A model generated the notes under the pieces. That model did not search any database. It saw nothing but the letters and a program-made list of their open reading frames with translations, and was not told the origin of the DNA. Both the position numbers and the translations under genes were made by a program. Below are positions 1 to 64,000 of a DNA stretch of 64,000 nt, piece after piece. The stretch comes from an uncultured Poribacteria bacterium (GTDB taxonomy: Bacteria > Poribacteria > WGA-4E > WGA-3G), in contig OX638351.1 in NCBI GenBank assembly GCA_951813565.1, positions 3,744,001 through 3,808,000 of the forward strand, read 5' to 3'. The number at the start of each line of letters is the position of its first letter. The first letter of the stretch is position 1.

Positions 1-522
1 CCACTCACTGCGTGGATAATGTTCATCCATTTCGGTCAGTGGAAGCAATTTGCCACCATATTTCAATACTTCAACACCGTTCAAAACATGAACTTGACTG
101 ATAGTGGATGCAGCGTGCCGTTCTTTGTACTGCGTGTCAAAACGTTTTACCACTGACTGCACTCTATCAGGTTCGGTGGGTTGTTCAACGGATGTCCGGG
201 TTTCAACATGAATTCTTTCCGAATGGTTTTCGGCAGCATCTCTGAGTTCTTCCATTCGTTCGCGAATTCTTTCAACCCTTTCCTCTGCGTTGTCTCGGAA
301 TTCCTCAACTTGCTCTTGAATTCTTTCAACTTGCTCCTCCGCAGTTTCCGCTTTTTGTTCCATTTGTTCGCGGATTCTTTCAACCTGCTCTTCGGCGTTT
401 TCTCTGGATTGTTCAAGTCGTTCCTGAATTCTTTCAACCTCTTCCTCAATGTTACGACTATATTCTTCTGATTCTTCTTGAAGTTTTTGAATCTGTTCTT
501 CAACAGTTCTCCGATGCTCTTG
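1..522 (-). pseudogene. Fragment of a Glu/Arg/Gln-rich coiled-coil protein whose 5' part is cut off by the IS605 element; frame runs off the left edge
   Basis: Manual translation of a frame absent from the ORF track is open from 522 to 1 (QEHRRTVEEQIQKLQEESEEYSRNIEEEVERIQERLEQ...EQVERIREQMEQ...PLTEMDEHYPRSEW). It begins exactly at the IS right end with no start codon. Confidence 0.7.
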
Positions 523-613
523 TCATAGGTACCCACTACCTAAAGGTAGGGGCTTGTGCTTCCTTGCGACTGCGGTTTTCTCAGAGAGTTGACCGTCTTA
601 GTGTCGCTCCACT

Positions 614-1726
614 TTAGGCAGCCAAGCCTGCCCGTTTGATATTGATAGCAGCGTTGGTGTCTCGGTCGTGGTGTGAACCACATTCGGAACATGTCCACTG
701 CCTATCAGAAAGAGAGAGTTCTTTGTTATGGTATCCACAATCACTACAAGGTTTTGTTGTTGCTATCCATTGAGAGATTTGCACAAGTTTTTTGCCGTGC
801 TTCGCACACTTCTGTTCCAATATCTGAAGAAACTGGTAGAAAGAATGGTCAGAAACTTTACGCCCCCATAATCGTTTCATACCGTCAAGGTTCAGCGTTT
901 CAAAAATGAGTGTGTCAAACTCTACACAAAGTTTTGAGGCAAGTTTCCATTGCCAATCTTCTCTTTGTCTGGCAACCTTTCTGTGTTGCCTTGCTAAAGC
1001 ACGGCACGCACGATAATAGTTGTTAGAACCTTTGACTTTACGACTGAGTGCTTTGTTGAGAGATCGCAACGTGTTGAGTGATTGTTTGAAAAACTGCGGG
1101 GATTCTATTGTGTCCCCTTCGTCGCTTGTTAGGAATGTTTTGTTTCCGTAATCAAATCCTGCGCTCTTACCCGTCTTGGGTTTGGGTTCGGAATCCTCAA
1201 CATTCTCACACGAAAAGCATATCCAATAGTCACCGCACCTGTCACGTTTGATTGTGATCGTCTTGATGACACCTTTGATTTCACGGTGTTTGTGAAAGGA
1301 AAACCATGTATCTATACAGTTGATTTTGATACGGTTCCCTTCAAGTTTGTAACCCGCTTGTGTGAAGGTCATGGAGTTGTATTTGTGTCTCGGTTTGATT
1401 TTCGGTCTACCCACTTTACGCGTTGTTTTGCCCGCTTTTCGGTCTTCGATATTCTCAAAGAAAGCGTCTTGAGATTTACCATAACGTAGGACAACGTCTT
1501 GAACAACTTGACTCGGCAAGTCCGCCCAGTGTGGTTTAGTTGTTTTTTTGAGTTTCGCAACATGTGCCTTCAGACGATACGCAGACAAATTTTTGCCGAA
1601 CATGCGATAATACCTACGTGCCAAACGCATGATATGCACATGGATTTCCCACATATCATCAAGCATATTGCCGAGTTTGATTGTGTTAGATTGGTTTTGA
1701 AGTTTGAACTTGTCCGCTTTTCTCAT
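614..1726 (-). CDS. tnpB: RNA-guided endonuclease TnpB
   Basis: RuvC motifs GFDYG, IFETL, DRDTNAA; Zn ribbon CSDC/CSEC; ATGA overlap with the tnpA stop. Confidence 0.95.
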   Translation of the reverse strand: MRKADKFKLQNQSNTIKLGNMLDDMWEIHVHIMRLARRYYRMFGKNLSAYRLKAHVAKLKKTTKPHWADLPSQVVQDVVLRYGKSQDAFFENIEDRKAGKTTRKVGRPKIKPRHKYNSMTFTQAGYKLEGNRIKINCIDTWFSFHKHREIKGVIKTITIKRDRCGDYWICFSCENVEDSEPKPKTGKSAGFDYGNKTFLTSDEGDTIESPQFFKQSLNTLRSLNKALSRKVKGSNNYYRACRALARQHRKVARQREDWQWKLASKLCVEFDTLIFETLNLDGMKRLWGRKVSDHSFYQFLQILEQKCAKHGKKLVQISQWIATTKPCSDCGYHNKELSLSDRQWTCSECGSHHDRDTNAAINIKRAGLAA

Positions 1727-2142
1727 TGTCCGCTTTGACCTTCAATATAGTCTTTTATCACTTGAAGTGTTACACCACCACAGGAACTCACAAACTTGCT
1801 CCGTGTCCAAAGAGAGGGCAAACGACTTTTCAAACTTGGGTATTCTTCACGTAAAACTTTAGCCGTATAGCCTTTGATTTTTCCAACGATTTTATCAATA
1901 GAATGCATTGGCGGGATTTCTATGAGCAAATGGACATGTTCAGGTTGTGTTTCAACCTCACGGATTTGATACTCATACTCGTCTTGTTTTTCTTCTATGA
2001 GTTGTTTCAGTCTACCTTGTATTTGTGTCTCCAAAACCTTACGCCTATACTTCGTACACCAGATAACGTGATATTGGCAACTATAGACTGTTTTGTTGCT
2101 TGTTTTGTAATTACGTTTCTTATTAGCGATTTTTAGTGGCAT
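1723..2142 (-). CDS. tnpA: IS200/IS605 Y1 HUH transposase TnpA
   Basis: YHVIWCTKYRRKVL, HUH motif HVH, C-terminal YIEGQ. Confidence 0.95.
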   Translation of the reverse strand: MPLKIANKKRNYKTSNKTVYSCQYHVIWCTKYRRKVLETQIQGRLKQLIEEKQDEYEYQIREVETQPEHVHLLIEIPPMHSIDKIVGKIKGYTAKVLREEYPSLKSRLPSLWTRSKFVSSCGGVTLQVIKDYIEGQSGQ

Positions 2143-2252
2143 AATATCTTACCTTTTCATTACAGTATATGATATATTATACCATATTTTGATTAGATTG
2201 TAAAATATATTTTTTATTAAGTTTTTAGCCGTCTACATCCCCTACCTAAAGG

Positions 2253-3931
2253 CTTACTATTACCCATAAGTTTATGGAACATGTCCATCAATAAGGTTCT
2301 GACCGATATTGTTTTGTGTGTATTGGTGAAAAAGAGCAAAGGTGTCAGAAATATCACTAAGCCTTTGCCATCCTCTCCAAATAACGGTCACTCCAGGTTT
2401 ACCATCGGACTTTCGTCCTAAAAAGCCACCCAGTTTGGCGATCCAAACAACGACTTCAGACACAGTTGGTAGTTTTTTCGGTAAAATGTGCGTCTTATGT
2501 GTTATACAGTAAAGTGCTTTCCACTCAACTTCAGTCAATATATGTGTGCAGTCCGTATCCGGTGCCTGCCGATTGATGATTGTCAACCAATAAAGACGCC
2601 AAGCAATCACGCTCAGCAGGGCAATAAAGCGTAGGAGTCTCTCTTGGGTTTGGAAGCGGACTTCCTCAACTTTCGTTCCTGATTTGAGGATTTTGAAATA
2701 GACTTCAATGTGCCAGCGTTGCGTATACCAGTCTACCCGTTCAATCGCATCTGAGAAATCTGTCACTTTCACATTTGTAAGGAGCAGCCATTCCACAGGT
2801 GTTGTGCCATCGGGTGGGTTCGTCTCTATCACCCATACGAGATATATTTCCACAGCAGGCAGCTCTTGGGAGCGTGATGCTTGCGAACGATGCGGTGGGA
2901 GAAGCGTCGTTTTTGTGAAACTAACGCTCAGAGTTGCTTCTCGGGCAGGTTGGGCACCACGCGCTGCAACTTGTATGCTAAACTCACCAGCAACCGGTAG
3001 ACTTTCTGCTAAAGCACGCAATCTACCAACATCATTATCAACCACACGATCTTGCGCAGCACGCATTACAAAAGGCATCTCTTGTGCTTCAACGAAAAAC
3101 TCATAAATATCAGCTTCACGATCACAAATGCAAATCACCTCAACACCTTCTGGGGCTTCGGATTTTATTGCCGACACTGCTTCAATCCACTTGTAGCTCT
3201 CTTTTTCTACCAGCGGTCTGGATTTCCGTTTTTTTTCTTGTGTCGGCGCATCCCGAACCCACACTTTATCTGTCAAACACCCAAGCGGGAGCCCCGACCC
3301 ACTCACGATGAGTGTCGTGTGTTTGACAAAACCATAATGGTGATGAGACGAGGCACCAATCGGACCTAAACCTTCTGTTGACGGGTGATCGGTGTAATCC
3401 AGATAGGTTGTATCTTGTATAGCAAACACACGCTGATACGCACACATCCGCGCAATCGTCTGTCTAAAGTGAGGTGCCAATATCTTCTCTGAAGAAACCT
3501 TTTCATTATCAAATAAACGATAGGCACCCTTCACCGATGCCCAATCGCCACACGCAGCGTTGATGGTTGCGGTAGGATGTGCCGCCAACGCATCTGCAAC
3601 GCTGAGCAACCTTTTATTTAGACGGGCATCTCCCAAATCAAGACCCGTAAACTCTTCAATACTCCAAGATGTAGATAACTCTTTCTTGTTTGTAGACATC
3701 ATTATTCACTCCAATGTATCAGATCCATAAGTGTTACTTGTGTTGGTAATAATATCTATTGAACATAACACAAATGTTCTTGATATGCAAGTATATTATG
3801 ACCCAATGACCCAAGCGAAAATACACTTATCTTGACAGCACAGGTGAATGTAAATCAAGAAAATAGATGTCTGCACTTTATGTCGAATTTATGATCAATA
3901 GTAAGAATTTCGACTTATGGGTAATAGTAAG
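2253..3931 (-). mobile_element. IS4-family (IS50/Tn5-like) insertion sequence
   Basis: Perfect 19-bp inverted repeats CTTACTATTACCCATAAGT (2253-2271 / 3913-3931) resembling IS50 ends; no target duplication visible. Confidence 0.9.
2272..3702 (-). CDS. IS4-family Tn5-like transposase
   Basis: LGDARLNKRL, IQDTT, DREADIYE, YxxRWxIE, LGGFLGRKSDGKPG motifs. Confidence 0.95.
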   Translation of the reverse strand: MMSTNKKELSTSWSIEEFTGLDLGDARLNKRLLSVADALAAHPTATINAACGDWASVKGAYRLFDNEKVSSEKILAPHFRQTIARMCAYQRVFAIQDTTYLDYTDHPSTEGLGPIGASSHHHYGFVKHTTLIVSGSGLPLGCLTDKVWVRDAPTQEKKRKSRPLVEKESYKWIEAVSAIKSEAPEGVEVICICDREADIYEFFVEAQEMPFVMRAAQDRVVDNDVGRLRALAESLPVAGEFSIQVAARGAQPAREATLSVSFTKTTLLPPHRSQASRSQELPAVEIYLVWVIETNPPDGTTPVEWLLLTNVKVTDFSDAIERVDWYTQRWHIEVYFKILKSGTKVEEVRFQTQERLLRFIALLSVIAWRLYWLTIINRQAPDTDCTHILTEVEWKALYCITHKTHILPKKLPTVSEVVVWIAKLGGFLGRKSDGKPGVTVIWRGWQRLSDISDTFALFHQYTQNNIGQNLIDGHVP

Positions 3932-3939
3932 CATTTAAT

Positions 3940-5079
3940 TGAGGGGTGTGCATAATTGAATTTAGTCAGGATATAGGTTATACTCTTATCTTAAAGGATA
4001 AAAGAAAGGGGTATTAACCATGTGTTATCCTGACCAAAAGTATTATATCATGTTTTTCTTTCAACGCTACAAAGATTTTGAGGTGTCTATCAAATACAAT
4101 CAAACTAAAGGTAAAGGGAGACCTAAAATACATTCTGATAGTTCACTTGTTGTCTTCTTCGACTTTATGGAACTTAGAGGTATAAATCGGTTCAAAGCAC
4201 AGCATCTATTTCTTCTCACACATGCAGACTGGTTGAAGCGGTTCAAGTTCAAAAGTGTCCCTGATCGAACGACCTTATCCCGTCACTATAAACAACTAAC
4301 ACTGCGTATTGAGCAGTTTGTTGAGTATCTCGGTGATTTGGGTGTATCTTTGGACACTCAGACCCCCCGAGAAGTTGTGTTTGAAGACAAAAGTCTCTAT
4401 AAAGCACAAGGCAGCGTTTGGCATCAAAAAGACCGAAAGGCAAACCACATCCCCGAAGGATTGCGCAACCTGGATACAGATGCAAGTTGGTCAACAAGCA
4501 AGTATCGCGGATGGGTTTATGGGTATGGACTTCATCTCACAACTACTGCCAACGGATTTCCACGGTTCGCCGATGTTTATACTGCTTCTGTGAGTGAAAA
4601 AACGGGACTTGACCAAAAGATTGATGCGCTGCTTGATCGGAATATTAGGTATATCGTAGCAGATGCTGGCTATACTGACTTTGCGCGTATCCAGACACAC
4701 GCAAAAAACGGATTATTCCTTTTGACACCCATAACGGGTGCTAAAAACAACAAAAAGTTAGCTTATCTTGAGGCGATTGAAACATCACCACACCTACAAG
4801 CATATCAAGAACAACGCAAAACAGCGATTGAACCGGTTTTTAGTCTGTTGAGCGAACTGACAGGAACAGATAATAATCAGAAACAACTTCCGGTGAGCCG
4901 TATTGAAAATGTCAAACCCTTTTTATTATTGTCAATCGTCCTGCTACAAATAGCAATGTTAGTCAACCTAATTTGGAACTTACCAAGTAGAGAAGTTTCA
5001 CGGATGATCGCTTTATTTTAATAATAAACTCCGTGTGAAAATATACTATTTTGTTATGAGTATTTATGCACACCCCTCA
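3940..5079 (+). mobile_element. DDE insertion sequence (IS4/IS5 superfamily; exact family uncertain)
   Basis: 16-bp inverted repeats TGAGGGGTGTGCATAA (3940-3955 / 5064-5079) flank a transposase ORF. Confidence 0.85.
4020..5021 (+). CDS. DDE transposase (DDE_Tnp_1-like)
   Basis: PDRTTLSR, DTDASW...YGYGLHL, ADAGY, RKTAIEPVF motifs. Confidence 0.85.
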   Translation: MCYPDQKYYIMFFFQRYKDFEVSIKYNQTKGKGRPKIHSDSSLVVFFDFMELRGINRFKAQHLFLLTHADWLKRFKFKSVPDRTTLSRHYKQLTLRIEQFVEYLGDLGVSLDTQTPREVVFEDKSLYKAQGSVWHQKDRKANHIPEGLRNLDTDASWSTSKYRGWVYGYGLHLTTTANGFPRFADVYTASVSEKTGLDQKIDALLDRNIRYIVADAGYTDFARIQTHAKNGLFLLTPITGAKNNKKLAYLEAIETSPHLQAYQEQRKTAIEPVFSLLSELTGTDNNQKQLPVSRIENVKPFLLLSIVLLQIAMLVNLIWNLPSREVSRMIALF

Positions 5080-5116
5080 TATAACTAAATCCATTTACAC
5101 TATTTAAAATTCTGTC

Positions 5117-5489
5117 TTACTTCGCTGATGGGGTAGTTGACAACAACTCCTCACGACTAAGCGTTAACGGGGAAGTGCCTCGCTGTGAGCGATATGCATC
5201 GGCTGGCTGGCTTCGCATGATTATAAGGTCGTCACCATCCCGCTCAATGCTATCACCCGCGACCAATGCAGTCTCCAATTTTCTCATACTGGTTAAAAAG
5301 TTTACTGTTACTCTTCCTGCTTCCTGCTTCCTGCACATTGATAATCCAACCATTATCTGTTTTGACGCGGTTAAATCGCAGCGGAATATCCATGGATTGC
5401 AGCTGATTGACGTTTACAATAAATCCGCTTCCTGAAGCGTTATGATCTGTATTTTCAGCAAGTTCGTTATTACCATTTTCGTCTGCCAT
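5117..5489 (-). pseudogene. Small hypothetical gene (~121 aa) frameshifted by a 7-bp tandem repeat
   Basis: RBS AGGAG then MADENGN; (CTTCCTG)x3 at 5313-5333; removing one unit fuses the two overlapping ORFs. Confidence 0.6.
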
Positions 5490-5863
5490 TTTTGTCTCCT
5501 TTTGCAGAAGTATTAACTTATTATTACGTGAGTTTGATAAATAGTTAGGATTTCTACATTTCCTCTTAAAGTCCTCTGATAAGGGGGATTTAGGGGTTAA
5601 AAACACCAAAATAACGATTTTTTCAGCAAATATGCCCGTTCTCTGTTCAATTTTTGCCTGTCCAGTTAATTATCAAACTCACGTTATTATTGTAATTCTA
5701 CCTAAAGATATAGATGTTTGTCAACTCCTTTTGTCAGACCCGTTCAATTCTCCGTTAGTTTTACTGTCTGCTCAAGATTTCTTCACCTTAAAAGCGATCC
5801 CCGGTTACAATTTCTCACTAAAGTGAGCAAAAACTAAATATCTCTACAATAATTAAAAAACAG

Positions 5864-5894
5864 TTGACAAAAATTGTGTGTGTGTGTGTACAAT
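5864..5894 (+). promoter_or_regulatory. Sigma70-type promoter with (TG)7 in the spacer
   Basis: TTGACA 5864-5869, TACAAT 5889-5894, 19-bp spacer. Confidence 0.55.
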
Positions 5895-6229
5895 CATAGA
5901 CAGATATTGTAAAATATCTTGATGTTTTGTGCATTTTTAGCAAAAAATTAACATTGTTCGCTATTTAATCTATATTTTATCTGTAATACCAAATTAACAG
6001 AATTCGTCTTGTTTTTCCAGTGTTTTTTCTACTCTTCCGCTCCAGCGGAGCGGTATGTAAAGACGATGAATCAAATGAATTTGGTATAAGCATACCAGTG
6101 AAGTCAAAGGACCTCATGAAGCGAACACTAACTCACATTCAAAGTGCCTAAACGACAAACGTTATAGTGAGTCATATTTTACAACAGACTTCCCTAACAA
6201 GGGAGTCACAATCTAAAGGAGGTGCAACA

Positions 6230-7000
6230 ATGTTTTGGCGCAAAAATTGGCATTGGCTGCTGGTACTTATTGTTGTTATTGGCGTTGGTGGGTTTATTCT
6301 CTTGAAACCTAAGCCTCCTACCGCTGAGAAAAAAGTCTATAATGTACCAGACTTTAGTCAGGTTCGTAAGGATGCGTCCAGTAAAGGTGATAAAACACCA
6401 ACGGAACAAACCGTTGCAGAGAACACAGAAACCCCAGAGGAAAAACCACTGGATCCTGCAAACGAAACTTCCGAAACACCACTTGAATCTCCTGGGGAGA
6501 GTGTTCCCTTAGAAGACGTTGAGAACACGACAACACCTGAAGCAGGTGCCGATGATTGGCGAACTGGCGACTACGGTGAGTCGCTTTTTGGATATGGTCC
6601 TTACCCGAAAATTCCTTCGGATTTTCCTGAAAGGTATAGGCCTATTTGGACTCACGGTGTTATTAATCTTGCGGGGCTGCCAGAGGAAATTAAGGAACAT
6701 AAACGCGTTGAGGAATTGATGTATCGAATTCGTATCAAGTTATGGAATGACGGGCGCACCGATATCACATCTATCAGTTTGGACCCTACCACAAATAAAG
6801 TATATCCATTTACGGCGAATACGGTAGTTGTTGGGTACGAAGGCACAGGAGCTGCAAAACGAGTCTTTTCTATCTCTGCAGACCCTAACTTTTCTCAAGA
6901 TTTAATCATACGAATCCAGTCTGGTGAAAAACCGCCAGGTATTCAGATAATAGATAAAGATACTGGTGGATTTAATGTGTATGAATTTTTAGAATTATAA
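6230..7000 (+). CDS. Hypothetical membrane-anchored protein
   Basis: AAGGAGG RBS, N-terminal TM helix, acidic/Pro-rich linker, SLFGYGPYPKIP motif. Confidence 0.8.
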   Translation: MFWRKNWHWLLVLIVVIGVGGFILLKPKPPTAEKKVYNVPDFSQVRKDASSKGDKTPTEQTVAENTETPEEKPLDPANETSETPLESPGESVPLEDVENTTTPEAGADDWRTGDYGESLFGYGPYPKIPSDFPERYRPIWTHGVINLAGLPEEIKEHKRVEELMYRIRIKLWNDGRTDITSISLDPTTNKVYPFTANTVVVGYEGTGAAKRVFSISADPNFSQDLIIRIQSGEKPPGIQIIDKDTGGFNVYEFLEL

Positions 7001-7019
7001 TCCATTCGGAGGAATTAAG

Positions 7020-7553
7020 ATGAAAATTAAAGGTTTTTCTTTACTCAGTTGTTTGTTAGTTTACATAGTTGTCGTGCTTTTTACACTTGGCGGCAGTCGG
7101 ATTGGAGAAACACATAATTCGGAGGCACTTGATGGACTTTCAGTTAGTGGCAACACGTTTGCCCTAGGTTACCCACGGGGAAATGGAAATATAGACGTAG
7201 ATGTAGGTGGTGCCGGAAGTGGACATGCACCAATAACGGTAAACAACAATTCTACAATTGCGTATTTTGACCTTGAGGTAACAGTAACCGGCAAAGAACC
7301 GAAAAGTGAGACACAATTCGTACACGATGGTAGGATGGTGTACGTAGTTGAAAGTAATGGCTTCGAAGCAGAAGCAGGCCAAGCTTCAGGCAAAGCGGGA
7401 CTTTCCCTTTACGGATCCTTGTCTTATACGGATATTGATACGCTAAATACTATCTATTATGTACATCACCATGAGTTTGAAAGCAACTATCCACCAAATG
7501 ACTACGACGAGGATAATGGTGCTAATTTAGGAATGCAAAGCGATATCCATTAA
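7020..7553 (+). CDS. Hypothetical secreted protein
   Basis: GGAGG RBS, signal-peptide-like N-terminus; followed by hairpin AAGAATGCCT...AGGCATCCTTCTT. Confidence 0.7.
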   Translation: MKIKGFSLLSCLLVYIVVVLFTLGGSRIGETHNSEALDGLSVSGNTFALGYPRGNGNIDVDVGGAGSGHAPITVNNNSTIAYFDLEVTVTGKEPKSETQFVHDGRMVYVVESNGFEAEAGQASGKAGLSLYGSLSYTDIDTLNTIYYVHHHEFESNYPPNDYDEDNGANLGMQSDIH

Positions 7554-7644
7554 GAGTTATCAAATGCATGATTAGCAAACCACTTAATCTTAACCCTACT
7601 AAAAGAAGAATGCCTTTCACATACAGGCATCCTTCTTGAATTTA

Positions 7645-8011
7645 CTATAGTTTGGACAATTTACATATTGTTCGAGGACTTGCTGAGAAACTGTTAGGTG
7701 TCCAAAGCAAAATATTGGACACCTGTCGCCCCGCTGGGGCTTTAGACAGCGGCAATTACCTTCTTCTATATACCTGTCGCCCCGCTGGGGCTAAGGTGTC
7801 ATCTTATATTATTTATATTTTCTGCGATTTTGCTTGCTGAAAGAACTCGTCCAAAAATACCTTTTGGGCAGCCCAGCGGGGCGACAGGTGTATAGAAACG
7901 CGGTAAACAACCCGCTTCAGCCCCAGCGGGGCGACAGGTGTCCAATATGAAAACTATATGTTTTTCTCTAACCCAACCTCACGAAAACAGCTAAAATTGT
8001 CCAAAGTATAG
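7645..8011. mobile_element. MITE with internal nested palindromic repeats
   Basis: 18-bp IRs CTATA(G/C)TTTGGACAATTT (1 mismatch) and 9-bp target duplication TTGAATTTA (7636-7644 / 8012-8020). Confidence 0.85.
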
Positions 8012-8021
8012 TTGAATTTAA

Positions 8022-10427
8022 ATGAAGTGCTTATTGAATAGATATTTCAAATATCTATGCGCAACAATATTATGCTTCGGTATTCTATTCATCGCGTACT
8101 GGATTCGCATTCAAAATGTTGCGAACATTCCTGATGGGCAGTTTACCGAGAACGATGCATATCTCCACTATTGGCAAGCACAACTTATCTCCGAAAATGG
8201 TAGGCTGCCTGCACGTGACTTTCATCGTTGGATGCCTATGGGTAGAGATTTTGGACAAAGCCTAAATCTCTACCCCTATATTCTTGCTTACACTCACAAA
8301 ACGATTGCGTTATGTTTCCCGAATGTATCACTCTACCACGTTACGCTCTACACCCCCGCCATCTGTTTTGCACTCGGGCTCGGCGTACTTTGTATTTACC
8401 TTTATAGTGCTTTCGGACCGCTTTTTTTCGGCATCGTTGGTATAATTTTGGCAACATTACCTGGTACCATTATCCGCAGTGCTGCTGGATTTAGTGACCG
8501 TGATAGTTGGTGTCTGCTGCTCGGTATTCTTGCCATCACAACCTACCTTACCTCTCTACAGACACAATCCATTCGTAAATGTCTACTATGGACGCTCGTA
8601 AGCGGAATTAGTGTTTTATTTGGAGGACTCTCTTGGGAAGGGTTTGGTGTTTTTGTTAGCGTTATCCTGTTTGTAGAGCTCTGGCGATTTCTTACTTCGG
8701 AAGCAGAGGATGGATTAAATTTTTATTTGTTATGGGTATTAACCTTCGTGCCAACGCTTTACTTTGCATCCCCTGCGTATCGGAGTGGACAAGGTTATGC
8801 AACGCACCTTGTTGCATTTGTACTGATTCCACCGCTGCTCCTTTTCATGCTCCGCTTGCTCCGACATATCCTTATCACTAAAACACCTATTGTTAACAAG
8901 TTCGGTCTAAATGCACGTCTCCTTGCCTTTGCCTTAACATTGGTAAGTTTTTTCGGAGCACTCAGCTATGTTTTGACACAACTTGATACTTTCGCTAACA
9001 CTACTGTTCCCTTAAGTCAAAATCGACTCATGCAAACCGTCAGTGAATTAAAAGCACCTGATTATAGTTATTGGGTGTACTTATATGGTAACATCTTTTC
9101 CTTAGGAAGTGTCGGTGTCATATTGATTGCTATTCACAATTGGAAAAAAATAGGCACTGCTTTTGCTGTTCCACTTGCTTTGTTCGTGATTGCCACTTTT
9201 GGTCGAGAACATCTTGATGTAGGAATAGGTACAAATTTCAGCAATATCTTCTATTTCACTGCAATTGCTTGTTGTGTTATTGGTTTTCTTCTTGTCGCAT
9301 GGAAGCGAAATAAACAAACAGAAAACGAACTCATTTATGTAGCATTCACCGCATGGTTTCTTTTATGGGGCGCACTCTCCCGTGACACATTACGATTCGA
9401 TTTCTATCTGGGACCCGCCCTCGCTTTCTTTACTGCTGCCTTCATACATTTTCTCTCAAACATTATCAGTGAGAAACTAAGTCATCCAGCACCGGAAAAC
9501 AAGACATTGAATCAACACATCCCACATTCTGTCCTAAAAATTGGAATTTCAGTACTTTTACTTGTCCCTCTCCTATTCTGGACACCTGCAGCACACACCA
9601 AACGCACCTTGTATGTTGCAAAACAACTTCGTAAACCAACTCCTGGCGAAACACCTATTGCAAAGACATTCCACTGGATGAAATCAGAACTCCCTGATAC
9701 CGCTGTTGTTGCTGCGAGTTGGATATACGGTAGCCAACTGAACGTTCTTGGCGGGGTCAAAACCATTATTGACCAAGACCACTATCTGCAACATTGGATT
9801 TATCTCTACAATCGGTATGTTTTCTGTAACCCCAATAACGATGAGGCATTAGAATTCTTAAAAACTCACAACGCTACACATATCATGTTAACCCAACACA
9901 ATATCCTCAACAGTGATGTACATGCATTCGTTGGTAATCATAAAAATTCCGAGCAGTTTAAACCAATATCACTTCAAATTAGCACTAACAAAGCGAAGAT
10001 ACCACAACGCCTCTTAACATCACAACATACTCCATTTAGATATATAGACGTGATAGATTGGAATGCCACAACCCCTGATTTCTTAAATGCCCGCCTAAAA
10101 AACGGTCAAACTACAACGCTTCCTTATGTCGCCCTTTTTAGTAAGCAACGCAAAACATCGCCTACTCAAAAAGTTGGAAATCAACATGGCGGTGTCGTGT
10201 TCTATTTTGATGAACAGCAACACCTTGAAAAAGCTTACTATCTCCCAGCTGCAGGGTGGCATAGCCTTGCCATTCGCCTCTATTTTCTTGGAGACCTACC
10301 TAACATCTTTATTCCTGTTTACCCAACAGATAAAGAAACCACTGCAGATGTTAAGATTTGGAAAATCCGTTATCCATCAGGTATAAAAGAAAATCTGAAA
10401 TATCTCGAAATAGAGTCTGCAGAGTAA
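8022..10427 (+). CDS. STT3/PglB/AglB-like oligosaccharyltransferase (GT-C fold)
   Basis: Many TM helices; ENDAYLH, RSAAGFSDRD; SWIYG at the position of the WWDYG motif. Confidence 0.75.
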   Translation: MKCLLNRYFKYLCATILCFGILFIAYWIRIQNVANIPDGQFTENDAYLHYWQAQLISENGRLPARDFHRWMPMGRDFGQSLNLYPYILAYTHKTIALCFPNVSLYHVTLYTPAICFALGLGVLCIYLYSAFGPLFFGIVGIILATLPGTIIRSAAGFSDRDSWCLLLGILAITTYLTSLQTQSIRKCLLWTLVSGISVLFGGLSWEGFGVFVSVILFVELWRFLTSEAEDGLNFYLLWVLTFVPTLYFASPAYRSGQGYATHLVAFVLIPPLLLFMLRLLRHILITKTPIVNKFGLNARLLAFALTLVSFFGALSYVLTQLDTFANTTVPLSQNRLMQTVSELKAPDYSYWVYLYGNIFSLGSVGVILIAIHNWKKIGTAFAVPLALFVIATFGREHLDVGIGTNFSNIFYFTAIACCVIGFLLVAWKRNKQTENELIYVAFTAWFLLWGALSRDTLRFDFYLGPALAFFTAAFIHFLSNIISEKLSHPAPENKTLNQHIPHSVLKIGISVLLLVPLLFWTPAAHTKRTLYVAKQLRKPTPGETPIAKTFHWMKSELPDTAVVAASWIYGSQLNVLGGVKTIIDQDHYLQHWIYLYNRYVFCNPNNDEALEFLKTHNATHIMLTQHNILNSDVHAFVGNHKNSEQFKPISLQISTNKAKIPQRLLTSQHTPFRYIDVIDWNATTPDFLNARLKNGQTTTLPYVALFSKQRKTSPTQKVGNQHGGVVFYFDEQQHLEKAYYLPAAGWHSLAIRLYFLGDLPNIFIPVYPTDKETTADVKIWKIRYPSGIKENLKYLEIESAE

Positions 10428-10476
10428 ATAGGTTCTATCTTTAAACGCCATAAACCTTCGCTACACATAAAATCTA

Positions 10477-10506
10477 TTGACAGTGACCACCGTATCAGGA
10501 TATAAT
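10477..10506 (+). promoter_or_regulatory. Sigma70-type promoter
   Basis: TTGACA-N18-TATAAT upstream of 10539. Confidence 0.6.
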
Positions 10507-10538
10507 TTGAGAGATTATATAGAGAAAGCATATACAAA

Positions 10539-12848
10539 ATGCAGTTTACATACTTTTGGCCAGCATGGGCAGTTATACTCGGTGTTATCATTGCGGTTTG
10601 CATCACATTATACGGGTATCTCAGAGTAGGCCAACCTTTACATCGTTTACGCCGTTATTCACTCATTGCCTTACGATTTTTAGCCGTTACGATTTTACTG
10701 TGTTGTCTATTAGCACCAGTAATTATAGAAAAGAAAGACGTTACCCCTACGCCCCATCTTTCCATATTAGTTGATACTTCCCGAAGTATGCAATTAGAAG
10801 ACAATTATCTTGGAAAAACCGATACCTCACGTATGAGTCAAGTGAAACAGCTACTGTCCAACGAATCAAGCCAATTTTTAGAAGCATTAAACAGTGAATA
10901 CAAAGTACATCTCTACCGTTTCGATTCAGTTCTCTACCAAGATGCAACCACTGTCGAAAATATTGAACCGAAAGGCACACTTACGGATATCGCCTCAGCT
11001 ATCCGTGAAACAGTGCAGGCGTGGAGAGGACAACCGAACGCAGGTATTGTGTTAATAACTGATGGAGCGCATAATACCTCAAGGTTTTCAGTAGAAGATA
11101 TCGCCGCTTTGAATACACCTGTTTATGCTATAGGTGTCGGTTCACCACAACCACCAAAAGATGTCCAGATACAAAACGTTGATGTTTTGCCTATTGCCTA
11201 CACGGGACATGAAACTGTCATTCGCGTAACTATAGCGCAGACAGGATATAAAACTGAATCAATTAGAGTGTCGCTCCGTGAATCCAATACCAATCGCCTC
11301 GTTGATGCTGCAATGCTTACTTTTCCTCAAGTGAGTGTAGAACAATCGGTTACTTTGAATGGACAACGTATCACGAAAGGCACACAACATATTGTTGAGC
11401 TAAAGCTGAAGCCTGAGACCGAAGGAAATTTTCAGTATAAGGTGGTCCTCCCTACGCTTGAAGGTGAACTGACGAATGCCAACAATGAAAAGACGTTTTC
11501 TATAAAAGTGGTAAAAGCAAAGCTCAATGTCTTTTATCTGGAAGGCAGACCCCGTTGGGAGTACGCCTTTCTCAAGCGCACCTTAGAACGCGACCCAAAT
11601 ATTGAAGCTACTTTTGCAGTTTTGACGAAAAAAGCACCTCCTGAATCAGTCCTCGCGCGTAACGATGGGTATTACCCACAGAACCTCAACACACAACTTT
11701 CGCGGTTTCCTGAAACACGCGAAGAACTCTTCAAATACGATGTGTTGATTTTAGGGGACTTATCTGCTGGGCACTTCACAACCGCGCAACAACAGGCGAT
11801 TGTTGACTTTGTGGAACAACGGGGAAAAGCAGTTATCTTTCTTCCTTCACACAACGGATTAGGCGTAAATGGATTTAGAAATACCGGACTTGCGAGCATA
11901 CTGCCTATTCTAATTCCAGCAAATGGATGTCAAGAACAAGAGAGAGAATTTTCACTTGACCTAACACAATCGGGCATGTTTCATCCAATGCTGCAACTTA
12001 CTGACGATATAGAACGCAATGCTGAAATCTGGCAGAACCTCCCTGCACTTTCCCGCCTTTTTCGCGGTTTTCAACTGAGAGCAGGCGCGACTACACTCAT
12101 CCAAAAACAAACTGGAGAGCCAATACTGATTTTTCAGCGGGTTGGACTCGGAAAAAGTCTTCTTTTCGTTACTGAAGGTGTATGGAATTGGGACTTTGGC
12201 GTAAACATTTTTAAAGACACAACTTATCAAACAGTATACCCCCGTTTTTGGGCACAAGTGCTGCGTTGGATGTCGCAGCAATCAGACGAAAATCGGATAT
12301 ATATTACAACCGCAGCACCGACTTATGCACAAGGCGAAACTGTTCAGATAAACGTTAGAGCATACGCTTATACCTTGCAGCCTCAAAATAATGCCGAAAT
12401 TCAGTTGTTTGTAACATCGCCAAGCGGTTCAACATTTCCGCTGAGAACGCGCACTGAGGCTACAGAAAACCAAACTGCTAATTCAGGCAACTATACAGCG
12501 CAATTGAAGGCAGAAGAAAAAGGAACTTACAAGATTCGTGCTGTTGGTCAAACAGGGAATATGCCTTTGGGAGAAGATGAAATTGAAATTCACGTCCAGC
12601 CACAACTCATAGAATTGGAAGCACCGCAATTGAATGAAACGCTACTCAAGGAACTCACAGAGCAGACCGGAGGTGCATATCTCACTATGGAGGACGCTCA
12701 CGCTCTTCCCGATAAGATTAACACTGTTCAAGATTCTGTCTTTGTTGATACTCAACGCGATTTATGGGCACATCCTCTCATTCTCATCGCTATTGTTGGA
12801 TTGTTAGGGACTGAATGGTTTATACGAAAACGCATTGGACTTGTATAA
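10539..12848 (+). CDS. Membrane protein with vWA and glutamine-amidotransferase-like domains
   Basis: N-terminal TMs, MIDAS DTSRSM and LITDG, YLEGRPRWEYAFL, C-terminal TM ending EWFIRKR. Confidence 0.8.
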   Translation: MQFTYFWPAWAVILGVIIAVCITLYGYLRVGQPLHRLRRYSLIALRFLAVTILLCCLLAPVIIEKKDVTPTPHLSILVDTSRSMQLEDNYLGKTDTSRMSQVKQLLSNESSQFLEALNSEYKVHLYRFDSVLYQDATTVENIEPKGTLTDIASAIRETVQAWRGQPNAGIVLITDGAHNTSRFSVEDIAALNTPVYAIGVGSPQPPKDVQIQNVDVLPIAYTGHETVIRVTIAQTGYKTESIRVSLRESNTNRLVDAAMLTFPQVSVEQSVTLNGQRITKGTQHIVELKLKPETEGNFQYKVVLPTLEGELTNANNEKTFSIKVVKAKLNVFYLEGRPRWEYAFLKRTLERDPNIEATFAVLTKKAPPESVLARNDGYYPQNLNTQLSRFPETREELFKYDVLILGDLSAGHFTTAQQQAIVDFVEQRGKAVIFLPSHNGLGVNGFRNTGLASILPILIPANGCQEQEREFSLDLTQSGMFHPMLQLTDDIERNAEIWQNLPALSRLFRGFQLRAGATTLIQKQTGEPILIFQRVGLGKSLLFVTEGVWNWDFGVNIFKDTTYQTVYPRFWAQVLRWMSQQSDENRIYITTAAPTYAQGETVQINVRAYAYTLQPQNNAEIQLFVTSPSGSTFPLRTRTEATENQTANSGNYTAQLKAEEKGTYKIRAVGQTGNMPLGEDEIEIHVQPQLIELEAPQLNETLLKELTEQTGGAYLTMEDAHALPDKINTVQDSVFVDTQRDLWAHPLILIAIVGLLGTEWFIRKRIGLV

Positions 12849-13042
12849 ATACTTTTTATTTGGATTGACGGTGTTTGTAGTCGCGCAATTTATTGCGTCT
12901 CTTACACTGGTAGAAAGGAAACTGTAGGTTGGGTAGAACATATGCGAAACCTATAGTATCAACTTAAGAAAAAAAATGCTGACTTATCTCTTGTGGGAGG
13001 GCTTTCTAAGCCCGATTTATTACCCAAGGTAGGCGCGTTTTG

Positions 13043-13157
13043 ATGAAGATTAATTTATTAATTCAGTAATTTTAGAGAAACTCCGATGCGGTTGGGAAAC
13101 CGCACCTACCGGGTTTGGAAAAAATTAGAATTACCGAAATATTTTCTTAAGCTTCAT
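13043..13157. repeat. MITE-like element with IRs and an internal REP hairpin
   Basis: ATGAAGATTAA...AATTCAGTAATT / AATTACCGAA...TTAAGCTTCAT; related copy at 59578-59692 and one end near 39635. Confidence 0.7.
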
Positions 13158-13318
13158 TCAGTTTGCGTTCTATGGATGCACAAACTGCAAATTTGTGCTA
13201 CAAGGTAGCACATTAGGTTATAACACTATTTTCAATGATTACTTCTCATTACAGAACCGTGTTTGTAGTCGCGCAATTCATTGCGCCTCTTACATAATAA
13301 AATTGAAAGAATTAGGTT

Positions 13319-14026
13319 ATGTCTGTGTTTGGAAAAATTTGGAAACTATTGCAAATAGACTATTTAAAACTAACCCTTATTGTTTTTTGTTCTTTACTGT
13401 TTTGTGTTGTGGTTAGCACACAGGAAGCAGGTGAACTCTTTACGATTGCGCAAATCCAGTACGGCGGTGGTGGTGATTGGTACGGTGATCCCTCCACTAT
13501 CGGAAATTGGCTGCGTCTACTCCGGGAAAGGACAGAGATTGAAACTGCAGATGATCGGGTTATCTTAAAGTTAACTGACCATACACTTTATCAATATCCG
13601 ATGCTCTATCTCGTAGGACACGGAAATATTCGTCTTACAGAACAGGAGGTTTTAGCACTACGACAATATCTTACAAACGGAGGTTTTCTCTTTGTGAACG
13701 ATGATTATGGATTAGACAAAAGTTTCCGCCGTGAAATAAGTCGGGTATTTCCGAAGCAGGATTTGCAGCCGATTCCTAATTCACATCCAATATACCACTG
13801 TTTTTACGATCTACCGGGGTTACCTAAAATCCATGAACACGATTCAGAACCAGCACAAGGTTTTGGTATTTTTCACGATGGTCGAATGGTACTTTTTTAC
13901 GCTTATAGTGCTGATATTGGTGATGGGCTGGAAGACCCAAGAGTACATCCAGATGACACACCAGAAGTCCGAGAACTTGCCACAAAGATGGCTGTAAACA
14001 TAGCAGTGTATGTGCTTACGCAATAG
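13319..14026 (+). CDS. DUF4159-like protein
   Basis: YGGGGDWY, YPMLYLVGHG, LRQYLTNGGFLFVNDDYG. Confidence 0.85.
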   Translation: MSVFGKIWKLLQIDYLKLTLIVFCSLLFCVVVSTQEAGELFTIAQIQYGGGGDWYGDPSTIGNWLRLLRERTEIETADDRVILKLTDHTLYQYPMLYLVGHGNIRLTEQEVLALRQYLTNGGFLFVNDDYGLDKSFRREISRVFPKQDLQPIPNSHPIYHCFYDLPGLPKIHEHDSEPAQGFGIFHDGRMVLFYAYSADIGDGLEDPRVHPDDTPEVRELATKMAVNIAVYVLTQ

Positions 14027-14089
14027 ACGTTTTCTGTCCCTACAATTTGGAAACATTAATCTCCATAAGAGCGAACAAAGGAAATCAAA

Positions 14090-17000
14090 ATGCCAAATCA
14101 AAACATAAATCAGATTTACCAATCCATCATTGCCAAACTTAGTGCTGTGCGCCGAACTTGGCGATGGCTCATTTTATCCGAAAGTTTTCTCAAATGGGTC
14201 AGCATGCTTGCATTTGTAATGACAGCAGTGCTTCTCTGTTTTCAGCTCCCGCTCCACCATTTTTTGCGTAGTAGCATTGTTATGCTTTCTATAGGTGCTG
14301 CTATCTACATCACTATTCGACTGCTTATTCGCCCACTATTACGCAAATTACCTCATTCGACGGTGGCCGCATATCTTGAGAAAACGTATCCAACTATCCA
14401 AAATAGAATACTTAGCACTGTCCAGCTAAAACCGACACTGGAAGACAATCGATTGGGGTACGCACCAGAATTTGTTGAGCAGCTAATTTCGCAAACACAA
14501 CACGATATTGAGAAGATTGAATCGAAAAAGATTTTTCAGAACGAATTCCTAAAAATAAAGCGGCATGCAGGGATAGCTGTAATCGCTTTGGGAATCTTAA
14601 TGCTTACAAACTTTCTCTTACCTTCTGCATTGAAAGGGTTTACCCAAACATTCGAAACTTTACCAAAAACGCCAATGGAAGGGTTTACAGCGCAGATAGA
14701 AGAGGTCCGCCCCGGGAACATTCAAATTAAGCGAGCTGAAGATGTTACCGTCACCGCAAAAGTCAGTGGGCATCTTGATGCCCCTGTTCATGTTTATTAT
14801 CGTCTGGCAAATGAAAATGTAAACGTGCCAGAACCTTCAAATACAGACATCAATACCCAAAAAGATGAAAATCAATTACCTCATCTGTCGGATAGTGAAA
14901 CATGGCAATCTTTGCTGATGAATCGGGAACCCACTGATATTCTGTATAACGCGACTATTGAAAACATTGACCGATCGCTGCAATACTATGTTTCAACTAA
15001 AGACATAGCATCTGAGCAATATCAGATTGCGGTCCGCCATGAACCGATTGTCAAAACCTTTCAACTCCAACTGAACTATCCTGCATACACACAACTGCCT
15101 TCCCAAACGCTTGAAGCGAATACGGGTAATACCGAAGTTCTCTATGGAACAGAAGTCGTCCTTACAGGAGAAAGCAATAAGCCGCTTACAGAAGCACATC
15201 TGGTTTTTGAAGAGGCTGATCTCATCAAGCTTAGCATCGAAGAGTCAACCGAAATAAAAGGGAGTTTTATAGCAAAGCAAGCAGGAAAATACCACATTCA
15301 AATTCAAGATACAGATGGTTTGACAAACACCGATCCGCTCACATATACGCTCAATGTTTTCAAAGATACTGCCCCCCAAGTAGAGATTATTGAACCCGGC
15401 AAAGACCTTGTTTTAGATAATGATATGCTCGTGAAACTCAAAGTTGAAGCAACTGATGATTACGGTATTCAGGCACTTCAATTGGTACATCGCATTCAAA
15501 AAGAGAATACCGATGACATTACTGTTACGCTAAAGCAAGTTCCCACATCCACTGCACCACCACAAACATCGCATTTTCTCACATATACTTGGGATATTGA
15601 CCCACTCGGGCTATTTCCGGGTGAAGTGCTCTCTTACTATGTACAGGCACTTGATATTGACGATGTTTCTGGTCCCAACATCGGTAAATCGCGCACGTTT
15701 ACGCTTCGTTTTCCGACACTTGACGAATTATATGATGAACTTGCTGCTGAACAGGAAACTGAACAACTCAGTCTTGATGAATTATTTGACGAACAGACGG
15801 AAGCTACTGGAATAGTTGACGAACTTCTGGATAAAATCCGAAAGTTCAGAGAATTGTCACTCTCAGACGAGAAACTGATGCAGCAGGTTGTTGAATCGCA
15901 AAAGGAGATTGAGCGGAAGGCAAACGAACTCATCGCAGAAATGGAACAGACAGCGTCTGAAATGGAGAAAAACCAACTTTTTGAACCTGAAACGATACAA
16001 AAATATCAAGAACTCCAAGAGTTGATGAAGGAAGCACTATCTGAAGAACATCAGGAACTCTTGAAAAAATTGAGTGAGGCATTAGCAAAACAACAATTAT
16101 CTGAACAAGAAAACGCAATGACTGAAGCCAATTTTAATCAGGAACAGTTTCAACAACAACTTGAACGGATGAAATCGCTCTATGAACAGCTTATTATGCA
16201 ACAGAAACTTGAAGCAGCTGCAAAACAGGCGCAAGAACTCGCGGAACAGCAAAAGCAGCTGATGGATTCATTAGATACATCTGTGCCAGAAAAAACAGCA
16301 GACTCATCAAAATCGGAGTTGAATGATGCTGCACAAAAGGAAGATCGGATTAAGCAAGAATCTGACAAACTTAGCGATAAATTGGATACACTCGGCAATG
16401 AAATGTCTGAAATGGCAAAATCCCAAGAAAATGCTGCACCACAAATCCAGCAAGTTGCTGATGAGGTAAAGCGGCTAAATCAATATGCACAGGATCAGAA
16501 ACTTTCTGAAAATCTGCAAGATACAAGCGAAAGTTTGCGGGATGCCCAGAAACAAGATGCGCAGCAAACCGGTAGACAAGCGGAACAAACCATGACAGAA
16601 TTGGCACAGGGGTTAGATAATGCTTTGGAATTTATGGAAGGCGCAAATTCCAACCAAGCATTAACCGCAATGCAGGAAGCAGTTAAAAGTGGTCTCTATC
16701 TTTCTCACCTTCATGAAAAAGTCATCAATCAAACGAACGAACTCATAATCACAAACCTGGAGGATTATATTGAGAGTGAAATTCATCAGCTGCAACAGCT
16801 CGCCGCAGATGAAATCAGTGCCGCCAAAGGTATAGCGCAGCTTGCAGATAAACTTTGGGAACTTGGAAAACAGCAGATGGAGATTGATCCGAGGATAGTA
16901 TGGAGGCTAAATGCTTCCAGCGATGCGCTGAACCGTGCCGCACGCGCACTGGAAGATAGACAGACGAGTCTTGCGCTCCCTATTCAAAGAGGTGGTCTCG

Positions 17001-17635
17001 CTGACATCAATCAAGCAGTTTTTGACTTACTTAACGCTATGGCGCAAATGAATCAACAGATGGGGGCAGGCGGACTACAAGATATGCTGGAACAACTACA
17101 ACAACTCGCGCAAAGTCAAGAACAGCTCAATGAAATGGCACAAAACCTCAGTCAGCAGATGCGAGAACGTGGACAAACACCCAGCTTACAGCAAAGACTT
17201 GAAAGGATTGCTGGCCAACAACAACTTATCCGTGAGGCAACAGAAAGGCTGGCAGAAATCGCTGAAAACGCTGCGGAGATACTTGGAAGCCTAAAGGATG
17301 TTGCTGAAGAGATGGCGGAAGTCGAGAAAAAGCTTGGACAAGGCACACTCGATGACCAAGTTATTGACCAACAGCAACGTATTCTGACCAGAATGCTTGA
17401 CAGCTTAAAATCACTACAAAAACGCGATATCGGCAGGCAGCGGAAAGCACAAGTTGCCAAAAAACCTACTGCGACGCCACAAGAGGTACCGCCACTGCAT
17501 CCTGAACTATTAGAAATCGTCCGCAAACTTGAAACCACACCCAACGCCAAGGAATTGGAAAATATCCCATTTCAATACCGTGAACAACTTAGACAGTATT
17601 TCAAAGCACTCTCACAAAAGACAGTGGGTGAATAG
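14090..17635 (+). CDS. DUF4175-like membrane-anchored long coiled-coil protein
   Basis: Three N-terminal TMs, Ig-like region with ATDDYG, Q/E-rich coiled coil, C-terminal PFQYREQLRQYF. Confidence 0.75.
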   Translation: MPNQNINQIYQSIIAKLSAVRRTWRWLILSESFLKWVSMLAFVMTAVLLCFQLPLHHFLRSSIVMLSIGAAIYITIRLLIRPLLRKLPHSTVAAYLEKTYPTIQNRILSTVQLKPTLEDNRLGYAPEFVEQLISQTQHDIEKIESKKIFQNEFLKIKRHAGIAVIALGILMLTNFLLPSALKGFTQTFETLPKTPMEGFTAQIEEVRPGNIQIKRAEDVTVTAKVSGHLDAPVHVYYRLANENVNVPEPSNTDINTQKDENQLPHLSDSETWQSLLMNREPTDILYNATIENIDRSLQYYVSTKDIASEQYQIAVRHEPIVKTFQLQLNYPAYTQLPSQTLEANTGNTEVLYGTEVVLTGESNKPLTEAHLVFEEADLIKLSIEESTEIKGSFIAKQAGKYHIQIQDTDGLTNTDPLTYTLNVFKDTAPQVEIIEPGKDLVLDNDMLVKLKVEATDDYGIQALQLVHRIQKENTDDITVTLKQVPTSTAPPQTSHFLTYTWDIDPLGLFPGEVLSYYVQALDIDDVSGPNIGKSRTFTLRFPTLDELYDELAAEQETEQLSLDELFDEQTEATGIVDELLDKIRKFRELSLSDEKLMQQVVESQKEIERKANELIAEMEQTASEMEKNQLFEPETIQKYQELQELMKEALSEEHQELLKKLSEALAKQQLSEQENAMTEANFNQEQFQQQLERMKSLYEQLIMQQKLEAAAKQAQELAEQQKQLMDSLDTSVPEKTADSSKSELNDAAQKEDRIKQESDKLSDKLDTLGNEMSEMAKSQENAAPQIQQVADEVKRLNQYAQDQKLSENLQDTSESLRDAQKQDAQQTGRQAEQTMTELAQGLDNALEFMEGANSNQALTAMQEAVKSGLYLSHLHEKVINQTNELIITNLEDYIESEIHQLQQLAADEISAAKGIAQLADKLWELGKQQMEIDPRIVWRLNASSDALNRAARALEDRQTSLALPIQRGGLADINQAVFDLLNAMAQMNQQMGAGGLQDMLEQLQQLAQSQEQLNEMAQNLSQQMRERGQTPSLQQRLERIAGQQQLIREATERLAEIAENAAEILGSLKDVAEEMAEVEKKLGQGTLDDQVIDQQQRILTRMLDSLKSLQKRDIGRQRKAQVAKKPTATPQEVPPLHPELLEIVRKLETTPNAKELENIPFQYREQLRQYFKALSQKTVGE

Positions 17636-17660
17636 GTTAACACTATAATTGGAGTTCAAA

Positions 17661-19316
17661 ATGCATATTAAATTTAAAATTCCCTTAATCTTATTCCTAA
17701 TTCTCTTTATTGCTATTTCTGCCCGTGCTCTCACTGATACAGAAATAGACGCACTCATCGGTAGTATGTCAGTTGAAGAAAAGGTCGGACAGCTTCTTAT
17801 TTTTGGCATAGGCGGTAAACAAGTAGGGACGGTTGCCAAAGCACATATTGTCAAACGTTTTGTTGGCAGTGTTATTCTTTATGATCGGAACGTCCAAGAC
17901 CCCGCACAGGTGGCAGCGTTAACGTTTGCACTCCAAAAAACTGCTCAAGAAACACCCAACGCTATTCCGTTGTTCATTGCAATTGACCAAGAAGGTGGCA
18001 CTGTCGCGCGGTTACGTAAGGGTGCTACAGTTTTACCCGGTAACCTTGCTTTAGGTGCTACACGATCTGTGGCATTGGCAGAAAAAGCGGGGGAACTCAC
18101 TGCTATTGAATTAGCAACTGTCGGCATTAACCTAAACTTTGCCCCCGTTATGGACGTTAATACCAATCCACACAATCCGGTTATAGGGGTTCGCGCCTAT
18201 GGAGAATCTCGAGACCTCGTCTCGCAACTTGGAACTGCTTACATCCGTGGATTGCAGCGATACGGTGTGCTTGCTACAGCCAAACACTTCCCCGGACACG
18301 GCGATACCAATGTCGATTCGCACAAAAAATTACCTATTGTTACACATAATAAAAAGCGGATCAATACCATTGAATTGGCACCTTTTCACGCTGCAATTAA
18401 AGCAGATGTAGCCGCTATTATGTCAGCACATATCCTCTATCCAGTACTCGACCGAGAGATGCCAGCAACGCTTTCATACCCAATACTCACGAGACTCCTC
18501 CGCCAACAGTTCGGTTTCGACGGACTTATTATCACAGATGATTTAGAAATGAAAGCGATTGATGACCAATACGAAACAGGCAACGCTGCTGTCTTAGCGA
18601 TTCAAGCGGGTGCTGATATGGTTATGGTTCCGTGGACTCTAAAAAAGCAGCAACGCGTTTATAACGCACTCCGCCAAGCTGTGCACCGCCGAGACATCAC
18701 TGAAAGACGACTCAACAACTCCGTGCGACGTATCTTAAAAAGCAAAGATGCTTGCGGTGCTTTTGATAAACCGTTAGTCCCTATAGAAAATCCAAATGCT
18801 ATAAACTCGCCTCTTGCCGTTGTGGGAAGCAGACAACACAGAGAAATCGCTCAAACTATCGCAACACAGGCGATAACCCTCGTCAAAAACACAGGCGGTA
18901 TACTCCCTTTGAGCCAAGAACCACAAGAACCTGTTTTAGTCATTAGTCCGGCACGTGAATTTTCTAACACTTTCCTCAAGGCACATACGGATATTACCCA
19001 CATAAACCCTGTTTTAATTCCCGCGCAATTGAACGCGAAGCAGTTAGCACCGGTACTGTTGCTATCTAAACCCTCGCTTATCGTAGCAGGAATTGTCAAC
19101 GCGCAGCAAGCCAACCTTATTCACGAATTGAGCCAAAAAACCGATATCCCGATCATCGTTATTTCGCTTAAATCGCCCTATCTACTTGGCAAATGCCCCG
19201 ATGTCGCCTGTGCTATCGCTGCATACGATGGCAACTACTTTTCTGTTGCTGCTGCTGTGGATGTGTTGTTAGGTAAAAGACAAGCAACAGGAAAATTGCC
19301 AGTTACAATTCCGTAA
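17661..19316 (+). CDS. nagZ: GH3 beta-N-acetylhexosaminidase
   Basis: IDQEGG, KHFPGHGDTNVDSH, ITDDLEM motifs; signal peptide. Confidence 0.85.
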   Translation: MHIKFKIPLILFLILFIAISARALTDTEIDALIGSMSVEEKVGQLLIFGIGGKQVGTVAKAHIVKRFVGSVILYDRNVQDPAQVAALTFALQKTAQETPNAIPLFIAIDQEGGTVARLRKGATVLPGNLALGATRSVALAEKAGELTAIELATVGINLNFAPVMDVNTNPHNPVIGVRAYGESRDLVSQLGTAYIRGLQRYGVLATAKHFPGHGDTNVDSHKKLPIVTHNKKRINTIELAPFHAAIKADVAAIMSAHILYPVLDREMPATLSYPILTRLLRQQFGFDGLIITDDLEMKAIDDQYETGNAAVLAIQAGADMVMVPWTLKKQQRVYNALRQAVHRRDITERRLNNSVRRILKSKDACGAFDKPLVPIENPNAINSPLAVVGSRQHREIAQTIATQAITLVKNTGGILPLSQEPQEPVLVISPAREFSNTFLKAHTDITHINPVLIPAQLNAKQLAPVLLLSKPSLIVAGIVNAQQANLIHELSQKTDIPIIVISLKSPYLLGKCPDVACAIAAYDGNYFSVAAAVDVLLGKRQATGKLPVTIP

Positions 19317-19428
19317 AGCCAATTCGAGATACATCTTTTTGCAGGATATATTACCAATAAGACGCATCGAATATTGTAAAATCCAATAAAATCCCAATAT
19401 GTTTCCAATAACCCGCCACATATTCTAT

Positions 19429-19457
19429 TTGATTCACACAAAAAAGTATCGTATAAT
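19429..19457 (+). promoter_or_regulatory. Sigma70-type promoter driving the putative ncRNA
   Basis: TTGATT-N17-TATAAT. Confidence 0.7.
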
Positions 19458-19463
19458 TAACAC

Positions 19464-20331
19464 GTGTATAAGAATGCAACGCCCAATACGGCTACGCGAG
19501 CGTTCGATACTCTAAGAGGTGGTGAGGTTCCCTGAAAAGCGACCACACGGGAACACAACTTTTACAACCACAACAGTCGCTCGAAATCTCGATGGTGAGC
19601 CGTGGGCAGTCTCTTTGGATCCGCGACACCAAACGGAGACGGAACAACACCAACACGGAAAAAGATCGCGTCCATACTCAAGGAGTCGTGGGGAGTTTTC
19701 CAATGCCGAACGACACCAAATGGAAACTCAAATATGTCCGAAACGTCAATCTCAAATTGTTGGAGGGGTTTATAACCCGACAGCATCCTACTTTTGTGGG
19801 AGCGGTTTGTAACCCGATAATATCCCACATCTATTGTGGAAGGGGTTTGTAACCCGATAATATCCCACATCTATTGTGGGAGCGGTTTGTAACCCGATAA
19901 TATCCTACATCTATTGTGGGAGGGGTTTTCAACCCCGATAATATCCTACATCTATTGTGGGAGGGGTTTATAACCCCGATATATGAGATACGTTCTACAT
20001 ACCCACAGGAACATGTCGTTTAAAATCTCACTGGAGTTGCGGAGGTTCAACTGACACTAACGGCCTCAGAAACCGAACCAACCTGATCATAGTATCAAGT
20101 TGACACGTTGTCTCATGGCGCGCTTCACACCCGTGCTGGGAGCAGCCCAATGTCTACTTGAAATATGATGTCTTCCGTAGAAAAGGACCGTTAAAATCTC
20201 AAAGAGTCGTGGCGTTTCTTGAGACACCGCAGCATCTCAAAAACGAACCATCCACGTCAATTGCTGCGAACTCCCAGTCCGTAAAGCTGGAACTCGTGAA
20301 GCTGACTTTGGGCTTTGCATTCCGTTTTTTT
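19464..20331 (+). ncRNA. Putative large structured ncRNA with five repeated pseudoknot modules
   Basis: Promoter upstream; 5' GAATGCAACGCCCAA (19472-19486) pairs with 3' TTGGGCTTTGCATTC (20308-20322), followed by T7; five modules with conserved pairing but different sequences. Confidence 0.75.
19757..19980. repeat. Tandem array of ~40-bp REP-derived units (6 cores)
   Basis: TTGTGGGAGGGGTTTGTAACCCGATAATATCCCACATCTA-like units at 19757, 19794, 19834, 19874, 19914, 19955. Confidence 0.9.
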
Positions 20332-20336
20332 GCGCC

Positions 20337-20548
20337 GATTGCTGCCTTATCTTTCACATTTGTAGGGCGTGGTCTCTGTGCCCCGCTGATTGCTGCCTTA
20401 TCTTTCACATTTGTAGGGCGTGGTCTCTGTGCCCCGCTGATTGCTGCCTTATCTTTCACATTTGTAGGGCGTGGTCTCTGTGCCCCGCCGATTGCTGCCT
20501 TATCTTTCACATTTGTAGGGTGGGGTCTCTGTGCCCCGCTGATTGCTG
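20337..20548. repeat. Tandem array of 51-bp units (4 copies plus a partial)
   Basis: GATTGCTGCCTTATCTTTCACATTTGTAGGGCGTGGTCTCTGTGCCCCGCT at 20337, 20388, 20439, 20490. Confidence 0.95.
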
Positions 20549-20722
20549 ATATGTGCGTAGGTATAAAACTGGGTCAAACCCAACAGGAACAAAAAAACAC
20601 GAAAACACGTCCCATTCCTTATGCTGCTTGTCATTAGCACGTCCATGGGACGTAACAAACGTCCTACTAAACACGCAATAATTACATTGCTATTTTTTGG
20701 TGTTTATGTTAAAATAAATTGC

Positions 20723-20962
20723 ATGGAAAGAAAAGATTTACAGAAGAATAAATCAGAAATGCAAAACGAACTTTTACCCGAATATGATTTAAAAAAGTTA
20801 CGGACCCGAGGGGTAGGTCCTGGGCGCAAATCTTTTGCTGGTAAACCTATAATCAAATTAGAACCTGACGTTGCTGAAGTATTTCCAGATACTGCGGCTG
20901 TAAACGAAGCACTACGATTTCTGATTCGCGTGACAAAAGAAAACAACGCAGCAACGAAATAA
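20723..20962 (+). CDS. Small BrnA-like antitoxin, orphan
   Basis: ELLPEYD...LEPDVAEVFPDTAAVNEALRFL pattern, typical of small antitoxins paired with BrnT-like toxins. Confidence 0.6.
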   Translation: MERKDLQKNKSEMQNELLPEYDLKKLRTRGVGPGRKSFAGKPIIKLEPDVAEVFPDTAAVNEALRFLIRVTKENNAATK

Positions 20963-20984
20963 AATATAACTGTAGGGGAGCAGT

Positions 20985-21803
20985 ATGGGACAAAAAACAC
21001 GACATCTTCTCGGACTTTCAGGAGGAAAAGACAGCTCAGCACTTGCCGTTTACATGCGCGACAGAGTACCAGAGATGGAATACTTTTTTACTGATACCGG
21101 TAAAGAATTGCCAGAGACTTACGAGTTTTTGGACCGCCTTGAAGCATTCCTCGGCAAACCGATCGCACGTCTCAACGTGGAACGCGATTTTGACCATTGG
21201 TTGACGCTGCACGGTGGATTGCTGCCATCGTCTCAAGTCCGTTGGGGCACCATCAAACTGAAAATAAAACCTTTTGAGGCATACGTCGGTGAAGATAAAG
21301 CGTTCCACTACATCGGTATCCGTGCTGACGAAGATCGTGTCGGCTACAAACCGCTGAAAACGACATCCCACCAAAACATTCTCCCCAAATATCCATTCAA
21401 AGAGGATGGCATCACCAAAGAGGACGTTTTCCGCATCCTTGAGGAGAGCGGGCTTGGTTTGCCCGACTATTACAAGTGGCGCACGCGTTCTGGGTGTTAT
21501 TTCTGCTTTTTCCAACGCAAATCCGAATGGGTGGGACTCTTAGAGCAACACCCCGACCTTTTTGAACTTGCCAAAGAGTACGAGAAGTTTAATTCGGAAA
21601 CAGGTGAACGATTCACGTGGAGTCAGGGTAAAAGTTTAGAGGAGTTAGCAGATCCAGAACGGATAGCGCAAATCAAGGTAAATACTGAAAAGGCGAAGGC
21701 ATCTAAGAAAAAGGAAAAACCGAATCGCCGCCTGATAGAGATATTAACCGACGTTCACGATGATGAGGATGACGAGGAACCTTGTCTGATTTGCCATAAA
21801 TGA
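20985..21803 (+). CDS. PAPS-reductase-family protein (SspD/DndC-like)
   Basis: PP-loop LSGGKDS, FTDTGKELPETY, GIRADE, RSGCYFCFFQ, C-terminal CLICHK. Confidence 0.8.
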   Translation: MGQKTRHLLGLSGGKDSSALAVYMRDRVPEMEYFFTDTGKELPETYEFLDRLEAFLGKPIARLNVERDFDHWLTLHGGLLPSSQVRWGTIKLKIKPFEAYVGEDKAFHYIGIRADEDRVGYKPLKTTSHQNILPKYPFKEDGITKEDVFRILEESGLGLPDYYKWRTRSGCYFCFFQRKSEWVGLLEQHPDLFELAKEYEKFNSETGERFTWSQGKSLEELADPERIAQIKVNTEKAKASKKKEKPNRRLIEILTDVHDDEDDEEPCLICHK

Positions 21804-21819
21804 TATTGTGGAAGTTCCA

Positions 21820-22710
21820 ATGGACAAAGAACAAATTCTTGAGAAATTTAACACCTTGCGTCAGTGGGGCAATAAAGGGGAGAGAGCACCACACAAACCC
21901 TTGTTAGTGCTTTACGCCATTGGCAAATTACTACGCGGTGAAGATAGACTTATTTCATACAAGGACGATATTGAGGAGAATCTAAAAAGTTTATTGAGAG
22001 AGTTCGGTCCGAGGCGTAATTCCTATTATGCACATTTCCCTTTTTGGCGATTGCAGAACGATGGAATCTGGGAAGTCACCGATAGCGAAAAAGTAGGTCT
22101 AACAGACAGTAAGGATGCTTACGTAACTGATCTGAGGAACTACAACGTTGCGGGTGGTTTTCATGAGACTATCTCCAAACAACTCCAAAACGATTCTGAA
22201 CTCACGGTTGATATTATTCACAGTCTTTTAGATGCTCATTTCCCCGCATCATTCCATGAGGATATCCTACAGGCAGTTGATATTGAACTGCCACTCCAAG
22301 CGTTTGAGACGAGAACGCGTCCATCCAATTTTCGTATAAACATTCTCAGAGCTTATGAATATAGGTGTGCAATTTGTGGTTTTGATGTAAAATTGGGTGA
22401 TTCGCCTGTTGCGTTAGAAGCATCTCATATCAAATGGCAAAAGGCAGGTGGACCTGATGAAGCTGTGAATGGATTGGCTCTCTGCTCACTCCACCATAAG
22501 CTGTTTGACCGTGGGGCATTCACATTGTCCAAGCAACGACATATTTTGGTATCAGACGATGCACACGGAACAACAGGGTTTCAGGAGTGGCTTATGGACT
22601 TCCACATGAAAAGAATAAAATTGCCGCAAAGACGATCCTATTATCCAGAGGAAGAGTTTATCGGTTGGCACGTCAGAGAGGTGTTTAGAGGGGATTACCG
22701 GGAATTGTAA
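21820..22710 (+). CDS. SBD-HNH phosphorothioate-dependent restriction endonuclease-like protein
   Basis: RAPHKPLL and FPFWRLQNDGIWE (sulfur-binding-domain-like); CAICG...LEASHIKW...NGLALCSLHHKLFD HNH. Confidence 0.8.
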   Translation: MDKEQILEKFNTLRQWGNKGERAPHKPLLVLYAIGKLLRGEDRLISYKDDIEENLKSLLREFGPRRNSYYAHFPFWRLQNDGIWEVTDSEKVGLTDSKDAYVTDLRNYNVAGGFHETISKQLQNDSELTVDIIHSLLDAHFPASFHEDILQAVDIELPLQAFETRTRPSNFRINILRAYEYRCAICGFDVKLGDSPVALEASHIKWQKAGGPDEAVNGLALCSLHHKLFDRGAFTLSKQRHILVSDDAHGTTGFQEWLMDFHMKRIKLPQRRSYYPEEEFIGWHVREVFRGDYREL

Positions 22711-22770
22711 TGCTTGGATTTAGTGTCATAATTATTGTCAACAATAATTGAGCGTACAAGGAGAATCTCA

Positions 22771-23379
22771 ATGAACGAACAAGAAGGCGTTGATTTCCTA
22801 TTAGTGGAACATGCAAAAACCCTTGATTTAATACAACACTATGACAATATTAGAGTCTCCCACATGAGATTTGCGGCCTCCTACCACTCAGTAATCGGCA
22901 CTTTAGTATTTGCTATCTACCGATATTTATACTTTAATGATCAACAGTCAAATGCCGTAACACTTGAAGTGCCAATCTTTCTTGGTAGTTTTCTCATCAT
23001 TTCCTTTTTAGTTGGAATTGCCAGCGTTGCGATGCTTGCTCAAAATAGAAGTTATTTTGTTATAGCAGCAAGACAAGCAAACACTATCAGAGGTGCTTTG
23101 TTTAAACGAGGCAGCCTTGCTTCAAGTATTCAAAGTGTTTTTCCTACGAATCCAGATGAACCTAAAATGTTTAACCCTAAAAGTACACACTTAGTTACGC
23201 TTTTCTTGTTAGGAGTTGTTAACAGCATTTCGTTTGCTTTTGGTATTTTATTTTTTGTTATGGCGGCAAACTTTAGTTTATGGTTGTATTTCTTTCTGCC
23301 TATAACCTGCGGATTAATCGTTCTTATAGGACAGTTTCTTTTGGTCAAATTTGTCTTTTTAAAAGAAAAATCATCATGA
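22771..23379 (+). CDS. Hypothetical multi-TM membrane protein
   Basis: AGGAG RBS; about 4 hydrophobic segments; stop overlaps the next start (ATGA). Confidence 0.75.
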   Translation: MNEQEGVDFLLVEHAKTLDLIQHYDNIRVSHMRFAASYHSVIGTLVFAIYRYLYFNDQQSNAVTLEVPIFLGSFLIISFLVGIASVAMLAQNRSYFVIAARQANTIRGALFKRGSLASSIQSVFPTNPDEPKMFNPKSTHLVTLFLLGVVNSISFAFGILFFVMAANFSLWLYFFLPITCGLIVLIGQFLLVKFVFLKEKSS

Positions 23380-24233
23380 ATTCTAATCTCGAAATTGTTG
23401 TTTGGGATGTCCAGCACGGAAACGCTATTTACATGAAAACTCCTAACGGAAAGCACGTTATGTTTGACATTGGAACAGGAAGTTATGAGGATGGGCAGGA
23501 GTTTAGTCCGTTAAACTATCTAAAAGATGAATGGGATGTAGATTGCTTGCATTATCTTGTGATTTCTCATCCACATGCTGACCATATAAGCGACATAAGC
23601 AATATGTTTGATCTTGAACTCAAACCTAAAGCTTTAACACGTCCCAAAAACATTGATTCAGATCTGATAAGTAATTCTAATCAGGATGAATACTCAGACC
23701 TTGTGGATTTATATTTGGAATTGGACAGGACTTATATCAATCCAGTTTCTAGTGAATCAGATCCTTCAAATCCATCTAACAATGGCGAGGTAGAAATAGT
23801 TTCTTTTTGGCAAGACGAGAGTGGAACGAGCAACCTTAATAACTATAGTATCGTTGCAGTGATAGAATACGCGGGTGAGAAGATTATTATTCCGGGTGAT
23901 ATTGAAGAAGCAGGTTGGAAAGTATTACTAGAACGTGAAGATTTTCAACAAGCTATAGAAGATACTACTATTTTTGTTGCATCCCATCATGGAAGAAAGG
24001 CAGGATATCATAGTAATGTTTTTGATTATTTTGAACCTGATGTCGTGATAGTTTCTGATGGGAGGTATTCTGATACAAGTGTTACCGATAGATATCGGAA
24101 CTATGCTCAAGGCTTTGAGGTAAAAAGCAGAAGCACTGAAGAATCAGAAACGAGATATGTGCTTACGACTCGCAATGATGGAGTAATCTATATTAGAGTT
24201 GAAGATACCAGTAAGGTGATTACAATAAAGTAA
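23376..24233 (+). CDS. ComEC/Rec2-type metallo-beta-lactamase-fold hydrolase
   Basis: DVQHGNA, DIG, SHPHADH, PGD, SHHG motifs; no competence TM domain. Confidence 0.85.
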   Translation: MNSNLEIVVWDVQHGNAIYMKTPNGKHVMFDIGTGSYEDGQEFSPLNYLKDEWDVDCLHYLVISHPHADHISDISNMFDLELKPKALTRPKNIDSDLISNSNQDEYSDLVDLYLELDRTYINPVSSESDPSNPSNNGEVEIVSFWQDESGTSNLNNYSIVAVIEYAGEKIIIPGDIEEAGWKVLLEREDFQQAIEDTTIFVASHHGRKAGYHSNVFDYFEPDVVIVSDGRYSDTSVTDRYRNYAQGFEVKSRSTEESETRYVLTTRNDGVIYIRVEDTSKVITIK

Positions 24234-24473
24234 GGAGCAACGAACATGTAAAGCGAAAATCACTGAAATGCACAAAAGTATTCAAGCTCTTGCTTTATAT
24301 GACACCAAAGATAATTATTTTCTCGGATAATACAAGTTCTGAAATTCTACAACAGAAAAGCGATGACATGCTCCCTCCCAACACTTTCCACTAAGAAAAC
24401 TTCCCTTGACAAACCACCACCCCCTCAAGTATAATCAATAAAAGAATTTGTCCGAAAAGGCATAGCACTGAGC

Positions 24474-25343
24474 ATGGCACAATATGATGAGATCGTGAAG
24501 CATCTGATGGATCGGTTCGCCGATGAGTTCGCCATGCTATCCTTTGGCACGTCCGATGTCCAAGTTTTAGAGACACTTGACACCGAACAACAAACGATTA
24601 AAGTGCATCGCAATGACATGACATATAAGGTGCGATGGCACAATGAGACAGTCCTGCTTCATATAGAGGTGCAAACGGAGGATAGCAGAGATAAACCGAT
24701 GCCGTTGCGCATGCTCGCTTACGCAAGTGAACTCCTGTTACGTCATGAACTTCCTGTGTATTCAGTGGTGATATATCTAAGTCCAAATGCGGGGCAGACC
24801 GACCCGGGCGGTTATCGTTATGGAAATGATGTCTTTGGTTTGCAGTATAAGTATCAGGTGATTCGGTTGGCGGATTTAGATGGTGAATCGTTTTTGGAAG
24901 CAGCATCGGTTGGACTGTTGCCGTTCACGCCTTTAATGAGATCGCCTACGGGCATGAATACGGAAGTATGGTTGCAAAAATGTGTTGAGAAGACAGAGGC
25001 AGCACCAGTTGACGCACAGACGCGTGGAACGCTGTTCTTTGCGCTATCAACGTTGGGCAGCATAGCCCATGACCTTACATTTTTACAAAAACTGATATCG
25101 GAGGAAATGATGCGAGAATCTCCCTTCATTGAACACTTAATGCAGAAAGGTGCCCGTGAAATGGCAATCAAGAATATACAGTCTGTGCTAACAAAACGCT
25201 TTCCACAGAGCAATGTACAACCCATAGAACAGGCACTTGAATCTATTCAAGACATTGATCACTTGACAGCGCTGCATCTCACGGCAATTGACACACCGAG
25301 TGTTACAGCATTCTTACAGGAATTGAACGGATCGGAAGTGTAA
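24474..25343 (+). CDS. Rpn-family recombination-promoting nuclease / putative transposase (PD-(D/E)XK)
   Basis: YDEIVKHL, LLHIEVQT, MPLRMLAY; promoter TTGACA-N18-TATAAT at 24406-24435. Confidence 0.85.
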   Translation: MAQYDEIVKHLMDRFADEFAMLSFGTSDVQVLETLDTEQQTIKVHRNDMTYKVRWHNETVLLHIEVQTEDSRDKPMPLRMLAYASELLLRHELPVYSVVIYLSPNAGQTDPGGYRYGNDVFGLQYKYQVIRLADLDGESFLEAASVGLLPFTPLMRSPTGMNTEVWLQKCVEKTEAAPVDAQTRGTLFFALSTLGSIAHDLTFLQKLISEEMMRESPFIEHLMQKGAREMAIKNIQSVLTKRFPQSNVQPIEQALESIQDIDHLTALHLTAIDTPSVTAFLQELNGSEV

Positions 25344-25401
25344 ACCATAATCTGTCCGAGTTATCTCTGGCAATTATCAAAACAAAGGATCGGAAACACC
25401 G

Positions 25402-26337
25402 ATGCAGCAGCCCAAAGTCACCGTCCTCGGCAGTGTAAACGTTGACCTTGTGATACGCGCTGAACGGATGCCAAACAGAGGCGAAACCCTCATCGGAGAA
25501 ACGTTTGACATCTTCACAGGTGGCAAAGGCTTCAATCAGGCGACAGCCGCTGCCCGATTAGGCGCAGACGTCACGCTTATCGGCAGAATAGGCGATGACC
25601 CGTTTGCTGATGTCCTACGATCCGCAATAGAATCCGAACATATTGACAGCCGATTTGTCAAAACCGATGCAGAGAACGGTACCGGTATCGCAACCATCGT
25701 TGTTGAACCGGATGGCGACAACAGCATCATCGTTGTGCCACGCGCCAATATGCAGCTCACATCAAAAGACATAATAGACGCAGCAGATAGCATTGCAGAA
25801 GCAGACGTTCTACTGCTACAATTAGAAACACCGATAGAGGCATCACAAACAGCAATAAACATTGCTAAAGCAAACGATACAATAGTCATACTTGATCCTG
25901 CACCAGCGCGTCCACTACCGCAGAGTCTGTTAGCACAGGTGGACATTCTCACACCGAACGCAACGGAGGCGGCACTACTATCGGGACATACTGTAAACAC
26001 ACTTGAAGCAGGAATCGTTACAGCAGAAACATTACAATCGCAGATAGCAACAGACGGACATTCTGCTGTTGTGCTAACATTTGGAGAACAAGGGGTCCTG
26101 CTTTGCACACCAACGCAATCCACACACATACCAGCAATATCGGTTGATGCAGTGGACACAACCGGTGCGGGAGATGCGTTCAGTGGTGCGTTGGCAACGG
26201 CACTCGCAAATGGAAATGATCTATCTGAGGCAGTGAGGTTTGCCACAGCAGCAGGTGCAGCCGCAGCCACAGTGCTCGGTGCAACACCTTCAATGCCGAC
26301 TCACGAGAAAATTGAGGCAATCCTTTCAGAAGGGTAA
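25402..26337 (+). CDS. rbsK: Ribokinase
   Basis: GSVNVD, GGKGFNQA, LLQLE, DTTGAGDAF PfkB motifs. Confidence 0.9.
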   Translation: MQQPKVTVLGSVNVDLVIRAERMPNRGETLIGETFDIFTGGKGFNQATAAARLGADVTLIGRIGDDPFADVLRSAIESEHIDSRFVKTDAENGTGIATIVVEPDGDNSIIVVPRANMQLTSKDIIDAADSIAEADVLLLQLETPIEASQTAINIAKANDTIVILDPAPARPLPQSLLAQVDILTPNATEAALLSGHTVNTLEAGIVTAETLQSQIATDGHSAVVLTFGEQGVLLCTPTQSTHIPAISVDAVDTTGAGDAFSGALATALANGNDLSEAVRFATAAGAAAATVLGATPSMPTHEKIEAILSEG

Positions 26338-26386
26338 ACATAACGACAGAAACAGAAATTTTGATTTTCTGCCCAAACCTCTTCTT

Positions 26387-26566
26387 GTAGGAGCGACCTC
26401 CTGGTCGCGACCCGACAAATCATGCAGCATGCCATACGGGGAATGCCATAAGGCATTCATACCGTTGATTTGGCGCATGCTGCCAAGCGCATTTGGCGTT
26501 GATTCGAGGTCGCTCCTACAGAATATAAGAGGTGCTAAATGCATAGGCGCATTTGGCGTTGATTTG
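26387..26566. repeat. REP cluster
   Basis: TGTAGGAGCGACCTC / GAGGTCGCTCCTACA inverted pair and repeated GCGCATTTGGCGTTGATT. Confidence 0.7.
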
Positions 26567-26614
26567 GAACACGTTCAAAGGTATAAATTAACTGCAGACA
26601 CGTAGGAGAAAAAA

Positions 26615-29488
26615 ATGAAAAAAATAACAACCCTACTCATAATATCCCTTACAATCTTCGCAATCACCACCGCAACCATAGCCCAAGAAAAATGGCAACA
26701 AGAGATGCAAAAAGATTTCGCGAAGGTACTAAAAGCAAACAAAGATGCACCCCAAAAACATCGCGAATTAATTGCAAAATGGCAAAAAGAGGGACACATC
26801 GCGGAACTCATCCAACGCTATGAGACAGAAGAAGTTAATCGCGCAAACGATGCAGCATTCATCTACGGATTAGGTTACGCCTACGCCCTCACCGACACAA
26901 AACAGAATCAAAATGCCGAAGAAAAGGCAATCGGCTACTATAAAACCGCACTCCAGCTTGACCCATCGCTGTTTTGGGCACATTACAGTCTCGGTGCTAT
27001 CTACCAAAAACAACAAAAATACGACCAAGCACTCACCAAATTTCAAACCTGTCTCACCTTAAATCCAGAATACTATCCCGCGCATTACTACATAGGCGAA
27101 ATCCATCTCAAACAAGGCAAACATACCGAAGCGCTCCGATCCTTTGAAGTTGCACAAACTTTAAATCCGAAGTGGGAATACCCAATTTATGGTAAGGGAT
27201 TGGTTTACCTTGACCAAGGCAATCTGAATCAAGCACGAGAAACATTTGAACGTGCCATTCAAAACAACCGCAAATTCGCACCCGCATACATCAAACTGGG
27301 TCAAGTGCTTGCAAAAGAAAAGTTCTTTGATGAAGCACTACAAGAATACCAAAAAGCAGCAGAATATCAACCTTACACCGCAACAGATGTCTTTGATCTC
27401 GCAGTCATTTTTGCTGAGGCAGACAACACAGATGGCGCTGTCCAGTTGTATCAACGTGCGTTGGAAATTGACCCAACGCACGGCCCCGCAAATTTCGCTG
27501 TCGCTGATATTCTCTACACGCGAGGCGATGTCAAAACCGCAGTTATCCATTATCAAAAAGCAATCACCGGTAAACCTGCCCTCAAAAACAGATTTTTTGA
27601 ACCTTTACAACCCTACTTCACAGGAATTATGGACGTAGATGAGGCACGCGGACTGCTTGAAAAGGCAATGGCTGTCCTTCCAGAAGACCCGCGTTCCTAC
27701 TTCTATATGGCGAAACTTGAAAAAGATACCAGTAACCCAGAAAAAGCCATAGAGCATTACAAAAAGACGCTTGAGATTATTGATGCTGACCCAAGTTATC
27801 TTGAGCTGCAAATTCCGCACGGACACTTCCATGATTCGCATGTCCAATTGGGTGATCTGTATCGTCAACAAGGCGATTTGGACACAGCGGCAACACATTA
27901 TCGGCGTGCACTTGAACTTGATCCCGCATTAGCCACCCGTTTCTGGGAACAAGGCAAAACCGCTTTTGATTCGGGCAACTATAAAGATGCAGCTGAGTCG
28001 TTAAACGTCCATATCATCCTATTCCCTAAAGATATTGACGCCACCTATCTTCTGGCACAGACTTATGACGCGAATGAGGATAAAGCAAACGCGCTTGTCT
28101 ATTACGAAAAAACATTGCAGTTGGATGCCAATCGACCAGATGTGCTTTACAAGATGGTTCATATCTATCGCGAAGGCGAATCGCATCAGAATGCGATAGA
28201 TGCATTGAAGAAAATCATCGCTATTGACTCATCGGACGCGCAGGCGCACTATCTATCTGGACTCTCTCATCTTGCACTGGAACAGCACGATGCTGCCCTA
28301 TCAGCGTTTCTGGAAACCGCGCGCCTCACACCCGACAATGTCGCAGCACAATATCATGTTGGCATGTTATATGAAAAGAAAGGTGATATTGACAACGCCA
28401 TTGTGTATTTTGAAAAAACTATTGCGCTTGATCCAGAAAACGCAGAACCGTTCTTCAGACTCGGTGGCATCTATCAACAGCGCAAGGATGAAGACAACAT
28501 GATCCGTGTATATCAACCCGCGTTGGTACTTGAACCTAATCATCCAAATGTTCACCATACACTCGCTGCTATCTTCGAAAAACGGTTCAAGAGCGGTCCA
28601 GAAGATAGACAAGCAGACAACATCCAACAAGCATTTCATCATTATGCATTAGCAAACGAGCATGATCCGGAGCATTTTGACTGGCACTTTAGCTACGCTC
28701 GGTTATTGGACACCCACGCTGAAACACTTGAAGACTTCCATAAGCATGCTGAAATGGCGGTTAAAGAGTATACCGCAACAATTGCGCTCAATCCAGGATA
28801 TGTTGACGCATATTTCCATCGCGGCATGATTACAAACCGATATAAACGGATAGGAAATACGCTTTACCGTAGCAGTCAGATTTTAGAAGACTTCAAGCAG
28901 GTTGTGGATTTAGACCCCAAAAATGTTGATGCACACTACTATATCGGAACACTGCAACTCTGGATTGAGCAGCACAAACTCGCTGAAGAGACGTTCCAAA
29001 AAGTGATACAACTGGATCCGAAATATAAAGGCGTTCATACACAACTTGGAAAACTTGCTGAACGGGAACAAAATTGGAAAAAAGCAATCCAGCTTTATGA
29101 AAAAGAGATAGCAATTGATGATAAAGCCATTGAAGCATATCAACGTCTCGGCGACCTATACTATAATTCTGAGTTGGATTTAAATAAAGCAAAAGATATG
29201 TTAACGAAGGCACTGGCATTAAACGACTCGCATGTTCCCTCCATTATAGTGTATGCTAACGTGCTTTACAGTATGGACCAGCTTGGCGCAGCAGCCGATC
29301 AGTTTGAACTTGTGCTACAATTGGAGCCTCGCAATTTGACCGCGAACTACAATCTCGCCTTGATGTATGAATATACAGAACGAACAGAATTAGCAAAAGA
29401 ACAGTGGAAACAATTTCTTAAATTAAATCCACCTGAACAGTGGAAGGTTGAGGCAGAAAATCATCTCAACAAACTCGGTGTAAAATAG
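26615..29488 (+). CDS. Secreted multi-TPR protein
   Basis: Signal peptide and a long run of 34-aa TPR-like units (e.g. ALQLDP...AHYSLG). Confidence 0.9.
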   Translation: MKKITTLLIISLTIFAITTATIAQEKWQQEMQKDFAKVLKANKDAPQKHRELIAKWQKEGHIAELIQRYETEEVNRANDAAFIYGLGYAYALTDTKQNQNAEEKAIGYYKTALQLDPSLFWAHYSLGAIYQKQQKYDQALTKFQTCLTLNPEYYPAHYYIGEIHLKQGKHTEALRSFEVAQTLNPKWEYPIYGKGLVYLDQGNLNQARETFERAIQNNRKFAPAYIKLGQVLAKEKFFDEALQEYQKAAEYQPYTATDVFDLAVIFAEADNTDGAVQLYQRALEIDPTHGPANFAVADILYTRGDVKTAVIHYQKAITGKPALKNRFFEPLQPYFTGIMDVDEARGLLEKAMAVLPEDPRSYFYMAKLEKDTSNPEKAIEHYKKTLEIIDADPSYLELQIPHGHFHDSHVQLGDLYRQQGDLDTAATHYRRALELDPALATRFWEQGKTAFDSGNYKDAAESLNVHIILFPKDIDATYLLAQTYDANEDKANALVYYEKTLQLDANRPDVLYKMVHIYREGESHQNAIDALKKIIAIDSSDAQAHYLSGLSHLALEQHDAALSAFLETARLTPDNVAAQYHVGMLYEKKGDIDNAIVYFEKTIALDPENAEPFFRLGGIYQQRKDEDNMIRVYQPALVLEPNHPNVHHTLAAIFEKRFKSGPEDRQADNIQQAFHHYALANEHDPEHFDWHFSYARLLDTHAETLEDFHKHAEMAVKEYTATIALNPGYVDAYFHRGMITNRYKRIGNTLYRSSQILEDFKQVVDLDPKNVDAHYYIGTLQLWIEQHKLAEETFQKVIQLDPKYKGVHTQLGKLAEREQNWKKAIQLYEKEIAIDDKAIEAYQRLGDLYYNSELDLNKAKDMLTKALALNDSHVPSIIVYANVLYSMDQLGAAADQFELVLQLEPRNLTANYNLALMYEYTERTELAKEQWKQFLKLNPPEQWKVEAENHLNKLGVK

Positions 29489-29606
29489 TAGGCACGCTCC
29501 GTGTGCCGTCCGCTTCTTGTGGGAGGGCTTTCTAAGCCCGGCTGCAAAGTAGCAGGCATACTCCGTCCGCCGTCCGCTTCTTGTGGGAGGGCTTTGTCCG
29601 CCCGAT
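29487..29606. repeat. BIME-like alternation of two REP types
   Basis: (GTAG..GCACGCTCCGTGTGCCGTCCGC + TTGTGGGAGGGCTTT..GCCCG) x2; similar units at 31826, 61153 and 12991. Confidence 0.7.
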
Positions 29607-29766
29607 TGAACGAGATTCAAGCAGAAAATCGGGGTTACAAACCCGCAGCATGCCACACGCGCATGCTGCGTTGATTCACTCCTACAAGAAAATCTATCCC
29701 TAAATTGACGCCAATGGGTAGAGTTTGCGAAACCCAACAAATTATTCCTGCTAAGGTAACCACACC

Positions 29767-30429
29767 GTGATAGCAATTGAAACCTTTCGCGAGACACTCA
29801 AAACGGAAATCATTGGAAAATCACATATAGAATTCCACACCGATGTCTCATCAACCAACGATACTGCGATTGCTCGCGGAAAAGCAGGCGACGTTAAAGA
29901 CGGAACACTTATCATCGCAGATCACCAAACAGCGGGGCGCGGCAGATACGGCAGAACATGGGAAGCACCACCCGGAAAATGTATACTCGCTTCTGTTATT
30001 TTTACGCATCGTTTGAAGCAGGAACAGGTGCATCTGCCAAACCTCATCGGAGCGCTCTCTATCGCGCAGGGAATACATACTATTACTGGACTGACAGCAC
30101 GGATTAAACATCCAAATGACGTGCGAATTGCAAAGAAAAAGGTTGCGGGTGTACTAACAGAACTTGAATATGACCAGCATCGTCACCCTTTTTTCGTGTT
30201 GGGACTCGGTGTCAATGTCAATATCACCGAGGCGGAACTTCCATCAGCACTTCGGAAAACTGCAACATCATTACAGATTGCCGCTTCCGAGATAGGCAAC
30301 ACTGAAATCTGTCGTCCAGAACTACTCAAAGCGATATTGTCTCATCTTGAGGAAAACTATTTGCACCTGAAGTCTGGAAATCTCCCATTAATTGATAGCC
30401 AATTGAAAACATGGGAAGAAGAGGAATGA
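29767..30429 (+). CDS. birA: Biotin-[acetyl-CoA-carboxylase] ligase
   Basis: SSTND, QTAGRGRYGRTW, KHPND, KKVAGVL, GVNVN. Confidence 0.9.
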   Translation: MIAIETFRETLKTEIIGKSHIEFHTDVSSTNDTAIARGKAGDVKDGTLIIADHQTAGRGRYGRTWEAPPGKCILASVIFTHRLKQEQVHLPNLIGALSIAQGIHTITGLTARIKHPNDVRIAKKKVAGVLTELEYDQHRHPFFVLGLGVNVNITEAELPSALRKTATSLQIAASEIGNTEICRPELLKAILSHLEENYLHLKSGNLPLIDSQLKTWEEEE

Positions 30430-30863
30430 AAATTCTTGTCAGTGCGTGCCTGCTCGGTGTCAATTGTCGATACGATGGAGGCAATAGCCGTAACGAAAAC
30501 GCGATCAAACGTCATCAGACAGATGAACTTGTCCCTGTTTGCCCAGAAGAAGCAGGCGGACTCTCAACACCACGTCCTGCCGTTGAAATCGTGGGCGGCG
30601 ATGGAAATGATGTTTTAGATGGCAAAGCAAAAGTGCTGACTGTAGATGGCGAGGATAAGACCGAAGAATTTCTGAAGGGAGCACGCCATGCGCTCGCTTT
30701 GGCACAATCACAAGGAGCGACGTGCGTTATCCTCAAATCCAAAAGCCCGTCTTGCGGTTGTGGCACAATCTATGACGGTTCGTTTTCGGGGACGCTCATC
30801 TCAGGGGATGGCGTTACAACCGCACTACTGAAACGCCACGGAATAGAGGTTATTTCAATGTAG
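30426..30863 (+). CDS. DUF523 family (2-thiouracil desulfurase-like) protein
   Basis: SACLLGVNCRYDG, VCPE, LKSKSPSCG. Confidence 0.9.
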   Translation: MKILVSACLLGVNCRYDGGNSRNENAIKRHQTDELVPVCPEEAGGLSTPRPAVEIVGGDGNDVLDGKAKVLTVDGEDKTEEFLKGARHALALAQSQGATCVILKSKSPSCGCGTIYDGSFSGTLISGDGVTTALLKRHGIEVISM

Positions 30864-31036
30864 GGTAGATATACAATGCAGGTTATTAAGTTTTCCGCTA
30901 TTCCTTGAAATTCGTTGTGAGTCATTCTTGTAGGAGGGGTTTTCAACCCCGATTTACCCCGACTGTAGCGCGTTAAGACCAATGTTGCAGTCTAACAATC
31001 TGAAACTGAATAGCCATAATATACGATCCCAACGCT

Positions 31037-31810
31037 TTAGCCAATCAATTTCCGTACTTGTTCCCCAATATCAGGACTGCGCATCAGCGATTCACCTACC
31101 AAAATGGCGTTTACACCTGTTTCGCGTAAGGATTCCACATCTGCCCGCGTATAGATACCACTCTCACTCACAACAACTTTTCCTGCAGGAATAGATTCAC
31201 GCAACCTGAATGTCGTTGCTAAATCGGTATGAAACGTCCGCAAATCCCGATTGTTGATACCGATAATCTCCGCGCCAACGTCTAACGCTATCTCCAATTC
31301 CGCTTCTGTATGCACCTCCACCAGAAATGCCAACGAAAGTGATGCAGCAATATCCATAAATTCACGTAGTTGTTCTGGCGTTAACACCGCCACGATAAGC
31401 AGAATCGCATCCGCACCTGCTACACGCGCCTGATAGATATGATAGGGATCAATCATAAAATCTTTTCGCAATAGTGGCACCTCTACACTTTGGCGGATCA
31501 AGGAAAGATATTCAAGATTTCCATCGAAAAAGTGAACATCTGTCAATACAGAAATGGCTGCAGCTCCGTTCTCTGCATACGTCTCAGCTATTTGCATAGG
31601 CTCAAAATCTTCGCGGATAATGCCTTTGCTTGGAGACTTTTTCTTTACCTCAGCAATAAGGTTGATATTGCCAGGCTGTGCAATCGCACTTCGAAAATCC
31701 TTTGCAGGCGGTAGGTTTGCTAACTTCGATTCTAATGTGCCAAGCGGCACCTGCTCCTGTTCAATTTGAAGTTCTTTCTGTTTATGAGCAATAATGGTGT
31801 CTAATATCAA
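31037..31810 (-). CDS. trpC: Indole-3-glycerol phosphate synthase
   Basis: IAEVKKKSPSKG, LRKDF, GINNRDL, SESGI. Confidence 0.95.
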   Translation of the reverse strand: MILDTIIAHKQKELQIEQEQVPLGTLESKLANLPPAKDFRSAIAQPGNINLIAEVKKKSPSKGIIREDFEPMQIAETYAENGAAAISVLTDVHFFDGNLEYLSLIRQSVEVPLLRKDFMIDPYHIYQARVAGADAILLIVAVLTPEQLREFMDIAASLSLAFLVEVHTEAELEIALDVGAEIIGINNRDLRTFHTDLATTFRLRESIPAGKVVVSESGIYTRADVESLRETGVNAILVGESLMRSPDIGEQVRKLIG

Positions 31811-31945
31811 CAGATTTCCTTAAAAGTAGCAGGCACGCTCCGCGTGCCGTCCGCAATTTGGCGTTGATTTAACGCTTTGTAAGACGCTATCAACGATGTT
31901 TCCAACAATTATAACATCTACAAGGCTATAATTGCAGGACTAAGA

Positions 31946-32956
31946 TCATTTATTTGATACCGATTTCAACCCTTCTAATTTTTCCAACGCGCTTCCCGAA
32001 TCAATAGAATTTGCTGCAATCTCCAATCCGTTTTCAAGGTTATCCGCTATGCCGCCTGCAACAATCGCAGCAGCAGCATTCAACAGCACAATATCGCGTT
32101 TAGGTCCCTTTTCACCTTTGAGGATATTCGTAGTTATCTCAGCGTTTTTCTCAGGTGTGCCACCAAGTAACGATTCTGGTTCAGTTTTCGGAATCCCAAG
32201 TGTAGTCGGATCAAGTGTATAGGTTTTCACAGCACCATTCACAAGTTCAGAGACGCGCGTTGTGGTTGTCGTAGTGATTTCGTCTAAGCCATCGTTCCCA
32301 TGCACGACGAACGCATGCTGTGTCCCAAGATTGTTGAGGACATTCGCGTGTAACTTTGTCAATTCCGATGCATAGACCCCAAGCACCTGTGCCCGCGCAC
32401 CTGCTGGATTAGTTAGCGGAGCAATTGTATTAAAAATAGTACGAATCCCAATTTCTCGGCGAGGTCCAATCGCATGTTTCATAGCACCATGCAGCATTGG
32501 CGCGAATAGAAAACCGATACCAACCTCATCAATACACTGCCCAATATGTTCTGGTGAAATCTCAATATTCACACCTAACGCCATCAACACATTTGCACTT
32601 CCACTTTGCCGAGTTACGCCTCTGTTACCGTGTTTAGCCACAGGAACGCCCGCCCCTGCAACAACAAATGCTGAGGTTGTTGAAATGTTGAAGGAATGCA
32701 ATCCAGTTCCACCCGTACTGCAGGTATCAACGACCAACGGCTGCTTTGTTGGCACCCGCGTTGATTTCGCACGCATCACGCGAACGCCACCGATAATCTC
32801 ATCTATCGTTTCTCCTTTAAACCGCAATGCTGTCAGGAAACAAGCAATTTGTGCATCCGTCGTTTCGCCTTCCATAATCTCGGTCATGGTTTCAACCATC
32901 TCTGTTTCTGTTAAGGAGTTCCCGTCAATAACTTTCTGAATAGCCTCACGAATCAC
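31946..32956 (-). CDS. trpD: Anthranilate phosphoribosyltransferase
   Basis: DTCSTGG, FNIST, KHGNR, DGLDE; GTG start at 32956 after GGGAGG RBS. Confidence 0.95.
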   Translation of the reverse strand: MIREAIQKVIDGNSLTETEMVETMTEIMEGETTDAQIACFLTALRFKGETIDEIIGGVRVMRAKSTRVPTKQPLVVDTCSTGGTGLHSFNISTTSAFVVAGAGVPVAKHGNRGVTRQSGSANVLMALGVNIEISPEHIGQCIDEVGIGFLFAPMLHGAMKHAIGPRREIGIRTIFNTIAPLTNPAGARAQVLGVYASELTKLHANVLNNLGTQHAFVVHGNDGLDEITTTTTTRVSELVNGAVKTYTLDPTTLGIPKTEPESLLGGTPEKNAEITTNILKGEKGPKRDIVLLNAAAAIVAGGIADNLENGLEIAANSIDSGSALEKLEGLKSVSNK

Positions 32957-33004
32957 GCTATGTTCCTCCCAATTATACTTTACAATTGATGTTTCCCTAC
33001 AATT

Positions 33005-34420
33005 TTGACATACTCCCAAGCCTAAAGGCATGGGATTCTTAGCTCTTATATTGGCAGCAATTGTTGTTGCCAAACGGCTTTTCTTGCTTCCGTCTCTCCT
33101 GCCTCCGATTGAGGTCTTACTTGGACTCCACAAGCGTTTTCTGTCTCGGTATGTCCTACCGCGACATTTCTTAGATTTATTGCAGCATTGACATCTCTAT
33201 CTATAGAAACATCACATTGACCGCAATGATATGTTCTTTCTGATAGCACCAAGTTGTCTTTTGTGTGTCCGCAACTGGAACAGGTTTTTGACGATGCGTA
33301 GAATTGCGATGCTTCTGTGACAGGTATTCCACGTGCTGCTTTCGTCTTAAGTTTCTGAAGAAAACCACCTAATGCACTATCAGACAATGCCTTTGCGAGT
33401 TTCCTATTCTTCAGCATATTCTTTATCTTCAGCGTCTCAATGCCGATAGCAGAGGTTTTATTGACAATATCCGTTGCAGCTTTGTGGTGTGCGTCATTTC
33501 TGATGCAAGCAATCCGATAGTGGATACGTGCTACTTTCCATTTCTGCTTTATCCAATTTTTAGACCCATTTGTCCGCTTGCTGAGCCTACGTGCTTCTTT
33601 TGCTACTTTCCTTTCATACCGTTTTAGCGGGCTCGGATTATCATATTTAGTGCCATCACTCAAGGTAGAAAGAGAGTTTATACCAACATCAATACCAATC
33701 ACAGGGTGAGTTGCTAAATTAGCAACTGCTTCGGTGTCCTCTGTGTCAACAGTGATAGATACAAACCAACGGTGTGCTGTTCTGCTGATAGTCACTTTCA
33801 TGATTTTACCTGACCAACGTAACGCTTGAAACATCTTGACCCATCCTATTTTAGGTAACTTGATACGTTTGCCAACAACTTGAACAAATTGATTATTTGT
33901 TGTGAAAGAATCCCTTTTACCACGCTTCTTATACTTCGGAAACTTCGCACGCTTGGATACCCAATGCGCAATCGCAGCTGACAAATTCACAAATATGCTT
34001 TTGTTCGCAACAACTTGATCTTGTTCCTTCGTCCATCCATGTTCCTTCTTAGCAACGTTAAATCTTTCATTCAACTTTGATGTAGAGAGAAACTCATCAT
34101 TATCTAATCCTGCTTTGAAATCTGATAAAGCGTGATTATACGCAAAACGGGCATAGCCACACTGCTGCGCAAACCACACACGCTGTTTATTATTTGGATT
34201 CAATGCAATCTTATGTGTTTTTAATGGCATATCACTACTTCCTTGAAAAGATACTACTTCCCATTGGTGTGGTAGTTGCACCAACAACTACCACTGAAGT
34301 AGTCCTATTAGGATGCCATGTTTCACGGTAAAAGTCAAGTGTTTTTGATTGATTAATGCCAGTGCCGTTCTGTATCCCCGAGCTAAAGCAACGGGGTTTT
34401 AGAACGGAATATTCCGATTT
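33005..34420 (-). mobile_element. IS1341-type (tnpB-only) IS200/IS605 element
   Basis: Right-end hairpin GAATCCCATGCCTTTAGGCTTGGGAGTATGTCAA; left-end hairpin CCGTTCTAAAACCCCGTTGCTTTAGCTCGGGGATACAGAACGG; left boundary approximate. Confidence 0.8.
33046..34230 (-). CDS. tnpB: RNA-guided endonuclease TnpB
   Basis: N-terminal HTH (CGYARFAYN), GIDVG, IGIETL, CSSC/CGQC, DRDVNAA. Confidence 0.95.
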   Translation of the reverse strand: MPLKTHKIALNPNNKQRVWFAQQCGYARFAYNHALSDFKAGLDNDEFLSTSKLNERFNVAKKEHGWTKEQDQVVANKSIFVNLSAAIAHWVSKRAKFPKYKKRGKRDSFTTNNQFVQVVGKRIKLPKIGWVKMFQALRWSGKIMKVTISRTAHRWFVSITVDTEDTEAVANLATHPVIGIDVGINSLSTLSDGTKYDNPSPLKRYERKVAKEARRLSKRTNGSKNWIKQKWKVARIHYRIACIRNDAHHKAATDIVNKTSAIGIETLKIKNMLKNRKLAKALSDSALGGFLQKLKTKAARGIPVTEASQFYASSKTCSSCGHTKDNLVLSERTYHCGQCDVSIDRDVNAAINLRNVAVGHTETENACGVQVRPQSEAGETEARKAVWQQQLLPI

Positions 34421-34461
34421 TCAAGAATAGATATGAAGTATATAATACCATTTCTAATTTG

Positions 34462-34520
34462 TGCTAAATTTTTAGCATTTTTACTTGACATTTGCTTTTT
34501 TAAGTGCTAAAATATTAGCA
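34462..34520 (+). promoter_or_regulatory. Promoter with two palindromic BlaI-type operators
   Basis: TGCTAA-N4-TTAGCA at 34462-34477 and 34505-34520; TTGACA(34485)-N17-TAAAAT. Confidence 0.8.
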
Positions 34521-34542
34521 TATCTTGAAAAGAGGTGACAAC

Positions 34543-34932
34543 ATGGAAGATTACCGCATTCCAAAACTGAGTCGTCGAGAACGGCAGCTTATGGACATCG
34601 TTTATCAACGCGGTCACGTTTCTGTGGCAGATGCACTTGAAGACCTTCCTGATGAACCGAGTTATTCTACAGTACGCGCATTGATGCGGATTTTAGAAGA
34701 GAAAGGGTATCTCTCCCACAAAAAAGATGGTAAGCGTTACATTTATCGTCCTACACAACCGCGCCATCAAGCAGGACGTTCCGCGCTCAAACAGATTTTT
34801 CACACGTTTTTTGATAAATCCATCGAAAAAACGGTCATGACATTGATCTCCGACGCGGACCTCTCGGATGAGGAACTTGACCGTTTGAGCCAACTCATTG
34901 AGAATGCTAAAAAAGGAGACACCTCATCATGA
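34543..34932 (+). CDS. BlaI/MecI/CopY-family repressor
   Basis: LSRRERQLMDIV, SYSTVRALMRILEEKG, RYIYRP. Confidence 0.9.
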   Translation: MEDYRIPKLSRRERQLMDIVYQRGHVSVADALEDLPDEPSYSTVRALMRILEEKGYLSHKKDGKRYIYRPTQPRHQAGRSALKQIFHTFFDKSIEKTVMTLISDADLSDEELDRLSQLIENAKKGDTSS

Positions 34933-37271
34933 TGCAATTTATTGATACGTTCTATGCAAATCCACTACTAAAATTTCTCGTTGATACCACGATCAAAAGT
35001 ATTGTAATTTTTACTGTTGCGGGTTTATTTTCTTTTTGTTTACGTCGTAAATCGGCGGCTGTGCGCGGGTTTGTTTGGAACATGGCAATCGTAGGATGCC
35101 TCATCGTTCCGCTGTTTTCTCTCACGCTTCCGAAGTGGCAGGTTAACGTCTTGCCGCAAACACCAATCAGATTTGAGACTTCTCAATTAACAGAAAACGT
35201 TCAATCTCCCGCATCATCCGTTCTAGTTGCACCAAGTGGGTCCGTGTCAGAAACTATGTCATCAACACAAGCGATACCAACGCTATCCGAACAACCACAA
35301 CCTGTAACTAACAAGAGAAGCTTGCTACCGACAATTCATTGGACATATTGGGTAGGGATAGTTTGGGCATGTGTTAGTGTGTTCTTTCTTGCCCGTTTGA
35401 TTGCTGGAATCAGTGGTATCTGGCACATCTCAATTCGAAGCAAAGATTTCAGCAGTACGATTGAAAAGTTACATCTTAATTGGAATCGGCAGTTTAGAGT
35501 CCGTCTCAGCGACAGAATCACAGTGCCGATGATGTGGGGTATTTTTCGCCCTGTGATTTTGCTACCGACTGATGCAGCGAAATGGCAAACGGATCGTCTC
35601 CGCGCTGTTCTACTGCACGAAACAGCACATATCAAACGTTGGGATTGGTTGATACAAACAATTGCACAGGTTACGTGTGCGATGTACTGGTTTAATCCAT
35701 TTCTATGGTTTGCAGCGCGTCGAATACGGATAGAAGCTGAGCAAGCGTGCGATGACCAAGTTCTCAACATGGGCTATCAATCAACCGATTACGCCCGACA
35801 TTTACTTGATATAACACGCAATGTAAAAACGGCTAAAGCTATTTCGCATGCTGCTGTAGCGATGGCGCGTTCCTCAAAAATTGAAGGAAGACTCCGAACA
35901 GTTCTTACTGAAAACCTAAATCGTCATCCGGTGACAAAGGTTGTTGTAGGGATAGGGATAATCATCCTCACCTGCCTTGCTGTACCGATCAGCGCAATGC
36001 GTTTGGCACAAGCAGTTGACTCAGAGGAGGCGTCCAAGTCCCAGCTGACACCAGGTAATCCTGTGAAGGTACAGCAGAACGTTGAGATATGCGAGCAACA
36101 CCTGCACGAAATTGGTAAGGCGATTCAGGCATACCAGAAGGAACACGGTGATTTTCCGGAATGGCTCTCAGACCTTTATCCTAAATACTTGCCAGACGCA
36201 GACTCCCTGCTTTGTCCTGCAGATGAAGACGGTGGTAAGACTTATTTTCTTGTCAATGCTGACCCGAAAATGTCTATGAGTTACGACTACCAGTTTCATC
36301 CTAAGTACCGAGAGGATAAAACTGAGGAACGCCTCATGTATGGGGACGTTTTGCCACTTGTCCGTTGTCGACATCATGAGAATCAACCGTTTGAATGTCT
36401 AAACTTGAGTTTTGCCTTTAAGGTATATTGGTCATCTGGTGTATACACACCGGATGAGATGTATGAAACCGTTGAGGGAGCCATTGAAGTTTTGGAAAAA
36501 GGACTTCAGCGACAAGCAGATAATGAAAGTTTTTTTTATTTCTATAATACGCTTGCCCGTCTCTACATTGAAGTCGGGCGCGAAAAAGATGTTGAGGGTC
36601 TTGTTAACCGTTTCAAATCGGTCATGAAACCTAACAGTCTATCGGATAATTTCCGCCTCGGTTCAATACTTGAGATCGCAAATCAGCATGAAGAAGTCCT
36701 TAAGGTTTTTGAGAAACTTGAGGAGCGGTATCCTGACAACTACCACGTTCTGAAAGAACTCGCGCGAATTCATGAGAAACTCGGTAATTCCGAACTCGCG
36801 GAAAAATATCGGGACAAGGCTGATCCGATGTCGGAACTGGTAGGAAAAGTTGTTCCCGACTTCTCTGCAACGGACATTGATGGCAAACCGATATCGCTGC
36901 AACAATATCGTGGGAAAGTTGTTTTACTCGATTTCTGGGCGGTTTGGTGTCCTCCCTGTATCGTTGAGATGCCGAATGTGAAGAAGGTTTACGATACCTA
37001 TAAGGACCAAGGGTTTGATATCATCGGTGTTAGTCTTGACACTGACGAAACAAGGTTGCGCAATTACCTCAAAACAAATGATATTCCTTGGCGGCAAATT
37101 TTCAGTGGGCAAAAATGGAACAGTCCGCTTGCAAAGCAGTATCATATTCGCAGTATTCCCGCACCGTGGCTTATTGCCAGAGATGGCACGCTGATTTCAG
37201 GCGAAGCCAGAGGGATTGAGTTAGAACGTCTTGTAGTGGAAGCACTCAAGGACAAAACCGAAAAAGAATAG
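34929..37271 (+). CDS. BlaR1/M56 peptidase fused to TPR-like and TlpA thioredoxin domains
   Basis: LLHETAH, YWFNP, EQACD; C-terminal LLDFWAVWCPPC. Confidence 0.9.
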   Translation: MMQFIDTFYANPLLKFLVDTTIKSIVIFTVAGLFSFCLRRKSAAVRGFVWNMAIVGCLIVPLFSLTLPKWQVNVLPQTPIRFETSQLTENVQSPASSVLVAPSGSVSETMSSTQAIPTLSEQPQPVTNKRSLLPTIHWTYWVGIVWACVSVFFLARLIAGISGIWHISIRSKDFSSTIEKLHLNWNRQFRVRLSDRITVPMMWGIFRPVILLPTDAAKWQTDRLRAVLLHETAHIKRWDWLIQTIAQVTCAMYWFNPFLWFAARRIRIEAEQACDDQVLNMGYQSTDYARHLLDITRNVKTAKAISHAAVAMARSSKIEGRLRTVLTENLNRHPVTKVVVGIGIIILTCLAVPISAMRLAQAVDSEEASKSQLTPGNPVKVQQNVEICEQHLHEIGKAIQAYQKEHGDFPEWLSDLYPKYLPDADSLLCPADEDGGKTYFLVNADPKMSMSYDYQFHPKYREDKTEERLMYGDVLPLVRCRHHENQPFECLNLSFAFKVYWSSGVYTPDEMYETVEGAIEVLEKGLQRQADNESFFYFYNTLARLYIEVGREKDVEGLVNRFKSVMKPNSLSDNFRLGSILEIANQHEEVLKVFEKLEERYPDNYHVLKELARIHEKLGNSELAEKYRDKADPMSELVGKVVPDFSATDIDGKPISLQQYRGKVVLLDFWAVWCPPCIVEMPNVKKVYDTYKDQGFDIIGVSLDTDETRLRNYLKTNDIPWRQIFSGQKWNSPLAKQYHIRSIPAPWLIARDGTLISGEARGIELERLVVEALKDKTEKE

Positions 37272-37486
37272 TGGAGTGTCTACCGAAATTTTGCGGGTAA
37301 GGTCGCGATTCGGAGATCGCTCCCGCTGGATGCCATACGCGCATTCAGCGTTGATTCACAGAACACACCTCTTTGTAGGAGGGAACTCTGATTCCCGACT
37401 ACTGACTTAAACCGGAAGTAAGTTCCCATAGATAAGGGAAATGTTCAATATTATTTCGTAAGAAATTTGAAAAGGAGAATACTGAA

Positions 37487-38812
37487 ATGAAAGCAATTTT
37501 GACTATGACAATGATGCTGGGTTTACTGATAGCTTCTGCAAACGCAGATACACCTGCGGAAAAGCCGAGTGAAGATGTCACCGAGGCACAGCACCAGAAA
37601 AACATTGAAATCTGCAAGCAGCATTTTCTCGAAATTGGCAAGGCGATTCAGGCATACAAGAAAGAACACGGTGATTTTCCACAATGGCTCTCAGAGCTTC
37701 ACCCGAAATATTTGCCAGATGCAAACCTCTTGCTTTGTCCTGCGGATAAAGAGGGCGGCAAGCCAGTCTCTTATTGGAACGCAGACCCGAAAATGCCTGT
37801 GAGTTATGGGTATGAGTTTCTTCCTAAAAACCGAGAGAAGAAAACTGAACAACGCAAAGTGTATGGCGATAACATACCGCTTGTCCGATGTCTACATCAC
37901 ATCAACTGGGATAAAGTCTCTAAAGAAGGTCTAAACTTGAGTTTTTCCTTCAAAATTTACAAGTCAGGTTTTAATTGGATCTCCACGCCGGCAGATATGT
38001 ATGGTAGCCCCGAAGCCGCTATTGCTGCCTTTGAAAACTCGCTTGCGAAATATCCGGATGATCGGCGGTTCTTTGATCTCTACCCACTACTCGTCGTACT
38101 CTACACCAAGGTCGGAAACGAACAATCAGCAGATGCCCTTATTGAACGTCTCAAGTCAGCAGGCATGATACCAGACAATAAGGGGTACCGCTCAGTGTTC
38201 GGGAAACTTAGGAACGCGGGGCTCTATGAGGAGCTGCTTGAGATTTTTAAGGCAGCTGAGCAGCGGCAGCCCGACGAGGGGGTTATCCTCGTGAGAATTG
38301 CCTACATTTATGAGAAATTGGGCAATACTGAACTCGCCGAAGTCTACTATCGGAAGGCTGATCCCAAATATGAATTGTGGGGAAAACCTGTGACAAACTT
38401 TTCCGCAACAGACCTTGATGGTAAGCCTATTTCGCTAAAGGACTATCGCGGCAAAGTGGTCTTGCTCGATTTTTGGGGTGTGTGGTGTGGTTTCTGCATT
38501 GACGAAATGCCGAATTTGAAGAAAATATACGCTACCTATAAGGATCAGGGGTTTGACATTATCGGTGTCAGTCTTGACGATGAGGAAGCAACACTGCGGG
38601 ACTACATTAAAGAGAATAACATCCAGTGGCGGCAGATTTACAGTGGCAAAAAGTGGGAGGAGGATCCACTTGCACAGCAGTTTAAAATTACGAGTGTTCC
38701 ATCACAGTGGCTTATTGATGGAGAGGGCAAATTAATCACGCATAAAGCCAGAGGGGAGAAGTTAGAAGGTCTCGTCGTGGAGGCACTCAAGGACAAAACC
38801 GAAAATAAATAA
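37487..38812 (+). CDS. Secreted TlpA-like thiol-disulfide oxidoreductase, paralog of the upstream C-terminal half
   Basis: Signal peptide; shared EIGKAIQAY.KEHGDFP.WLS region; DFWGVWCGFC. Confidence 0.9.
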   Translation: MKAILTMTMMLGLLIASANADTPAEKPSEDVTEAQHQKNIEICKQHFLEIGKAIQAYKKEHGDFPQWLSELHPKYLPDANLLLCPADKEGGKPVSYWNADPKMPVSYGYEFLPKNREKKTEQRKVYGDNIPLVRCLHHINWDKVSKEGLNLSFSFKIYKSGFNWISTPADMYGSPEAAIAAFENSLAKYPDDRRFFDLYPLLVVLYTKVGNEQSADALIERLKSAGMIPDNKGYRSVFGKLRNAGLYEELLEIFKAAEQRQPDEGVILVRIAYIYEKLGNTELAEVYYRKADPKYELWGKPVTNFSATDLDGKPISLKDYRGKVVLLDFWGVWCGFCIDEMPNLKKIYATYKDQGFDIIGVSLDDEEATLRDYIKENNIQWRQIYSGKKWEEDPLAQQFKITSVPSQWLIDGEGKLITHKARGEKLEGLVVEALKDKTENK

Positions 38813-38940
38813 CCAAATCTGTCAAAGAAAACGCGAAATGTGTATGCGGGATCTATGTCCCGTATACACATGGCAAATTTTGCTATCTTATGAGATATAA
38901 GTCTCTCAATAATTGCAAGCATAACTATAAAAGAACACTC

Positions 38941-39465
38941 ATGGAGAATAAAATGAAACGACTTTTGATACTTTTTCTTGTAGTCGGTGTAATTCTAAGT
39001 TGCGTAGCAATCTCATTAGAAGGTATACCTATCAAAGAATCTTCTGAACACCCACAAAAAATTAAAATATTACTTGATATCGCAGGTGAAAATGACCTTT
39101 TACCGTTAGTTACGAAACATCTGCTTGAAGCATTTAGTAATACTGAAAATGTAGATGTCGTCTTGGAAATTGGAGAAGGCGTATCCTATGTCTTATCCGT
39201 TGTTCTTGTGGAAGCACGCGCTGGGGAGAAGATGCAAAAAACTGATAATGTTGCTGCTTGTGTCCAATTTCTTGATTATTTTGACAATAGTATTCTCAAA
39301 CCAGATGTTGCTATTTCAAATTGGGAACGCGTTGACAATCTTACCGAAAACCTGATTGAGCATTCTCAAGTAGGTTTGTACCTATTTTCTAAAAACGAAT
39401 TGGGAAAAATGACAAACGGTGTTGTTTCTAAATTTCAGGAACTATTTTTGGAAAAGAATAAATAA
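38941..39465 (+). CDS. Hypothetical secreted protein
   Basis: Signal-peptide-like MKRLLILFLVVGVIL; no recognisable motif. Confidence 0.65.
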   Translation: MENKMKRLLILFLVVGVILSCVAISLEGIPIKESSEHPQKIKILLDIAGENDLLPLVTKHLLEAFSNTENVDVVLEIGEGVSYVLSVVLVEARAGEKMQKTDNVAACVQFLDYFDNSILKPDVAISNWERVDNLTENLIEHSQVGLYLFSKNELGKMTNGVVSKFQELFLEKNK

Positions 39466-39552
39466 AAGAAAATGATAGTCCATCGTATTTCTATTACCGT
39501 TTGGTAAGTGCATCGTTAACAGTGTTCAAGTAATTATATGTTTTCTATAAAC

Positions 39553-39992
39553 AATACCTTCGCCAAAAATGATTGAATAAATAAGGCTGTTGTCCTAAAG
39601 TTACCTAAGTTGCCACCTATGTAGCACAAACTTTATGAAGATTAATTTTTTAATTCGGTGATTTCTTGTTAGGTATATTCTGAATATGTCAAACGCTCTT
39701 CAGTCCCGACAAATGCCACACGCGCATTTGGCGTTGAAGCGAACCTCTCAATGTTTATGGTGAATGTGAGTGCTAAACTCATAGATACGCTCCGTTGTAA
39801 AAATACTGCGTCCAGTGTTTTAGACCTTAGGGCACACTACCGAGGTTTGAAGTATTTACACGAAACATTAAAAATACTTCCGCAAAAACCTGAACCTATT
39901 GTTATTCAACAAATCGCACAACATCTGGGAGCAATCGGTGCTATTCATCACACGCAACCTGAACTAAACCCCGGATAATTGGCGAAGGTATT
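39553..39992 (+). mobile_element. Internally deleted IS remnant containing MITE fragments
   Basis: 14-bp IRs AATACCTTCGCCAA / TTGGCGAAGGTATT; transposase-like C-terminal fragment (ANLSMFMVN...SVLDLRAHYRG) ends at the right IR. Confidence 0.65.
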
Positions 39993-40314
39993 CGTTTTAA
40001 GTATATTACGCGTTGTGCTAGTTAACATTTGGTATGTTTATATTTCACATGTTCGCCTCGTTTGGGTTTGGATTCCGAAACTTTTCCGATACCTGACAAC
40101 CTTAAGGTAGGAGGGAACTCCGATTCCCGACGACAAACGGGTCGCGATTCGGAAATCGCTCCCGCCAAATGCCAAAAGCGTATTTGGCGTTGATTCCAGA
40201 ATATGAACAGTTGTGAAAAATAACAAAACTGATACGTAACTGGCACAAGTCGTTATATTATAAAATAGTGTTGATGTCAAGCGATACAATGTAATAAAAA
40301 AACACCGCAAAACC

Positions 40315-40343
40315 TTTACATTGTTTTTGAAAGATGCTATAAT
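40315..40343 (+). promoter_or_regulatory. Sigma70-type promoter (extended -10) for aroK-aroB
   Basis: TTTACA-N17-TATAAT with TG upstream of -10. Confidence 0.6.
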
Positions 40344-40414
40344 TGGAAAACTTTATGCAATGCTCGTAAGTAGATACCCTTCGCTTGCGGAATTATAAGA
40401 AAGGCGCAAAACAG

Positions 40415-40999
40415 GTGAATCGACCACATAAAGAAAACCGTAATATCGTTCTTGTCGGTTTTATGGGAACAGGTAAAACCTCAATCGGTAAAAGGCTTTC
40501 CTCGCAACTTAGGATGCGTTATATTGATACAGACAGTGTTATTGAGAAGGATAGTCGGCGGCGTATTAGCGATATTTTTGCGCAAGATGGTGAAGATGTT
40601 TTTCGTCAACTTGAAAGCGAAGCGGTTAACAAAGTTTCCAAACTATACAATCATGTTATTTCTACTGGTGGCGGCGTTGTTTTAAAAGAGATAAACGTCA
40701 CTAAACTTAAAGAGAACGGTATCGTTTTCTGCTTAAGGGCAACACCAGAGGAAATCTATCGCCGTGTTGGTCATCAAACGCACCGTCCCCTGCTCCAAAC
40801 CCCCGATGCAATGGAAACAATTCGAACAATGTTAGCAGCACGCGCGCCTTATTATGCACAAGCGGATCACACAGTCGAAACAACCGATAGATCGTTTGAA
40901 GAAGTCATAGCAGACATAAGAAGGATCTATTTTAAGACAAGTAAAACATCAAGGACAAAATATACGACAAAGCAAAATGATAAAAACTTTACACGTTGA
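40415..40999 (+). CDS. aroK: Shikimate kinase
   Basis: GFMGTGKT, DTD, STGGG, RPLL. Confidence 0.95.
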   Translation: MNRPHKENRNIVLVGFMGTGKTSIGKRLSSQLRMRYIDTDSVIEKDSRRRISDIFAQDGEDVFRQLESEAVNKVSKLYNHVISTGGGVVLKEINVTKLKENGIVFCLRATPEEIYRRVGHQTHRPLLQTPDAMETIRTMLAARAPYYAQADHTVETTDRSFEEVIADIRRIYFKTSKTSRTKYTTKQNDKNFTR

Positions 41000-42065
41000 A
41001 CTTAATGAAAACAGTTATCCGCTTTTCGTCGGGGCAGGGATTCTCAACCAAATTGGTGAATTTCTTAAATCTCAGGCAAAATCTACGAAGGTGTTTGTTG
41101 TAACAGACACTTTCGTAAAACATCAGTATGCTCCGTTGGTGTTGGAAAGTTTAAAGGATGTTGGGTTTGATGTTGCTATCATTGATGTTCCTGTCGGGGA
41201 AGAAAGTAAATCGTTAGAACAGTTATCTCGAGTACTGGATAGTTTAATTGATAACCAACTTGATAGAGGTGCAACGCTTATCGCTCTTGGTGGCGGTGTT
41301 ATTGGCGATTTAGGAGGGTTTGCTGCTGCTGTCTACATGCGAGGTATCGCGTATGTGCAAATCCCAACAACTTTGCAGGCACAGGTAGATGCAAGCGTTG
41401 GTGGTAAAACAGCAATTAATCATCCAAAAGGTAAGAACCTCATCGGTGCTTTTCATCAGCCGAAATTGGTGCTGATTGACGTGGATACGCTCAAAACCTT
41501 ACCGCAACGGGATATCCAATCAGGACTGATTGAGGTAATTAAGATAGGGGTTATCCGCGATGAACCTTTGTTTGAAATGGTAGAAGAAAACCTGTCCGCT
41601 ATATTAAATTTAGAGACAGAGACGTTAATTGAGATGATCGCCTGCGCCTGTGCTAACAAAGCAGAGATTGTCGCAAAAGATGAAAAAGAGAGCGGATTGC
41701 GGATGGTGCTAAACTATGGACATACTTTCGGTCATGCACTTGAGGCATTGACACACTATAAGAAATACCGACACGGAGAGGCTGTTTCTATCGGAATGAA
41801 TTGCGCTGCAAAATTGGCGGTTAATTTAGGGATGTTCTCTGAAACAGATTTTGAACGTCAACGCGCGCTTTTAAATCGCGCGAAATTGCCACTCACTTTT
41901 CCTTATGATATTTCTCCCGAAGCACTATGCGGTGCGATGTCCCTTGATAAAAAAACGCTAAGTGGTAGACTCCGCCTCATATTGCCGACACGGATCGGCG
42001 AAGTTGTTATCCGAGACGATGTGACAGACACAAAGATTATAGAAGCAATTTCACAATGTTATTAG
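40977..42065 (+). CDS. aroB: 3-dehydroquinate synthase
   Basis: LGGGVIGD, PTTL..QVDASVGGKT, NYGHTFGHALE, HGEAV. Confidence 0.97.
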   Translation: MIKTLHVELNENSYPLFVGAGILNQIGEFLKSQAKSTKVFVVTDTFVKHQYAPLVLESLKDVGFDVAIIDVPVGEESKSLEQLSRVLDSLIDNQLDRGATLIALGGGVIGDLGGFAAAVYMRGIAYVQIPTTLQAQVDASVGGKTAINHPKGKNLIGAFHQPKLVLIDVDTLKTLPQRDIQSGLIEVIKIGVIRDEPLFEMVEENLSAILNLETETLIEMIACACANKAEIVAKDEKESGLRMVLNYGHTFGHALEALTHYKKYRHGEAVSIGMNCAAKLAVNLGMFSETDFERQRALLNRAKLPLTFPYDISPEALCGAMSLDKKTLSGRLRLILPTRIGEVVIRDDVTDTKIIEAISQCY

Positions 42066-42095
42066 TTTTTAACGCTAACTCTTTTAGAGGAATTT

Positions 42096-43253
42096 ATGAC
42101 ACAAAACAAAACAATTTTATGGATTGTTGCTTGTTCGGTTTTATTCCTATGCGGCACCTTTGCGTTTAGCCAGGAACCTACGGTTACACCTCCCTCAAAC
42201 GCCACTGCAGTCGATACCCCAAACGACGATGGCTCAAGCATCACTATTACATGGGACGCAGCACCCGAAGATAGCGGTATTATAGGATATGTGATTCTAC
42301 GAAACAGTGATGCGGGAGAGTTTGAGGTAATAGCTGCTGAGTTGAAAGCAGACGCAACACTATATAAAGATAGCAAGGTAATAAAAGGTAAGACACATGC
42401 ATATATTGTGCGTGCTGTTTATGAAAACGAAACCCTTGTGGATTCCGTGCAAACTGCTGCTGTGAAAGCCAAGGGACAGTGGTTTCATACAGGCAAAATC
42501 GCTCTCTTTCTTGCCATGCTTCTTTTTTCAGCAGCGATTTTATGGAATATCTATCATGCGCGGAGTGGGAAAGAGGTATTTATTAGACGTATTCCGGGTT
42601 TGGAGGCAGTTGAAGAAGCCATCGGCAGAGCAACCGAAATGGGGCGTTCGATTCTTTACATATTAGGGTTAGGCGATGTAGACAATGTTGCTACTATTGC
42701 CAGTATGACGATTTTGGGACAAGTTGCACGTCGGACTGCTGATTACGAAACGCCTTTACGTGTTCCTTGTCGGGACCCAGTTGTACTAAACGTAGTACGT
42801 GAGATGGTGAAAACCTCTTATCTTGACGAAGGTCGCCCTGATGCTTACAACGAGGATGATATTTTCTTTCTTACTAACGAACAATTTGCTTATGCCGCTG
42901 GTGTCAACGGTATAATGATTCGCGAAAAACCTGCAGCCATATTCTTACAAGGGCAGTTTTTCGCGGAATCGCTTCTTATGGCAGAAACCGGTAATTCTAT
43001 CGGCGCAATACAGATTGCTGGAACAGATTCTGAGCATCAGCTTCCTTTCTTCATCGCAGCGTGTGACTATACCTTAATTGGTGAAGAACTGTATGCTGCA
43101 ACAGCTTATCTATCTAAAGATCCGATGTTTCTTGGAAGCCTCAGAGGACAAGATTGGGGTAAACTGGTCATCTTTGCAGGGATCATCATTGGCGTGTCAC
43201 TTGAGTTTTTCGGTATCAACTGGATCACAACACTCTTGCAACGGGTGAGTTAG
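42096..43253 (+). CDS. Fibronectin-III plus DUF6754-like membrane protein
   Basis: Signal peptide, FN3-like (ITITWD, GYVILR, YIVRA), TM, then IRRIPGLEAVEEAIGRATEMGR. Confidence 0.75.
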   Translation: MTQNKTILWIVACSVLFLCGTFAFSQEPTVTPPSNATAVDTPNDDGSSITITWDAAPEDSGIIGYVILRNSDAGEFEVIAAELKADATLYKDSKVIKGKTHAYIVRAVYENETLVDSVQTAAVKAKGQWFHTGKIALFLAMLLFSAAILWNIYHARSGKEVFIRRIPGLEAVEEAIGRATEMGRSILYILGLGDVDNVATIASMTILGQVARRTADYETPLRVPCRDPVVLNVVREMVKTSYLDEGRPDAYNEDDIFFLTNEQFAYAAGVNGIMIREKPAAIFLQGQFFAESLLMAETGNSIGAIQIAGTDSEHQLPFFIAACDYTLIGEELYAATAYLSKDPMFLGSLRGQDWGKLVIFAGIIIGVSLEFFGINWITTLLQRVS

Positions 43254-43261
43254 GAGGTTTA

Positions 43262-43945
43262 ATGAAGCGACAAGTACCCTTAGCACTCTGCTTCCTTTTT
43301 GGTGTAGCAATGATCATTACGCAGTTCAGTCCACATTCATATTCTCAAGCAGTTTATAGAGAGGTTATTGTCTGGGGACTCATAATATCGCCTTTCGCGT
43401 TAGTATTGGCAGTGGCAACTCTTGTCCAAACTCACGTGTCGCGAGTTCGTTTTCGTTCAGAACATTGGCAGTACAGTTTGGTTGTATTCGCAGGTATGAT
43501 AGTTATGGTTTTTGCAGGAGTGCCGTTTGGACCGCAAAACTCAATATTTGTATGGTTATATGACAATGTTCAAGTGCCAATGGATGCAACGATGTTTTCT
43601 TTGCTTGCCTTCTTTATTGCTTCGGCAGCGTTTCGTGCTTTCCGCGCACGAGCGTTTGAAGCAACGCTACTTCTTATCGCAGCCATGATTGTTATGATGG
43701 GAAATGTGCCAGTAGGTGATCTAATTTGGAATAACCTAATTTCTTGGATTCCAGGGGCAGACAATCCGGAAAGCTGGGTAAACAGCTTTGCTGACGGTGC
43801 GTCAAGGATTCGCCAATGGATATTAGATATTCCAAATGGTGCAGCACGACGCGGGATTATCCTTGGCGTAAGTTTAGGAGTCATCTCACAATCAATCCGA
43901 ATTATATTGGGAATTGAACGTTCGTATCTTGGTGGAGGAGATTAG
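43262..43945 (+). CDS. Uncharacterised polytopic membrane protein
   Basis: AGGAGG RBS; ~6 TMs; LLAFFIASAAFRAFR; C-terminal RIILGIERSY. Confidence 0.8.
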   Translation: MKRQVPLALCFLFGVAMIITQFSPHSYSQAVYREVIVWGLIISPFALVLAVATLVQTHVSRVRFRSEHWQYSLVVFAGMIVMVFAGVPFGPQNSIFVWLYDNVQVPMDATMFSLLAFFIASAAFRAFRARAFEATLLLIAAMIVMMGNVPVGDLIWNNLISWIPGADNPESWVNSFADGASRIRQWILDIPNGAARRGIILGVSLGVISQSIRIILGIERSYLGGGD

Positions 43946-43948
43946 TTA

Positions 43949-44764
43949 ATGATTGAAAAATTCATGAATATGGATAGGCGAATAATTTTTATATTAGTTG
44001 CTTTAGTGGTTATCATACCAACTCTGATCCCTGTCAGGTTGCCAATTACAGTCTCAGAACCGACACAAAAACTGTACGACTTTATTGAGGAACTTCCATC
44101 AGGATCAACTATTATGATGGCTTTTGATTATGGTCCATCCTCTCTCGCAGAACCGGAACCGATGGCAAAGGCTGTTATGCAGCACTGTTTCAGTAAAGGC
44201 GTGAGAGTCATCGGTATGACACTTCTTCCCAATACACCAACCTTAGCTGATAAACTCATGCGGAAAATAGCAGCAGAAAACAATGCTGTGTATGGTCAAG
44301 ATTATGTATTTTTGGGTTATCGCCCTGGAATGCTACCGGTTATGCTCGGAATGGGGACGAACATCGCAAACGTTTTTGAGACCGATTACGAGAAAACACC
44401 TCTTACCGAAATTCCGATGATGGAGAATATTACAAACTATGATCAGATTGATCTGCTGCTTGATCTTGCTTCTGGCAGCACAACCGAATACTGGATCATT
44501 TATGCAAACACAAGATATAATTTGAAAATTGCTGCAGGCGTTACTGCTGTCATTATCGCTCAGATGTACCCTTATCTGCAATCAGGACAGTTGGTCGGCA
44601 TGATGCCCGGTTATTTGGGAGCTGCTCAGTATGAGAAACTTTTGAATGCCCCTGGAGATGGAACTATAGGGTTAAACACCGCATCCTTTGCACATCTTCT
44701 GATTATCGCATTGGTTATTTTGGGCAATGTCGCTTTTTTCATTCTTCAAGGAAGGGAGGAGTAA
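43949..44764 (+). CDS. Uncharacterised membrane protein with an extracytoplasmic domain
   Basis: N- and C-terminal TMs; YGQDYVFLGY; PYLQSGQLVG. Confidence 0.8.
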   Translation: MIEKFMNMDRRIIFILVALVVIIPTLIPVRLPITVSEPTQKLYDFIEELPSGSTIMMAFDYGPSSLAEPEPMAKAVMQHCFSKGVRVIGMTLLPNTPTLADKLMRKIAAENNAVYGQDYVFLGYRPGMLPVMLGMGTNIANVFETDYEKTPLTEIPMMENITNYDQIDLLLDLASGSTTEYWIIYANTRYNLKIAAGVTAVIIAQMYPYLQSGQLVGMMPGYLGAAQYEKLLNAPGDGTIGLNTASFAHLLIIALVILGNVAFFILQGREE

Positions 44765-44767
44765 TTG

Positions 44768-45520
44768 ATGGAACTTTTTGGCATCTGGATTGCAGCGTTC
44801 TTAACGCTCTGCATCTACAGTTTTCTTTACCGAGATAATCCCTTCTATCGGTTTGCAGAACACCTTTTTGTCGGAATATCAGTCGGATACGGAATTGTAA
44901 TTGCGATTCACCAAGGAGTCATCCCATTAGCTTGGGTGCCTTTATCTGAAGCAGTGGCAGCACTCTGGACCGAGACAACAGCGATGGTTGGGTCCTGGTT
45001 CGGGACAGAAAGGGAAGTAGCACCAGAAACGACAAACGCACTTTGGGGACTATTTAAGATAATTCCTATTGCTATCGGTTTACTGTTTTTCGCGCGCTTG
45101 TCTCCTCGTTACAACTGGTTAGTTCGTTATCCTATTGCTATTCTTATTGGGTTTGGTGCAGGTATCGCAATCCCAAATATGTTGCAGGCGAACATTTTTG
45201 AGCAAACACGTGGTACAATTGAGCCATTTGCCTCTATTGGACCGTTTGTTGATGTTCCCCCAGACGCAAGATTATCTATTCTTGATATTTTCGGTGCGAT
45301 CTTGATGGTTATTGGTGTAATGTGTACACTCACTTATTTTTTCTTTTCTGTGGAACACCGTGGTCCCATCAATTGGCTTTCAAAGGTCGGTATTGCTTTC
45401 CTTATGGTAGGATTTGGTGCGGCGTTCGGAAACACTGTTATGGGTCGTGTTGCGCTGATGATTCACCGTGTCGGCTTCCTCATAAACGAATGGCTTGGCT
45501 CAATTGGTGCGCTGTTCTGA
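44768..45520 (+). CDS. Uncharacterised polytopic membrane protein
   Basis: YSFLYRDNPFYRFAEHLFVG; FLMVGFGAAFGNTVMGR. Confidence 0.8.
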   Translation: MELFGIWIAAFLTLCIYSFLYRDNPFYRFAEHLFVGISVGYGIVIAIHQGVIPLAWVPLSEAVAALWTETTAMVGSWFGTEREVAPETTNALWGLFKIIPIAIGLLFFARLSPRYNWLVRYPIAILIGFGAGIAIPNMLQANIFEQTRGTIEPFASIGPFVDVPPDARLSILDIFGAILMVIGVMCTLTYFFFSVEHRGPINWLSKVGIAFLMVGFGAAFGNTVMGRVALMIHRVGFLINEWLGSIGALF

Positions 45521-45540
45521 CAAGACACAACCGTCAAGTT

Positions 45541-45744
45541 TGTAGGAGGGAACTCCGGGGAATGCCTAAAGACGAATGCGCTTGGTATTCTACATGATTC
45601 GCCATGATTCATACCCGCCAAATGCCTAAATGGCATTTGTAGCGTTGATTTCTTGATTTGGATTCCCGACAACATAAGGTCACGATTCGGAGATCGCTCC
45701 TACAAAGAGTTTGGGTGGGTCGCGATTCGGAGATCGTTCCTACA
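45541..45744. repeat. Nested REP cluster
   Basis: TGTAGGAGGGAACTC, two copies of GGTC(A/G)CGATTCGGAGATCG(C/T)TCCTACA, and a block shared with 59916-59990. Confidence 0.7.
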
Positions 45745-45783
45745 AAGACAAGGAACTTACCTCAACCTTAAGGAGAAAACCAC

Positions 45784-46626
45784 ATGAAAATCGGATATAG
45801 CACATGGGGAATGCCTACCGTTCCTGTAGATACTGCTATTTCCCATATTGCGAACCTCGGATTTGATGGGATTGAACTGACCATCATCCCACGTTTTACC
45901 ACTGAGCTTAGCACACTTGATGCAGCAGAACGGGAACGCATTGCTACTTTGCTGAAACAGCATAATTTAGCGTTACCAGCAATCGCAGCACATTCCAACC
46001 TGTTAGAGACCGATGCGGATGCACATGCAAAAAACATGTGGCGACTTAAAGGCGGCGTTGATTTGGCTGTTGAACTCACACAAGGGGATGAACTACCTGC
46101 CGTTAATACTACACCTGGTGGAAAACCGGATCAGTGGGAAACAAAAAAAGATTTTCTTGCAGAAAGAGTTGGTGAGTTGGTTGATTATGGCGCATCGCGC
46201 GGTGTAACCATTGCCATGGAACCTCACATTGGCGCAATCATTGATACCCCTGACAAAGTGCTTGAACTGCTTGAAATCGTCAATTCTCCATACCTTAAAG
46301 TTAACTTTGACATTAGCCACTTTGACATTGTTGGCATACCGACTGAGGAGACAGTATCTGCGTTAGCGGCTGTTTCGGCACATACACATGTCAAGGATCA
46401 ACGTGGGATTCACCCTGATTTTGAATTCCTCATCCCTGGAGAAGGCACGTTTGATTATGTTGATTATCTTAAAAGGATGCAAGCACACGGGTATAATGGG
46501 TTTATTACTGCAGAGGTGAGTTTTATGGTGCAGGCACGTGAAAACTACGATCCGCTTGCGGCTGCCACCTTATCATACCAAACGTTGTCTAAAGCGTTTG
46601 TTGATGCGGGAATTGAACGGAATTGA
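45784..46626 (+). CDS. Sugar phosphate isomerase/epimerase (xylose-isomerase-like TIM barrel)
   Basis: GFDGIE, AMEPH, FDISH, HTHVKD, PGEG. Confidence 0.85.
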   Translation: MKIGYSTWGMPTVPVDTAISHIANLGFDGIELTIIPRFTTELSTLDAAERERIATLLKQHNLALPAIAAHSNLLETDADAHAKNMWRLKGGVDLAVELTQGDELPAVNTTPGGKPDQWETKKDFLAERVGELVDYGASRGVTIAMEPHIGAIIDTPDKVLELLEIVNSPYLKVNFDISHFDIVGIPTEETVSALAAVSAHTHVKDQRGIHPDFEFLIPGEGTFDYVDYLKRMQAHGYNGFITAEVSFMVQARENYDPLAAATLSYQTLSKAFVDAGIERN

Positions 46627-46652
46627 TACGAATTCAAACCTATAAGGAAAGC

Positions 46653-48032
46653 ATGAAACCTAATATTCTTCTTCTCATGACAGACCAACAACGGTGGGAT
46701 GCAATGGGTTGCAGTGGTGGCTGGGTGCAGACACCAAATTTAGATCGGATTGCAAGTGAAGGTATCCGATTTACCAACTGCGTTACCACATCTCCAGTTT
46801 GTATCCCTACTCGGCTTAGTTTGGCAACAGGGCTTTACCCACACAACACTGGTGTTTGGAATAATATGAATCACACGATGTCGGCAGAAACACCGACTTG
46901 GATGCAAGCGGTGCGTGACGCTGGCTATCGGACAAGTCTGTTTGGAAAGACACATCTTCATCCGCACAACGGTGATTTGCGCGAAAAAGAAGGGTTGATG
47001 AACGAATATGGATTAGATGATGTTGACGAAATAGGAGGTCCGCGAGCAAGTACCCGTGTGAAGTCGCACATGACAGCGATGTGGGAAGAGAAAGGTTTGT
47101 GGGATGGATACCGTGCTGATTATCGGGAGCGATTCAGCACGAAACCTTACATAGTTCGTCCTTCAACGCTTGGTCTTGAAAACTATGCGGATGTCTACGT
47201 CGGACAACAAGCGAAGCAGTATCTGAAAAATTATGATAGACCAGAACCTTGGTGCTGTTGGGTCAGTTTCGGTGGTCCTCATGAACCTTGGGATACACCT
47301 GAACCCTATGCCAGTATGTACAACCCGAATGACATGCCACCACCAATCCCTCGGCCCTCCACCGGAAATCGCCCTCGCGGTAATTTAGATAGTATGATGG
47401 ATCGGATGAATCCTAAATTTGAAGAGGGTGAAGTCGGAAGATTGCGTGCGGACTATGCCGGGAATGTCACACTCATTGATGCACAAATTGGCGAAATCCT
47501 TGATGCAATTCAGGTACGTGGTGAACTGGAAAATACCGTTATCGTTCACTGCTCCGACCATGGCGAAATGAATGGTGATTATGGGTTGATTTACAAAAGT
47601 AATTTTCTCAACGGTGCTGTCCGCATCCCGTTCCTTGTACGTACGCCAGAAACCTTGAAAGATGTTACATCTGATCGTATCTGTGAAAGTCCCGTTGAAT
47701 GGATCGATATTGGCCCTACGCTTGTTGAATTAGCAGGTGGAGAGATGAAGCATCGTCAATTTGGTAAATCCTTGTGTCCTACACTGAATAACACCGAAAC
47801 ACCCCACCGTGAATTTGCAATCTCCGAAATATCTGGTGAGATAATGCTACTAAATCAAAAGTGGAAAATCGCGTTAAATTCTGACGGGATACCCTATCTC
47901 TTATTTGATGTGCAAAACGACCCGGATGAAACAAATAATCTCGCTGGCTTACCTGAGATGAAAGAATTAGAGACAGAATTACGATTGCAAATTTTAGAAT
48001 ACCTGTGCCACACCCAAACAAAAAAGCAATAG
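46653..48032 (+). CDS. Formylglycine-dependent sulfatase
   Basis: PNILLLMTDQQR, CIPTR (CxPxR), GKTH, PHEP, SDHGE. Confidence 0.92.
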   Translation: MKPNILLLMTDQQRWDAMGCSGGWVQTPNLDRIASEGIRFTNCVTTSPVCIPTRLSLATGLYPHNTGVWNNMNHTMSAETPTWMQAVRDAGYRTSLFGKTHLHPHNGDLREKEGLMNEYGLDDVDEIGGPRASTRVKSHMTAMWEEKGLWDGYRADYRERFSTKPYIVRPSTLGLENYADVYVGQQAKQYLKNYDRPEPWCCWVSFGGPHEPWDTPEPYASMYNPNDMPPPIPRPSTGNRPRGNLDSMMDRMNPKFEEGEVGRLRADYAGNVTLIDAQIGEILDAIQVRGELENTVIVHCSDHGEMNGDYGLIYKSNFLNGAVRIPFLVRTPETLKDVTSDRICESPVEWIDIGPTLVELAGGEMKHRQFGKSLCPTLNNTETPHREFAISEISGEIMLLNQKWKIALNSDGIPYLLFDVQNDPDETNNLAGLPEMKELETELRLQILEYLCHTQTKKQ

Positions 48033-48080
48033 GGTTATTGTTTTTTATTGACAGTAAGAATCTTAAAAGCGGGATTTCTC

Positions 48081-49645
48081 ATGTCATACAAATGTACCTC
48101 CAAGAAAACGGAAATCACAGAAGATTGTCCGATTCAGGAATCGGACAATATCAACCGCAGAGCGTTCATTAAAGAACTGGGCATCGCAGGGGTCGGCACG
48201 TTGTCACTCTTAGGTTCAAATGCTCAGGCACAAAATAAAAAGATTGGGAATCAACTTGAAAGAGAAGCGGAAAGACCTAACATTCTGCTTTTGATGACAG
48301 ACCAGCAGCGGTGGGATGCAATGGGCTGCAGCGGAAATTGGGTTCAAACGCCAAACTTAGATCGAATCGCGAGCGAAGGTGTCCAATTTACCAACTGTGT
48401 CACGACTTCTCCTGTCTGTGTTCCAGCGCGGCTTAGTTTAGCAACAGGTTTATATCCGCACAATACTGGTGTTTGGAACAACAAAAAACACAAGATGGCA
48501 GCAGAAACGCCGACTTGGATGCAGGCAGTGCGTGCAGCTGGATACCGCACCAGTCTTTTTGGAAAAACACATCTCCACACTAATAATGGTGATCTACGTA
48601 AGCGTGAACACTTGATGAACGCTTATGGATTGGACGACGTAAACGAAATTGGAGGACCGCGGGCAAGTATGAAATGCTTGTCCTATATGACAGAAATGTG
48701 GGAAGAAAAAGGTTTATGGAAGCTTACCGTGATGATTATCAGAAACGATTTCGGACTAAGCCTCACATCGTTCGACCAACGGCACTTGGACTTGAAAACG
48801 ATGCAGATGTTTACGTTGGACAACAGGCAAAGCGGTATCTCAAAAACTACAACCGCCAAGAGCCATGGTTTTGCTGGGTCAGTTTCGGTGGACCTCACGA
48901 ACCGTGGGATACACCTGAACCTTACGCCAGCATGTACGACCCGAATGAAATGTTACCTCCAATACCCCGCCAAGCTGTAGGAGATCGTCCTCGTGGCAGT
49001 TTAGACAATCTTATGAAAAACAAGAAGAAAAGCCCTAAATTTCAAGCCGGAGAGGTCTCAAAGATGCGTGCTGATTACGCCGGTAATGTTACGCTCATTG
49101 ATACACAGATCGGTGAAATCTTAGATACAATTGAGAAGCGCGGAGAACTCGATAATACTGTCATCGTTTTCTGTTCCGACCACGGCGAAATGAATGGTGA
49201 TTATGGCTTGATTTACAAAAGTAACCTCCTCAACGGTGCTGTCCGCATCCCGATGCTTGTGCGTACCCCTGAAACATTAAAAAACGCTGTCCCTGATCGT
49301 ATCTGTGAAAGTCCTATTGAATGGATTGATATCGGTCCCACACTTGTTGATTTGGCTGGTGGCGAGTTGAAACATCGCCAATTCGGGAAATCGCTGTGTC
49401 TTGTGCTTGATGACACAGAAGCAACCCATCGTGAATTTGCGATCTCTGAAATCTCACGTGAAATAATGTTACTCAATCGAGAGTGGAAAATTGCTATAAA
49501 TAAAGAACGACAACCTTATCTTTTATTTAATGTTCAAAATGATCCAAATGAAACAAACAATCTCGCAGGTTTACCCAAAATGGAAGAATTGGAAACACAG
49601 TTAAAATCACAAATTTTAGAGCATCTTTCTCACACTCAAACTTAA
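48081..49645 (+). pseudogene. Tat-exported sulfatase paralog with a 1-bp frameshift (or assembly error)
   Basis: RRAFIK Tat motif, CVPAR; frame switches at ~48717-48720 (TGG AAG instead of TGG GAA, by comparison with the paralog). Confidence 0.85.
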
Positions 49646-50033
49646 AACAATAAAATAACTGTCCTTTTTTGTGCAGCAGAACATTATATTTGCCCCATTT
49701 GGTGCATAATTCTGATTGTCACTTAGGGAAACGCTTGTAATTAGTGCTCCTGAAAATGGCACGCGGATTGCTTATACACTTCCATTACTGTGAACAAATG
49801 ATTTACCGACCTCCTACGAGAGTCTATCATGCCCATTGAATGCAGCTGCACGATCTGTTCCATAATCTAAACTTTTTTGCCCCTAAGACGTCCAAAGTAT
49901 AGTTAAACTCTTCCAAGACATGTTGAAGGCACCATTCCAAAAACCCGTGCCAGACGATTTTTCCCTCTAATAATTCGGTAGACCAATTCACTAACCAATA
50001 AACCCAAATTTAAAAATCTAAAAGGAGATTCCG

Positions 50034-52172
50034 ATGAAAAGATTGAATTTCCACGCAGCATTAATAATCCTGCTCTTTACAGGACTTGTCCAATTTGTGC
50101 AAGCGCAAGGTATTATTGTTACGGGCCAACGTCAAATCCCAAGATTTGAAGCCTTAAGAATTGAAAAACACCATGTGAACGTCACTATTGACAATCAACT
50201 TGCAACAACGAAAATCGATCAGATCTTCGCTAATCCGAATAACATTCAATTGGAAGGTACGTATCTCTTTCCGCTTCCTGATGATGTCGCCGTTTCAGAT
50301 TTTGTGCTATACATTGATGGAAAACCGGTCAAAGCAGAACTGCTCGCAAAAGCCAGAGCGCGAAGTATCTATGAAGGCATTGTGCGTTCCATGCAAGACC
50401 CTGCTCTTCTGGAGTATATCGGCACCCGTGCTTTTCAGGCAAGGGTGTTCCCAATTCCACCGAATGGTGAAAGACGAATCCAACTGGAATACTCACAAGT
50501 AATTAGTGTAGATTCAGGGCTTGCCAAATATACATACCCGCTACGAACCGACAAATATACCCATCAATCCGTAGGAAGCCTTGCTGTTTCAATTGACCTT
50601 AAAAGCAAACATGCGCTCAAAACAATCTATTCCCCCTCACATGAAGTTGCTGTCAATCGGAAGAATGATCATCGCGCTAAAATCAGTTATGAAGGCACCA
50701 ACGTCCATGTAAAACGTGATTTCACCTGTTACTATTCGCTTTCCGACAAAGATTTTGGCATTGACCTGATTACCCATAGAGATGATATAGACGAAGACGG
50801 CTTCTTTATGCTCCTTATTTCACCTAAATATGAGGTGAAGAAAACAGAGATTATTGAAAAGGATTTTATCTTTGTTCTCGACCGTTCTGGGAGTATGAAA
50901 GGGCCGAAAATTAAACAAGCGAAAAAGGCACTTCGTTTTTGTGTGAACAGTTTAAATGATGGAGACCGTTTTAACCTCATTCTATTTAATACTGATATTG
51001 AACCGTTCTCCGATAAATTAGTTTCAGTAAAACAGGAACGGGAAAACGCGCTTGCTTTCGTTGACGATATTGTTGGAAACGGAGGCACAAATATCAATGA
51101 TGCTTTACTCGCTGCATTGAACGATAAACCGGATCCGAAACGACCGCGCATCGTTGTGTTCTTAACTGACGGAGAAGCCACTGTTGGTGAGACGAATACA
51201 GTACGTATTCTCAAGAATGTTTCTGGCGAGAACAACGATAAATCACGTATCTTTGTGTTTGGTGTGGGTTATGATGTGAACGTCAATTTGCTTGATAAAA
51301 TGGCAGAACAAAACGGTGGCACCCGTCAATATGTGAAGCCACAAGAGAATTTAGAAGTTGCTGTATCCTCTTTTTTCACGAAGGTAAGCGAACCTATCCT
51401 CGTCAATTTGGCTTTGGAAATCCAGAACATTAAAACCAAAAATCTGTATCCACAAAAGTTACCGCATCTGTTTCGTGGTTCACAGTTGACAGTGCTTGGC
51501 AGGTATGCTGGGACTGGAAAAACAAAACTAATCTTGCGCGGAGACATCAATGGGAAAAAACAGGAATTTTCCAATACAGCAAAGTTCCCTAAACAGGAAT
51601 CGGATCATCAATTTTTGCCAGCGTTGTGGGCACAGCGTAAGGTCGCCTATCTCGTTGACGAAATCAGACTGAACGGTGAAAACAAAGAATTGATTGAAGA
51701 AATTACCCGTCTCAGTGAAAAGTATGGAATTATGACACCATATACGTCATTTCTTGTTACAGAAGATGAAGCACAGCGGAGGCCGTCAGGTCGATTCTCA
51801 AGGGCGAGAACAGATCAGTCTGCTCCACTCTCTGCAGTTCAAGTCCGTTCGCCAAAACTTGCCCGCAGTGTAGGGCAGCAAGTTGAAGAAAGCGTCCAAT
51901 TACAAGCACTTCAGACGCAAGCACAAGTAGCGGAAACGGCTATCACTGTTCAGCAGGTCAAAAACAAGACCTTCCATCAACGCGGCAATGTTTGGATTGA
52001 TAGTACACACAAACCTGAAACTAAGACAACGAAGATTGAATTCGGAAGTGATGCTTATTTTGATTTGCTTAAGAAAGAGTCTGAATTAACGAAATATCTT
52101 GCGATTGGCAAACATGTTATCGTTTGTTATAAGCGAACATGTTATGAAATTCATCCGCCTAAGCAGCCGTAA
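50034..52172 (+). CDS. VIT (inter-alpha-trypsin inhibitor) plus vWA domain protein
   Basis: Signal peptide, LEGTYLFPLP, DRSGSM, GGTNINDAL, FLTDG. Confidence 0.9.
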   Translation: MKRLNFHAALIILLFTGLVQFVQAQGIIVTGQRQIPRFEALRIEKHHVNVTIDNQLATTKIDQIFANPNNIQLEGTYLFPLPDDVAVSDFVLYIDGKPVKAELLAKARARSIYEGIVRSMQDPALLEYIGTRAFQARVFPIPPNGERRIQLEYSQVISVDSGLAKYTYPLRTDKYTHQSVGSLAVSIDLKSKHALKTIYSPSHEVAVNRKNDHRAKISYEGTNVHVKRDFTCYYSLSDKDFGIDLITHRDDIDEDGFFMLLISPKYEVKKTEIIEKDFIFVLDRSGSMKGPKIKQAKKALRFCVNSLNDGDRFNLILFNTDIEPFSDKLVSVKQERENALAFVDDIVGNGGTNINDALLAALNDKPDPKRPRIVVFLTDGEATVGETNTVRILKNVSGENNDKSRIFVFGVGYDVNVNLLDKMAEQNGGTRQYVKPQENLEVAVSSFFTKVSEPILVNLALEIQNIKTKNLYPQKLPHLFRGSQLTVLGRYAGTGKTKLILRGDINGKKQEFSNTAKFPKQESDHQFLPALWAQRKVAYLVDEIRLNGENKELIEEITRLSEKYGIMTPYTSFLVTEDEAQRRPSGRFSRARTDQSAPLSAVQVRSPKLARSVGQQVEESVQLQALQTQAQVAETAITVQQVKNKTFHQRGNVWIDSTHKPETKTTKIEFGSDAYFDLLKKESELTKYLAIGKHVIVCYKRTCYEIHPPKQP

Positions 52173-52193
52173 GTCAAATAGATGTCCCTTTCA

Positions 52194-52853
52194 TTAGACA
52201 CGTTTAATCGTGTAAATGTTAATTGATGTTGTCCTCTGAGTTAATGATATAGAGCAGGTGGATTTTTCAAAGTCAAATCCGTTTTCACGGATGCATCTGA
52301 AAAATCCATCTGCATTTTTTCGATTCGGTTCAGAAAAGAGAGCGATACCTTCATCAGCCAGCAAACTCTGAAGTAAACATAAGATTGGTTGCCAATTCTG
52401 TTCCTCATATATCACATCTGAACCGAGTATCACGTCAAATTTGCTATGAAAGCACGGCGCGTTCCAATCCATCTGGACAAAAATAGCGGAATTTATACCG
52501 TTTTGCTGCGCGTTATGTTTTGAAAATAGAAGCGCATCATACTCAAAGTCTGTAAAAATAACTTTAGCACCCGCTTGACATGCGACAATCCCTCCGAGTC
52601 CAAAACCACAACCAATTTCAAGAATATACTTATCGGAGAACGTTTTCCGTATCTTTGATACGTGGCGCGCTAAGCCGATAGCAGATTCCCAAAGATAAAT
52701 CCAATAAGGTAGAAAAAGCGTGCCTTTGCTATCCTCTCTGCTCAGTTTATCTAAGAAATGATCAGGGTCATCTACAATCGTGAGTAAGATTTCTCTGTCT
52801 CCCAACTGGATTGCAGTCTGCGTGATTGGGTAATTTTTTAGATAGTTTTCCAT
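52194..52853 (-). CDS. Class I SAM-dependent methyltransferase (Methyltransf_16-like)
   Basis: LPYWIYLWESA, LEIGCGFG, MDW, ILGSDVIY. Confidence 0.85.
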   Translation of the reverse strand: MENYLKNYPITQTAIQLGDREILLTIVDDPDHFLDKLSREDSKGTLFLPYWIYLWESAIGLARHVSKIRKTFSDKYILEIGCGFGLGGIVACQAGAKVIFTDFEYDALLFSKHNAQQNGINSAIFVQMDWNAPCFHSKFDVILGSDVIYEEQNWQPILCLLQSLLADEGIALFSEPNRKNADGFFRCIRENGFDFEKSTCSISLTQRTTSINIYTIKRV

Positions 52854-53282
52854 CTATTCATAATACCTGAAATTTATAGCGTTCACTAAATCAGCATCTT
52901 CAACCAAAGTAGAAGCTGTTTTTGTAAGGATTATACCAATGTACACTACTTTATGCACACTTATCTGTAAACTCATCGGTTTTTTACTATTTTGGCATGG
53001 CCGCAACCGGGAAGTCGCTCCTATAGGAAGAGATATTTGACAGAAAGTAGGAACTATTGAAGAATTGAATGGCTCTGTGTAAACATTGAGCAGTGCTATA
53101 GCACCGCTCAATTCTATAACATTTGCATGACAATTGCACTTGTCAAAATGGGGTAAATTTGCTACTATAAACGATAATTATTACAGTATTTCCAACTGAC
53201 AAACCGTAGATCGTAATTGATTACCATACAATAAAATACACCATTTTTAGCCAATACAAAAGTGCTGCTTTTAGGAGGAATT

Positions 53283-54410
53283 ATGGCAAAATACGCAAAA
53301 GGCTCCGTTCATCCATCAGAACTACAGGAATTTGAGGATAACCAAACAGGCGCGCATATCTATCAACTCACAAACGATAACACTATCAACCATAACCTCT
53401 ATTTTCTTACCCCATCCTTTACACCTGACCAAAGCCTTATGATTTTTACCTCCTATCGTACAGGAAAGGCCAATTTTTTCAAACTTGAATTTCCAAATGG
53501 TGATATTGTGCAGCTTACCAACGGTGCGGAAGTTCATGGTTATTCTGGGGTAATCGCAAAAGATGGAACAGAACTCTTTTATACAGAAGGGGATTCCATT
53601 AAAGCAATCAATCTTGACACATTAGTGGAACGCGTGCTTGCGGAATTTGCGGGTGGTAGTCTTGGTGAATGCAGCGTCAGTGCTGATGAAAAGTTTATCG
53701 TGACAGCGATGAAACGTGATGGAAAATCACACATTACTGTTACTGCAACCGAAGGGAGCGGCGGTGAGATTATCTATACATCTCCTGAACAAACGATTAT
53801 CCACCCTCAGTTTCACCCAAAACACGCGGATATGATTGCTTATTCTGGCGACCCTGCACCACGTATGTGGACTATTAAACGTGATGGCACTGAAAATCGA
53901 AATCTCTATCAACATGACAATAATGAGTTTCTTGTCCATGAAACATTTCTTGGTTCGCAGGACGAATTGATTGTGACGCATTGGCCATACGCCTTGCGGC
54001 GCATATCGTTAGACACGCTTGAGATACAGACAATCTCAGATTTTAATGCATGGCACATTGCGAGTAATCGCGCGGGGACGAAGGTGCTGTGCGACACTGT
54101 GCATCCTGATATTGGGTTGCGGTTGGTTGATGTGGAAACGGGTGAACATGTGCCTATCTGTTATCCGCAGAGTTCGTCAAGTGGAAGTCAATGGAAAAAG
54201 GATCGGTATGCGGTGGCTGAAGATTGGGCTGCAGCACAACAGGCAGGGGATCGGGAGAAATCGTTGAGTTGGATGGAGATGAAGGTGGACACGGTGTATG
54301 GTCCGCAGTGGACACACCCGCATCCATCATTTAGTCCTGATGAAACAGCTGTGGTGTATACGTCGGATGTTTCGGGCCACTCACAGGTTTATGTAGCGGT
54401 GATTCCTTGA
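53283..54410 (+). CDS. Oligogalacturonate-lyase-like (PL22) beta-propeller protein
   Basis: FEDNQTGAHIYQLT, HNLYF, HPQFHP, HPHPSFSPD. Confidence 0.75.
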   Translation: MAKYAKGSVHPSELQEFEDNQTGAHIYQLTNDNTINHNLYFLTPSFTPDQSLMIFTSYRTGKANFFKLEFPNGDIVQLTNGAEVHGYSGVIAKDGTELFYTEGDSIKAINLDTLVERVLAEFAGGSLGECSVSADEKFIVTAMKRDGKSHITVTATEGSGGEIIYTSPEQTIIHPQFHPKHADMIAYSGDPAPRMWTIKRDGTENRNLYQHDNNEFLVHETFLGSQDELIVTHWPYALRRISLDTLEIQTISDFNAWHIASNRAGTKVLCDTVHPDIGLRLVDVETGEHVPICYPQSSSSGSQWKKDRYAVAEDWAAAQQAGDREKSLSWMEMKVDTVYGPQWTHPHPSFSPDETAVVYTSDVSGHSQVYVAVIP

Positions 54411-54420
54411 GGGGAAAACT

Positions 54421-56457
54421 ATGCGGCAAGTTTATCGATATTGTTTATACGTTTTTATTGTGCTTTGTGTTTCGTGCATTACATTGGCACAAGAAGTTCA
54501 TTGGATGCCGGATATAAATTTACGCGTGGCGATTGAAGAAAAACTCGGATTGTCTGATGAAGTGCCGTTGACAAAAGAGAATATCAAACCGCTGATACAC
54601 CTTGAGGCACAGAACAAAGAGATTCGTTCAATACATGGTTTAGAATTTGCTCAAAACCTAACATATCTCAATTTAGGTAGCAATCAAGTACAAGATATAA
54701 ATCTGCTGCATAATTTAACGAAATTACGCGGATTAAGTCTGTATGCTAATCAAGTATCGGATTTGTCTTCTTTGGAGTCTTTGACATCCCTTGAATACCT
54801 GAACATGGCTCATAATCCAATAAGGGACCTCAGTCCTCTTTCAAATCACACCAATTTAGAAACGTTAGATCTGTTTGATTGTCAAATTTCTGATGTTAGC
54901 CCGCTTACAAGTCTAAAAAATTTGAAAAATTTAATACTTACACACAATCGTATCACAGATTTCAGTCCATTAGCGAATCTAATTAATTTACAAAGACTGG
55001 ATATCAGAGGAAATTTAGGGGATGATATAAGTTCATTGCAGAATTTGACCCTTGCCGAATTTAAATACGATGAAGTGTGTGAGATAGCACCTTTAGGAAC
55101 TTCTGTTATCTCTCGGATTCAGGCACGAAATTATCCTTTAGTGTTTCAAGCATGGGACAATCTTATCGGACCTATGGAAGATGAACAGACATGGAAAGAA
55201 ATCAGTCCTTGGAACAATGAAATGCTTTACACAGAACGTGTGACGAAGCATGATCTTCACTGGAGTCCTTTTTTCGGACTATGGTGGGAAACTTCTGAGG
55301 CGGAACCTACCTACGGGTTGTCAACCCAGTTAGGTGGTGATCTGGAAGCAGCAAAAGCGATACGCCAACAACGCCTTGATCGCAATCCTAATATGCTGTT
55401 TCTCGTTGAAATCCGAATCCACAACCACTTGCGGGCATCTGCATTTCCTTCAGACTCGGAGTTTTGGCTGAGAGATAGTAATAATCGGGTTCTACAGAAC
55501 AACGGTGGTGAGAGTATGATGGATATCTTGAACCCAAGTTTGCAGAATCTGCTTATTGATCGAATCGTTGCAATTGCTGGTTGTGGGCTTTTTGATGGTG
55601 TTATGATAGATGGATTCGCTTTAAACGCTATAGGCTTTGTGGGACGTCATCTCCACTCCGCGACAAATAAAGAAATCATTACAGCAACAAACCAAATTCT
55701 AAGCAACGTAAGGGCACGTGTCCGTAATGATTTTTTAATACTGGTGAATGTGAACCGCACGAAACCGACAGCCTACACCGAATATGTCAACGGAACTTTC
55801 ATGGAAACCGGGCACGATTCCAATGGCAGCTATACCCGCGAAGGACTACAGAAAATTGAGGACACGCTTCTGTGGGCGGAAACGCAGCTGCGAGAACCGC
55901 AGATCAACTGTTTAGAGGGCGAGGGTGTTGGGACATCTCCACCTAACAGTCCTGAGAATCAACGCTGGATGCGTGTGTTCACAACACTCAGTCTCACACA
56001 CTCTGATGGCTATGTGTTATATACCGATGGTACACGCTTTACTGATCCCAAAGCACCGGATCACAGACATCTCTGGTTTGACTTTTGGGACACCGATTTA
56101 GGACAACCAGTCGGCGAAAAAGCACAACTTTATGAAAACCGAGAAGGACTTTTCATCCGTGAGTTCACCAACGGTTGGGCAGTCTACAACCGCAGCGGAC
56201 AAGCACAACAAATTAGCCTCCCGATGCAGACGGCCGGCGTTGCAAGCGGTACTACCAGTTTCCAGCACACTGTCCCCGATTTAGACGGTGAAATGTATCT
56301 GAAAACTGAGGTGAATGCAGATGTCAACGGTGATGGCGTTGTGAATATACAAGACTTAGTTATAGTGGCGAATGCGTTTGGCGAAGCAGAACCCGAGCTC
56401 AATGGTGATGGCGTTGTAAATATCCAAGATTTGGTGATTGTAGCGAATGCGTTTTGA
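54421..56457 (+). CDS. Internalin-like LRR protein with glycoside-hydrolase-like domain and dockerin-like C-terminus
   Basis: 22-aa LRRs (NLTYLNLGSNQVQDI...), FDGVMIDG, tandem (D/E)xNGDGVVNIQDLVIVANAF. Confidence 0.85.
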   Translation: MRQVYRYCLYVFIVLCVSCITLAQEVHWMPDINLRVAIEEKLGLSDEVPLTKENIKPLIHLEAQNKEIRSIHGLEFAQNLTYLNLGSNQVQDINLLHNLTKLRGLSLYANQVSDLSSLESLTSLEYLNMAHNPIRDLSPLSNHTNLETLDLFDCQISDVSPLTSLKNLKNLILTHNRITDFSPLANLINLQRLDIRGNLGDDISSLQNLTLAEFKYDEVCEIAPLGTSVISRIQARNYPLVFQAWDNLIGPMEDEQTWKEISPWNNEMLYTERVTKHDLHWSPFFGLWWETSEAEPTYGLSTQLGGDLEAAKAIRQQRLDRNPNMLFLVEIRIHNHLRASAFPSDSEFWLRDSNNRVLQNNGGESMMDILNPSLQNLLIDRIVAIAGCGLFDGVMIDGFALNAIGFVGRHLHSATNKEIITATNQILSNVRARVRNDFLILVNVNRTKPTAYTEYVNGTFMETGHDSNGSYTREGLQKIEDTLLWAETQLREPQINCLEGEGVGTSPPNSPENQRWMRVFTTLSLTHSDGYVLYTDGTRFTDPKAPDHRHLWFDFWDTDLGQPVGEKAQLYENREGLFIREFTNGWAVYNRSGQAQQISLPMQTAGVASGTTSFQHTVPDLDGEMYLKTEVNADVNGDGVVNIQDLVIVANAFGEAEPELNGDGVVNIQDLVIVANAF

Positions 56458-56580
56458 GTTCGAGGTTGAAAACTCCTCCTACAAGAGAAGATAAGAGGCG
56501 TAATAAATTGCGCGACTACAAACCCAGCATGTCAAAATAAATGTTTAAGTGTTTTTAGATTTGACTATGGTCTTAAGAGT

Positions 56581-57267
56581 TCAAGGAAGGGCAGGCACAA
56601 TATGAATTAGCGCATCTTCTTGTTCTGCGAAATTTCTGAGTTCTGGGTCAAGGTCTATTGCTTGTCCGAGGGAATCTAAAGATTTTTTCGGTTCATTTGT
56701 TAGGGCGTAAGCACACGCGAGATTATAATGTAATAGTGGCGCTTCAGGAAAAGTCTGAAGTGCATGCAGGCATATCTCACGAGCATTTTTGGGTTCGTTT
56801 TTTTGGAGATAGACAGTTGCTAAATTGACATAACCTTCTGCCATATCCGGTGCCATCTGTATCGCTTTTTTGAATGTTTCAATGGCTTGTGAATACTGTT
56901 CAGCAAACAAATAGGCTTGTCCAAGGTTGTTGTAAGCGGACGGAGCATCTTTAAAGAAAAGGGTACGGCTTTTGTTTTTGATCGCTTTTTGAAACGCCTC
57001 AATCGCCTTTTCCGGTTCTCCATTACGCATGTGGAAGGATGCTTTTCTGTAGTTGTCATTGAACTGTGTTTGGTGATGCCAAACCCATAGAAACAGTACG
57101 GTTACAGCAAGGCAAAACGTCATACAACCGATTCTGAATACTTTATTAGTAGGTGCTTGTTCAGCATCAGAATCTTCTGCAGATTCATGATCTTGATTTT
57201 CATTGGAATCTGTGTCAGTTTCTTCTATAGATTCATGTTCTTGGTCTTGAGTTTCGTTAGCAGTCAT
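56581..57267 (-). CDS. Membrane-anchored TPR protein
   Basis: Acidic N-terminus, one TM, AYNNLG and HYNLACAY TPRs. Confidence 0.85.
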   Translation of the reverse strand: MTANETQDQEHESIEETDTDSNENQDHESAEDSDAEQAPTNKVFRIGCMTFCLAVTVLFLWVWHHQTQFNDNYRKASFHMRNGEPEKAIEAFQKAIKNKSRTLFFKDAPSAYNNLGQAYLFAEQYSQAIETFKKAIQMAPDMAEGYVNLATVYLQKNEPKNAREICLHALQTFPEAPLLHYNLACAYALTNEPKKSLDSLGQAIDLDPELRNFAEQEDALIHIVPALP

Positions 57268-57333
57268 AATTTGTTTGTAATGTAGAAGTAAATATCAAAA
57301 TAGGTTTTTTAGCCCTAAAGAAGGAAAAATCAA

Positions 57334-58389
57334 ATGAAAACTTACGGTTTTGGTATTATAGGGTGCGGAATGATTTCTGATTTTCATTCCGCCGCAATTT
57401 CCGATTTAGAACACGGTCAATTAGTTGCTGTGAGTTCTCGCAATGCTGACAATGCGAAACGACTCACAAATAAATATAACGTCAAAGGTTATGCCGATTA
57501 CAATGAAATGCTTAAACGTGATGACCTTGACATCGTTTGTGTTTGCACACCGAGTGGTGCACACCTTGAACCTGCAGTTGCCGCAGCAGAAGCGGGTAAA
57601 CATGTTATCGTTGAAAAACCGTTGGAAATTACTCTGCAACGGTGCGATGAAATTATCCAAGCTTGTGATGAAGCGGGTATTCGGTTATGTGCCATTTTCA
57701 ATTCACGGTTTACTGAGGGTTCTCAACTCGTAAAATCAACAATTGAGCGCGGGCGGTTCGGTAAGTTAACTTTAGGTAGCGCCTATATTAAGTGGTATCG
57801 TTCCCAAGAATATTATGATAGCGGTGGTTGGCGCGGCACGTGGAACCTTGATGGCGGCGGTGCCTTAATGAATCAATCTATTCACGCCATTGACCTGCTG
57901 CAGTATTTTATGGGTCCTGTCCAGTCTGTACAAGCATTTACCGACACTTTAGCACACGAACGCATTGAAGTTGAAGACGTTGCTGTTGCTGCGCTGCGGT
58001 TTAAAAACGGTGCGTTAGGTGTCATTGAAGGCACAACTGCTGCCTATCCCGGTATGTTCAAGAAAACCGAAATCTGTGGCACAAAAGGCACCGCGATTTT
58101 AGAGGAAGAGGACATTGTCAAATGGGAATTTGACCCTGAACTTCCTGAAGATGCTGAAATTCGGAAAAAATTCGCTCAACAGACAGATACCGGCGGTGGT
58201 GCTTCCGATCCACGTGCCATCAATAATGCGAATCACCGACGGCAGATGGAGAACCTTATCACTGGTCTTGAAAATGAGGCTTCACATTTGGTGGACGGTC
58301 GCGAGGGGCGTAAAGCGGTTGAAATTATCCTCGCAATCTATCATTCAAGTCGTGAAGGGCGTCCTGTTGAATTACCTCTTCCTGTTTAA
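57334..58389 (+). CDS. Gfo/Idh/MocA-family oxidoreductase
   Basis: GIIGCGMI, GKHVIVEKP, GGGALMNQSIHAID. Confidence 0.92.
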   Translation: MKTYGFGIIGCGMISDFHSAAISDLEHGQLVAVSSRNADNAKRLTNKYNVKGYADYNEMLKRDDLDIVCVCTPSGAHLEPAVAAAEAGKHVIVEKPLEITLQRCDEIIQACDEAGIRLCAIFNSRFTEGSQLVKSTIERGRFGKLTLGSAYIKWYRSQEYYDSGGWRGTWNLDGGGALMNQSIHAIDLLQYFMGPVQSVQAFTDTLAHERIEVEDVAVAALRFKNGALGVIEGTTAAYPGMFKKTEICGTKGTAILEEEDIVKWEFDPELPEDAEIRKKFAQQTDTGGGASDPRAINNANHRRQMENLITGLENEASHLVDGREGRKAVEIILAIYHSSREGRPVELPLPV

Positions 58390-58519
58390 AAGCACATCAC
58401 AATGTAGGTCGGGGTCTCTGTGCCCCGACATGCTGCTTTATGCCGTAACTCCTGCTATATACCAATCAGAACACAGACGGGCACAGAGACCCGCCTCTAC
58501 GGTTCAATGCAATTTAGCA

Positions 58520-59485
58520 TTACGGATAATCAAATACTATCTTGACTGCTTCATCTTTTTTGTGCAGTGCCATTTCAAAACCTTTTTGTGCTTCGGTGAA
58601 AGGCAGATGATGTGTAATAATTGGTGACACATCAATACGTCCTTGCGCAATCATATCCATCGCTAACGGAAAATCATTCGGCACGTCTGGTCCGACAGAC
58701 CCGATAAATCGGATATTTTTCCTGAAGAATTCAGAGAAATGGAAACCGTATACTTCATCATCTGGCACCCCGAAAGCGAGTAGTGTTGCGCCGCGTTTTA
58801 GAAGTTGTAGGCACGTGTTGATTGTTTCCGTTTGATGTCCCACGACTTCAATCACAAGATCAGCCATCCTACCATCAGTAATCTCTTTAACTGCAGCGAC
58901 AAGGTCTTCATTTGCACTGTTGATTGTATGTGTGGCACGCATCTGCTTTGATACTTCAAGTCGAAAGTCAACCAAATCGGTAGTTATTACTGTTCTTGCA
59001 CCGAGATTGCTTAACATATGTGTAAAGAGTTGTCCCATCGGTCCCTGTCCTATAATGACTGTATCTAAATTGAGCAAATTGCCTAACTTTCGACATGCCC
59101 AAACGACAGTGCCAAGAGGCTGCGACATTAGGATGCAATCTTTTCGGTGAAAATCCACCAACGGCACAGTGACACTCTCATGTGATAGAAAATATTCTGA
59201 ACATCCACCGATATGACGTGGAAGTGCAAGCACCTCGTCTCCAACTTTGAATTTATCCGACTTGCTGGCAGTTATAACACCAATTGCCTCGTGAATAGAA
59301 AGACCAGGCCCATACGGATAACGATCAGCAGGCTGTTCAAGGACAAAAGATGGCATATCACTACCACAGATGGCACTGTGGATAGTTTTTAGCATTACTG
59401 TGCCATCAGGATAATCTGTCAAATTCGGTTTATCTATATCAATAATTTCGATATGATGTGGTGCAACAATTTGCCCCGCTTTCAT
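58520..59485 (-). CDS. Zn-dependent medium-chain dehydrogenase
   Basis: ICGSD, HEAIG, IIGQGPMG; ATG at 59485 after AGGAG. Confidence 0.88.
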   Translation of the reverse strand: MKAGQIVAPHHIEIIDIDKPNLTDYPDGTVMLKTIHSAICGSDMPSFVLEQPADRYPYGPGLSIHEAIGVITASKSDKFKVGDEVLALPRHIGGCSEYFLSHESVTVPLVDFHRKDCILMSQPLGTVVWACRKLGNLLNLDTVIIGQGPMGQLFTHMLSNLGARTVITTDLVDFRLEVSKQMRATHTINSANEDLVAAVKEITDGRMADLVIEVVGHQTETINTCLQLLKRGATLLAFGVPDDEVYGFHFSEFFRKNIRFIGSVGPDVPNDFPLAMDMIAQGRIDVSPIITHHLPFTEAQKGFEMALHKKDEAVKIVFDYP

Positions 59486-59545
59486 AAAAACTCCTTTTAA
59501 ACTTTTTACAATGGTTGTCCGAGATAAATCTTGTTGCCTTTTATA

Positions 59546-59814
59546 ACCTAAGTTGCCACCTATGTAGCACAAACTTTATGAAGTTTAAGAAAATAATTCG
59601 GTAATTTAGCGAGGTTAGGAAACCTCGCCAGCAGGTGGGTACACCTGCTTTGTGCGGACAGAAAATTACCGAATTAAAAAATTAATCTTCATTTAGTTTG
59701 TGCATATTAGGACGCAAACTAAAAGTTTGCGCTACGATATTTCACGAATAATGAACTGTTCTCTATTAAAAATGGCGTCTGTGTGTCTAAAATCTTATAG
59801 GTAGCAACTTGGGT
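59546..59814. mobile_element. MITE with nested inner elements
   Basis: IRs ACCTAAGTTGCCACCTAT / ATAGGTAGCAACTTGGGT; 7-bp duplication TTTTATA (59539-59545 / 59815-59821). Confidence 0.8.
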
Positions 59815-60146
59815 TTTTATAGTAAAATCCATAATTATTTTTACGTTTTGTTCTTATGTAAATTTCAAACACGCCATAAATGTCCGAGGCGACAAGTCAT
59901 GGCGAATACCACACGGGGAGTGCCTAAAGACGAATGCGCTTGGTAGAATACGCTTTTGGTATTCTACATGATTCGCCATGATTCATACCGTTGATTTCTT
60001 GATTTGGCGCATGCTGCGTTGATTTGGCTGAATCATGCGGAATACCAAAAGCGTATTCCGCCAAAAGGCATTCATAGCGTTGATTTATGGATTTCGCTTC
60101 GTACTACCCAACCTTCACTTGAATCGTTATTTCAAACTCACGTTTT

Positions 60147-61106
60147 TTACATAGAAGATAGGATAGACAAAACCTGTTCATGTAACGTTCCGTTGGTTGC
60201 TACAACGCCACGATTTTCGGTCATGCGTCTACCACTAAGGAAGTTAAGCTTTTTTCCGTTTGCATCTGTTACTTTTCCGCCTGCTTCCTCAACTATAATA
60301 AGTCCCGCTGCATGATCCCAAATGCACTCACGATAATCAGGATAAGCGGGATTAGGCAGACGAATATAGAGAGATGCTTCACCTCGTGCGACAATTCCAT
60401 ATTTTGCCTGGCTGTCTATTTGTAGAGGCGGTTTGTTAAGTCCTAATTCGTTTGCAATTTTAGTATGTGTGTTGCTGTCCCCATGTGTAGATTCAAAACT
60501 TTCTGCTAACCGAGATGCGTTTTCCGAAACGCTTATTTCTCCTAATAGTGTACCTTTTGTTGTATATATAGTTGTGCCTTCACCGCGAACAGCGATAAAG
60601 AGACATCCGCGTTCAGAATTGGTGACATCTAAGCGATGCGGCAGATTCGGACATCCTAAAACGCCAAGTTGTACCTCACCCTCAACAATCCATGCTAATG
60701 CGATAGCGTACTGATCGCGGCGAAGAAACCCTTTGGTACCATCAATTGGGTCAAGTGTCCAAAAACTTTCCTCAATTTCACCGCTTCCTCTATCAATCCA
60801 TTCACAAACGTTTTGATTTTGCACTTCACCTTTCACAAAACGTTTAACATAATCTGTGACACGATCCAAAAGTGTGGTATTGTGTTTTAGGGACTGAGCG
60901 TCCTCTTCAGCAATAATCGTGTCTGCAGGAAAGGCATCACCAATCGCTTTGCATATCAGTGCTTGCGATCCGAAGTCGGCAACGGTTACGGGACTACGGT
61001 CGCTTTTTTGAATGGCATCTGTTGATACCATCTCATCCTGTACCTGTTGACAAAGTTCTCCCGCTTTAAGAACTGCCTCTATTGCAATTTGTTTTTTAGA
61101 ATTCAT
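60147..61106 (-). CDS. 3'(2'),5'-bisphosphate nucleotidase (HAL2-like)
   Basis: KSDRSPVTVADFGSQA, WTLDPIDGTKGFLR, IDSQAKY, IWDHAAG. Confidence 0.9.
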   Translation of the reverse strand: MNSKKQIAIEAVLKAGELCQQVQDEMVSTDAIQKSDRSPVTVADFGSQALICKAIGDAFPADTIIAEEDAQSLKHNTTLLDRVTDYVKRFVKGEVQNQNVCEWIDRGSGEIEESFWTLDPIDGTKGFLRRDQYAIALAWIVEGEVQLGVLGCPNLPHRLDVTNSERGCLFIAVRGEGTTIYTTKGTLLGEISVSENASRLAESFESTHGDSNTHTKIANELGLNKPPLQIDSQAKYGIVARGEASLYIRLPNPAYPDYRECIWDHAAGLIIVEEAGGKVTDANGKKLNFLSGRRMTENRGVVATNGTLHEQVLSILSSM

Positions 61107-61179
61107 TATAGTTACGACACGTTATGTATGTCAATTACCACATCCTTTGATTACGGCACGCGGAGCGTGCCTACTACTA

Positions 61180-61821
61180 TTAAAAAAGCGTTGATCTCGG
61201 AATATTTTTAGCCTCGTCCAGTTTACGTTTTGCTTCACTAATATCGTCTATGATGGTTCGACGCGTCGTAGTAAAATTGTCACTTTCTTGTCGGAGAATG
61301 TATGCTGGATTAAACGTAGCCATTGCAAAAGGGGCATAACGAGTATCCGTAAACCAAACACCGCGCTCCTCTGTAATTCGGAAGCGCGGATGAATGAGCA
61401 TTTTTGCAGCCGGAGCACCTAAACATAAAACCACCGAAGGTTGGATTAAGGTTAATTCACTATCAAGCCATTTTGAACACGCCTTAATTTCTGCTGCTTT
61501 CGGTGGACGGTTTTTCAACGCGCTTTCTTTTGTTCCCACTGCACGACATTTAATAATGTTTGTTAGCCAGATGTCGCTGCGTGTTAATCCACTTGCAACA
61601 AGCACCTCATCTAACATGTTGCCAGCTGGACCTGAAAATGGAAATCCTGTATGATTATCGGCTGCAGATGGACCTTCGCCAACAAGAACTAATTTTGCGT
61701 TGACTTCTCCACGACCACAGACGACGTTCACTCGGGTTTTAGCCAAATCGCAATCCGTACAAACGCTTGTGCGCTCTTTGAGACGTTGCATTTGTGTGTG
61801 GCGAGTCGAAATATTTTCCAT
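61180..61821 (-). CDS. Uracil-DNA glycosylase family 4-like (Fe-S)
   Basis: CTDCDL, VGEGP, PFSGPAG, TNIIKCR, NRPP, NPAYILR. Confidence 0.85.
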   Translation of the reverse strand: MENISTRHTQMQRLKERTSVCTDCDLAKTRVNVVCGRGEVNAKLVLVGEGPSAADNHTGFPFSGPAGNMLDEVLVASGLTRSDIWLTNIIKCRAVGTKESALKNRPPKAAEIKACSKWLDSELTLIQPSVVLCLGAPAAKMLIHPRFRITEERGVWFTDTRYAPFAMATFNPAYILRQESDNFTTTRRTIIDDISEAKRKLDEAKNIPRSTLF

Positions 61822-61874
61822 AACTCAGCGCGCACAGTTAGAACACCTATCCAGAATATTGTGTATCAAGTTTT

Positions 61875-64000
61875 CTAGGAACCACCTGAAGTCTTCGTAA
61901 ATTGAATACTCGCGTGGATCAACGACTCGGTTGCACCAAAAGTTAATTGATAAATAGGTTTTTCCCACTTGTATTGATAATCACTTCCATAAGCAGATAC
62001 ACCCATCGGAATATAATCATCCGGCACATGAATAAAAAATGTTCCCTCTGCCTGCCGAGGCGGTTGACAGATGAGCAGATAACTTTGACTGTGGCTATCC
62101 CACCCTGCTGACAATATCTCAACACTGCCTTGGGTGTAATGCATGTCTGTAGAAAGCAGTTGGGGCACCTGTTGTTCTTCACGTAAGCATAGCAATTTGG
62201 CTGAACGTGGTGCGACATTCATCAAAGTGACATTCTTAGAAACAACGCCTAAGTATTGGCGCATCCAAAAATCATGAACGAGATAGTCCTTGTCTGGATT
62301 AAGTCCGATGGCTGCTAAATTCAGATGGATATCGTCCTGTTGATCTTTCCAATTAAATATGCCAACAAGATTCCAAGATTCGTGTGTTTTTTCAATAGAT
62401 AGACGTAAAATTCGTGGAAAAGCTTCATCATAAAGGTCAATCGGGGTGGCTGCCTCTCCAGAAAGCGGGAATAATTTTGCTATTAATTCAGCGCGTAGTG
62501 AAGAAAAAGTTGTTGGGGTATTCGCACATGAAACTGCGGCACCACTCAATGCGGCAGCAGTCATCTCAACAATTGACTCGTTTATCGGACGAGGCGCATC
62601 TACGTTTAAGTCGCCGTATGCGTGGTTCCAGAGTATGTTACGCGCGGTAAGATACCCAGCATAGCGGCTAAACCTATGTTTTATCCCATTTTGTTGATGC
62701 CATGAGTCACTGTTGTCTACATACTTCTGGCGCAAAAGTGGGTAATTAAGAGAAAAACTCCCGATACTAACACTTTCAATGATGTTATAACCTGCCAGTA
62801 TCACATCATTTTGAGTTGCTTCAACTGCTTCTGTAAGCAAACGAACGGCTAAGCGGTACAATTCAACTGAAGTAAGGGAGCTGTCATGCCAAGTCACATT
62901 CGGTGCTACTGACATCATGCCACTTGTATAACTTGACAAATCCGCTTTAATCAAGTCATATCCCCATTCATCTACTAACTGTTTTACTATTTTTCGGACG
63001 TGTACTTGCGTTTCAGGATGTGAAACATCCAATATTGCCAGAGCCGCCCCTCTGCCCGGAAGATGTAACTCAACGGGTTTACCCGAAACATCCTTTTTTC
63101 GGGATTTACCACCTTTTGATGGTGTTTGTTCTGTGTTTTTAGATCGTAGACACGCTTCAGGGTACTTTTGGACTAATTCTGAATTCCGTTCAATGCCAAA
63201 TGGGTCAATACAGATGCTGGCTTTAAACCCTTCCGCGTGAATCTCCTCAACTATAGGTGCCATACCTTCAGGGAAACGTTCTCTATCCAACGACAAATAC
63301 CCAGGATTTGCCTGCCATCCTGCTTCCAAATGAATGTAGTCTATTCCACCGGTGAGTGTAGGTTTAAATAAAGGATTTTGGGCAATTGAACGGGTTTGTT
63401 CAGTGATGCTATTCGCACACAGTTCCTGTTCAATGTTTTCCGATGATAAACTCCAACCAGAGAAAGTTTTCTGATCAATGTGGCTTGTGGATGTTACGTT
63501 ATCGGAACTATTTTCTGATAAATCTGGTGGTATTTGCACACCGTTTTCAGCAGCGAGGCGTTCGGTATAACGCGTATAAGATGAGGAAGCAGTATCCGAA
63601 AAATCAAGATAGCCAATCTCCGATGTGACTTCCTCCCCCGATTGACACGATTTATGTTCACAGTCATGGTAAAGTGCCCAAGTCGTTAAACCTTGCTGAG
63701 ATTTACGTTTAGAAGCTTGATAGCCGATCTGCATGCGGGGCCACCACTTGTTTGTCGTGATGAACCCGAATACAAGTGACTTTTTGCTATCGGTGTCGTG
63801 TAGGAGGGCATCTTGACACGGTTGTAAGATATTATCTTCATTCAAACTAAATCCATCATAGATTTTACGGTGGGTGCCTGGACTGGGGGATATCGGAGGC
63901 ATTTTTAGGTAGAGATGGTATTGAGATGGATGACCACCTAATTGGATTGCGCCTTGTTGTGTAGAAACATCAATTAGAGTGATATTTTTTAAGCAGATAG
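61875..64000 (-). CDS. GH36/alpha-galactosidase-like protein, 5' partial
   Basis: GWQ, RFPEGM, LDVSHP, GYDLIKAD, GIFNW; frame stays open to the window edge. Confidence 0.75.
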   Translation of the reverse strand, partial: ICLKNITLIDVSTQQGAIQLGGHPSQYHLYLKMPPISPSPGTHRKIYDGFSLNEDNILQPCQDALLHDTDSKKSLVFGFITTNKWWPRMQIGYQASKRKSQQGLTTWALYHDCEHKSCQSGEEVTSEIGYLDFSDTASSSYTRYTERLAAENGVQIPPDLSENSSDNVTSTSHIDQKTFSGWSLSSENIEQELCANSITEQTRSIAQNPLFKPTLTGGIDYIHLEAGWQANPGYLSLDRERFPEGMAPIVEEIHAEGFKASICIDPFGIERNSELVQKYPEACLRSKNTEQTPSKGGKSRKKDVSGKPVELHLPGRGAALAILDVSHPETQVHVRKIVKQLVDEWGYDLIKADLSSYTSGMMSVAPNVTWHDSSLTSVELYRLAVRLLTEAVEATQNDVILAGYNIIESVSIGSFSLNYPLLRQKYVDNSDSWHQQNGIKHRFSRYAGYLTARNILWNHAYGDLNVDAPRPINESIVEMTAAALSGAAVSCANTPTTFSSLRAELIAKLFPLSGEAATPIDLYDEAFPRILRLSIEKTHESWNLVGIFNWKDQQDDIHLNLAAIGLNPDKDYLVHDFWMRQYLGVVSKNVTLMNVAPRSAKLLCLREEQQVPQLLSTDMHYTQGSVEILSAGWDSHSQSYLLICQPPRQAEGTFFIHVPDDYIPMGVSAYGSDYQYKWEKPIYQLTFGATESLIHASIQFTKTSGGS

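What the first reader, a model, noticed from the sequence alone, without database searches (positions are those of the whole stretch)
19464..20331. Candidate large ncRNA built from five repeated pseudoknot modules
Seen in sequence: TTGATT-N17-TATAAT promoter, then a long-range closing helix (19472-19486 with 20308-20322, 14/15; CGGCT/AGCTG and CGCGAG/CTCGTG with G-U pairs that favour the + strand), then T7. Inside are five modules of identical topology but different sequence: a CTC-loop-GAG mini-hairpin, an outer stem, and an inner hairpin whose loop is complementary to the segment just 3' of the outer stem. M1: GTGGT 19519 / ACCAC 19567, GTTCCC/GGGAAC, loop AGCGAC 19538 with GTCGCT 19576. M2: CCGTG 19600 / CACGG 19654, loop CGCGA 19622 with TCGCG 19666. 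M3: GTGGG 19688 / CCCAC 20002, loop AACGAC 19709 with GTCGTT 20015. M4: TGCGGA 20038 / TCCGTA 20174, loop TAACGG 20058 with CCGTTA 20188. M5: CGTGG 20208 / CCACG 20252, loop CGCAGCA 20228 with TGCTGCG 20262. The pairings co-vary between modules. No credible protein is encoded. Inference: a stand-alone structured RNA of about 630 nt (excluding the insert) with a multivalent function such as scaffold, protein or ligand sponge, or ribozyme array. It sits directly before a defence-like island. I recognise no tmRNA, RNase P, 6S or SRP signature; it could belong to a known large-RNA class such as MISL, which must be excluded.
Basis: partly seen in the sequence, partly recalled or inferred. Interest (0 to 1): 0.92.

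Follow-up and report, generated by a model that had tools for sequence, protein, structure and literature searches.

The report
Mobile modular pseudoknot RNA of Poribacteria
This is a previously undescribed large non-coding RNA gene of sponge-symbiont bacteria, built from a chain of similar pseudoknot units, and in some genomes it is copied around as the only cargo of a small transposon; what the RNA does is still unknown.

Summary
No Rfam family matches the window or seven homologous loci.

The region is one member of an RNA gene family found only in one family of Candidatus Poribacteria: 29 of 151 phylum genomes, two genera, 1-18 copies per genome.

Full-length copies are 327-944 nt and carry 3-6 paralogous pseudoknot modules between a conserved promoter and a long helix that pairs the two ends.

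Covariation supports the closing helix, M1, M2 and M5 with their pseudoknots. In 32 copies, 86.8% of cells pair against 32-39% for slid controls, and 27 of 94 pairs show compensatory change. Frequent G-U pairs point to the + strand. Folding energy is not better than shuffles, and no RNA-seq run was available.

New finding: in at least four genomes the RNA gene lies in a 1.0-1.9 kb unit with no convincing ORF where frames were listed, bounded by the 21-bp inverted repeats of a resident ISKra4-family insertion sequence, with 8-9 bp target duplications. The window copy has no such ends.

Function is inferred only; my best guess is a multivalent protein binder.

The parts
19354..19410 (+). Four direct CCAATA repeats upstream of the -35 box (19354, 19383, 19394, 19405). 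Possibly regulator sites or an UP-like element.
   Evidence: Read. Other copies also carry direct repeats at this place: CAATA-type in both genera, and CGACATCACAT x3 in G087. Function is inferred.
19429..19457 (+). Sigma-70-type promoter, TTGATT-N17-TATAAT.
   Evidence: 10 of 12 consensus positions. In the 18-copy alignment the -10 box and spacing are kept: TATAAT in 16 copies, TATACT in 2. The -35 box is TTGACA in most copies.
19464..20331 (+). The RNA gene. The predicted transcript is about 868 nt, or about 640 nt without the repeat insert.
   Evidence: Homology, covariation and G-U pairs on the + strand. No coding signal. The ends are inferred, not mapped.
19472..19500 (+). 5' strand of the three-part closing helix: c1 19472-19486, c2 19489-19493, c3 19495-19500.
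   Evidence: In one search, helix 1 has 15 pairs, 91.1% paired, 5 with compensatory change. Helix 2 has 11 pairs, 87.7% paired, 3 compensatory.
19509..19581 (+). Module M1. Mini-hairpin CTC/GAG 19510-19518; outer stem 19519-19523/19567-19571; inner hairpin 19527-19532/19549-19554; pseudoknot 19538-19543/19576-19581.
   Evidence: In one search the outer stem has 2 and the pseudoknot 2 compensatory pairs. In one search the pseudoknot is 99.0% paired.
19587..19670 (+). Module M2. Mini-hairpin 19588-19599; outer stem 19600-19604/19654-19658; inner hairpin 19609-19618/19629-19640; pseudoknot 19622-19626/19666-19670.
   Evidence: In one search the outer stem is 100% paired and the pseudoknot 96.9% paired, but the pseudoknot is almost invariant and so uninformative.
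19676..20020 (+). Module M3. Outer stem 19688-19692/20002-20006; pseudoknot 19709-19714/20015-20020. It is split by the repeat insert.
   Evidence: Lineage-specific versions keep both pairings with changed letters: GTAGG/CCTAC, and GCGGG/CCCGT with a G-U. One search covers the second genus.
19756..19981 (.). Insert of 5.7 copies of a 40-nt REP-like dispersed repeat, in the variable linker of M3.
   Evidence: Other copies have different or no insertions at this site.
20026..20193 (+). Module M4. Outer stem 20038-20043/20174-20179; pseudoknot 20058-20063/20188-20193; about 100-nt internal arm.
   Evidence: The pseudoknot reads TAACGG/CCGTTA here, ATCGG/CCGAT in L012, TGATGG/CCATCA in L162 and AACGGA/TCCGTT in L173.
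20197..20268 (+). Module M5. Mini-hairpin 20198-20206; outer stem 20208-20212/20252-20256; inner hairpin 20219-20224/20235-20240; pseudoknot 20228-20234/20262-20268.
   Evidence: In one search the outer stem is 98.7% paired, the inner hairpin has 5 of 6 pairs compensatory, and the pseudoknot has 3 of 7.
20274..20322 (+). 3' hairpin CCAG/CTGG (20274-20290) and the 3' strands of the closing helix (20293-20322).
   Evidence: The hairpin is 94.5% paired, with no compensatory change.
20325..20331 (+). T7 run, a possible terminator tail after the closing helix.
   Evidence: It is not conserved: T4 in most copies and none in L012/L017.
20333..20548 (.). 51-nt tandem repeat x4.2 directly after the RNA. 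It starts with the TTGCTGCC motif that follows the RNA in all copies of this genus.
   Evidence: Role unknown.
20590..20680 (.). Cluster of CGTCC/GGACG repeats with a palindrome (CACGTCCATGGGACGT).
   Evidence: Equivalent clusters with other 6-mers follow RNA copies in other genomes. Role unknown; it may belong to the same unit.

Best explanation
Window 19464-20331 (+) is a gene for a stable, independently transcribed, large structured non-coding RNA of a family not described before.

Architecture (shown by sequence and comparison). A sigma-70 promoter is followed by a 26-bp, three-part helix that pairs the 5' and 3' ends. Inside it sits a chain of paralogous modules of about 80-95 nt. Each module has a 3-bp mini-hairpin, a 5-6 bp outer stem and an inner hairpin whose loop pairs with the 5-9 nt just 3' of the outer stem. 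A small 3' hairpin follows. Module number varies from 3 to 6 between copies, and the linker inside a module tolerates insertions of 100-300 nt.

Distribution and mobility (shown). The family is confined to two genera of one Poribacteria family. It is patchy and often multi-copy. In at least four genomes it is the only recognisable gene of a 1.0-1.9 kb non-autonomous element that carries the terminal inverted repeats of a resident ISKra4-family insertion sequence and is flanked by 8-9 bp target-site duplications. It therefore spreads as transposon cargo, using a transposase supplied in trans. The window copy has lost, or never had, these ends.

Function (inferred, about 0.3). The RNA acts as a multivalent binder, a sponge or scaffold. 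Each module would present the same pseudoknot surface to one protein partner, so dose scales with module number and copy number, and the terminal helix protects the ends from exonucleases.
For: Pairings are exact at the stated coordinates.

Covariation:
- A3, 32 full-length copies, 94 pairs: 86.8% of cells paired against 32.5-38.9% when partners are slid. 27 pairs have changes on both sides (shuffle mean 16.3, 0 of 500 shuffles reach this). 88 compensatory cells against 36.0.
- A1, 14 copies, 47 pairs: 91.5% paired against 32-45% slid, and 8 compensatory pairs against 3.6 (1 of 500).
- A4, second genus, modules M3, M4 and M4b: 83.1% paired against 37-45% slid.

Strand: many G-U pairs, for example columns 33/1265, 40/1260 and 1139/1209.

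Non-coding: variable columns are even across codon phases (40/45/45 of 61 each; 36/38/34 of about 50 each), and gap runs are mostly 1-2 nt.

Promoter is conserved.

Family: 29 of 151 phylum genomes, all in family f1 (genus g1 12 of 37, g9 16 of 57; 0 of 51 in eight other families), with 1-18 matches per genome.

Module number 3-6.

Mobility:
- TIR GGGTGTGTAAAGTTTTTGGCA lies on both sides of 8 real copies. The duplications are CAAGTCCAG (L026), AAGGTTAC (L019), AACCCAATA (L217) and AAAACCGAA (L165), with 7-nt partial ones in L021 and L218.
- The same TIR bounds a 1.46-kb IS with 9-bp duplications in this genome. Its transposase scores 231 bits on the NCBIfam ISKra4 model, cut-off 205.
- No convincing ORF in the unit.
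Against: No transcript evidence exists: the run search listed no RNA library.

Folding energies of both halves are no better than shuffles (z -0.85 and +0.29).

Unguided RNAalifold on the 5' fragment recovers only the inner hairpins. It offers an alternative pairing of the M1 3' strand with the M2 5' strand, and its covariation term is only -1.58 kcal/mol.

The sequences come from two genera of one family, and many are recent copies, so the shuffle controls overstate significance. In A4 the number of compensatory pairs (9) is not above shuffles (8.9; 325 of 500).

The M2 pseudoknot and the 3' hairpin never covary.

A crude automatic module test was only modestly above background: 105 of 125 modules had an outer stem of at least 5 bp against 77.7 expected, and 105 had a pseudoknot of at least 5 bp against 69.8.

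Only 8 of the roughly 44 real copies examined have both TIRs. Two of those (L018, L170) have no duplication, nor does L027. The 11-copy genome G087 has no TIR match at all.

Many copies are truncated, as expected of decaying selfish DNA.

Nothing tested here bears on a protein partner.
Confidence: 0.6

Rival explanations
1. The RNA works for the transposon rather than for the host. Transcribed from the non-autonomous element, its repeated pseudoknots bind the ISKra4 transposase made by autonomous copies, or a host factor needed for transposition, and hold it at the element. This would favour the element's own mobilisation or tune transposition.
For: The RNA gene is the only gene of TIR-bounded units that have transposed. 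The genomes richest in this TIR, G005 (about 330 matches) and G021 (about 260), hold 18 and 5 RNA matches. RNA structure is conserved even though the carrier is selfish DNA.
Against: There is no sequence relation or notable complementarity between the RNA and the IS; the best match is 11 nt at E 0.24. G087 has 11 copies but no TIR match. The window copy and most single-copy loci lack TIRs. No DDE transposase is known to use an RNA partner (recalled, not searched beyond).
Confidence: 0.1
2. It is a dispersed DNA repeat (MITE-like) with no RNA function. The apparent structure would be incidental or a DNA-level feature.
For: The element is multi-copy and patchy, has many truncated copies, and shows TIRs and target duplications. 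Folding energy is not above shuffles. No expression data exist.
Against: Compensatory changes keep 27 of 94 pairs, including pseudoknots. G-U pairs would be A-C mismatches on the other strand or in DNA cruciforms. A consensus promoter is conserved at a fixed distance. The TIRs lie 150-520 nt outside the structured part, so the closing helix is not the transposon end.
Confidence: 0.08
3. It is a precursor that is cut at the A-rich junctions (UAAAAUCUC) into single pseudoknot RNAs of about 85 nt. These would neutralise an endoribonuclease toxin, as type III antitoxins (ToxI) do.
For: Tandem pseudoknot units lie behind one promoter. An AAAU-containing single-stranded junction sits at most module boundaries. 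The cleavage motif of ToxN is recalled, not checked.
Against: The units are 80-95 nt and only about 52% identical in aligned columns, not near-identical 34-45-nt repeats. No toxin gene follows the RNA in any copy. The ToxN Pfam model finds nothing in this genome, although its control also rang nowhere. The end-to-end closing helix argues for an intact molecule.
Confidence: 0.06
4. It is an array of small-molecule aptamers or self-cleaving ribozymes.
For: Each module is a compact pseudoknot with highly conserved unpaired nucleotides, such as the GCGAC/GCAGC loop and the UUUACAACC linker in M1.
Against: No riboswitch or ribozyme model of Rfam reaches even E = 10 or E = 1 on homologues. There is no conserved downstream gene to regulate. 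Loop sequences differ between modules.
Confidence: 0.04

Closest known systems
Large 'ornate' bacterial ncRNAs of unknown or partly known function (GOLLD, ROOL, OLE, raiA, HEARO; names and biology recalled)
   Same: Size of 500-900 nt and intricate conserved structure. Narrow phylogenetic range. Frequent association with mobile DNA (GOLLD and ROOL with prophages, HEARO with IS elements; recalled).
   Different: No covariance-model match to any of the 4227 Rfam families. It is built from a variable number of paralogous pseudoknot modules rather than one fixed fold. It is carried by a DDE-type (ISKra4) non-autonomous element with no protein gene.
tmRNA
   Same: The 5' and 3' ends pair in a long helix that encloses a series of pseudoknots.
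   Different: ARAGORN finds no tRNA-like domain or tag frame in the window. A normal tmRNA lies elsewhere in the genome. This RNA is multi-copy and patchy.
Type III toxin-antitoxin RNA antitoxins (ToxI, CptI, TenpI; recalled)
   Same: Tandem pseudoknot-forming units transcribed from one promoter, with A-rich junctions.
   Different: The units are about twice as long and divergent. There is no adjacent toxin gene, and a terminal closing helix is present.
Protein-sponge RNAs with repeated binding modules (CsrB/RsmZ, CrcZ; recalled)
   Same: Repetition of a similar structural unit, variable unit number, and a stand-alone gene with its own promoter. This is what I think it works like.
   Different: The units are 80-95-nt pseudoknots, not short GGA or CA-motif hairpins. 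No partner is known. Membership is not claimed.
MITEs and other non-autonomous IS derivatives
   Same: In G005, G021, G122 and G152 the unit has the IS's 21-bp TIRs, 8-9 bp duplications, no transposase and many copies.
   Different: At 1.0-1.9 kb it is as long as the parent IS. Its interior is a promoter-driven RNA gene under structural selection, not a deletion remnant (no similarity to the IS interior).
IS-encoded guide RNAs (omega RNA of IscB/TnpB, IS110 bridge RNA; recalled)
   Same: A structured RNA encoded within a transposable element.
   Different: No IscB, TnpB or IS110 recombinase is in the unit. The transposase is a DDE enzyme encoded elsewhere. No variable guide-like segment was seen.

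Membership tests
Any Rfam 15 family (includes tmRNA, RNase P, 6S, SRP, GOLLD, ROOL, OLE, HEARO, raiA, MISL, ribozymes, riboswitches) | Covariance-model score at or above the family's gathering threshold | tested here: not met
   0 matches over the whole window. At E <= 10 on 19300-20700 the only match is snR76, 16.5 bits against a cut-off of 55, inside the 51-nt repeat. At E <= 1 on seven homologous loci there is no match inside the RNA.
tmRNA | tRNA-like acceptor/T-arm domain with a tag reading frame; normally one functional gene per genome | tested here: not met
   ARAGORN finds none in the window. A tmRNA with tag ADQELALAA lies at C1:2195363-2195712. The RNA has 1-18 copies and is found in 29 of 151 genomes.
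Type III antitoxin RNA (ToxI-like) | Tandem near-identical repeats of about 34-45 nt | tested here: not met
   Modules are 74-100 nt, with 52% mean column identity across 18 modules.
Type III antitoxin RNA (ToxI-like) | Endoribonuclease toxin gene directly downstream | tested here: not met
   Downstream genes differ between copies and none is ToxN-like. PF13958 finds nothing in G000, but its control rang in no genome.
Non-autonomous ISKra4-type element (MITE-like) | Terminal inverted repeats identical to those of an autonomous IS in the same genomes | tested here: met
   Met for copies in G005, G021, G122, G152 and G085. The autonomous 1.46-kb IS with ISKra4 transposase is in G000. NOT met for the window copy: 0 matches at <= 3 mismatches.
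Non-autonomous ISKra4-type element (MITE-like) | Target-site duplication of the length made by the parent IS (9 bp) | tested here: met
   Of the 8 real copies with both TIRs, four have duplications of 8-9 nt (L026 9, L217 9, L165 9, L019 8), two have 7 nt (L021, L218) and two have none (L018, L170). L027 also has none.
Non-autonomous ISKra4-type element (MITE-like) | No transposase gene inside | tested here: met
   Only stop-to-stop frames of 112 aa or less, overlapping the RNA, in the 1595-bp unit of L217. A 128-aa frame downstream in G005 copies changes about half its residues at 88% DNA identity (read by eye).
CsrB/RsmZ-type sponge | Many GGA motifs in hairpin loops that bind CsrA | tested here: not met
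   Conserved loop motifs are GCGAC, GCAGC or ACAGC, not GGA. Only the principle of repeated binding units is borrowed.
Protein-coding gene | Conserved open frame, third-position bias, indels in multiples of three | tested here: not met
   Variable columns are even over phases. There are 315 one-nt and 130 two-nt gap runs against 43 three-nt runs. The longest stop-free frames are 53-130 aa and differ between copies (167 aa only in L160, whose sequence holds a run of N). Pfam finds nothing for 20158-20637.

The most novel reading that the evidence does not exclude
A non-autonomous DDE transposon whose only cargo is a large RNA made of repeated pseudoknot aptamers. The RNA captures the transposase, or a host factor, at its own site of transcription, so the element hitch-hikes preferentially. 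This would be an RNA-assisted way for a protein-less transposon to compete for a transposase made in trans. A second bold reading not excluded is that the end-closed, multi-module RNA self-assembles into a higher-order particle, as has been reported for other ornate RNAs (recalled).
Probability: 0.1. Interest if true: 0.9.

Novelty: categorically new. Interest (0 to 1): 0.78.

Why it matters
Large, intricately structured bacterial RNAs are rare, and each new class has opened new biochemistry. This one has two unusual properties.

First, it is modular. It holds 3-6 paralogous pseudoknot units inside one end-closing helix, and the units gain, lose and tolerate insertions. This gives a natural series for asking what one unit does.

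Second, it travels as the sole cargo of a transposon that has no protein gene, yet its RNA structure stays under selection. This raises a question that can be tested directly: does a structured RNA help a non-autonomous element, or is the element merely a vehicle for a host-useful RNA?

It is also one of the few handles on RNA biology in Poribacteria, uncultured sponge symbionts.

If the RNA is not expressed, the finding reduces to an odd MITE family.

Tried and rejected
- **Rfam** at gathering and permissive thresholds, on the window and on homologues: nothing.
- **A guess from memory at the Rfam accession** of a 'Poribacteria-1' motif hit an unrelated family (Sodium), so that call says nothing. 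The motif name is recalled. Searches for 'Poribacteria-1' and for 'Poribacteria' + 'RNA motif' found 0 papers, and 'Poribacteria' + 'non-coding RNA' found 5 irrelevant ones (listing only).
- **tmRNA**: rejected.
- **6S**: model RF00013 finds nothing in G000. This RNA is unlike 6S in size and copy number.
- **RNA-seq**: no RNA holder listed, and read laying was not used. The six holders are stored as contigs and their library kind is not on record; none is on record as RNA.
- **Viral contigs**: 0 matches to a conserved 3' motif.
- **Metagenome contigs**: 3 matches, none confirmed by the covariance model.
- **The genome contigs pattern scan** was too loose, and most of its 120 stretches were chance.
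- **Island-insertion test**: synteny with 13 relatives ends at the stop of the upstream glycosyl-hydrolase gene and does not resume within 1.5 kb, so no empty site could be defined.
- **CRISPR-repeat mimicry**: the three CRISPR repeats of G000 are unlike the module motif.
- **Antisense relation to the IS**: none.
- **Cross-module column covariation**: MAFFT puts paralogous modules one column out of register, so it was not counted.
- **A generic single-module covariance model** was not built.
- **Literature**: 'ISKra4' + 'MITE' gave 6 unrelated papers (listing only). 'large noncoding RNA' + pseudoknots + bacteria + transposon gave 0.
- **Earlier findings of this scan**: three look-ups, nothing.
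Full report
**1. What is in the window**

Between the stop of a family-3 glycosyl hydrolase gene (17649-19316; Pfam) and a small island of defence-type genes lies a 1.3-kb stretch with no credible protein.

- Frames of 97-159 aa overlap tandem repeats, and the one frame sent to Pfam (20158-20637) has no match.
  - the 15-bp closing helix pairs 14 of 15;
  - the five outer stems and five loop-to-tail pseudoknots are fully complementary, with one G-U.
- Two further closing segments, CGGCT/AGCTG and CGCGAG/CTCGTG, each contain a G-U.
- The promoter TTGATT-N17-TATAAT sits at 19429-19457. T7 is at 20325-20331.
- The 'insert' in module 3 is 5.7 copies of a 40-nt unit. This unit is a REP-like element found at about 50 other places in the same genome. 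All 50 non-self matches fall inside the insert, so the RNA itself is single-copy here.

**2. It matches no known RNA**

- Rfam 15 gives no match at gathering thresholds over the 64-kb window.
- At E <= 10 on the region it gives only a 16.5-bit snoRNA artefact.
- It gives nothing inside the RNA at E <= 1 on seven homologous loci.
- ARAGORN sees no tRNA or tmRNA in the window. A normal tmRNA lies 1.5 Mb away.

**3. It is a family**

BLAST in relatives found matches in 7 of 24 genomes of the same genus and in 0 of 16 genomes of three other families of the order, with up to 17 places in one genome.

A covariance model of the 5' closing strand plus module 1 was run over 151 genomes of the phylum:
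- It hit 29 genomes, all in one family: genus g1 12 of 37, genus g9 16 of 57 (both without G000), and 0 of 51 in eight other families.
- Matches per genome ranged from 1 to 18.

Titles of public records that carry the motif several times name the organisms as Candidatus Poribacteria.

Thirty-three full-length copies were delimited. They are 327-944 nt long.

The ends are conserved: closing helix, M1 and M2 at the 5' end; last module, 3' hairpin and closing helix at the 3' end. The middle is not. Module number varies as follows:

| Copy or type | Length | Modules |
|---|---|---|
| L020 | 327 nt | 3 (M1, M2, M5) |
| L012, L156 and the G005 type | about 500-650 nt | 4 |
| the window | 859 nt | 5 |
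| L015 | 944 nt | 6 |
| g9 type | about 847 nt | 6 |
| G087 type | about 682 nt | 6 |

The linker between inner hairpin and outer stem accepts insertions of 100-300 nt at several modules. Many copies are truncated, and one is interrupted by unrelated inserted DNA that carries a long open frame; this insert was not identified further.

**4. Evidence for structure**

| Measure (A3) | Observed | Control |
|---|---|---|
| Cells paired | 86.8% | 32.5-38.9% with partners slid |
| Pairs changed on both sides | 27 | shuffle mean 16.3 (0 of 500 reach 27) |
| Compensatory cells | 88 | 36.0 |

Clear cases are:
- the M1 outer stem (U-A/C-G and G-C/A-U);
- the M1 pseudoknot (A-U/G-C and C-G/U-A);
- the M5 inner hairpin (5 of 6 pairs) and the M5 pseudoknot (3 of 7);
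- closing helix c1 (5 of 15).

A 14-copy alignment of the 5' part gives the same picture.

For M3, M4 and the extra module M4b of the second genus, 83.1% of cells pair against 37-45% slid. With only two lineages, however, the number of compensatory pairs is not above shuffles.

Pseudoknots of M3 and M4 read differently in different lineages while staying complementary. M4, for example, is TAACGG/CCGTTA, ATCGG/CCGAT, TGATGG/CCATCA or AACGGA/TCCGTT.

Abundant G-U pairs fix the strand. Substitutions show no codon periodicity, and indels are mostly 1-2 nt.

**5. Evidence against, or weak**

- The minimum free energies of both halves are ordinary: z = -0.85 and +0.29 on the + strand, and the - strand is no worse.
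- Unguided RNAalifold recovers only the inner hairpins. It proposes that the 3' strand of one outer stem could pair with the 5' strand of the next, because all outer stems resemble GUGG/CCAC.
- The M2 pseudoknot and the 3' hairpin are invariant and therefore uninformative.
- The sequences are close kin and partly recent duplicates, so all shuffle statistics are generous.
- A crude automatic test of module topology was only modestly above background.
- No RNA library holding this sequence was listed, so transcription is unproven.

**6. The gene is transposon cargo in some genomes**

Near-identical copies in G005 share about 1.4 kb, and this shared unit ends in inverted 21-bp repeats, GGGTGTGTAAAGTTTTTGGCA.

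The same repeat bounds at least ten 1.46-kb elements in the window's own genome. Each has a 9-bp target duplication and encodes a transposase that scores 231 bits on the NCBIfam ISKra4 model, cut-off 205.

Around RNA copies, after setting aside seven spurious anchors on the wrong strand or at off-target positions:
- Eight real copies have both repeats in the right orientation, 150-520 nt upstream and 540-1410 nt downstream of the RNA start. Units are 1046-1921 bp.
- Four have direct duplications of 8-9 nt abutting the repeats: L026 CAAGTCCAG, L217 AACCCAATA, L165 AAAACCGAA, L019 AAGGTTAC.
- Two have 7-nt partial duplications (L021, L218).
- Two have none (L018, L170). L027 also has none.
- These copies come from both genera (G005, G021, G122, G152, G085).

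The 1595-bp unit of L217 contains no convincing ORF, and its interior is unrelated to the IS interior.

The repeat itself is found in 92 of 101 family genomes and reaches about 330 copies per genome. The duplications, rather than mere proximity, therefore carry the argument.

The window copy has no such repeat within the window. G087, with 11 copies, has none at up to 2 mismatches.

So the RNA gene exists both as fixed loci and as the passenger of ISKra4-type non-autonomous elements.

**7. Surroundings**

- **Upstream of the -35 box.** The window has four CCAATA direct repeats. Other lineages have their own repeats at this place.
- **Downstream.** There is a 51-nt tandem repeat and a cluster of CGTCC/GGACG sites with a palindrome. 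Equivalent clusters with other 6-mers follow copies in other genomes. Their role is unknown.
- **The 'defence-like island'.** It holds a PAPS-reductase-like protein and a phosphorothioated-DNA restriction endonuclease (NF045808, 350 bits). Other copies have unrelated neighbours. Synteny with 13 relatives ends exactly at the upstream gene and does not resume within 1.5 kb. I read the adjacency as coincidence in a variable region.

**8. How it most likely works**

*Shown:* gene family, architecture, strand, non-coding nature and mobility.

*Inferred:* transcription from the conserved promoter; a stable RNA whose ends are protected by the closing helix; independent, additive modules, because number and spacing vary freely while each module keeps its own pairings and a similar loop (GCGAC, GCAGC or ACAGC).

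The simplest mechanism that fits is multivalent binding of one partner, most likely a protein. This makes it a sponge or scaffold in the manner of CsrB/RsmZ, though not a member of that family. I put this at about 0.3.

Rivals are:
- a helper RNA for the transposon (0.1);
- a functionless repeat (0.08);
- a type III antitoxin-like precursor (0.06);
- aptamer or ribozyme arrays (0.04).

**9. Novelty**

I found no description of this RNA.
- Rfam has no model that matches it.
- Five literature searches returned nothing relevant. Only listings were seen, and supplements of RNA-motif surveys were not searchable.
- A 'Poribacteria-1' motif that I recall from a 2017 motif survey could not be checked by name. 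If it is in Rfam 15, it does not match here.

A large, modular, pseudoknot-array RNA that is the sole cargo of a DDE-type non-autonomous transposon is, to my knowledge, without precedent.

Noticed in passing
G000 C1:655209-656668 and at least 9 other places (outside the window): An ISKra4-family insertion sequence of 1.46 kb with a 21-bp TIR and 9-bp target duplications. The TIR occurs 53 times (<= 2 mismatches) in G000 and in 92 of 101 genomes of the family, up to about 330 per genome, so it also forms a very abundant MITE population.
   Followed up: partly
window 19756-19981, and about 50 places in G000: A 40-nt REP-like palindromic unit (ATTGTGGGAGGGGTTTGTAACCCGATAATATCC...), dispersed genome-wide and here inserted as a 5.7-copy array inside the RNA gene.
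   Followed up: partly
window 20333-20548: A 51-nt tandem repeat x4.2 (96% matches) directly after the RNA. A related single unit lies beside an RNA copy in G005.
   Followed up: no
window 20590-20680; L170, L165, L155, L153, L019, L018: Clusters of a repeated 6-mer with one perfect palindrome lie 200-500 nt downstream of many RNA copies. The 6-mer differs by lineage: CGTCC here, CGTCAC, CGTACC or CGTACA elsewhere. They look like binding sites that co-vary with a DNA-binding protein.
   Followed up: no
window 20723-22710: A small 79-aa ORF, a PAPS-reductase-like protein (20985-21803) and a phosphorothioated-DNA-binding restriction endonuclease (21808-22710; NF045808, 350 bits). This is a defence-type gene pair in a region that is not syntenic in relatives.
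   Followed up: partly
window 10539-17635: A cluster of VWA-domain, DUF4159 and DUF4175 proteins upstream of the glycosyl hydrolase, possibly a Bat-like operon (that name is recalled).
   Followed up: no
G000 C1:~1198127, ~2830673, ~3992476 (outside the window): Three CRISPR arrays with about 48, 26 and 54 repeats, found by a k-mer spacing scan.
   Followed up: no
G000 C1:593527-594166 (outside the window): ARAGORN also calls a second, permuted 'tmRNA*' of 640 nt with tag VGSDTPRRILQLA. It may be a false positive.
   Followed up: no
L162:2855-2993: A PyrR-binding-site-like match just under threshold (51.5 bits, cut-off 54), 500 nt downstream of an RNA copy in G122.
   Followed up: no
L173 and L201-L209 (G087): In this genome an extra hairpin (GCGTATCATAAAATACGC) sits between the -10 box and the closing helix, and three CGACATCACAT direct repeats precede the -35 box.
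   Followed up: no
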